Notes: a model not told the origin generated them from the letters alone. Shown: positions 1-64,000, numbered from the stretch's first letter. The stretch is DNA of 64,000 bases from Haliotis cracherodii (GCF_022045235.1 NW_027266308.1:39556001-39620000), one strand, 5' to 3'. Translations and numbers: made by a program.

Positions 1-1329
1 CATGCTTACACATTTCACGAACACCTGTTGTGATCACTGATTTTCATTGACCCATTCATAGAATATTCCTGTTGCCTTTTACACTCAAAGATTTTCTCTG
101 GCGTTAACGTTTAATATTTTATACGTTTCGTTACATATTAAACGGCGAAGGTAAGTGGTCGTATGAATCTAAATTGATAACTGGAAATTATTGCCTTCTG
201 ACTCCCCAATAAGACCTACTTATGTGAAAGCGAACCATGGCTACTTGATGCCGTTTTATACCATTTTATATCGTTTTAATCTGTAGTGGAATTTGAGAGA
301 GTCATGCCTCAAATTTCTTCATTCAGACCTTCATTCACATTCTGACCATAAGCATAACCATAATCAACCACTTACTGGCAAGAAGTAATAATTTAATCAT
401 TTAAAATAAATCTTTAGATAACCTACAGATTTCTCCCTAAGATCAATTTAAAACTAATACGCCTTTGACGTCTACATGTGGAGGGCTAGGGAGGTTTAAA
501 ATATATTATTGTATGCAACATAGTCATGCTGTCTCAGTTTCTAATATCGGGTGGCCAAGTGGTCTAAGGCGCCGCAATTCCCTGTCGGGGTTGCGTCCCT
601 TGGGCACGCCAGGAACCTATGATTGTGGGGTCGAGTCCCGCTTCGCCCCGGTTATGTTTCTAGGTTTGTAAGCTCTCGGGTTTCACCATAGTGGTAAACG
701 TAACAATGCATGAATGTGGACAATTCGCTATTTTGTAATAATGTAACATTTGAAGTTGACAGACCAATATGCGAAACAGATGTATATTTGGATAACATTC
801 TTTGAAATAAATTGAAAGATTGGGTTCACAAAAAGCATAAAATGATCCTCATTTTCTGCAACAATACTATCAAAAGATGGAAACATGGATCATAATTGAG
901 CTAGCGAGACTCGAATCTTTTTTATCGTAGATATTCTTTCAGTATAAATTGTGTGAAGAGGGAATAGATATATGGACATTTGCTATTTCATAGTTTTCCC
1001 ATCCACATTTGCTGAAAAGCATCTTTAGCTCTTTGAAGCAAATATGCCACAACTATTCTTATATCTCCAAGAACCTCATCCATCTATGTGTATCCAAGGT
1101 GATTTTGATATATGTTGCCCAATTATTTTTATTGCGCGAGTGATTGGCATTTGGATCGAGATAAAATAGCCTTTTTAAGGTCTTTACTGGGTATCGCAAG
1201 ATGGAAGTAACGGCAGTTGTAACCGGTAATTTATCCAGCGATTGAGCGAAAATATATACAATGGCTATCTGCCACATCCCCCAAGTACAAAACCATTTCG
1301 GGTGGAGGATCGAACCTCAGTTTCGCGTT

Positions 1330-1620
1330 TACATTCAAAAGATGAACTTTTGCTGAGAAGTTGTTTCATCAAGGTTACAACATTCACGGCCAAAGTGAAG
1401 CTTTTTCAAAAAGTTTTATGGTAGACATGTGGAGGAGATTTCCAAATTTGACCCATCACTGACTGATGTCCGATGCAGTTCCCTATTTTGACCTGTACCA
1501 TATGTTCCCCTGTTTCTTTGCCTTTGCATGTGTTTGTGACGGGTGCCACCGGTAGGACAGGATACGCTCACCTTTTCGCGAACATCTGGTATCATCACTT
1601 CTTGATAGTGAATCATAAAC
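1330..1620 (+). mobile_element. 3' relic of the same Penelope-like family (other pieces at 1-60, 29255-29730 minus, 46178-46360, 60175-60290)
   Basis: Shared CAAGGTTACAACAT..TTTTATGGT.GACATGT..TTTCCAAATTTGAC and TGTGTTTGTGAC(G/A)GGTGCCACCGGT..CACCTTTTCGCGAACA. Confidence 0.65.
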
Positions 1621-1687
1621 GCATGCTCATGACATAGTCGGAATCGTACAAAATTTCTTATGAAATATGGTAAGGGTTTTGTAATTA

Positions 1688-2580
1688 TTGATGTGAAATA
1701 TTACAAAAGGAATATCCATTTACAGCTTAACCAAAGAGTACAAAAACTGTATTCAGTGACAGTCAAAGTATTAATTAATACGAAACAAGTATAACTTAGC
1801 ACGACCATGAACAAGGTTTAGTAAGATATGAAAGATTTTATGAACGCACCATCAGCTAAACATCTCAATGTTCATTTCAATCTTGCTAGTTTGAACAAAC
1901 GTTGTGACATAACAACACTAGTTGTCTTTAAACCCAGATAATATTAATACAATTTGTTCACGCGCCGTCACACACCAGAGTGAACAGATAGCAAAATCGC
2001 TAGTGATTATCTCAATAGCTCGGAGGAGTTAACGATCCACACCTATAATCCCTACTGCAACCAGCCTGTGCAAGCAATCTGTTAACATTGCAGACTTCGT
2101 GGCATGGGCGCAGATTAAAGGGATGGAAGTGTTGTCAAAACACATCCAAGCCCTGAAGAATCACAATTCGTTTATTTATGTTCCAGAGTAAGCAAGGATG
2201 CTTGCAATAGCCTTGCAACCACACGATTTCATTTCAGACCAACAGATTGGGGACAAACTTAATATAGATTGAAAACAACACCACTGCTCCCTGTATACTT
2301 ATCGTCTTAAGTCGTCTCTTAGACGACAAAATCGATAAACATCCATTCAGGATATCTCCGATAAGTAAGGCAATAAAAGGGGATATAGGATTGTGAATTG
2401 GAATTCTGGCAAGGAATTCTTGCCTAAGGTTTTGCCTACACTATTTCGTGAAATTTTCAAGCTAGATATGACGTTGAAATTGTTAATGTGACAAAAGTCA
2501 CACGAGGTTTCATTACAGGAACACGTATGGATGTTCACAATGCTCGTGAAGGCCTAGCTTGTATGGGTATTCGCAAGTAC
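1688..2580. repeat. Segmental duplicate A of the M4 gene 5' region (partner 10124-11089)
   Basis: Colinear shared strings, e.g. ATATCCATTTACAGCTTAACCAAAGAG, TTTTATGAACGCACCATCAGCTAAACAT, TTTGTTCACGCGCCGTCACACACCAGAGTGAACAGA, TTGGGGACAAACTTAA, ATTCGCAAGTAC. Confidence 0.92.
2043..2088 (-). CDS. Exon 1 (signal peptide, MLTDCLHRLVAVGII) of a tandem paralogous M4 protease whose main exon would lie left of the window
   Basis: Same length (46 nt), same ATG context and same AG|GTGTGG donor as 10447-10492. Codon differences are TTA/TTG, AGA/AGG and GTA/ATA. It lies within the duplicated block 1688-2580 ~ 10124-11089. Confidence 0.72.
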
Positions 2581-2924
2581 GTTGTGTACACTACAAAACT
2601 CGTTGTGTTCCCCATGTGGAAATCTGTGTCACTACACTATAGCCGCGAGGGTGGATTTATACGGTTTTTAGCCTCAACCAGAAGGGTTTGCGTAATAGTG
2701 AAGTCTTTAGTGATGGTATAGCTGTTATAATCAAATTGTGAAATCAGTCGTTTCAGGAAATGACTGACAGAAATAGTCACTTCTTGAAGTGACAAAAGTT
2801 GCGTGTCTGTTTTATATTACTTGACTGATACAATTCAGTCAAGTAGTGTAATCCATGAACAAAGAGCATTAATTGGTCCAATGTGCACATTGCTACTGGA
2901 CATGGTGGTAGAGACAGTTGTTTG

Positions 2925-3360
2925 GTTGCTTTGTTGTTTTACGAAGCACTAAGCAATTTTCCAGCTGTATGACGGCGGTCTGTAAATAATCGAGTCTGGA
3001 CAAGACAATCCAGTGATTGATATCATGAACATCGAGCCACGCAATTGGGTTCGATGACATGCATCAACCAAGTCAGCGAGCCTGACCACCCGGTCCCGTT
3101 AGTCGCCTCTTACGACAAGCATAGTCGCCTTTTACGGCAAGGGGTGGTCGGGTAGCCTAGTGGTAAAAGCGTTCGCTCGTCACGCCGAAGACCCGGGTTC
3201 GATTCCCGACATGGGTACATTGTTTGAAACCCTTTTCTGGTGTCCACCGCCGTGATATTGCTTGAATATTGCTAAAATCGGCGTAAAACCATACTCACTC
3301 ACTCATTCTACGGCAAGAATGGGTCGTTGAATACCTATTCTTACCCGGATCTTCACGGGT
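2925..3360 (-). mobile_element. SINE-like family A containing a nested SINE B (3141-3305, plus strand)
   Basis: The family A consensus is split at TACGGCAAG, which is duplicated around the SINE B. Confidence 0.9.
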
Positions 3361-4869
3361 CAAGGTCGAGACGGAATTGCTGACCACATGGGACAACATC
3401 TTGACAAACACAGTACAATGTTTCAAATCAATATGTTTGGAGGGAGTGACCACTGACAACACGTGTTGTGGTGAAGCCCATCTTGACCACTGGGTTCTGT
3501 TCCAGTGGACATGTTTACCTCAGGGACATGTAGTCAATGTGCCATGGTAACGTAAATGGATTATGGTCAAGAGACGCCGTATGGAATAACCTGCAGTTCC
3601 ATCAGGAGACAACGTTTCTGTTCCCATATCTATGGTAGATCGGGTTAGAGGTGTCATAGTGGACACAGTGAGTGCTTTTAACGGTATTTCAGTCATATCG
3701 CGGTTTGTCAGCTTAATGTGGGAGGAAAGCCCGAAGTGATACAGGTCTCAGACGTTTACCACTTCGATGAAATCAACAAGCTCGGGCATGGCGCTGACAA
3801 ACCTAGAAACATAATCGGGGCGAAACCACAATCACAAGCTTCTGGCGTGTCCAAGGGACGCAATTCTGCACAGAGTCTGAGTGTAACATATGTGAGTGTA
3901 AATAAATGCTGCGAATGAGTCTTTCTTTTTTTCTTTATTAATTATTCATTATGGAAACTGCTTAGTCATTTCAAGTAATATCTGGTAATAAATTTCAGTC
4001 ATTTCATGAAATGACTAGGAAAATGAGTCAGTTCAAGAAATGACATACCAAACTAATCATTTCACGAAATGGCATATTTCAAGAACTGACTTTTACCGAT
4101 CCACAAAACATTCAAATGAGAAAACTGTTTCGCTGTGACAAGTCAGTAGAATAAGCAGGGAATATTGGCTTTGGTAGTGCTCGTCAGAATAAAGTTGTGG
4201 ACTCGATAGTGCAGGCCCAATAGCCAGCTTCTACCTGGGATAAATATTACTGTTGTCATCTTTGCCGTTTAACGCCGTACTCAGAAATATTCCAGCTATA
4301 TGACGGTGGTCTGTGAATAATCAAGTCTGGTTGATATAAACCAGGGATTGAAATAATGTGCAACGTCGTCGGTGTCGTCGGTGTACGATGACGCGCAATC
4401 ACCGAGCCTGATCCATTCAGTCGCCTCTTACATCCGGCAGACGTTGGTGGGGACCAAAAGTTAAAGTTTGATGTACACAAACCATCATCAACACGAACTG
4501 AACAGTGACGTAAATATTTCATGCTTACTGATGTGAATGTCCTTAAATGGTCATTGCGTATGTATATACTTCTGTGTAGCCGTCATGGCTTTTACCATTC
4601 TGTTGTCGGATTTACACCCCAAGTTGAAGGGAAGATCAATGTTTCCAAATTTAAAACATTGTTTCGATATATTAGGCGTACAAACAAGCGTCATGCTTGC
4701 CCTTTTAGCTAGCACCTCGTGTCATCACTGATTGTCAGTGATCCATTCACATGGTTTTCACTGCTGATTTGCCTAACACGTCCAATGGAATCTGTTTCGT
4801 TGGAAAGTCGGGATTGGAAGCTCTCTGGTGTTGACGTTTTACATTAACATATCCTTTACATGTCTTTGA

Positions 4870-5115
4870 TTTCTAAGAGTTCTTAGATAGTCTGGGAACT
4901 AACGAACCAACAAGGTATATATCAACGGAGATGTTCTGTCATTACAGTATTTCATCTCTACAGTATTGTATGTGATTCTTTTAAAACGCGAAAGTGGGCT
5001 TTCCTTTGACGCTATTAGTGCGTCTCATCACTGAGACAATCGATTGTATTCCGGCGTGTTTCGCCTCAAATTCAATAAGTCAGATTCCAATGTCCCACTG
5101 AAACGATCCTCACAT
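4870..5115. repeat. Distal part of the same duplication (partner ~11885-12135)
   Basis: Shared CTAACGAACCAAC..GTATATATCAACGGAGA and TTCAATAAGT(C/T)AGATTCCAATGTCCCACTGAAACGATCC. Confidence 0.88.
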
Positions 5116-6042
5116 AAGTCTTTTATGTCCTTATATATTCCACAGGTGACTTTCATTCCCAAGGACTGGTATCAATATCGTTCTACATGATCTGTACAGG
5201 TTCTGCAATAATGATCAGAGACATACACTCAGTTTAAAGATGGGATTAAAGGCATGGGGTACAATGAGCATGCCATATCTTGCCAGGGCATATATCAATA
5301 ATCATGATCTGAGACCTTGTTCTTTGTGTAGAATCTACACAGGTTTGTGGTGAAGGTAATTAAATCAGCACCGGTACTTGAATGATATTACTTTAGATTG
5401 AACAATGAACGAGTAGAAAGTACGTCGTCGAGTATTTCAGTTTGGATTCCGAAATTTTGGTTTTGAAGAAAGAAACACATTTGGATTAAGGAAGGGAATT
5501 AATGAATGTCAACTTCTTTATTGTGAGGAACACAACGTTAACACACCAATAATGCATTCATCTTCGGTTATAACGAACTTCAAAAGCCAGCGTTATTAAA
5601 TGGGGAATTCGCTTCACCCGACTTCGAAATATATATATATAACACATATCATCAGACGGGTTGGTGCCATTGGAAACAACAATTGAAGGAAACAAGATGC
5701 ATGTATATCTTTGTAAGTATAAATAAATAAAGTTATGAGAAATAATCCTTTTATTACACGTAGTGAAAATGTTATAATAGCATAGCTTTTCCATACACTT
5801 TTCCAGTACGTGTAGCTACCAATATTTGCCTTTTCCTAGAATTATACAATACAGAATAGGAATCATTTATAGAACAAAATATACTGTCCAAATAGCATCT
5901 GAATATATATTAAAAATGAAGACATTTTTATTCTTTTCAAGCATAAATAGCGAGGGACATGGAAGCAAATATTGAACGTAGTATAAACTAATGTGATGTC
6001 TTACGAAGTTTGCCTGATACAAATAACTTTAAAGGATGATGG

Positions 6043-6275
6043 TCCCGTCGGGATTCCAGGTTAGAATTGGTCCCCAGCAACGTATGCTTGTCGTAGAAGG
6101 CGATTAAATGGATCGATTGGTCAGGCTTGGTGACTTGGTTGTCATCGTACCCCAACGGCGCGAGACACTGCACACAATATCATTGACCGGTCTGTCTGCC
6201 AGCCTCGATTATATACAGGCCGCCGTCACGTAGCAGGAATATTGATCATTGTGGCGTTAAACAACAAAGAAAACA
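6043..6275 (+). mobile_element. Divergent, probably older subfamily of family A (also ~9823-9985, 35220-35419 minus, 54020-54215 minus, 55833-56085, 63785-63850)
   Basis: Head variant GGGATTCCAGGTTAGAATTGGTCCCCAGCAAC with the same body and tail. Confidence 0.8.
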
Positions 6276-7302
6276 TAACAGGATTACAAAATGTACATGT
6301 GAATTGTTCTTCTCAATGCAAGGACAGACGTTGAAGAAATCAAGTGACTCCTATCTACCAAATGAATATAGATAAAGGTTTATTTGTATTATATGTAGTC
6401 GACGCGTCTAATTAATATATATAATCCCTTGGCAGGTAACAAAACATAATCTAGACACAACCCGAGAACGTTAACGTCTCAGTAATGTCTCTTGTAAATT
6501 TAGAGCTTTTACACAGTTTTTCAGCATGCGAGGCAGTTTCAGATGTACCTCATGTCCATTTCAGCAGGTTTTATTTTCGCTTTAGTTTAGTTTCCATCTG
6601 TTACACATGTAATAGACGTTTGTCAAATAAGGTATCAAGATGTGATCACGTTGAGTACATGTATACCGCCATGACAAAAGTCACGATATTCACACTTTCC
6701 ATGGCTGTCAGCGACACCAATTTTATAATGCTTTTCGCCACATATTCAAAGTTAAAAGTAAGTGGTCACACACATCCTAATTGATAACTGAAAATGATAA
6801 TTATGAGATTATAGCTTTGACGGTTTGATCAGTATTCGAAAAACAACTACCGTTTTGCAAAGGAGAACCAGGGACGTTCTTTTGAATACATTAAAGGATC
6901 AAAGAGAACGTCAATCCTGAAATGTTCTTTCTGTTGTTGTTTTGTATTTATCGATGGCAAACGAAAGCACTTCTCCATAACTTGTTTTGAGAATTTTAGT
7001 TATAAATTTTGTTATGTGAAAAGATTACCGATTTAAACAAATTATGAAAAATCTGCGGCCAAATTTCAAACCACACCACTATGCATCTCCAAAGAAAATA
7101 ACAGAATAGAGGAAAAAAGTGCTTTTCCCTTTGAGTATGTTTAGCTTTGATTCACGTCAGGGTGAAATGCATATTATCAGCAGCTAAAAGTACTGATACA
7201 AGGTTGCGAGGTCCCGCTTCGCCTCGCTTCGCCTCGCTTTATATTTAACACCAGTTCTTTTAAATCCTGATAGCATACTACCACCTATCCTGCTTCTGTT
7301 AT

Positions 7303-9227
7303 TCATGCATTTCCACATTCCTTGTTGTAGTACAAGGTGAACTTGTGGTTCGATGTCGAGTAGTTCTCTTGGCAAGTATATCCTGCAGTGAGGCCGACAT
7401 TTGTCGAGGCAGATCCCCCGGTTGACAGTCGGATGACGTAGAAATGCGGTCCTGCACCACTCACGTCATACGTGACGCGATTAGAGCTCTGGACCAGTGG
7501 AACAGTGGAGTCGTTAATCTGCTTCCATGGCTCACTGAACACCGTGATGGTTATATCATCTCCGCTGTCACTCGTTGCCTCGACGAGGATCTCCTTACTC
7601 CAGTCTGGCAGATCTATACCAAAAGCCGGACTGGATTCATTGGAGACGGTGATTTGGTCTTTAGTCCGGTTGAGCCTCAGATGGAGCAGGTGGTCTTCCA
7701 CATCACAAACTTCGATCCCAACCTCTTGGAACGCTCTAGCAAAAGGTTCTCCTGGTTGGCCCATGTCATAAGCTGCCTGCATCACATCACACGCTCCGCT
7801 GATAAAGTTGGTCATGGGTTGCCAGTACATCTTATTAGCATGGAGGAACACCCGGAAGACTTCCACAGGATTCAGGCCATATTCGTGTGCTAAGAGGTAG
7901 AACACCTTATTGTATATACCGCTCGTCGTGTGTGGAGACATTCTGTTTGAAAATTTATCCATGTGGGAAATCGATCTTCCATCCTTCTCAGGGTTGGCAA
8001 AGAACCGCATGGGCCGCCTGTACATAATGTCAGCACCAACCTGCCAGTCAGTAGCATTGTTGTACAATTCTGCCATTTCTCCAGTCATGTCCGAAAAGGC
8101 TTCGTTGAGTCCTCCTGACTGTCCAATGTAGATGAGGCCGGAATGTTGCTCGGTGAAACCATGGGCTATTTCATGGGCAGCAATATCAAGGGAAACTAGT
8201 GGATAGATAAATCTTCGCCTGCCATCACCAAAGGAAACGTTGTGGCCGTTCCAGAAGGCATTCATGACGTTTCGTGAAAAATGAACCCTGAGTGTGAGTC
8301 CTCCTCTGATTGGGTCTGTGTCGTACCACTCCTTGAACATCTTTACGATTTGAGTGCCATAGTACAGAGCATCTATAGCAGGTGAATATGCACCATTTAT
8401 ACTGTCATTAAGATTCCCAGCACAATCGAAACGTGCCACCCCCGTTGATCTCTCTATGGCTGAGTTGTTCATGTCAATCACTTTAACATGCTCATTTTCC
8501 AAATAGCATATTCCATTCTCTTGTCTTAAATCCAAACATCTATGAGTACCATCATAATGGATGATGCCTATTTTCTTATTTCCGCCGATCATTTCTTCAT
8601 CCTCCCTATCAAAGCAAGTCTCCAAGCTGTCAAAATAGGTCATAACTTCCCGAGTCCTCGTGTCGATGATACCCCTAGGACGTTTCTGAACATCATCAGT
8701 CTCAATTAAATATTCAACAATGGCAACATGATGGGCCACATCATGTTCGTCTGTGTATACCTCATACGCAATACTCCTACCTTTTATATCCCCCGTCCTA
8801 CTTTCGTCACCAGCATAAGCAATCAATATAGCAAACAACTCGTCTTCAGTGATGCTTCCTCTAGACTCGTCAACGTCTTCCTCAATGTTATTAACATAAT
8901 CTCCAGTAGCATCAACTACCACCCCGGACTCTTCAGTCATGGTCAATGTCACTGATGCGCCAAACACTTCTTCACCATGGTACCTTTCTTTCATTTTGAC
9001 CTGTCGAGTTCCTTGCACAGTGTTGGCTTCCTCCGTTTCCTGGAACGATTCCCCACCAGCTAGCTGGAACACCTCCCTCATGTTGCGGTTCCTGGTTGTC
9101 TCCGTGTCCCGGGCTGACCTCCTTCTGGTGTACCCTGGTACAACTTCAGGGAGGCCTTCGAGGAGTACCTGCCTTGCATTGACCCTCTTGGCCGCCTCTA
9201 TGTGATGGACACATACCGACAACAACA
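7303..9227 (-). CDS. Exon 2 (main exon) of a secreted M4-family (thermolysin/pseudolysin-like) zinc metalloprotease: FTP- and PepSY-like propeptide, catalytic domain, and a C-terminal PPC-like extension
   Basis: Motifs HEIAH (8161-8175), GGLNEAFSD, NAFWNG, FGDG, YPLVSLDIAAHE, NGAYSP, DGRSI, HTTSGIYN and GGNKKIG are colinear with Pseudomonas LasB and Vibrio vibriolysin. The frame is uninterrupted up to TGA at 7303-7305. Splice acceptor TTTATTTACTTGCAG has its AG at 9229-9228 (phase 1). The TTG start at 9300 in the ORF track is intronic. Confidence 0.95.
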
Positions 9228-10446
9228 CTGCAAGTAAATAAACGATGTTTGAATCAGGTACAGTGTAACACAGTGAAATCTGAAAACTGAAAAAGGACAA
9301 GGTATCACGGGGACCATTTTGGACAACATCATTTGCATATTTAAAGAAAGAAACATCATTTGCATATTTTTAAGAAGGAAACATTTAAATATTGTAATAA
9401 AAAATACCAGATGTGTAATTACGATGTGATGTGTTTCACAATGTGCAGATTAGGGAGAACAACATGTCACAGCTTTTTTAACAGCATCGTATGACTACGT
9501 CTTTATCTTTGCACACCCTTGTGCCAGACAGTTTAGGTTCATAGCACCGCATGTTTGTAGATAGAGCTGACGTACTAGGACGCGGTAGTTATTATTATAT
9601 GCCACCTTGCTGACCACGATTATATGGTTATATCACACCAGGCAAACCAGTGGTTGAGAGTATGAGCATTGCTCAACGCCGATGAGATACAATGACGCCC
9701 GATCAGCCAGATCACACATTGTTTTGGTAACAGCCAATCTGTAATGTAGCCTTCCCTCGAACCCCCAACCCCAAACTCCCTCCCCACCCCCAACCCCCAC
9801 ACACCTCACCCTCCCTCTCCACTGGTGAGAATTCCAGGTTAGAATTGATTTTCAGCAAACCCTTGAGACGACCAAATGGATCGGGTGGTAAGGCTCGTAC
9901 ACAGACGGCGTGCATGATTGCTAACAATTTCAATCAGTGGATTGTCTGGTCCAGCCTCAATTATGTACATGCCATCATCATGTGGTTGGAATGTGAGTTC
10001 GCTTTACTTGTCACAAAAAAAAATCACATAAAATCCCTTTTGTCTCTTACCAAAAACTTTTCTGACACGACGTCCCCCTGGGTTACAGATAACTAAACTT
10101 CCCATATTTTTTGCCTGTAAATATTGATGTGAAATGTTACTAAAGGCATATCCATTTACAGCTTAACCAAAGAGGAAAGAAACTCTATTCCGGGACAAAG
10201 TAATTAAGTCCACCAGCAAGGTTCAGTAAGATATGAAACATTTTATGAACGCACCATCAGCTAAACATTCTCAACGTGCATTCCAGTCTTGCTTGTTAAA
10301 TCAAACATTGTGACATAACAACACTAGTAGCTTTTAAAGTAAGACGATAAATAGAATTTGTTCACGCGCCGTCACACACCAGAGTGAACAGAAAGCAAAA
10401 TCGCTAGTAATTATCTTGAAAGCTCGGTGGAGGTAACGATCCACAC

Positions 10447-10492
10447 CTACAATCCCTACTGCAACCAGTCTGTGTAAGCAATCTGTTAACAT
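10447..10492 (-). CDS. Exon 1 of the M4 protease (start of signal peptide, MLTDCLHRLVAVGIV)
   Basis: ATG at 10492-10490, 15 codons + 1 nt, donor TAG|GTGTGG. Splicing to 9227 gives MLTDCLHRLVAVGIVVLLSVCVHHIEA-AKRVN, a typical signal peptide. The paralogous copy at 2043-2088 differs by only 2 synonymous changes and one V/I change. Confidence 0.8.
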
Positions 10493-10528
10493 TGCAGACT
10501 TCGTGGCATGGGCGCAGATTCTATGCCA

Positions 10529-10537
10529 ATATATAAA
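10529..10537 (-). promoter_or_regulatory. Candidate TATA box of the M4 gene
   Basis: TTTATATAT on the minus strand about 40 nt upstream of the exon-1 ATG. It is absent from the paralog. Confidence 0.35.
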
Positions 10538-11383
10538 CCCCCTGATTAAAAGGATGGAAGTGTTGTCAAAACACAACCGAGGGCTAAAGATATTACATGT
10601 CGTTCAATCACCGTTACAGATCAAATTAGGATGCTGGTAATAGCTTTATAACCACAAGACTTCATTTCAGACCAGCAAATTGGGGACAAACTTAAAATCG
10701 ATTGAACAAACACTACTGCTCACTGTATATTTATCGTCTTAAGCCGTCTCTAAGAAGACAAAATCGATAAAATAAGTGCCCATTCACGACATCTCCGATA
10801 ATGAATTTTCACAACCCGTCTACATTGATACACAGTGAAGGCAATAAAGGGGGAAATGGTATGAAATATGAAGTAAGATTGTAAATTGAGGTTCTGAAAT
10901 TGAATCAGGTTACCTGAACTGTTTGAATTAGGCGTTGTGCACGAGATCTATCAGGTGTTATTTCTTGATATTTTAATTTTGAAGCTAGATTGGCTTTGAA
11001 ATTGTTAATTTGACAACCGTCACGCGAGGCATCGTTCCAGTTTCATAACGTGCGTAAAAGATCTTGTTTGCATGGGCATTCGCAAGTACAGATAAACAGA
11101 ATCGGCGTGAACACCCTTATACACTGGTAATTTTGATACAAACAAAAAGCTTGATTTAAACTGAGAAGAATCCCTAGTAAGATGGGTGACACCTGAAATC
11201 TAGACTCGCTTCATTATGATGATTGCATTACTGTAAGGGCTGAGCGGAAGGGAAATAATATGGTTCAGGGACTGTGAGACAGAATACACGTTTGTGAACA
11301 GAAGGTGTTCAACGAAAGCATCTATTCCATAATGAACATGGGACTGAGGTGGTGTGTGGAGCAGTGAACGTGGATGGCATGAT

Positions 11384-11385
<2 letters not shown>

Positions 11386-11458
<73 letters not shown>
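11386..11458. repeat. (CA)n microsatellite
   Basis: Direct observation. Confidence 0.98.
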
Positions 11459-11462
<4 letters not shown>

Positions 11463-25607: not shown

Positions 25608-25774
25608 GTGAGTGAGTGAGTATGGTTTTACGCCGTTTTTAGCAATATTCCAGCAATATCACGGCTGGGGACACCAGAAATGGGCTTCACACATTGTACC
25701 CATGTCGGGAATCGAACCCGGGTCTTCGGCGTGACGAGCGAACGCTTTAACCACTAGGCTACCAGACAGCCCCC
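25608..25774 (-). mobile_element. SINE B
   Basis: TSD CATGAATAGT. Confidence 0.92.
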
Positions 25775-25912
25775 ATGAATAGTACTAATATAATTAAATT
25801 GAATGATATTAATGGCCTGTAATGACCAAATAAATGAAATACTAAAGTATGAATAGTGTTTGCCCCCGCACACCATGATCCTATTTGTCCCGGCCACAAT
25901 TTTCAAAATGAG

Positions 25913-26080
25913 AGGGGCGGTCGGGTAGCCTAGTGGTTAAAGCGTTCGCTCGTCACGCCGTAGACCCGGGTTCGATTCCCGACATGAGTACAATGTGTGA
26001 AGCCCATTTGTGGTGTCCCCCGCCGTGATATTGCTGGAATATTGCTAAAAGCGGCGTAAAAACATACTCACTCACTCACT
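25913..26080 (+). mobile_element. SINE B
   Basis: TSD TCAAAATGAGA. Confidence 0.92.
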
Positions 26081-26764
26081 CAAAATGAGAAACACCAACA
26101 CAACGCAGATCATATGGTCCGCTTTAGTTCTGGAGATTTGTCCTCGTAGGAATTGGCTAAATATAAATAGATGATTCTAATACCTGTTCATCTGAATTAA
26201 GAGATAAATAAGAATCGACGCATTTTCTTCTAAACTGTAAACACACACATCAATATGTACTATCAAAAAATTATACAGTGATCTGCTCCAATTATGATTA
26301 ATGTACCCCTATATATTATGACATCATACTAACTACATGTGCAAAGGTCAGCGAAAATGAAGTCTGGGAGTTTAGCTGCTCGGAACTTTACTATCTAATC
26401 TATAAAGGCATTGACTGCTGAGGATCAGAAATGGCACCTGACGATGTTGTTATCACTATCAGCCTCTCATGCAATTAGCCCCCTCCCTGACCCCAAGTAT
26501 CCCTTTAACACGTGTACATGCTGGTAGCGCTAATTGGGTGGGCCCCGTATCCATAACACTGCTAATGCATCTGCCACAGAAACCAGTGATGATGTTCTTG
26601 AAGCACACATCTACAGCACCACCGCTACACGATGACAGCAGGGGTTGGGAAATTTATGTGATACTGTGTCTGTGTTAAACGTGAGCATCAAAACAAAGTG
26701 CTGGTACGGCCGTTGCGTGGAATGTTGGGGAGGAACCACACTGAGTATGTTTATATGTTTCGCA

Positions 26765-27064
26765 GAGTTTGTATAAGGCATGTTGTGTGAGAAGTATCAG
26801 AACCGTTATCGCTTTAGAATGGATCCGTCGGGGAATGCAGCTGCAGCAATAGGGAACGTATATATCAGAGAGTAGGCACGATATGGACTGCAGACAAAAA
26901 ACTTGGCTATAAGGGGATTATTCGTGAAATTCCTAGACTAATAGTGTACTTTGAAGATACTTTTTCAGATGTTATAGTGAAGCGGAACACAACTGGAAAA
27001 CTGCTGACGGAGACCTTTCACTCACTCACTCACTCACTACATCCTTTAATAATCAAATTGTTCT
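26765..27064. repeat. Local duplicate X1 (partner 32010-32263)
   Basis: Shared GTATAAGGCATGT, TGAGAAG.ATCAGAACCG, TGGACTGCAGA, AATTCCTAGAC and CTACATCCTTT.ATAATCAAAT. Confidence 0.9.
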
Positions 27065-27807
27065 TGTTTCATACCCTACTTTTGATTAAACATATCCCCA
27101 CATTACAACCTGGCTACAATTTAGTCGAGAAATATAGAAATGAATTCTTAGAAGTGTGATGTGCGTGTAATGCACACGGCACGCACTTGGAATTAAACCA
27201 CACCAACGCTTGAATATCCTGTGACCTCCTGCAAGGTGTGAGTGCACTACCATAACGCTACAGAGGAGTCAACAATGGTGCAATTAGGTGAAATCTACTC
27301 GGAAACGTGTGTAAAAATAACAATCGTAAGGAAACAGTTTTTATCTGGCTATCAGCATGTTCCTTCCTAACTGTGCATTAGCGGTGACATCCATGCGTAA
27401 TGAGCCCATTGCTGAAATTTACTGGAGGTTCTAAATGCGAAAAAGCACGCTGTTTTGTGCCAATAGCAGAAATGTCCGAACTTTGGAGAGAGGAAAACAG
27501 GATACTTTTTCGGAGTTAGTTAAGATATATCTAACAGCGGTTTCTGCTAAAACTCACCAGTGTAGTAGAGGATCAACCAGAGGACGTGTTTAAGTGGATT
27601 ATTTTTGTGCATGTGCTTCCAGTAACCATTAGGGTGAACAAATTGATTCGGTCTGGAAATGACAAAAAATGAAATGAGAAACTATGTCTTTAGTAAGTAG
27701 AAATCTGTAGATAAACCCTTGTTCGCTTGTGGAAGCAACAGACACGCGCCGTCGGGATAACTACCAACCAGATAATACACTACGGCTGGCCTTCCTTTGT
27801 GGTTAAG

Positions 27808-28074
27808 AACCGTGAAGATTCCGGGGTAGAATAGGTCTTCAGCAACCCATGCTTGCCGTAAAAGGCGACTATGCTTGTCGTAAGAGGCGACTAACGGGAT
27901 CGTGTGGTCAGGATCGCTGACTTGGTTGATGTCATCGATCCCAATTGCGTGGATCGATGTTCTTGATATCAATCACTGGATTGTCTGGTCCAGACTCGAT
28001 TATTTACAGACCGCGGTCATATAGCTGGAATATTGCTGAGTGCGGCGTTAAACAATAACAACCAACCAACCAAC
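27808..28074 (+). mobile_element. SINE-like family A (headless, structured 5' end), full-length copy
   Basis: ACCGTGAAGAT(T)CCGGGGTAGAATAGGTCTTCAGC...CTGGAATATTGCTGAGTGCGGCGTTAAAC with (AACC)n tail. TSD TTGTGGTTAA. Confidence 0.92.
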
Positions 28075-28218
28075 CCTTGTGGTTAACCATCCAAATACTT
28101 GCCAAGCTCAGCAGTCATCGCTCCGATTCAGTCACCTTTGAGTAGCCACTTACGGGGAATGAAGACAATATTCAGGACACAAATTAATATCGATATTTTG
28201 ATATATATGTAAAACTAA

Positions 28219-28385
28219 GTGAGTGAGTGAGTATGGTTTTACGCCGCTTTTAACAATATTCCAGCAACAACACGGCGGGTGACACCAGAAATCGTCTTCA
28301 CACATTGTACACTTGTCGGGAATCGAACCCGGGTCTTCGGCGAGACGAGCGAACGCTTTAACCACTACCGGCTACCGACCGCCCC
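28219..28385 (-). mobile_element. SINE B
   Basis: Matches the consensus. Confidence 0.88.
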
Positions 28386-29409
28386 TGCAAAACCAAAAGC
28401 CAGGTCATATTTGAAGGAAACATACTACTTTCATCATCTGCGCGCCTTTGTGAGGGGTCATCTTAATTTCTCTGTCTAAGTTACGTGTTTAAATGTGAAA
28501 GGGCAGCAGGTGTGTATATTGATTTAGAGTATATGTACAGCCTATTTCTTGACATAAGTCACATTTTTAGTCCCTTCCTAATACAGTTATCATGACAATA
28601 AGAATGGTATGATTGATTTCCAGTAATGACTCACCGTAGGAAATGATGAATAAAACACAGTTTTGTCAATATAATTTATTACTTGAATTCTTGAGACCAA
28701 AATGTTCGGAAATGAGACATTGACACTTCTAAAATGATATACCCTGTATTTTTGCGGTGATATGCCCTCAAAGAAATGATAGTCAATACAAATAGACTAT
28801 TAAAATACCTCTTTCTGTAGGTTTGAAGAGGTAAATGTAGAAGCATCTTTTCTACAACATAATACAAACATCTACTGCAAACTGTATAATAAGAAATTAA
28901 TACAACATTTGTTTCCGTTCCAGATAAACTAAGTGTACCTACGTGCATAATATGATACAACATTAACTACCGCGTGCATAAGTAAGCGAAAATAAAGCCA
29001 GTGGGTTTAGGTGCTTGAGGTTGACTTTCTTACCTTTCAGGGCAGGCATTTCAGGATCGGTGATGAAGTGTGGCAAAAAGTTATGAGTCTCACTACGAAG
29101 GATGTATATAAATAAATGCAACAAAACCCGATTCATAATCACCAGAAACCTGTCCATTGTACCGTTCCGATTATATCATGAAGATGTGTTTATGGATCAT
29201 ATGCTGCCCCACCAGTGGCTCCACATGCAGAGGCAAGTACATTTTTCACCTAAAAAGACTAGAAAATATGGGAATTGCATACGGACATCAATTTAGTCAC
29301 TGATGCGTCAAATTTGGAAATGCCATCAACATGTCCACCATAAAACCTTTCGAAATCTTTATTAAGGGCTTGGATGTTGTAACCTTGATCGAACAACTTT
29401 TGAGAAAGA

Positions 29410-29655
29410 TTGGTTGGTTGGTTGGTTTGTTGTTTAACGCCGCACTCATCAATATTCCAGCTATATGACGTCGGTCTGTAAATAATCGAGTCTGGACCAG
29501 ACAATCCAGTGATTGATATCATGAACATCGATCGATTTGAGATACGATGACATGCATCAACCAAGTCAGCCACCCTGACCACCCGATCCGGTTAGTCACC
29601 TTTTACGGCAAGCATGGGTTGCTGAAGACCTATTCTAACCCGGATCTTCACGGGC
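29410..29655 (-). mobile_element. SINE-like family A, full-length copy
   Basis: TSD TTTTGAGAAAGA. It interrupts a Penelope-like relic. Confidence 0.92.
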
Positions 29656-29892
29656 ATTTTGAGAAAGAAGCGTATGACGCTCTTTGAAATCTTTGTAGCA
29701 ACAACATGCTCGATTGTACCTCAAAATTTGTAAAGTGTAAACACTAAAGGCAGGAGCTGCGCGCAGGAATGTTTCTTGACATAAAAGGAAAGTTGATGTC
29801 ATCCTTGTTGTCATACAATCTTCTTGACAGTTTCTGTGTACACCCTTTACAGTTTATGTAATGTTATAAGTACAGTACGTTCCCTGCTTACA

Positions 29893-30171
29893 GGGGGCAC
29901 GGATGGCCCAGTCGTCATAAGCGCCGTGATTCGCTGTGCAGAGTTTCGTCCCTTGGACACGCCAGAAACCTACGATTGTGGTTCGAATCCCAATTCGCCC
30001 AATTATGTTTCTAGGTTTGTCAGCACCATACCCGTGCTCGTGGGTTTCACCGAAGTGGTAAATGTCTGAGACCTGCATCACTTCGGGCTTTCCTCCCACA
30101 TTAAGCTGACACGCCGTGAAACAACTGGAATACTGTTAAATGCGGCCTTAAACCCAACTCACTCACTCACT
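29893..30171 (+). mobile_element. tRNA-derived SINE C (long A-B box spacing)
   Basis: GGGGCACGGATGGCCCAGTCGTC..GGTTCGAATCC..CTGGAATACTGTTAAATGCGGC, (ACTC)n tail. Confidence 0.9.
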
Positions 30172-30189
30172 CCAACAACCATCAATGCG

Positions 30190-31655
30190 GACATGGTGTC
30201 AACTTTAGAGGATGGTGCACATTCCTTTGACACTGCTAAAATGTGACCACTGGGGCCGAGAGGGGCTCACAGATGAGCCAAGAGCAGGAAGTCCTCAACT
30301 AACACCTCTAAGGTGAATGTTGATAGAATACATGACATGATTATGGAAGATCTATGACTCACCACGCGTCACATATCATATACAGTACGCATCTCTCATA
30401 CGAGAGATGAGAATACTCTGAGGAATAAACTGGGCATGATATAGGTTTCAGCATGCTGGGTTTCAAGGCTTCTGACGCCTTAGGGACCGATCATTTGGTA
30501 TTCTTAGGGTGGTATTTATCGATATAAGGTATTTATCAAAAAAATATTTTGTTATTGTAAACTATGAGCCTGACTTTTAAAGGAAAAACATCTTGCAACA
30601 ATGTATTTTTTGTGACAGGCAAATTCTATTATTTTTAACGGCTTGAAGCATGAATAAATTATTTTTTCAATAATTATGGTGGGTTCCATGTCAGATACGC
30701 TCCATGTTCATCATCTCTTTAAAGAATCTACATGGTCTAGGAGCCGACCCAGCTGATTTTGTTGAGTGATTTGTAACCATGGATGAGTCTTGAATTCACC
30801 ACTATCAGCCAGAGACTAAACAACCGTCATTGAAGTAGAAACATTTGACGTCTCCTCCGAAGACGAAGGCTAAGTTTCATCAGCTGGCAAGGTGGTAGCT
30901 TTGGCGGATTACCTCCCGAAAGATCAGACCATTAGTGGCCAATATTATTCTGTTCTCCTTAGGCAACGACCGGATAATATCAAGGCTACAGGTCGCAGCA
31001 GAGGACATCATGAAGTGTGTTGTTGCACCAGGACAATGTACCCGTGCACAACTCTGTTGTCCCCATGGCTGAAATGCATGAGTGAGTGAGTGAGTGAGTT
31101 GGGTTAACGCCGCTTTTAACAGTGTTCCAGTTATATCACGGCGTGTCAGCTTATTGTGGGAGGAAAGCCCGAAGTGATGCAGGTCTCAGACGTTTACCAC
31201 TTCGGTGAAACCCACGAGTACGGGTATGGTGCTGACAGACCTAGAAACATAATCGGGGATAACCGGCATTCGAACCCACAATCATAGGTTTCTGGCGTGT
31301 CCAAGGGACGCAACTCTGCACAGCGAATCGCGGCGCCTTCGACGACTGGGCCACCCATGCCCCCTGCAATGCATGACTGTGGCTATGAATTCAATGAACA
31401 TCCACCATATTCACTAGATTTGGTACCCTTCCCAAAATTGAGGAAAATACGGTCTGGCAAGCATTATTTAATTTCTGCTGAAAAGGACTTCTTGCAGCAA
31501 CACGAGGAAGCCTTTTACACCAGTGGGATCCAGGCACTCCAGCATTGTTGACAGATGTGCGTGGACCTAGTGGATTATGGTGAACAATAATTAGCATCAA
31601 ACTCAACCTAAGCAGTCCATCATAGTTAGGCTCAGAACTTTTAAGTCACCCATCA
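30190..31655 (+). pseudogene. Degenerate mariner transposase, interrupted by SINE C (31080-31365) and an AT-rich insert (~30481-30700)
   Basis: Fragments WVSRLLT, FVTMDES*IHHYQPETKQ, LHQDNVPVH and HPPYSLDLVP, with stops and frameshifts. Confidence 0.88.
31080..31365 (-). mobile_element. SINE C inserted in a mariner relic
   Basis: TSD AATGCATGA. Confidence 0.92.
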
Positions 31656-33441
31656 ACCTTAACCGCGGAAGACATCGCCAAGCATTCATTCCACATGTTT
31701 GGGTATTGTCTTTGGTGCTATTCCCATTTTATGCAGGTAAGTAATCACAGTTCGTTTCTCAGTTTTCTCCAGATAGTCATCATAGTAAGCTCTATAACTT
31801 TCGACGCAATTTCTTCTAAACTGCAAATACACAACCCGTTTCAATATGTATTATCAGAAATATGTTCAGTGGTCCGCTCAAATTAAGATTAATGTACCCC
31901 AAAGCAGACGGGGCGGACATTGCACCCATGGGGGAAATCGAACCCGGGCCTTCGACGTGACGAGCGAACCCTTTAACCACTAAACTACCCTACTACTCCT
32001 TAAAGCAACGAGTTCGTATAAGGCATGTCAGGTGAGAAGCATCAGAACCGCTATGGCTTTAAAATAGAGCCGTTGGGCAATGTAGTTGCAGCAATAGGAA
32101 ACATACATGCAAGGAGGTCGGTACGACATGGACTGCAGAAAAACATACATGGTTATTGGAGGATTATTTTTGGAATTCCTAGACAAATGATGAACGGAGC
32201 GGATGACTTGGACCTTAATCAACATTCACTCACTCTCTACATCCTTTTATAATCAAATAGTTCTAGACTTTTTCTTTAACTTTTTTCGGAAAAAATTATT
32301 CATTTTAGATGGGTCCACATAGAAACCAATCTTCTTACCAGGACTTAGACCAAAATGAGATGATACATATACTGTTAACATTTGATGTGCGAACCGATAT
32401 AATATCGTCAACTTATATCGCACAGTATAGGGGTGGTGGGGTAGTGGGGTAGTGGTGAAGGTGTTGGTACGTCATGCCGAAATCTGGGTTCGTTCCCGTC
32501 ATGGGTAATGTGAGTGGTGCCTATCCGTGGCACTTCTGGAATATTGCTAAAGACGGCGTTAAACCTCTCACTCACTGTGTAGATAACTGGGTTATGACAC
32601 TCGTGGAAAGAAGGAGCTTGTGTAAATAAATGTTAGGAAATTTATGCGGTAAGTTATGCTGTAAATACAGCTTATTTCGTGCACTTAAGCACATTTCTTC
32701 AAGTGAAATATAGTTCATATTTTTTACATGAGATGCTAAGCAACAAATACAGTATTTATTTCAGAATTTACGAGACAAATAAACATAATATTTGAGAACG
32801 TGCATTGACTTGTGTATTCTTTATGTGCATGGAAACGTACATCTCTGAGAGCTACTTGTAACATTGTTTAATGTGTTTAAAGCCAAACAGTCATATATCA
32901 TTGGCAGTAGATTTATTACCAGTACTGTCTGACTGCATTCAAGCAATAACGTGGTATTTTCCTATAGCTTACAGCTTCCTTGGAATGTACAAACACGACT
33001 CCAGACAGTTACATCACTACTACACCTCCTTTACCGACTAGAGAGCTGATGGTGAAAGGTTCGGTCCCTTTTTGGCTATTCTTATTCCATTGTATGACTA
33101 GACATCATAGATATTTATCAAAAGGGCATTATAAAAACAAAACATCATTTTTTCATGGAAAGGTTCCGCTGAAGTAAAACGTACGGAAGCCTGTTAGGGA
33201 CATTAAATAAATATAGACATGTCAATTTAGTCAATTCAGCAGACGCGACGTCTGACTGGAGCTCCATAACTAATATGAAAACATTACCGGTGTTTGTAGC
33301 TACAGTACCGTGATTAAAATGTAACCTCAGTTGACAATGGTCGTGGTTTCTTATTGTCAGAGGGTTCATCTCATAGGTCACAATCGTGTACTCGAGCTCA
33401 TTGCGTCAGTAATTTCATCACAGCACTTGTTTCATTAGAGA

Positions 33442-33661
33442 GCCGTGAAGATCCGGGTTAGAATAGGTCTTCAGCAACCCATGCTTGTCTTAAGAGGGGA
33501 CTAACGGGATCGGGTGGTCGTGCTCGCTGACTTGGTTGATGTATGTCATCGTATGCCAAATGCGTGGATCGATGCTCATGATGTCAATCACTGGAGTGTC
33601 TGTTCCAGACTCCATCAAATTCAGACCGCCGTCATATACCTGGAATATTGCTGAGTGCGGC
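33442..33661 (+). mobile_element. SINE-like family A
   Basis: Matches the consensus; tail lost. Confidence 0.87.
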
Positions 33662-34121
33662 CTATTTACCTCGTTAAAATCTGTGCTGTTTTCGTAATAA
33701 CCTACTGCGATATCAGAAGATGTAGTTAGATACACATAGACATCTCATTTCGGAGGTAAGCCTGACGGCTTTACCGTTGCAGCCTAAATAGTATACAATT
33801 GCCCTCTTTTAGATCTTACTATCTCGGCTTTTCCCAGACAATGTCTTTAAGTAGCATAAGATTTGTCATGACCTCTTAACGCCAACGCCGACTCGTCTTG
33901 TACAAATGGACCAAATTGGTCGTAAAGAGACCATGACAGACGGCCGTCGAATTGCCATGCTGGTTTAAGCATGCTATCAAAGGTCGTGAGCTTACACCAG
34001 TGACAAGGCACAACATATTTTATGAGGAAGAAGACAAGCGCTATGCCGGGCCTGATCCTGAATAAAAACCTTATCAAAGACTTTCATACTCATGTCAGTA
34101 TCATACAGTGAACAATATATA

Positions 34122-34381
34122 GTTTGTTTGTTTGTTGTTTAACGCCGCACTTAGCAATATTCAAGTTATATGGCGGCGGTCTGAAAATGATCGAGTCTGC
34201 ACCAGACAACCCAGTGATTGACGTCATGAACATCGATCAAATTGGGATACGATGACATGCATCAACTAAGTCAGCGAGCCTGACCACCCGATCCCGTTAG
34301 ACGCCACTTACGACAACGTAGTCGCCTCTGTCGGCAAGTATGGGTTGCTGAAGACCTATTCTACCCGGGATCTTCACGGGT
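34122..34381 (-). mobile_element. SINE-like family A
   Basis: Matches the consensus. Confidence 0.88.
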
Positions 34382-36136
34382 GTCCTTACTTTTAAAATTT
34401 CATGAAGGTTTACGTCATTGATAATATATTAACTGATATCACCAAGTTCATTAATTTAATATGTTACATCTGTATATGTTTAGCCCTAGCCTGAAATCGT
34501 GATTGAGAATATATTTACGTCTTCTTCATCATTGTTATTCTACCACACGCGATGATTCCTTTTGTCAAAGACGATATGACACAAACATTTGTATATTAGT
34601 ATGAAGGTTACTTTAATAATTATGAATCCGGATCTTTACGGGGCGAAAACTATATGAATAGTTCGTGAATATTTACAGATGATTCTTATTCAAATAAACC
34701 GCAAGCGGAATCCGTGGTAGAATAGGTCCCAAGCAACCCATTTTTTGTCCACTATAGACCGGGCAGTCAGGTTCTGTTCACAAAACATCAATCACCCGTT
34801 TGCTGGCCCAGGCTTGAATCTGTTTAGAGAGACCGCCACGAAAAAGCTTGTATTTTGCAAAGCTACATCAACTTAGTATTGATGTACGGAGATAGTGTTA
34901 TTATCATGCCCTGCCCTAGCCCAGTGTAAAGAACGGATTTGAACGAGTGAGTGAGTTGGGTTTAACGCCGCTTTTAACATTATTCCAGTTATATCGCGGC
35001 GTATCAGCTTAATGTGGGAGGAAAGGCCGAAGGGATGCAGGTCTCAGACGTTTACCACTAACAAACCTTGAAACATAATTGGGGCGAACAGGGATTCGAA
35101 CCCATAATCATAAGTTTCTGGCGTGTCCAAGGGACGCAACTCTGCACAGCGAATCGCGGCGCCTTAGGCGACTGGGCCACCGGTGCCCCCTGGAATCCCT
35201 CAGCAATGTTCTATCTATAGCTATACGACAGAGAACTGTAAATAAACGAGGCTGGAACAGACAATCCAATGATTGATATTGTGAGCAACGATGCACGCCG
35301 CTAGGGTACGATGACACGCAATCAACCAAGTCACCGAGCCTGAGAACCTTCTCCATATGATCGCGGCTTGAGGACGTCGTAGGTTGCTGGGGACCAATTC
35401 TAAACCGGAATCCACGGGGATGAACGTAGACATACGATGTACTTTAGCGATAGTAAAATCCTTTGCAAGGTTTAGAACGTAATTAATAGACCAACGCCGT
35501 CGTAATTAAGACATATTATAATACCCCCGCGCTGGTTATTATTGCATACATATTCATATTTTTTTGGTTATTAAGTCACTGTGACATTTCGGTTCGAATG
35601 GAATTTGACCTCACACGTAACACGTATTGATATAACCGATAGGAGACCATTAATAGATTAAAAGTTTCACACTTAGCATGGCCAATTAAGGACACATGTA
35701 CCTACTTGACGTTATGACGTATTAATAACACTGGCTTGTGATAGGAAATGTGCACTTATATATATATATTTGATACGACAGCAGTGCCCGAATCGTAATG
35801 AATGTACTTACGTACCATGCCGTGTCATTGAACAGTTGAACTGGAGCTGGCACAGGGAAGGTCGCTGACGGTTTAATGTAAACTAGGTACTTGAAGCCCA
35901 ACTTTTCACATTCTTGTTTTCAGACACACGACGAGCATTGATTCGGCAACGTCACGAGAAATCTATGTGACAACGTAAGGCAACATTAATTTTGATCATT
36001 TATCATATTGTAGTTATTTGGAGTACACAAATGCTGGACTTCTTCTTTGATAAAGTCTTTGAGAAGAGGTAGACATCCCTGGTGGGACAAGTTGTGCTCC
36101 TCTTCTTGCTTAACTGTTTCTTTATGCACGTGACTA

Positions 36137-36397
36137 GTGAAGATCCGGGGTAGAATAGGTCATCAGCAACCCATGCTTGCTGTCAATTGTGACTATGCCC
36201 TTCTGTATGAGGCGTCTAACAGGATCGGGTTGTCAGACTTGCTGACTTGGTTGATGCATGTCATCGTATTCCAGTTGCGTGGATCGATGCTCATGATATC
36301 AATCACAGGATTGTCTGGTCAAGACTGGATTATTTACATACCGCCGTCATACAGCTGGAATATTGCTGAGTGCGGCTTTAAACAACGACAAACAAAC
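36137..36397 (+). mobile_element. SINE-like family A
   Basis: Matches the consensus. Confidence 0.87.
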
Positions 36398-36742
36398 TTA
36401 AGCAGACGTAGATTAGGATGGGGTACAAAATATGTTTGAACTGGCAACGGATAACGCTTCTCACCAAAGGCGCCTCGCAAGACGCTCAAAATTATGCCTC
36501 AAAACAATTCGGCGGGCCAAGTTATCGTTACAAACGTGTTCGACCCGTGAAGATCCACGGGCCCCCATTCTTGTAAGAGGCGACTAATGGGATCGGGTGG
36601 TCAGGCTCGCCGACTTCGTTGATGCATGTCATCGTATTCCAACTACGTAAAACGATGCTTTTGATGTGAATTTCTGCTCGGGTTTGCAAATTCAGAACAA
36701 GGGAATTTGGATCAAGAGATTTAACATAATCAGCATCAAGTA

Positions 36743-37968
36743 TACTGAACAACAAGAGTTCCTGTGACATTGAATATGATTTAATGCAAAGTTATGTTTT
36801 TTTACCAAATCCGAAACAATTTCGGTTTGCTACAGATAAAAGTCTGCTGTAAGTGTTCAATTGGTTTAATTTGCCACACTGACCTAAAAAAATGCGTGAT
36901 TTCATAAAAAAACATGAACATGCCAAAATGTCAATATACATATCAATAGCGTGTGTGTCCACCTCTTGGTGCGATGCAAGCAGCACATCTTCGGCTCATG
37001 GAATGGACCTGACGTTGCACAAAGTCCTTACTGTCCATATCTGCCGGAGCATGTTTCGAAGTTCCTGGAGTGTCTGTGGAAGACGTGGTTGACGTCGAAG
37101 GCGCCGATCCATCTTATCCAACATGTGCTCGATTGGTGAGAGATCAGGAGTGCGAGCCGGCCAGGGGATGACATTCACGTTGTTTTGTTGGAGAGAATCC
37201 CGAACAAGTCGAGCAATATGAGGCCGGGCGTTGTCATGTTGAAAGTTAATGCCTGGGCCATGACGACGCTAAAACGGTAGAACAACAGGGACGATGATCT
37301 AGTTGCGGTAGCGTTGTACATCAAGATTTCCCTCTACCACTATCAAACGGATCCTCTGTCTTGCTGTAATCGCACATCTGAGGCGACGACGTACGGTTTG
37401 TGAAGGTATTCGTCGAAGGCCAAGGATGCTTCTTGCAGTCACTGTGGCTGGTTGGAATCGATTTCGTAGGTGTGTTGTTCGAATCCAGTTGACTTTTCGA
37501 TTATTGGTTACGCGTGTCCTGCCACTCCGAGGATGGTCTCTGACTGCATTCGTATGTTGCCAACGTTGCCAGAAACACCAAATGGTGTTTCTGTGGACGT
37601 TAACTTGTCTTGCAACATCACGTTAACTCGATCCTGCTTCAAAGCATACCAATGGCTCGCAGACGCTCACTTTTGGACAGGCGTGACATTTCGTAATGTT
37701 GAATAATTGCATAATTTTGTTGTTTTTCTGAGTGGTTGTCGTCAGCACGATGCTATACAATGCATATGGAATTCCGTTAACGCACATGGTAGTGAAATGG
37801 ATGGGGCTTGCATAAAAGTCAACTTTTGCATTGAATGCATGCTTTTCTGTAGCAGTTGCGTTTTTGTGACTTCATTCCATACACGTACTACAATATTGAA
37901 AACCAAACTTAACTTGTTTGAAAAATTCACTAAAATATTGGTGTCACAGGAACTTTTGTTGTTGAGTA
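36743..37968 (-). mobile_element. Tc1-family DNA transposon, internally deleted and degenerate
   Basis: TIRs TACTGAACAACAAGAGTTCCTGTGACA / TGTCACAGGAACTTTTGTTGTTGAGTA, flanked by TA. Transposase remnants FQHDNARPH and WPARTPDLSPIEH. Confidence 0.92.
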
Positions 37969-38060
37969 TATATAGAAGATCTGATATCGTTTGTTTACTA
38001 ACGGTCAAATAACCAATTCCCTTCCTTTGATTTACCCTATACCTGGAAATGTAGGTGACC

Positions 38061-38385
38061 AATGAAACCGCTTCATCTGTTTCATATTTAGATCTATCAA
38101 GAATGATTCAGAGTGACACAAAATTACCCACAAGGCTGAATGACAAGAGGGATGAGCTCAGCTATCCAATAGTCAACTTTCTCGTTATGTAGATCAATAT
38201 TCCTGCAGATGCACTCTTTAGTGTCGACATTTTCCTAGTCTTTTAGGTGCAATCGAGCATGCTCTTTCTTTAATGTTCTTTGGTAGTTTTATGGTAGACA
38301 TGCAATTGCAATTCCCGATTTTGACTTGACAGGTGATCAACTGACTTACTTTTGCGTGTGTTTGTGACGGGTGACACAGGCGACT
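38061..38385 (+). mobile_element. Penelope-like retroelement RT C-terminal relic
   Basis: Translates as SYLDL..TRLNDKRDELSYPIVNF..NIP, then TTTTATGGTAGACAT and TGTGTTTGTGACGGGTG, which are shared with other copies. Confidence 0.65.
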
Positions 38386-41356
38386 AGGCTTGTCGTAAGG
38401 GGCGACTAACGGGATCGGATGGTCAGGCTCGCTGACTTTGGTTGATGCATATCATCGTATCCCAATTGTGTAGAATGGTGATCATGCGGTCGAACACTGG
38501 ATTGTCTGGTCCAGACTTTTTTTTACAGATCGCCTCATATAGCTGTACTATTGCTGAGTGCGGGTTAAACAAACAAATAAACAAACAAACAAACAAACCA
38601 CATCGCCGAGAGTACGGCATTTGATAAATATCCCGCCAATATAGTGTTCATATATGGCACAAATATTGGAAAGCGAACCCGAATCCACGCCAACGCTTTA
38701 ATACAAACACCTTGGCAAGCTCGCCGCCATTTGCCTACAGCAAGAGCAACACTCAATTGCAACGGCTAGGTTGTAAATAAAACAAAAAGTATACAGACAA
38801 GGGGGAAAGGCAAGTTTTCACATTTGCAACCCGTTTAATGGTTGAACTAACGTGTGAAGAAGTCTCAGCCAAAACATAAATTCAATATTCCACAAATTGA
38901 GACAAACCTGTCAATCACGAGCTCGTTGTGTTCCTGACATCATTTGCACGGAGAGTTCAAGTTGCACGTGCATCATCCACCATAAGCTCGTGGTGATCCT
39001 GACATCTGACACCTTTTGCATGGAGAGTTGAATATGCACGTGCAGCACGAAGTCGACTAATGCGTTTATCGGCAATCGAAGTCCCGGATGAAATGATCTC
39101 ATCGCTGTGGCAGCATGGAGGTTGGAAGCATTGATAGCGAAAGTGGTCCTATTAGAATTCTTTTTTGACATTAATATAATGAAAATACGCCTTTCACTAT
39201 GTATTTTTTTTAATGAAAGTAGGCTATCGGTTTTTTAAAAGAAACTGACGGAATCAATGTATATATTGTTGGTATGAAGAAAGAAATTAACTCTTCAGAA
39301 GTAGTCTATTGAAGGAAAAGCACGGGTGAAAACAACTGGAGTATTTTTAGTAATATTTTTAACATAGGTGCAGTATCTACTCTCGGAAAAATGTTCACGC
39401 AAGGGATTCCGCTTCAAAGTGATAACCCTTTAAAATAACACACCATTCATGATGTAAGAATTTTGTATGTGATAAAAAAACAGAACAAATAGTCGAACAA
39501 GATCTAATGGGGATTCCGGAGTAGAATTCGCCGTCATTTACCCTCAGCTGGCTGGTTTGTTTGTTTGTTGTTTAACGCCGTACCCAGCAATGCTCCAGCT
39601 ATATGACGGCGGTCTGTAAATAATCGAGTCTGGACCAGACAATCCAGTGATTGACATTATGAGCATCGATCTACGCAACTAGGGATCCGATCCGTTAGTC
39701 GCCTCTTAAGACAAATATCTTGGAGACTGAGTGGATCAGGTGGTCATCCACAGAAACTCGATGATAGCGTGCAGAACATAATATTTTCGTATAGAAAAAG
39801 TAACACACTTCTATACATATAGACAAAGAGTGACACCCGCTATCTTGGCCCTTATTTAATCAGAAACGCTAACTGAGTTCAAGCCCGTGTAGTGCCGTAA
39901 TTTTCGGCCACCTTTTTCTTGTTTACCTCGGCGGCGAAGCTTAGGGTTGAGATCTGATGGAAGTTTTCAAATACATACGAGGTAAGGTGACCACAGATGA
40001 ACTCAGGTGTATAGCTAATGGTTTGTTTAGCAAGTGCCAATAGGTTGAAATAAGTGACATTCATATTTCATGCGATATCGAGCTGTGATTCGAACCGAGA
40101 GCGAAATCTTGAACAAGGTCCAAGATGGCGGGTATCACTCCTTGTCTATATGTAAAGAGGGGTGTGATATTTTTCTTTACGAATATGTTATGCTCTACAC
40201 GCTATCATCGAGTTCCTGTGATGTCATCGTTCCCCAGTGACGTGATGCTTCAGTCACTGGTTTGTCTGTTCCAGACTCAATTATTTGCATTCCTCCACGA
40301 TTTTGGTGGGATAGTGCTGACGTCTTTAAACAACGTTCACTCAGTAAATAGTCAAACACGTTACACACACAAAACAGATGAAGACGTCGGTATTGAATGC
40401 TTAGTCGTATCCGACTGGTCTGCAAATGCTAGTGTTATACTCGACACGTTTTCAATCTAAGTGTTTATTAAAGTGAGTATGGTTTAACTCCAATCAACGA
40501 TTTTTCATCAATATCACGATGGGGGACACCCAAAATGGGCTACACACATCGCACCATTGTGGGGAACGAACTGCCCCACCTTTATTGAAGACACAGGGTC
40601 GAAATTTCAAACACGATCAAGACAAGAATGTTCTTACACGACATAGACCCCGTCCCTGAAGACGACAGAACGCAAATACATGTACGTTAACGGAGATTTA
40701 AGACAATCGCAGCCTTGAGATCGCTTTGTGGAACGGGGCCTTGTATTGAGCTGAAGTGGAAGAATACCATTTTCTTCCAGAACATTTGGGTATTCATAAA
40801 ACATTGATTATTTTTGTAAAATGACATTTATTTTTTCACCTCCTGTATTAAGGTTTTCGAGGGGATAAAAAAGTAAGGCGAGTGTTCTCAGCGTTAAGTT
40901 GCCTCGCCTTTTCTTTAAGCCGCCATGACAAGAAACATTGTGGTGCCATCTGGGGCCAAAGTTATGTTGTTACAAACAAAACTGATATATAATCTAGGTA
41001 GACATATCAAATGTATAAAAACTATTGATTTCGACAAGATTTAACATTTCCTGCAGGCCTTCTAAAGCTACCCCATAAAGCATGCATGTCGAAGCATTAG
41101 GGATTTAATGCTCGATGGAACTTTCGCTGTAAATTATTCATATGACATAAAACTTTCCATATGAATAAAAGTATTCCTGTCTTACGTCTCTGGCATGGGT
41201 GATGTGCATTTTGATGCATTGCTTTCGTTAAATGGTCATTTGCCTCCGTATGCAAGTGTTGGCATGATACGATCATATTGGATCCAGGCAGAGTTCGGGG
41301 CAACATCGGTCCCGAGTTCGCCATGGACACCATACGAGTTTTAAAAGCAGCCTTGA

Positions 41357-41588
41357 ACCGTGAAGATCCGGGGTAGAATAGGTCTTCAGCAACCCATGCT
41401 TGCCGTAAGAGGCGACTAATGGGATCGGGTGGTCAGGCTCGCTGACTTAATTGATGCATGTCATCGTATCCCAATTGCGTGGATCGATGCTCATGTTATC
41501 AATCACTGGATTGTCTGTTCCAGACTCGATTATTTACATACATCTAGAATATCGCTGAGTGCGGCGTTTATACAACAAATAAACACAC
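41357..41588 (+). mobile_element. SINE-like family A
   Basis: Matches the consensus. Confidence 0.88.
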
Positions 41589-41724
41589 ATAAGCAGACTT
41601 AGATTAGGATAGGGTACAAACAATGTGTGAACTGGCAACGAAAAACGCTTCTCATCAAAGGCCCCTCGCTGGACTCTCAAAATTATGCCTCAATACAAGG
41701 TTTCGTAACAAATGTTTTCGACCC

Positions 41725-42008
41725 GTGAGTGAGTGAGTGAGTTGTGTTTAACGCCGCATTTAACAATATTCCAGTTATATCGCGGCGTGTCAGCTTAATG
41801 TGGGAGGAAAGCCCGAAGTGTTGCAGGTCTCAGACGTTTACCACTTCGGTGAAACCCACGAGCACGGGCATGGTGCTAACAAACCTTGAAACATAATCGG
41901 GGCGAACCGGGATTCGAACCGACAATTATAAGTGTCTGGTGTGCCCAAGGGACGCAGCTCTGCACAGCGAATCGCGGCGCCTTAGACGACTGGGCCACCC
42001 GTGCCCCT
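41725..42008 (-). mobile_element. SINE C inserted at the head of a family A copy
   Basis: TSD TTCGACCCGTGA. The empty site is visible at ~36539-36551. Confidence 0.92.
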
Positions 42009-42254
42009 TGTTCGACCCGTGAAGATCCACGGGCCCATTCTTGTAAGAGGCGACTTATGGAATCGGGTGGTCAGGCTGACTACGTTGATGCATATTATCG
42101 TATTCCAACTACGTATAACGATGCTTATGATGTGAACCGCTGGACAGTCTGATTATTTACAGACCAACGTCATATTGCTCGGCATGACAAACAACGCTTT
42201 AACCACGAGACTGCTGTGGTTTCGGCATGACGAAGACAAGCAACCGTAACCATC

Positions 42255-42520
42255 GGGGATCGCCTCCGTGGTCTAGTGGTAGAGCGTCCGCCCGGAGAGC
42301 GGAAGGTACGGGGTTAAGACGGAAAGACGTTAAAAGATGGAACTTGTTGTTGCCCTGCCTGACGCTGTGCAACGAGGAGCTAAACCAAGGACTGGTCGGC
42401 TCGGAGACAGTATATTGTGTCTGAGTGAGGTATTCACGTTAAACTGCGACATGGTATCCCAGTGGGCTAGCGCTATACATTCGGCATAGTACAAGTAGCC
42501 ACATTTCACCTCACCTCACC
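42255..42520 (+). mobile_element. tRNA-derived SINE D (other pieces at ~14030-14210 minus and 18075-18325)
   Basis: tRNA-like head GTGGTCTAGTGGTAGAGCG. Central GGACTGGTCGGCTCGG..CAGTATA.TGTGTCTGA is shared with the copy near 18120. (CACCT)n tail. Confidence 0.7.
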
Positions 42521-43427
42521 AACCGTCCGTGAACATATCATTACTTTACCGACCTACTTATTCATGTACATAACATATACAACCGTAGATTAGTTTTGAC
42601 AACCTTAAAAGTATTCAACACTCCAAACTCTTTGATGTTAGGAATCGTCTAGATTGAAATGAAAGTACCCGCCAACGAGTCTGCGAATGGAAAATTAATG
42701 ATTCAGCTTGTGTTTTTCTATATGTCACTTGAAGTATGATTTCTTCGGAAAGACGTTAATATTTGGACACAAATACATAAAGTTCATATTGTTTGTAGAA
42801 CGGTAATATCTTTAAACGCATTGGAATATAAAAAGACATGTTGTACTTGCAATTCAAAGACCGTTGTGCTTTTCCTCTGAAGAGACTGTTGAAACTAACG
42901 ATCGATATTTCTAATCCACAATCTGTATTGACTTTAAGAAGTGTGCCTAAACACTGCCAACACGAAAATGACACAGCGTTTAGTGCACCACACAATACAT
43001 TCCGGTCGATACTTAAAAAACACGACGCTTAACTTAATAATAACGTTATTTTACATGTCTAAATAATTGAGAAGAATTTCACGAGAAGTGACAGTTTTGA
43101 CTGACAGCATGTCACCCACACTTTGGGATATTGATCAAAGGCGCCGCTTTGCAACGTGTTAAATATGCTTAAATAATTAAAATGATGGCAAGCTTAAGAA
43201 ACCTGTCATTCATGTTTTTTCTCTGAAGAAACATGTTCACTGTTTCTTTCAAAGCATTTTTATGTTTGTGGATGCTATTTGTCTGGGGAATGGTGTTTTG
43301 CACGTTTTTCATTTGAGACGAATGAGACATCGCTTAAACGTGCTAATCGTTTTACCGTATTATAAATGTAACACATGTATTTTGTCCCAAGACATAACGG
43401 AGAAGTGTAAATTTGATTTCAATAGGT

Positions 43428-43460
<33 letters not shown>

Positions 43461-43566
43461 CAGGTAGATACCCGTGGGTACATTTAAGATTATCTGTTAA
43501 AATCATCCGACTGGTCAAGTTCGGTAGTAAACGAATTAATCATACAGTGGGTCAACCAAACATATA

Positions 43567-44952
43567 TACTGAACCGCAAAAGAAACGTCACCCCAAGTAA
43601 CATTGCATGAAAAGTTTTCATTTAAATATCTGGGTAATGTTTTGTCAAAGTTTCTAAAATTTAACATTACCTTGTCCGGAAAAATGAAATTTGATGATAA
43701 AAAAACAAAGCAGATGACAATAAAACCGAACGCCAAACCGCATCATGGCAACGGCCATGGTAACCCGATGCACGTGAGTTCCGTGCAAATTGAAATGCGC
43801 ATGCGTTCCCTCATTTCTTGCCGTATTAAAATCCTTCCAGATCGGAAAACATTCATTCGTTATTGAATTGCTACCATATGCCAAGATTGACAAGAAATCA
43901 GCGACACCAAGCCCTTGGACGATTGCAAGCAGGACAAACCGCCCGGCAAGTAGTCAATGCATTTCATGTAAGGACCATATACCGGATCCAGAGACGGTAC
44001 CAGACCACCCAAACTACAGATGACCGACCACGTAGTGGAAGACCAAGGGTCACCACCCGACGTCAGGATCGTCAGATTGTGCGACAGCATCTTCAAGATC
44101 GCTTTGTTACTGCTGCGGAAACTACTCGACAGACCATGGGGACACACCGTGCCTCGACGATTGATGAGCAGACACATCCACTGTCTCAGGCCACACCGAG
44201 GACCCATTCTGACACCACGTTATCGCCGGGTCCGTCTTCAGTGGGCAACACAGCACCAGTATTGGCGCCACCAGCAGTGGAGAAGAGTTCCCTTCTCAGA
44301 CGAGAGCTGTTACTGTATCTCAACAGAAGATGGTAGAGAGAGTGTCTGGCTACGCCGTATAGAACGTTATTCGGATGCTTGTGTTGTTGAGAGAAACTCG
44401 TGGGCTGGTCCGAGCATCATGGTGTGGGGTGGAATTGATCTTGCACAGAGGGTCGGCCCTGTGGCCTTCCAGAAATTCGGTCCAGGGAGAGGCAATGGTG
44501 TCACAGCAGCTCGGTACATTGATCAAGTCTTGAGACCACACTCCATACCTCATTTGGCACCTGTGGGACGAGATTCAAAGTCGGCTGAATGGCGTCCGAC
44601 CCAGGCCGACAACTGCAGCTGAACTGCGTCAGGCATTCCTCAGAGTGTGGGCTTTAGTGCCTATGATATTGATAGTGGCCTTCATCAACCGCCTCATCCA
44701 TTCCATGTATCGACGTTGCACGGCAGTCATCAATGCACACGGCGGACACACGAGATACTGACTTGTGATGCAATTTTCTGAGACTAGTGTTGTGTTTCAC
44801 TTTACGAACATTTGACACTTTAATTTCAACCTTGATGATCAGTTTTGCCAAGTTTCATCTTTTTATTATGTCTCAAAGTATGTTTACAGTGTTTGGACAA
44901 ATAAGGTTCCTCATATATCTATCCATGGTGACGTTTCTTTTGCTGTTCAGTA
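43567..44952 (+). mobile_element. Tc1-family DNA transposon with frameshifted, partly deleted transposase (43878-44761)
   Basis: TIRs TACTGAAC(C/A)GCAAAAGAAACGTCACC at both ends with TA target duplication. Protein motifs MPRL..GRPRVTT (HTH), FSDES, MVWGGI and terminal GGHTRY*. Confidence 0.95.
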
Positions 44953-45599
44953 TATTTATTGTACAAGCATATATGGAGAAACAAACAAACAAACACACTT
45001 GAGGCAGGCACAATGATTCACGAAGCCAGCACGGGCATACGCACACACAAGCACGCATACGAGGCAAATCGAAAAAATCGCTGCCTCATATATAAATACG
45101 TCTTTGTGTAATGTAAGGTTTGAACGCGTGTAAGAAAAATATCTTCTCTTTTAAGACACAACGCCATCTCTCAAACTGATAACATTCCCTGTTTTCGAGA
45201 TGTCAACTGGAGAATTTGAAAGGGCTAAGAAAAATGCGAAAATGGAGAAAAGTGAGAAAGAGCTGTGATCGAGTACCGGCATGTCACCATAGAATATATG
45301 GGGTTTTGGTATGACTGACTGCAAAATCTGGTGAATACTGAGAATGTTCAATGTGTTAATAGCCACAGTCATACATTACAGCCATTGCAACATCAGACTT
45401 AACTATGAACATGTGCATTGTCCTGGAAGAACAATACAACTTTTGCGAGTTTTCTACGACGCTCAGCCTTGATATGCTTATGAAGGTGCCTGAGAAGATT
45501 AGCATGTTACTGATGTTCTGACATTCAGGGACGTACGTCCACCAGTGGACCTCCTTTGGAATCCCCGAAAACCGAAAACATCACCTAACCAGCTGATAG

Positions 45600-46604
45600 A
45601 AGAGACATTAGATTAGATGTTTCCACTGTGTTGACTGTTGTTTAGTCTCTGCGTTATCGTGATGAAACTAAGACTCATCCATGGTTACAAATCGCTTAAA
45701 AATCAGCTGGGTCTGGTTCAAAAGGACGTACATTCTTACGAGTGATGATGTACCTTGAGCGTTTCTGATCAGGAGTCAGAAGCGTTGGAAGCCAGCGTGT
45801 TGAAACCTTTGCCATGCACTGTTCGTTCCTGAGAACAGTCTCAGACTGTGACGTGAGTCGTCGATCATCCAAAATCATATCATGCATTTTATCAACATTT
45901 TCTTCGTGGTGGCAGTTGAAGGCCTACTGTATTAGCTATGTGACGTAAAGTGAGTCGTCGATCAGTCTACCTCTTAACAGTGTCAACGGAAAGTGCACCA
46001 TCCCCTGAGTAAGTGAGTGAGTGAGTATGGTTTTACGCCGCTTTTAGCAATATTCCAGCAATATCACGGCGGGGGAAACCAAAAATGGTTTTACACATTG
46101 TACCCATGTCGGGAATCGAGCCCGAGTCATCGGCCTGACGAGCGAACGCTTTAACCACTAGCCTACCCGACCTCCCCGACGCATCAGTGACTAAAAATAA
46201 TATCAGATGCAATTCTCTATTTTGACTTGTACCATATGTTACCGTGAATTTTTAGGTGAATAATTTACCTGCCTTTATGTGTTTGCGACCGATGGCACTG
46301 GTGGGGAAGGATATTCTCACTTTTCCGCGAACACCAGGTATCATCACTATTTGATAGTTATCATAAAAACATGTCCATGGTGTAGTCGGAATTGTACAAC
46401 GGACTTTTATTGTCAAACATTATTCCATGAGCTCCAGTCTTTGGTATCTACATTTCACACGCCTCGTGCACAAAAGGTGTTAGATCAGGGTTAAAACGTT
46501 CAAAGCTGTGAGAATGGGAAGTATTGTATTTAAAACGTGCAAAACCTGAAGGCTGTAGGATATTTTCCTCGTAGTTTGGCTGGTCTTTTCAATCACCCCT
46601 CGTA
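45600..46604 (-). mobile_element. Degenerate mariner relic with nested SINE B and a Penelope-like fragment
   Basis: KVSTRWLPTLLTPDQKR (WVP motif region). TIR-like CTTTTCAATCACCCCTCGTA near 46585-46604. Confidence 0.7.
46007..46178 (-). mobile_element. SINE B
   Basis: Matches the consensus. Confidence 0.88.
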
Positions 46605-46899
46605 CCTGTTACAATTCATCACATCACATCACTGACACTATTCGGATCTGTTTTCTGTTAATCGCAACTGACTAACTCCACAAGTCGTCCTCAAGATCTG
46701 AAGTTGACCTGACTGAACATATCCTCATGATCCGTCATCAGCAGTATCCTGATACCTGATGTATAAGAACTGTAACCCAGGGTAGGACCTTGGTGGCCCA
46801 CCACTTTCTCCATCACCACGAAGTCAAATCTTCAGAGCAAATTCCGTTGAAACATTTGGCATCACATCCACAAAAGAAGTACAAGAGGGTTGGCAATCA

Positions 46900-47625
46900 C
46901 AGACACAACCATAAAGGGAGACCAACACAGATGCACGTCACACAGGTACAACCATGCAGGGAGACAAGCACAAATGTAAGGAACACAGGCACAACCCTAC
47001 AGGGAGACCAGCACGGATGTGAGAAACACAGGCACAACCATACAGGGAGACCAGCACGGATGTGAGAAACACAGGCACAACCCTACAGGGAGACCAGCAC
47101 GGACGTGAGAAACACAGGCACAACCATACAGGGAGACCAGCACAGATGTGAGAAACACAGGCACAATCCTACAGGGAGACCATCACAGATGTGAGAAACA
47201 CAGGCACAACTCTACAGATAGACCATCACAGATGTGAGAAACACAGGCACAACCATACAGGGAGACCATCACAGATGTGAGAAACACAGGTAGAACCATA
47301 CAGGGAGACCAGTACATATGTGAGGAACACAGGCAGAACCACAAAGAGAGACCAGCACAGATGTGAGGAACACAGGCAGAACCACAAAGAGAGACCAGCA
47401 AATATGTGAGGAACACAGGTACAACCATACAGAGAGACCAGCACATATGTGAGAAACACAGGCACAACCCTACAGGGAGACCAGCACAGATGTGAGGAAC
47501 ACAGGTACAACCATACAGAGAGACCAGCACAGATGGGAGCAACACAGGCACAACCATACAGAGAGACCAGCACAGATGTGAGGAACACAGGCACAACCCT
47601 ACAGATAGACCAGCACAGATGTGAG
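46900..47625. repeat. 43-bp minisatellite, about 17 copies
   Basis: Unit AAACACAGGCACAACCATACAGGGAGACCAGCACAGATGTGAG. Confidence 0.95.
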
Positions 47626-47923
47626 GTAAACGCTTATATCACGGCCATCTGTGATCGACTCTGGACCAAGCGAACCAGTGGCTGAAAGCACGAACAATAA
47701 ACCAAGACTTCGGTTTACGATGACGTGCCAAAACCAATTCACAGAGCCTGGCCACCCGATTTCCATGTAAGCCATGGGGGCCTTTTCATGTGATTTCCAT
47801 TCAATGTATGGTAAAAAATAAATGTTCTGGGAAATATTTACGGGGAGACTTTCCTCCACATGAAGCCAACATGTGAGATATTATTATCTCAAATACAATT
47901 CAAACCACCTAACTCCCCCCCCC

Positions 47924-47929
<6 letters not shown>

Positions 47930-47982
<53 letters not shown>
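47930..47982. repeat. (CT)n microsatellite (others: (GATA)n 43429-43458, (CAT)n 58607-58646, (ACATG)n 63330-63364)
   Basis: Direct observation. Confidence 0.95.
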
Positions 47983-47985
<3 letters not shown>

Positions 47986-50794
47986 CTCCCATCCAACCAC
48001 ATCCACTCTCAACACAAACCATTAGCATTCTTGGATTGATATGTTAACATTTGAAAAGGGTTTGACAGGTTTTTGATCAGATAATGACACCATGGTTACG
48101 GAACACTAACACACAATAAGTCCAATAACCCCAGTGGAGGAGAGATAGCGTGAACACTTTGAAGCACAATCAGTTGAATGAAACACATTAACTTATTGGT
48201 TATCCTGCTCTCCAACCCCAGGCATAAAATATTAACTAAAATGTCCTGCTTCATATCATCTATTGATAAATGTTCATGTGAAATATTTTGTAAACCCCTT
48301 ACTGTTCACAACATGTGAGAAAAATACCCAGATATTACCTATTTATATTTATCATATTTAAATCAGGAATTTATTGCACATGTTTTATTACAGCATAGTT
48401 TTGTTTGTGTCTCGTAAGTCTTTATGTCTGGTGCTTGCTGAGAATAGGTTACTGTATAATCTCTAATTGATGTTTGACCTGCAAATGAACGCCGGGTGAA
48501 AAACGAGTTGGAAGAATACACAGGTCACTTATACTTATACACTTGGTTTCTAATACACTTCGAGTCAACTAAAACACAGTAAATAAAGAAAAAACAATGA
48601 AACATAACCTACGGTGAAGATATAATTTGATGGTAATTTGACTTTAGCCTTCTAGCGCCTCAAAGGCAGCTTGGGTTGTATGCTCCCAAGGGAGCTGAGA
48701 ATGAAATCACTGTGCACACTGATCCAATGACCAGCTTACTACTAATGCAGCGCTTTGGGCATACATTGTGTATGGAGTTATGCGCTTTATAAGAGGACTT
48801 AATATTATCATTATTTTTTATTTTTACGGTATCCGGGTCTCAAATATACGCCGGGGCGTCATTTAGATAAAATACCATTATCGAGTGCTCGAAAGGTCGC
48901 AAATGCCGCATTCTTCATAGTTGACCAGTTCACGACTGCCTGTAAATTATCCAGCCTGGACCAGCCAAATTAGTGGTTGATAGCATGACTACGATGACAA
49001 ACAATCAGCCTCATGATACAACTTAACCATCCGACATGCACGGGGACTTGATCTGACCCAAGGAGAGAGGGATTTAAAGTGTTATCCGCTTGTAGACCTA
49101 TTCCAAGCGTATCACGGTGGGGTACACCAGGAATGGGCGAACACGGGGATCTGGTGGTGTGAAGTGACCACGCTGACCGCAAGCTAATAACTGTTAGTTT
49201 GATACTCTCCAATCATTCAATCATCCAAGCATTCAATCATCTACAGGCCGACACCATAAAGCAGTTACATATTCTGGCATGTAATTACTCCTACATACTT
49301 ACTAGAATGAGTGAGTGTGAGTTGGGTTTGACGCCGCTTTGAACAGTATTCCCGTTATATCACGGCGTGTCAGCTTGATGTGGGAGGAAAGCCCGAAAGG
49401 ATGCTTGTCTTAGACGTTTATCACTTTGGTGAAACCCATGAGCACGGGTATGGTACTGACAAACCAAGAAACATAATCGGGGCGAACCAGGATTCGAACC
49501 CACAATGATAGGTTTCTAGCGTGTCCAAGGGAAACGACTCAGCACAGGGAATCGCGGCGCCTTAGACGACTGGGCCACCCGTTACTGTGATATCAGAGCT
49601 GTATCGTGGAGTACTGCAGCTGTATCTTAACGACTGCCCCCCCCCCCCCCCCCCCCCCGCCGCCCCTCCTCCATCCGCATGTTTCATCCTTGGATTTACC
49701 TGTCCTTCATGTACCAGCTCCAGAATATACAAAATGTGGAAGCTATCATGTTAATAAAGACACTGCACCAGTTTACGCTCTTCAGATTTTTATCTGGTAT
49801 ACACTTTCAGAAATATCTGATAGGTTTAACCCAATTCTAAATGCATCAATCCGATGAGTTTTATTGTTATTACGGTCGCTATAGTAACACGATGAAAGGT
49901 CATGCCTTAAACTCAATCCGGTTAGGAGCAGACAAAAAAAAAACGTGCGTCATATGCACTGGATCAACGAAACGCAAAAGACGAACACCGCACAGCGTTG
50001 ACAATGCTCAAAAGACGAAACAAATGAAGACTTGTTCGTTGTCTATTCTGTACTTAATAAAATACATTCTTATTAAAAAAAGGATTGACATATTAAAAGG
50101 CAAGCGAAAAAAAATATTGAAATATAACTACGTAAGTAAAACCTTTCAGAAATTACATGGGCGAACTTAACCTTACATCTCTGGTTGCCCTTCTACAATA
50201 ACGTAACGCAAAACCTTGAACACATTCCTCTACACTGACAAATCACACAACAGTGCGGACATCTGTCGAATGAACATCATATTGAAAGGGGACGAAGCAT
50301 GTTATTAAATGAAATGAATTCATTGTGCCTGTAGATAAAATACTCAGCCAAATGTCTTTCTAGAATTAAGTAGCTGAATTTTAAACTGATTGGTTTGTGT
50401 AATCAATGCCATGCCTGTCACCAGTGTTGAACAAGGTAGCAATGACAGTGCGTGGACGAGCAAGCTTTATTATCTGATGTGGAGGCTTTGCAGCATTGTG
50501 TGTTCCCAATCGTATGGCATTCCACGATAATTCAAGACAACTGATTTGGGAAAGGGTAATACGAGTTTACTGTTGTATAAAACAACCCTCGCATATATGA
50601 GCAATGTACTTTGATTGTGAGGTGCTTCAGGTTCCATCTTTTCACGTGTCAAGTTCAATATATGACAGACCCTTTTTGCAACACAGCTCAAAGATGACAT
50701 TTGAATTTGACTGTAAGTTACCGGTTTATTAACCGAAAAAGTTTATAACTATGTCATTTTGAGGAAACGAATGGTGAGTTAGGCCGTCTGTACT

Positions 50795-50972
50795 GGGTGT
50801 GGGTGTGGGTTGTGGTTGTTGGTGTGGGTGTGGTTGTGGGTGTGGTTGTGGTTGTGGGTGTGGTTGTGGTTGTGGGTGTGGTTGTGGTTGTGGGTGTGGT
50901 TGTGGGTGTGTGTGTGGGTGTGTGTGTATGTGTGGGTGTGGGTGTGGGTGTGGGTGTGGGTGTGGATGTGGG
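50795..50972. repeat. (GTGGGT/GTGGTT)n hexamer repeat
   Basis: Direct observation. Confidence 0.95.
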
Positions 50973-51999
50973 TCTCTAACCGGGCCTAAATTAACGTTCA
51001 ACTGGAGAATAGAAAGCAGTTATATATCCACCCATTCACCCTTTTGATATTAAGTGGAGAAATATTAACGTAATTTCCTGTTTCATAATACAATACGCAC
51101 GATTTGTACAAATGATTATCGGTAGTCGTAAGGTGATATATTATGCGTCCGATGTTCACACAACGGGTCCGAGCATTTCATAACGTGCGTGACTGCGTTT
51201 GTTTAACGCCATGATCAGTATTCCACTTATGTCAAGGCGAGTCTGCTTAATGTTGGAGAGGGGCGGTAGGGGTAGCCTCGTGGCTAAAGCGTTCGCTCGT
51301 CACGCCGAAGAACCAGGGCCCGATTCCCCACATGTGTACAATGCGTGAAGCCCATGTCTGGTGTTCCCCGCTGGAATATTGTGAAAAGCGGCGTAAAACC
51401 ATACTCACTAATGTGGAAGGAAAGCCCGAAGTGATACAGGTCTCAGACATTTATAACCTCGGTGAAACACACAAGCACGGGTATGGTGCTGACTACCCTA
51501 GCTAGAGACATTATCAGAGCGAACCGGGATTCGCATCCACGATAATAGGTAACAAGCGTACCCAAGGAACACACTCTGCACAGCGAATGGCGGCGCCTTG
51601 CTTGTTCAAAGGTTTTACGGTAGTTGTAATACTATTCGTTGAGATTAATGCCAAAGTGCTCGAGCTTTTGCAATAATATCCTGTGACTTTGCTTTGAGGT
51701 TTCAAAACAAGTTCCCGACCATTATATGCAGCTTTACGGTAGTCGTAATATGACTATGTGTTGATATTTATGTCTGAAGTGCCCGAGCTTTGGCAAGGAT
51801 ATACGTAATCTGACTTTGCTTTGCGATCTACACAAAGAATGCCCGAGCATTTGACAAAGACTTAGCGGTAGTTGTACAGTGAGTTCATATCTATAATGGA
51901 CTGCTTTGAACCTTACAAACTTCAAGATAGCATCTCTGGCACCCACCAGTCACTCCCCACAATTCCCGTGCTTTATCGACCTGTTCACTGTTGGAATGG

Positions 52000-52790
52000 T
52001 CGCAATCAACACGTCAATAAATCATGAAATCAAATAATTACTCCAAACACTGCAGCCTGGATTAGTGACGCGTGCTAACAACATGATGCACCATATTAGC
52101 AACGAAAGTAGCCGCTCCGAGAGAGCTAAGGACTAAATGGACTATCGTGACAGTCGGATGCGGTACTCCTCTCTACTGATTAGGAGTAGAACTCCAACGT
52201 CGGGTCGCAGGAACTTTGTCTTGCCTCTTAAATCTCCTTCAATCGTTCTATTTTGGCGACACATAAAAACTTCTTTATCACACCCATGCCGAGGAAGATC
52301 TAACCTCAAGTCACGTGCTCTAAAAAGCCAATTAATTACAGCATACAGACAGACCTAAGCTCACCTTTAATTTCAATCGTTCTCCACTCTGGGTGGAAGC
52401 GGCTTCAAATAGCGCCAGTGATTTTCCGAACATTTAAACATTCTCAATAATCGCTCGCGCGCCTAACGGAAACTTGACACTGGGTTCAGTGAAATAATTA
52501 GGTCTGTGCACCAAGAACATCCTCTGATCATATTTAAAGGGATATGTAATTACGTTAACATCCGCGTAGGTCGCGTGGACAGGCCGTCGCGAGGCAATAT
52601 TGAGCTTCTTATTTCTGAAACACTAACTGTTCCAGTTGGGCAGAGACAGCATCGAAGTAGCAAGGGATTGTGCGAGTGCATTAGTATTTCATGATGCACT
52701 AAAGCATACAAACGTCTTGAATAATTTCCAGAGACACACAAAGAGAGGAGGAGATTCTAAAAATAGTTCCTGCTTTTTTTCTCACCCAAG
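52000..52790 (+). promoter_or_regulatory. Putative promoter / 5' region of the plus-strand gene
   Basis: Repeat-free and relatively CpG-rich (TCACGTG, TGACGCGT, CGCGCGCC..CGGAAA), immediately upstream of the signal-peptide exon. Confidence 0.35.
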
Positions 52791-52897
52791 CGCAATGCCG
52801 GGATGAAGTGAAGTTCATAGCCTGGAACAGATGTTGGCTGTTCGCCTTGCTGCATGAAGCAAGGATGTGAGACTGGATAAACTATACTAGCCCCATC

Positions 52898-53008
52898 ATG
52901 GTCAGTTTGCTCTATGACCAGTCGGCTTTACCATTAATACTGTCACTCCTGGTTGTGGGCCAGGCATATGAACACTTCGTATGTAACGACGAGTGCTACA
53001 ACATACAG
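52898..53008 (+). CDS. First coding exon of an unidentified secreted or membrane protein (MVSLLYDQSALPLILSLLVVGQA-YEHFVCNDECYNIQ)
   Basis: Kozak-like ATCATGG, 37 codons, hydrophobic signal peptide ending G-Q-A, strong phase-0 donor CAG|GTGAGT. It follows a comparatively CpG-rich, repeat-free region. Confidence 0.7.
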
Positions 53009-56000
53009 GTGAGTGGTGTCAATTGGATTTTTACCTGTGACAATGTTGATGTGTAGTGATTGATAACAGTATTAACTAAAAAAAGACATGTGAAGGTACG
53101 TGCTTGTTATGTTGATGTAACCTATAGTACCAAATACGACAGACTCGCTCTATTATTCGAAGCTATTATTTCCCCATAATGACCATAATCACTTAATTGA
53201 CATGATGTGGAACGGTAATCGCTTTGTCAATGTCAATCTATCAAACACAACACACGCACATTAACGGCGTGATGGTGTGATGGTAATTGTTTATAGAGTG
53301 TTGCTCTTGGTTATGAATGAGGGGAATACACGGTTGATACGTGCAAATATACCGCCAATACTGGCTATCGCCGAGTATATAAGTGACATTACCATTTAGA
53401 AATGAAACCCATCCCTTTATCTGTGAATCAGTTTGTTCTGCGATAGGCATACCGAGACATACATACCTATATACGTTTGACATGGTCCGATGCAATACCG
53501 GACTAATTTTCTACTTATCATTTAACTGTAAATCTAGCCCTATTTCCGTTAGCGCCACTGACAAGTTATCAGAGAGAATATCACATTTCGATACCATGTG
53601 GTTCTTGCTGTGAAACTCAACTCTAACCTTTGACCCCGGTAGGTCACAGAAACGAGGTGTACCCTATATCACATCCAGCTAATAAATTATGTGGATATCG
53701 CTTATCAGTGACATGCATAGGTACAGATATTACAGAAAGAAAACCATATTAAAATTGTGAATTGAATACTTCATATTAATATCCTTGATATGATTCTGTT
53801 TAAAGAAGACATCATTTATAGTGAGTGTCTATTGCTATTTATGTGTAGTATGCTAATATTCGAGTCTGGGCAGACAATTAATTGATTGATATTTTTTGTG
53901 ATATATATATATAAGAAACCAATCCCATTAAAATCAGCTTTGTTTAGCGGTAGCGAGAACTAAGATCTGATTGATATGAAACAAAAATATGACCAAGGGA
54001 CATAATGTTAGGTTAGTGTTTATTATTTAGCACTGCAGTCAGCAATATTCCAGCCACATCACAGCAGCGGGCTAATATTCGAGTCTGGACCAGACAGTCC
54101 ATTGAAGACAGGTAATCAACCAAGTCACAGAGCCTGTCCACTCGATCCATCTTACGTGCCTCTTACAACAAGCACAGGTCACTGGGGACCATTTCTATCT
54201 CTCAATCCAAAAGGGGCCCAAAGACATAAAATAACTATTTATTATAACCATAATAGCTACAACCGTCATATCAATATTGTTTATTGTCATGATTTATTCA
54301 TAGATTATATGAAAACTTCCATCCACCTTCATTACCATTTAGAATACGGAAACTTGGACAGCCCCTAACCCTTGGTGAACGTAACATGCTCTGACACTAG
54401 ACATAACACTTCTCGGTGAAGAAGCAACACGCCTCAACACCTAGTGAACATGTCGAGCACTCGGGATCCCAAGTTGTTCAATGATTACCCAAGAGTCACG
54501 GCGTGCAGTAGCGGGTTATAAATATAAGCATCACAGCATGTTTATTGGTTTGTGTTTGTATATATTGGAGTTATGCTCGAAACGCCTGTATGTTTTCCAG
54601 GCGATAATTACCAAACGAGTGAAAGCATAGTTTACATACATACACTGTATTGTTAAAGTGATCAAATTCTTATAATTGTGAGTTTAGCATATGTAGAATG
54701 CGTTGTTGAAACTATTTAGACTGCATCCTTAATGTATCAATTGTTTCCAGAAATTGTTTTAACATTTTCAAACAGGGATGTGAGTTTTAGCCAAAAGGTG
54801 TATGAGCCTAGTGGAATGTCTTATACTATTCATACATGTGTGAACATGTTAAAAAACACCATGTTATGTTAAAGAAGCCATAAATCAATTTAATTAATAT
54901 CAACATTCAACAATATAAATATTTTCTGATTGAACATGTACAATTCCAGAAAAAGGTTTGCCAGAATGTCGATTTGAACAGAGTATGATACCAATCTGAA
55001 AGTACTTCATTATGTCTGTTACTAACAGCCACAAGCTCGTTCTATTTTGTGGCAGCACGTCATATGATGCTGAAGCAGATTCATAAACACTAATTCATCA
55101 GCAACACCAACCATCCCACACCAGGCAGCATGTCTACAGGCGTGATGCACGTCTTTTATAGTAAACACACGGATCCACTGATTACTTGCATAATGTTAGA
55201 CGTGCGCTTATTTACTGAAGGATATGAGATTTTATGCGTAACTATAGAAATGCGATATTGCTTATCTTGAACAGACAGGACTGTTTCAAATTACATCGGC
55301 CCCTTCACTCAGAGTTATGAGGGTTTGTTTATCAGAGATAATCCGTCGAGGTGTATTCCTGGTACCAGCATATGGTGGCAGATCATGATCCAGGCGTGCT
55401 GCAAGGTGCACGCTCTGACCCCTTCTCTTGGGACAACTGTTCACACAAGCCTGTAAATTATGTAGTTTGGCTCGACTGTTTTGTAGTAAGTATTGCCATG
55501 CGATATCCGATGATGCATGGTCAATGTAAACACCCGCACCAGTGTATACATATAGCTGATGTTGCTGTAAGGGTATGTGAGATCCCGGTATTCATTTCCT
55601 TCAACAAATAAAGGTCGATGTACTTAAAGAGAATAGCTTTAACTATCAGATTCTCCACCGTCTGTACATTTGAATGTCGGACGTTTTAATCAGTTGTTCT
55701 GCTGGTATTTGGAATCAATATCTTCTATATAATCTAATCTGATCGGTCGTGATATGTGTCAAATTAGTTTTATGAATAACTAAAATGTTAACCTGTAGAT
55801 TTGCAGTTAACCCGCCATAATAATACTGTGTGAACCCCATGGGGATTCAGGGTAAGAATAATGGTCCCTAGGAACTTACGCTGGTCGTAAAGGCTAACTC
55901 AGTGGTCCGAGTGGTTAGACTTGGTGACTTGCTTGATTGTATGTCATAGTACCCCGACAGCATGGATCGTTGTTCATAATATCAATCACTGGATTGTCGG

Positions 56001-56974
56001 ATCCTGACGCAAATTGTTACAGGCCGCCGTATAACAGCTGGAATATTGGTTAAGTGCTGCGTTAAACCAGAAATTAAACACACAAATGATACTGTGTATA
56101 TAATATTAGTTTTATTAAAGCGCTAATCATTCAGCTAGGCCTGTACAACGTTACGTTTGTATCTGTATATGCCCAATGGTATTTTTGATATGCGTACTCA
56201 TTAAATATATATTAACAGTGAAATAAATGTCAGCTGTTTCGAAACATTAAATGTATAACATATACATAAAAATAAATACATGATCATGAAACTTGCAATA
56301 ACCATTACTATTTTATTGTCTTAAAATTATGATTCCGTCTGTGTATATTACAAAACGACCTTTTAGATCAATTACCACAGTAGCAGTCATACATCAGAAG
56401 CAGGGTATTGCCTTGTCCAAATATTGACAAGTGTGACATATAACTGAAATATAATATTTTCTCATAAGTTAAATGTAACATCAAACTGACGTTAATTGAA
56501 AACGGGAACTCTTTTTATGGCTATGACAGGCAGTAATTTGTACGAATGATACTGAGCATAACACAGTTGACATCCATTTCCAACACCTGTGATGTGAACG
56601 TCACATGTCATTATATTATTGCAACGATCAATAACATCAAACGAATCATGCTGTCAGCGAAGTATGGTATTTGTATCGTCACCACGAGGTTATGAACATG
56701 TCATGTTTGTGTAAAGCATAACCCAAACACAATAAAACGTCTTGATTACTTTATGCATGAAATTTAGAAAGGGTCAATATGTGGCTGATGCAAGATTTTA
56801 TAACTATAATGAAAAACATAAATTGATTTCAATTTAAGATCTTTTCCATATATATCAATTTGCTGTCGCTTGTCAGAAAACGTTTAATGAAAATACAAGG
56901 TGTTCAATATGATTGAATGGGCATGTGTCATCTGCATGCCCACACAGAAAGGTCCCTGTGACACAGATATGTTG

Positions 56975-57149
56975 TGGGCGGTCGGGTAGCCTAGTGGTTA
57001 AAGCGTTCGCTCGTCACGCCGAAGACCCGGGTTCGATTCCCGACATGGGTACAATGTGTGAAGCCCATTTCTGGCGTCTGGCGTCCCCCGCCGTGATATT
57101 GCTGGAATATTGCTAAAAGCGGCGTAAAACCATACTCACTCACTCACTC
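56975..57149 (+). mobile_element. SINE B (further copies at 31918-31990, 32431-32576, 51259-51408, 63620-63784)
   Basis: TSD CACAGATATGTTGT. Confidence 0.92.
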
Positions 57150-57490
57150 ACAGATATGTTGTAATACATTAAAATGAGTATTGAATGGACACAATGGCTG
57201 TTGATTACAGAATGTATATGTGACATCATACTCGACGTCGAGTATCCACACTATCAGCCACTGGTTTACCGAATCAAACCTGACAGTCGTTGTGGTACAG
57301 CTGTATCAACGATGAAGTAATGTCGCTCACCTTGTCGCATACCGAATACCAACCACTTCTAACAATGCTACAAAACACGAATGCACCAGTAAATAAACTA
57401 GTACGAATCACAACAAAATAGTAATTTAACGTGCACAATAGATATATCGTATCACATTCTCAAGATGGTAGATCCTAGAAACATATGTCA

Positions 57491-57750
57491 ACCCCTGAAG
57501 ATCCGGGGTAGAATAGGTCTCCAACAACCCATGTTTGTCGTAATAGGCGACTATGCTTGTGGCAAGAGGTGAATAACGGGATCGGGGGGTCAGGCGCGCT
57601 AACTTGGTTGATGCGTGTCGTCGTATTACCAATTGCGTGGATCGATGCTCATGATACCAATCACTGGTCTATACTGGATTATTTATAGACCGCCGTCATA
57701 TAGCTGGAATATTGCTGAGTGCGGCGTTAAAATACGAAGAAACGAACAAA
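57491..57750 (+). mobile_element. SINE-like family A (partial copies also at 4262-4432, 22583-22758, 38385-38597, 39553-39712, 42015-42180)
   Basis: Matches the consensus. Confidence 0.87.
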
Positions 57751-58605
57751 CTTTCATGTGTCGTGGCTGAACTTGTAACAACATCATCAACCAGTACATG
57801 TATCTCAGGGATATAGCATAATCTTATAATGTCATTCGAGCATTAACTCTACAGGTATTTTGGGCATTCGATGAATGTGAAACATTTTGATGAACGCTAC
57901 CATTTCAAATTAACCGTTTATGCTTTCAACTCTGAGCTTAAACGATGTATATTTACAACTTTTACTTTCACATCCAATTAAGACCTAGAGTGAGTGAGTG
58001 AGTTGGGTTTAAATCTGCATTGAACAATATTGCAGTTATATCACGGCTTGATGCGGGACGAAAGCTCGAAGTGATGCAGGTCTCCGGCGCGTATCACTTT
58101 GGTGAAACCAACAGGAACGGGTATAGTGCCTTACAAACCAAGAAACATAACCGGTATTTGAATGCACAACCACAGCTTTCTGTCGTGAACAATGGAGGCA
58201 GCGAATTGCGGCGCCTTAGACGACTAGGCCACCTAGACGTTTTATGAGCTTGGTTAACTCTTTATGGTTCGTATGGTACGGCATACACTTAGCGCAGAAT
58301 ATTCAACGAGTCCCGAGAAACATTCAGCTACAGACATCTACAAGGCAAATGTATATCGATATATTCAGCTGAACAAGCATTTCGAATAAACGAGGATAGT
58401 GAATTAAAATGAGACCAAAAGATGACAATTAGGATGACATTTATCATTTGGAAATTATTTTGGTATTGATTAGCTATCTTGTCATTGAAAACCTTCTCGT
58501 GCCTTGTAAGGCAGCTTGGACTGTATTATCTCCATGAATCAAAGGATGAAATTCTAATGCACTGATTCTTTGACCATTAGCATTCGCTTGATGAATTGAT
58601 TGGCC

Positions 58606-58647
<42 letters not shown>

Positions 58648-61061
58648 TCCTCCTCAGTATCCTCATTATCATCATCATTTAATCTATTTTTTACCCTTTC
58701 TCATTATCACAATGAGTTTTAAGTAGACATAGTGAAATGCTTAAACTCGATATTGGAGTTAAAGGGTTAACTCTATGTATCTTGAACACACATTAGTCAT
58801 TAGGAAACTGTAATGTGTATCCGTATGATTTTTTTTTATCTTGATCAATGAAAATGAGGTTTTCAGTTTATAATAAGGGAAGACAGATTTCTCTGTGGAA
58901 TATATGGATCGAAATGAGATCTCGCGATGTATAGTCTCCCGTTGTGGTAGGATTTCATATTTGGTATTTAGAAGCAATGATAATCAGTAGGATGCCAGCT
59001 TGTCGTCACATCTTATTAAAATAATTAATAGTAAATGAATTACATTTCAAACTTCTCCTTTAACGTGTTTCTGTGGGAACAATTTAGAGTCAGTCAAACG
59101 AAAAGCGTCATGAAGGCTGCCCCAACTAATAATTTGTAAAGCTTAAATGTTTATCTTAGAGTAAATCAATGTTCCACATTCATGTTTGGCTCAACAAACT
59201 CAATGTTCGTAAATTTCGTTCATCATTTATACTGTTCTTGATGGAGCACATCAGAACAAGCGTTCTCAAGCTTCAACTGTAAAGAGGGAACTACTGTATA
59301 GTTTGCTTTGAAAGAATATCACCTCTTAATTCATAGCTTCAATATGTGTAAGAAGCTTGAAGGATGCGATGGTTAGTTAGGTTTAACGTCTTCGCCGCGC
59401 CTCAAACCATTATTTTAGTGTCTGTTTATGTGAGAAATGTTCCATCAACCATGTACTATGACATTTAACTAATCTGTGCTATCACTATACAATTGTCTAC
59501 ATTACATGTTACGTCTTCCAACAAATAAAACATGAACAATTTGTGACGAAATTATTTGTTTTCAAGAGTAATGGTCTTGAAAAGAATTCTTTCAAAACGA
59601 CCGAAATAACTACTGCGAAGAAAGTCAATGGGTTTCTGTTATGTGTAAATGCAACGTATGATAGTTGTAAGATTAAGAAAGTGATCCTTGATTTCAAGAT
59701 CTTCCGCGTCTCAATGCAATGTGTGACAGTTGTAAGATTAATTACGTAACCCTCGATTACAAGCTTTCATGCTTCGATGGGTTCATATTGGTTCGTTTTG
59801 AAGGGGGCATGGGTGAGATTGTTGTCATAGAGCTCCATAGATCGTCGTGCAGAATTGCATCCCTCAGATTCAGGATCCCATCAGGATGCAATGATGCTAG
59901 AGTCACCCCATCCATTACCACCGGTCAGTCATGGAATATCCATGCTGGTTTGTTTATAAAAAAAGATGTAAACGTCTTTGCGATATAATCTCTACTACAT
60001 AAAACTCTACTACATTATTTTGTCGAGTCTTTATTTCTGTGTTCCTCATTTAAAGACAAATAAACAAGCGTTGTAAATTCATATTTTCATTTCAGAGACT
60101 CAATATTTGTCTAGTTAAGATCAAAACTTGATTTAGTTTGTCGTTTAGTGGTCTGAGGCTTGTTACCTTGAATCAGTGCCTTTGCATGTGTTTGTGACAG
60201 GTGCCACCGGTGGGGCAGTATACACGCACCTTTTCGCGAACACCTGTATCACATCACTATTTGATGATGATTCATAAACAAATGCTCATGAAACAGGAAT
60301 AGTACAATCAACTCTGCTTTTAGCACAGATTTCTTGTGGCTATGGGAAAAAGGGGTTTGTCGCTTTTATTTTCTTCACAAGCTGTTGTGTGGAATCGCGT
60401 CTCTTAAATGTCAGGATCCAATGATCCTGGAATCTCCCTTTGTTCGTTAGCGTTTTTGTCGACAAAATCATAAACGTCGTCAATCTGTGTCAATACGGGT
60501 TATTGATATGGTAATACGTGTTGTGTTTGACATATTGCTTTTATATAAACCTTTGATGCAGTAATAACATGATTATTAATCCACAACTTGTCATGGTTAT
60601 GGCCGAAACAATGTCGAAACGACGTTAAAGTTTAACTCACTCATTCAAAATGGTATTTCCTCCAAAATCTTATGACATAACATGCATAATTAACGGAAAT
60701 TTGGCCTAACTCACAAACTCAACATTTTACGTGACAGGTTACGAGTCTTATATTGCAAATGGAAACGTTTCAAGAACTCTCTAAATATATTACTGTATAA
60801 ACAACCCAAGAAAGCGTTTGGCAAAATCTGCAGTTTCTGCTCATCAGAGCATGGGGAATTATTATGCCATGCGCTTTAACAATACAGCTAAATGGAGAAC
60901 CACATTTCGGAGATGAAAGAAAACATATTCCTGGAACATTTGAAGATGAAGCATTCAACCACAGGAACGTATAATCGTTTTTACATTACGTAATTGTTGT
61001 AATGGCATTAACGCCCGGGGATTCGTCCTCAGACGCTAGTTTACCTTTGTTTCCGTTACAG

Positions 61062-61092
61062 TGTGTTTATCTCAAGAGAATGTCTCAGTTTG
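61062..61092 (+). CDS. Candidate 31-nt internal exon (CVYLKRMSQF..) of the gene starting at 52898
   Basis: Acceptor TTTGTTTCCGTTACAG, donor TTG|GTACGT, open in phase 0 and compatible with the upstream exon. Confidence 0.4.
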
Positions 61093-61159
61093 GTACGTGC
61101 CCTCAGCTATACCGCCATGTCACATACAAGGCCTCACAGCATGAAAAGACAGGTTTCCG

Positions 61160-61455
61160 TTTTCGGGAAATTTTCCGGACGCCTTCCTTTGGCAACCAGA
61201 AGGTTTCACTAGTAGCGGGATACCAACTTACAGTTTTCGGGAAACTTTCCAGACGCCTTCCTTTGGCAACCAGAAGGTTTCACTGGTAGCGGGATACCAA
61301 CTTACAGTTTTCGGGAAACTTTCCGGACGCCTTTCCTTTGGCAACGAGAAGATTTCACTGGTAGCGGGATACCAACTTACAGTTTTCGGGAAACTTTCCG
61401 GACGCCTTTCCTTTGGCAACCAGAAGGTTTCACTGGTAGCGGGATACCAACTTAC
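61160..61455. repeat. 74-75-bp tandem repeat, 4 copies
   Basis: Units start at 61160, 61234, 61308 and 61383. Confidence 0.95.
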
Positions 61456-64000
61456 ATCTCTTGCAACTTCTTACACTTTTTTACATTGGTCCAATGATGT
61501 CATGGCATGAGGTACATGGACGGCTAATTTTTTGTCTCCACCATGTCATCTGAAGAAGGGGGAACCATTCTGCCCCATAACATACATATCATACATCAGT
61601 ATTCTAAATACGGTCATATCATAATGAACATACATGTATGCATGCATCCATTCATACCAGTACGTACATGAACACGCATACACATACACACACACGTTCA
61701 CGCACATACACGCACGTTCGCACACACGCTCAGTAATCATCATGAAATTTCTGGACTAACGGTCTCCCAGTTAACGAGGGTTTACTATTTACAGATTGAA
61801 ACTCGTATTAGCCATACGCTTCCAATTTAGATTTATCTAAGAAATATTAAATTCAGTTAAAACATAACGATGTTGATATCATGCCAGACGTTCAAATATT
61901 TTGAACATTGATTTACTCTATTTCTCTTCAGGAAATCTTTTACAAATAACACATGGCTTCTTCTCTCGGAACAAAAACATTTTACTCTTTCTGACAGCAG
62001 TCACAATTGTTTACCTCAAAATCATTTGTTCCTTAAGAATTCAAACTCTTTAGCCACAACTATCTCCATAATTTGATTAAAATGCCCTGCCTTTCAATCA
62101 TGTTGCTCCAATTGTGTTTACTTTACTTTGTCCGTATATTCTAGGAATGCTCGGGTTGTAAATAACATTACATATTGACACGACGTCTCCATGGACACGA
62201 TGTGTGCACTGTCAGAGTGTGATTAATTTGTGCTTTTTAGAAGTCAATACTTAACGGAATCGCAATTGTATACTTTTCCTTGCAATGTGTTCACTCTTTC
62301 AAGCATCCAATACAGTGACGCTGTTCATGAAATACATATCTGTGTTACACTTCACAGGTTCAAGATAGCGACCACAACATAATGTAACCAAATTAGGCTT
62401 TTAATGTAGAAAACCTGCTTAATGTCTTGTGGTAGCCGTGTTTACGACTGGCTGAGCTTCGGGTTAGTAGCTTCGGAGCGCCAGACTTTCGATTTCTTGT
62501 GCGTTAAATGTCCAATCCAATTTCACTAGTTTGACAAGTTTGTTTCAAGTTAAAATATATATTCTATCCACGCTGGCGTTCTGGACATAATTCTTCAACT
62601 ATCTCCTTTTCCGTACTTCCAAACGATGTAATTTCATTAGAGATAATAACTTAATTATCACTTCAGCTGGAGCGGAAAAGTAAGTCAGTATTAGATTGGA
62701 TATTAAGAAACTCTAGAGATTTCCTGAAGACGTTTTCGACCAGATTTCATCTTCCACAAACCCCCCAAAGTAACATGTTTCGCCTACACTCAATAAAAAC
62801 ACACACGTTCGGCAGCGAAAATGTAATTGCCACAATATCTGACTTCTGGTATTAAGAATTTTTCATTCCATGTTTCTCGATTGTCATTTTTTTAAATCCC
62901 CAATCACGTTATGTTGTAAAAACGTGTTTCAGTTTAACAAATAACAGACTAAAGAAATCCATTGGAGTCACATTCAGCAAAAAATGATAATCATAAAAAG
63001 ATAAGTTTTACTGGGAAATATATTTGATTATTTCTACAACCCACACACGTGTCATACGATACTGAAATGACAATAATAAACTAGATTTCTCAAAACATGT
63101 TTAGAAAGGCGCTGGAGTATCAAGTAGTACACGTACAGCTAATTATATATGCTGTAATCACTACCAGGATGACAACTAATCATCTACATTTGCAATAATA
63201 ATTGTATTAATTACAGGATAATCAATGTTCTATTCGACGTTTGTAATAAAAAATGATGTTCGCGAAGTACTTGCAATTATTGGGAATTATCATTCTCTTC
63301 AGTTAAAATGCCACCACAGAACATCAGCCATGACATGACATGACATGACATGACATGACATGACAGTGTAATACTCGGAGGTGTTCCTCTAGCGAATTAT
63401 GGAACTATTATTGAAGGTGTTATTCGAGATAATAGGTCCCCAGAACTCCTACTTGAAAGGGCTGACTGAAATGACCAAGTGGTTATGATGTGTGAGCCTC
63501 ATGATATCAACCACTGGTTTGTTTGATGCAAACACAATGTTTGTGTTACAACCTTGATATAACTGTAGTATTGGTGACTACAGCATGCAAATGAGATGAT
63601 GAGTTTTTTAGGATTTAGAAGTGAGTATGGGTTTATGTAACATTTAGCAATATTACTTAAAACAATACATCACGTCGGAGGATATCACAAACGGGCTTTA
63701 CAGGTTGCATCCATTTGGGGAATCGAACCCGGGTCTTCGGCGTGACGAGCCAACGCTTTAACCACTAAGCTACCCCAAGGCCCCTCCGGGTTAGAATAGG
63801 TCCCCAACAACATTTGCTGGTCGTAAGTGACGAGTGGGCGCTTTGGTCAGAACGCTTTGATCAGAACAAGCGACCCAGTTGGGATTTACATCACTGTTAA
63901 CATTAATCTAGCTATATTATCGTCAGTTATCTGGGTCTTCTGCGTGACAAACCAACCACTAGTCATCTAATATATTCCGCACGTCTGACAACACATATTT

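What the first reader, a model, noticed from the sequence alone, without database searches (positions are those of the whole stretch)
7303..10492. Bacterial-type M4 (LasB/vibriolysin-like) protease integrated as a spliced gene in an animal genome
Seen: a complete pre-pro-M4 protease with HExxH (HEIAH), the third Zn ligand in NEAFSD, and the catalytic Tyr (GLIY), Arg (PMRFF) and His (PHTTSG) positions. It sits in SINE- and microsatellite-rich animal DNA, and its own intron contains a divergent family A SINE-like copy (~9823-9985), which argues against bacterial contamination. Established: M4 thermolysin-family enzymes are overwhelmingly prokaryotic. The stretch YPLVSLDIAAHEIAHGFTEQHSGLIYIGQSGGLNEAFSDM closely follows gammaproteobacterial pseudolysin/vibriolysin, which are secreted virulence and ECM-degrading enzymes. 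Inference: horizontal transfer from a (marine) proteobacterium. The bacterial body stayed as one 1925-nt exon and has a spliceosomal signal-peptide exon added. It could act in digestion, mucus, matrix remodelling or defence. I cannot check whether homologs are already annotated in molluscs.
Basis: partly seen in the sequence, partly recalled or inferred. Interest (0 to 1): 0.85.

Follow-up and report, generated by a model that had tools for sequence, protein, structure and literature searches.

The report
Bacterial-type protease family domesticated across molluscs
This abalone gene encodes a close relative of the secreted zinc proteases of Pseudomonas and Vibrio; it is one of 13 intact copies in the genome and has relatives in four mollusc classes, so it likely came from a bacterium before molluscs diversified and likely works as a secreted protein-digesting enzyme.

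Summary
The ORF is real: exon 7303-9227 (-) encodes an M4 zinc protease (Pfam M4 + M4_C) whose catalytic residues align with Pseudomonas LasB. A 31-nt exon at 19346-19376, across a 10.1-kb intron, gives a 651-aa product identical to the RefSeq 'elastase-like' protein of Haliotis cracherodii. The gene is already auto-annotated and is not abalone-specific. The genome holds 13 intact paralogues in two clusters, each with a phase-1 acceptor inside the signal peptide, and tested pairs show purifying selection. Named relatives occur in gastropods, bivalves, cephalopods and a chiton; unnamed animal-like relatives exist too. The bacterial layout is kept: propeptide, catalytic domain, and a PPC-like tail seen by fold only. 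Trees place the animal proteins with the proteobacterial LasB/vibriolysin subfamily (100/99), apart from other bacterial M4s, so ancient horizontal transfer is likely. Nesting inside Proteobacteria is not proven (AU p=0.35), and the donor and number of transfers are open. Function is untested; extracellular digestion is my best guess. Nine literature searches found no description of this transfer.

The parts
19346..19376 (-). Coding exon 1 (31 nt; first 10 residues of the signal peptide plus one base), followed by a GTGAGT donor, phase 1
   Evidence: join with exon 2 is identical to RefSeq XP_071079671.1 (P0121); 9 of 10 residues shared with H. rufescens P0001. Junction not seen directly in reads.
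19418..19425 (-). TATA-like TATATATT about 50 nt upstream of the ATG (candidate promoter, untested)
   Evidence: read from the sequence
9228..19345 (-). Spliceosomal GT-AG intron, 10,118 nt, with dispersed repeats, microsatellites and a mariner-like remnant
9895..9992 (.). Diverged copy of a dispersed (SINE-like) repeat inside the intron
   Evidence: 14 further alignments elsewhere in the window at 70-88% identity; SINE identity itself not tested
7303..9227 (-). Coding exon 2 (1925 nt): rest of signal peptide, propeptide, M4 catalytic domain, PPC-like domain, stop
   Evidence: covered by contigs of 4 of 4 runs guessed to be RNA
8600..9192 (-). Propeptide (about residues 23-220; FTP/PepSY fold) with a basic RRRSAR site at residues 45-50
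   Evidence: Foldseek match to vibriolysin MCP-02 propeptide 3nqz_A, E=2.5e-11, TM(target) 0.83; phmmer to 3nqy_A E=9e-6; boundaries approximate
7714..8562 (-). M4 catalytic domain (Pfam residues 233-515): H362, E363, H366 (8175-8161), Y377 (8130), E386 (8103), R418 (8007), H443 (7932)
   Evidence: Foldseek to 3nqx E=1.1e-23, TM(target) 0.81
7371..7671 (-). C-terminal beta-sandwich, predicted diverged PPC (pre-peptidase C-terminal) domain, about residues 530-630
   Evidence: model pLDDT 83-93; Foldseek to a PPC domain 5sv5 E=1.4e-4 and collagen-binding domains; ESM Atlas top hits PF04151 at 0.90/0.90/0.89 (lead level); no Pfam or BLAST match
5821..7302 (-). Probable 3' UTR, at least 1.2-1.5 kb, unspliced; AATAAA at 6575, 6384, 5932, 5755
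   Evidence: single contigs run 6050-9224 (X1), 5821-9227 (X4), 5821-9220 (X6) (RNA status is a guess)

Best explanation
This is an abalone nuclear gene for an M4 zinc protease of the LasB/vibriolysin type, one of 13 intact copies, likely inherited from a bacterium-to-animal transfer that predates the split of the mollusc classes and likely acting as a secreted enzyme that digests extracellular protein. Shown: two-exon model identical to a RefSeq protein, intact zinc and catalytic residues, family in four mollusc classes, grouping with the LasB subfamily. Inferred from the family: the signal peptide (about residues 1-22) routes it to the ER; the FTP/PepSY propeptide chaperones and inhibits the enzyme; it is removed by self-cleavage near residues 213-220, perhaps helped by a host convertase at RRRSAR; zinc held by H362/H366/E386 activates water with E363 as base, Y377/H443 stabilise the intermediate and R418 binds substrate; the PPC-like tail would tether it to insoluble protein. 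Role (guess, about 0.45): breakdown of food, microbial or mucus protein at gut or secretory surfaces. Transfer itself about 0.85.
For: Splice model equals P0121. LasB/MCP-02 are the best solved relatives, E 1e-86 to 1e-68, against 1e-28 for thermolysin; the fold of all three domains matches vibriolysin parts. 13 of 13 full-length paralogues keep HExxH, E-x-x-S-D, Y, R and H and have a phase-1 YAG acceptor 26-32 nt before the predicted cleavage residue. dN/dS 0.11-0.46 in 7 of 9 paralogue pairs, 2 saturated. Careful tree: animals + LasB-like bacteria 100/99 on a long branch (0.72) against 6 other bacterial M4s; molluscs one group 91/86; window gene with abalone paralogues, then caenogastropods, bivalves, chiton + cephalopods. 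The N-terminal LasB-type cysteine pair is in 53 of 53 animal and LasB-like rows and 0 of 6 outgroup rows. Preproenzyme mechanism and nutrient role of bacterial M4s: PMC10017501 section 4.3 part 1.
Against: AU test does not reject LasB-like bacteria as one clade without the animals (p=0.35), so sisterhood rather than nesting is possible and no donor can be named; the Legionella ProA sister group (97/90) may be long-branch attraction. FastTree put animal-like groups as a grade at the base when rooted on Bacillus. The catalytic-only tree split off 7 animal-like rows into the proteobacterial core. No activity, tissue or proteomic data. This paralogue has Ser where LasB and 11 of 13 paralogues have Asp two residues before the catalytic His, which may lower activity. 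dN/dS for this paralogue itself was not measurable. The model is low-confidence around the maturation site (block means 38-51). The splice junction was not listed among the joints shown.
Confidence: 0.7

Rival explanations
1. Same enzyme and origin, but its job is remodelling the animal's own matrix (hatching, larval settlement, shell or periostracum, wound repair) or attacking microbes, not digestion.
For: Predicted PPC-like tail resembles collagen-binding domains; paralogues have expanded in tandem and some carry Thr-rich linkers, as secreted surface proteins often do; kept in herbivores, filter feeders and predators alike.
Against: No expression or substrate data either way; bacterial M4s are broad-specificity nutrient enzymes.
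Confidence: 0.4
2. More than one transfer: molluscs (plus a probable annelid group) from one event, other animal-like sequences such as P0027/P0048/P0389 from another.
For: Catalytic-only tree places 7 animal-like rows inside the proteobacterial core, apart from molluscs; all-animal clade has only 84/55; P0048 and P0225 keep recognisable PPC domains whereas the mollusc one is beyond Pfam.
Against: With propeptide included all 31 animal-like rows form one group and 28 of them a 99/99 group; they share an A-R/K-R-V/I-D/N type start of the propeptide.
Confidence: 0.3
3. Vertical inheritance from an early eukaryote with many losses, or transfer from animals to bacteria.
For: AU p=0.35 allows animals as sister to all LasB-like bacteria; my searches listed only the best 120-150 rows, so absence from other eukaryotes is not shown; many animal-like relatives are unnamed.
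Against: Animals sit inside bacterial M4 diversity with one subfamily (100/99; cysteine pair); the catalytic region is intron-free in 13 of 13 paralogues while the genome is intron- and repeat-rich; the PPC-type tail is the vibriolysin layout; the only named eukaryote hits are molluscs and one gregarine transcriptome.
Confidence: 0.1
4. Bacterial contamination or mis-assembly.
For: Single long exon with about 45-50% identity to bacterial catalytic domains.
Against: Lies in contig C45 at 39.56 Mb among repeats; orthologues at 98% and 91% in two other Haliotis assemblies; contigs from three studies bridge ORF and 3' flank; gene tree follows mollusc groups.
Confidence: 0.01

Closest known systems
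RefSeq 'elastase-like' XP_071079671.1 (Haliotis cracherodii) and XP_046369928.2 (H. rufescens)
   Same: The first is identical over 651 aa to the corrected splice model; the second is 98% identical.
   Different: Automatic names only; I found no paper on origin or function.
Pseudolysin/LasB (P. aeruginosa), vibriolysin MCP-02 (Pseudoalteromonas), ProA (Legionella); peptidase family M4
   Same: Pre-pro layout, zinc and catalytic residues, both disulfide positions of LasB aligned, 41-43% identity in the structural alignment of the mature domain; PPC-type tail as in vibriolysins (predicted).
   Different: Signal peptide split by a spliceosomal intron; basic convertase-like site in the propeptide; extra cysteines at 215/241 seen only in mollusc rows (5 and 12 of 17; 0 of 42 others) and at 629/648; 8 N-glycosylation sequons; PPC diverged beyond Pfam; Asp to Ser next to the catalytic His in this paralogue.
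Reported horizontal transfers into animals: Archivesica clam (PMC7826175), centipede venom genes (PMC7864903), ascidian rusticalin (PMC6339383)
   Same: Bacterial-type gene fixed in an animal genome.
   Different: The clam cases are recent and mostly mobile-element domains (passages read); this one is a phylum-wide, expanded enzyme family. The other two papers were seen as search listings only.

Membership tests
Peptidase family M4 (thermolysin family) | Peptidase_M4 and Peptidase_M4_C domains above cut-off | tested here: met
   103.7 and 99.9 bits vs cut-offs 22.4 and 24.4
Peptidase family M4 (thermolysin family) | HExxH plus third zinc ligand Glu about 20 residues downstream (NExxSD) | tested here: met
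   HEIAH 362-366, E386
Peptidase family M4 (thermolysin family) | Catalytic Tyr, Arg and His conserved | tested here: met
   Y377, R418, H443 align with LasB residues; their roles are recalled, not from a call
Peptidase family M4 (thermolysin family) | Two-domain thermolysin fold | tested here: met
   predicted model, TM(target) 0.79-0.82 to LasB/MCP-02
Peptidase family M4 (thermolysin family) | Signal peptide and FTP/PepSY propeptide | tested here: met
   propeptide by fold (3nqz_A) and phmmer; Pfam FTP below cut-off; signal peptide judged by eye, no predictor run
Peptidase family M4 (thermolysin family) | Zinc-dependent endopeptidase activity and self-maturation | not testable with these tools
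   needs protein
LasB/vibriolysin subfamily | Groups with LasB-like sequences apart from other M4s | tested here: met
   100/99; 99
LasB/vibriolysin subfamily | N-terminal disulfide cysteine pair of the mature enzyme | tested here: met
   C251/C279; 53 of 53 ingroup, 0 of 6 outgroup rows
LasB/vibriolysin subfamily | C-terminal PPC domain (vibriolysin type) | tested here: inconclusive
   fold and language-model similarity but no Pfam or BLAST match
Horizontally acquired animal gene | Integrated in host chromosome with host gene structure | tested here: met
Horizontally acquired animal gene | Nested within the donor clade with statistical support | tested here: inconclusive
   inside bacterial M4 diversity yes; inside Proteobacterial LasB clade in best tree and LasB bacteria one group in 0 of 200 bootstrap trees, but AU p=0.35
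Horizontally acquired animal gene | Patchy distribution among eukaryotes | tested here: inconclusive
   named hits only molluscs plus one gregarine transcriptome; many unnamed relatives; lists cut at 120-150 rows

The most novel reading that the evidence does not exclude
A single transfer of a vibriolysin-type protease from a proteobacterium into an ancestor of molluscs and annelids (or an even older animal) founded an undescribed animal protease family that gained one signal-peptide intron, split into at least three mollusc lineages, is still expanding in tandem (13 copies in abalone), and mirrors the mucus- and matrix-degrading enzymes that Vibrio pathogens use against these same hosts.
Probability: 0.45. 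Interest if true: 0.7.

Novelty: new variant of a known kind. Interest (0 to 1): 0.5.

Why it matters
M4 proteases are treated as microbial enzymes and virulence factors. An intact, selected, multi-copy LasB-type family across Mollusca would be a very old functional bacterium-to-animal transfer in a phylum where a 2020 paper said none had been reported before it (PMC7826175, passage). It adds an unstudied protease class to shellfish physiology, it means 'vibriolysin/elastase' hits in mollusc transcriptomes or proteomes cannot be assumed to be bacterial, and it raises a testable question: how hosts with their own M4 enzymes control them while facing Vibrio M4s such as VemA (PMC9785129, abstract). 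Interest is tempered because the genes are already auto-annotated, the enzyme chemistry is textbook, and no function is shown.

Tried and rejected
No RNA holder on record was listed: 19 of 24 runs hold the exon, 14 guessed RNA; 5 further runs held none of its words, which says nothing on tissue. In one search the 19346/9227 joint was not among the 15 joints shown (640 not shown); one contig (X4 record 17) stops matching at 9227 with 24 unplaced letters, a weak hint only. P0122's start is uninformative. Naming the non-mollusc relatives: 30 proteins looked up and a profile search gave only one named non-mollusc cluster, a Siedleckia nematoides transcriptome (P0238); reading it as host polychaete contamination rests on my recall of that parasite's host. 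BLAST of the C-terminal domain against a PPC-bearing relative found nothing. Trees: one search used 456 of 478 sequences (2 without domain hit, 20 too short); one search used 100 picked rows; searches used 59 rows after dropping long rows (L095, L099, L168, P0265) and thinning for run time. Literature: nine searches answered plus one search returned no paper describing M4 proteases encoded by molluscs; several were too loose to be informative. Passages searched in PMC10192322, PMC7826175, PMC8476170 did not mention them; supplements (e.g. the 173-candidate HGT table of PMC7826175) were not read and could list this family. A review on peptidase origins was not held and a recalled id gave an unrelated paper. 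Subscription journals and MEROPS were not searchable. Earlier scan findings: none.

Full report
Observation. The minus strand carries an open frame of 688 codons at 7303-9369 in DNA of about 41% GC full of microsatellites and repeats. It scores on Peptidase_M4 (E=1.5e-29) and M4_C (1.9e-28), weakly on FTP. The best solved relatives are Pseudomonas pro-elastase (E=3e-86 over residues 56-507 of the query), MCP-02 vibriolysin and ProA; thermolysin-type enzymes are far weaker, about 1e-28. The repeat at 9895-9992 has 14 further alignments in the window.

Gene model. However, the nearest database proteins, H. rufescens XP_046369928.2 (98%) and H. cracherodii XP_071079671.1, start with a peptide encoded at 19376-19346, followed by a GTGAGT donor in phase 1. 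That join gives 651 aa identical to the H. cracherodii protein, with a 10,118-nt intron; the window is therefore most likely black abalone DNA (inference). A TATA-like element lies about 50 nt upstream. Contigs of four runs guessed to be RNA, from three studies, cover the exon and 1.2-1.5 kb of 3' flank without a break; one stops matching exactly at 9227. The junction itself was not displayed.

Anatomy. Residues 1-22 look like a signal peptide (by eye); 23 to about 220 form the propeptide (fold match to the MCP-02 propeptide, TM 0.83) with a basic RRRSAR site; 233-515 are the catalytic domain (H362, E363, H366, Y377, E386, R418, H443); about 530-630 form a beta-sandwich. The AlphaFold model (pLDDT 80.8, pTM 0.87; poor near the maturation site) matches MCP-02 and LasB at TM about 0.8, and the tail matches PPC and collagen-binding domains at E about 1e-4. 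ESM Atlas also points to PF04151 at lead level; Pfam and BLAST do not. So the vibriolysin layout appears complete. Animal-side additions are the intron, 8 N-glycosylation sequons and extra cysteines. One deviation: Ser replaces the Asp two residues before the catalytic His, kept in 11 of 13 paralogues.

Family in this genome. Two searches agree on 13 full-length copies, 7 on contig C45 (one 55 kb from this gene) and 6 within 65 kb on C34, plus one broken fragment on C12 (lower bounds). All 13 are single-exon over pro-, catalytic and tail regions, keep the catalytic set, and have a phase-1 YAG acceptor 26-32 nt before the predicted cleavage residue. dN/dS is 0.11-0.46 in 7 of 9 pairs; the two pairs involving this gene are saturated.

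Distribution. Named relatives: Haliotis, Pomacea, Batillaria, Nucella, Aplysia, Physella; Sinanodonta, Tegillarca, Mercenaria, Ruditapes, Pecten, Pinctada, Ylistrum; Octopus, Argonauta; the chiton Liolophura. All outrank bacteria except the most divergent ones. Further unnamed multi-copy relatives on megabase contigs look animal; the only named member of that group is from a Siedleckia nematoides transcriptome, which I read as host-annelid material from recall. No other named eukaryote appeared, but lists were cut at 120-150 rows, so absence elsewhere is not shown. Among bacteria, strong matches (E at most 1e-50) were in 13 of 401 genomes of the phylum of a Shewanella, 2 of 301 of the phylum of a Holophagae genome and 2 of 201 of the phylum of a Bdellovibrio, centres included; other M4s score 1e-35 or weaker.

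Phylogeny. FastTree on 456 rows gave a 74-row group holding all named molluscs (94) but placed animal-like groups basally when rooted on Bacillus. With LG+C20, the catalytic-only tree (100 rows) and the careful pro+catalytic tree (59 rows, 447 columns) both join animals with LasB-like bacteria (99; 100/99) apart from other bacterial M4s. The LasB-type cysteine pair is in 53 of 53 of these rows and 0 of 6 outgroup rows. In one search molluscs form one group (91/86) with three deep lineages, and the lineage of this gene follows mollusc groups. All 31 animal-like rows form one weak group (84/55), sister to Legionella ProA-like proteins (97/90, possibly long-branch attraction), inside Proteobacteria. 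Against this: the AU test does not reject LasB-like bacteria as their own clade (p=0.35), and split 7 animal-like rows away. So: origin from within bacterial M4 diversity is well supported; donor, direction inside the subfamily and number of events are open.

Mechanism. From the family (PMC10017501, section 4.3 part 1 read): pre-pro-enzyme, propeptide as chaperone and inhibitor, self-processing after export, broad zinc-dependent endopeptidase activity used for nutrition. I infer the same here, with ER secretion. Residue roles and LasB numbering beyond that text are recalled. The biological role is untested; digestion of extracellular protein is my best guess (about 0.45), matrix remodelling or defence the rival (about 0.4).

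Novelty. The gene is already auto-annotated and the enzyme family is textbook. Ten answered searches found no paper on mollusc-encoded M4 proteases or their origin; the library lacks most subscription journals, and supplements and MEROPS were not seen. PMC7826175 (passages) states that no HGT had been reported in Mollusca before it. Verdict: real, probably an ancient and apparently undescribed transfer, new variant of a known kind, interest 0.5.

Noticed in passing
L013 (G000:C34:20726392-20730264), L004-L012: Paralogues of the second lineage carry Thr-rich linkers between propeptide and mature enzyme; in L013 it is a long tandem array of a 9-residue unit (frame 892 aa).
   Followed up: no
L014 (G000:C12:51784045-51787425): Isolated broken M4 copy: Thr-rich repeat followed by a catalytic fragment that leaves frame before HExxH.
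   Followed up: partly
G000:C45:39.12-39.15 Mb and C34:20.66-20.69 Mb: Recent tandem duplications: copies 97-99% identical in protein, still dN/dS 0.11-0.19.
   Followed up: partly
window 13574-14008 (-): Frame ending in a mariner-like transposase C-terminus inside the long intron (motif recognised from recall; no Pfam hit).
   Followed up: partly
window 43830-44622 (+): Frameshifted Tc1/Tc3-like transposase remnant (weak HTH_Tnp_Tc3_2 hit).
   Followed up: partly
window 19670-19800: tRNA-like SINE copy about 300 nt upstream of exon 1, very highly represented in the laid runs.
   Followed up: no
P0027, P0048, P0389, P0225: Unnamed animal-like M4s that keep clearly recognisable bacterial PPC domains and short branches; best handles on the donor and possibly a second transfer.
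   Followed up: partly
P0226 (Octopus), P0261 (Ylistrum): A third, deep mollusc M4 lineage for which no abalone copy was found.
   Followed up: partly
window 47183-47638 and 61145-61510: Tandem-repeat frames (Cys/Leu/Val-rich and GNQKVSLVAGY-type units), probably satellites rather than genes.
   Followed up: no
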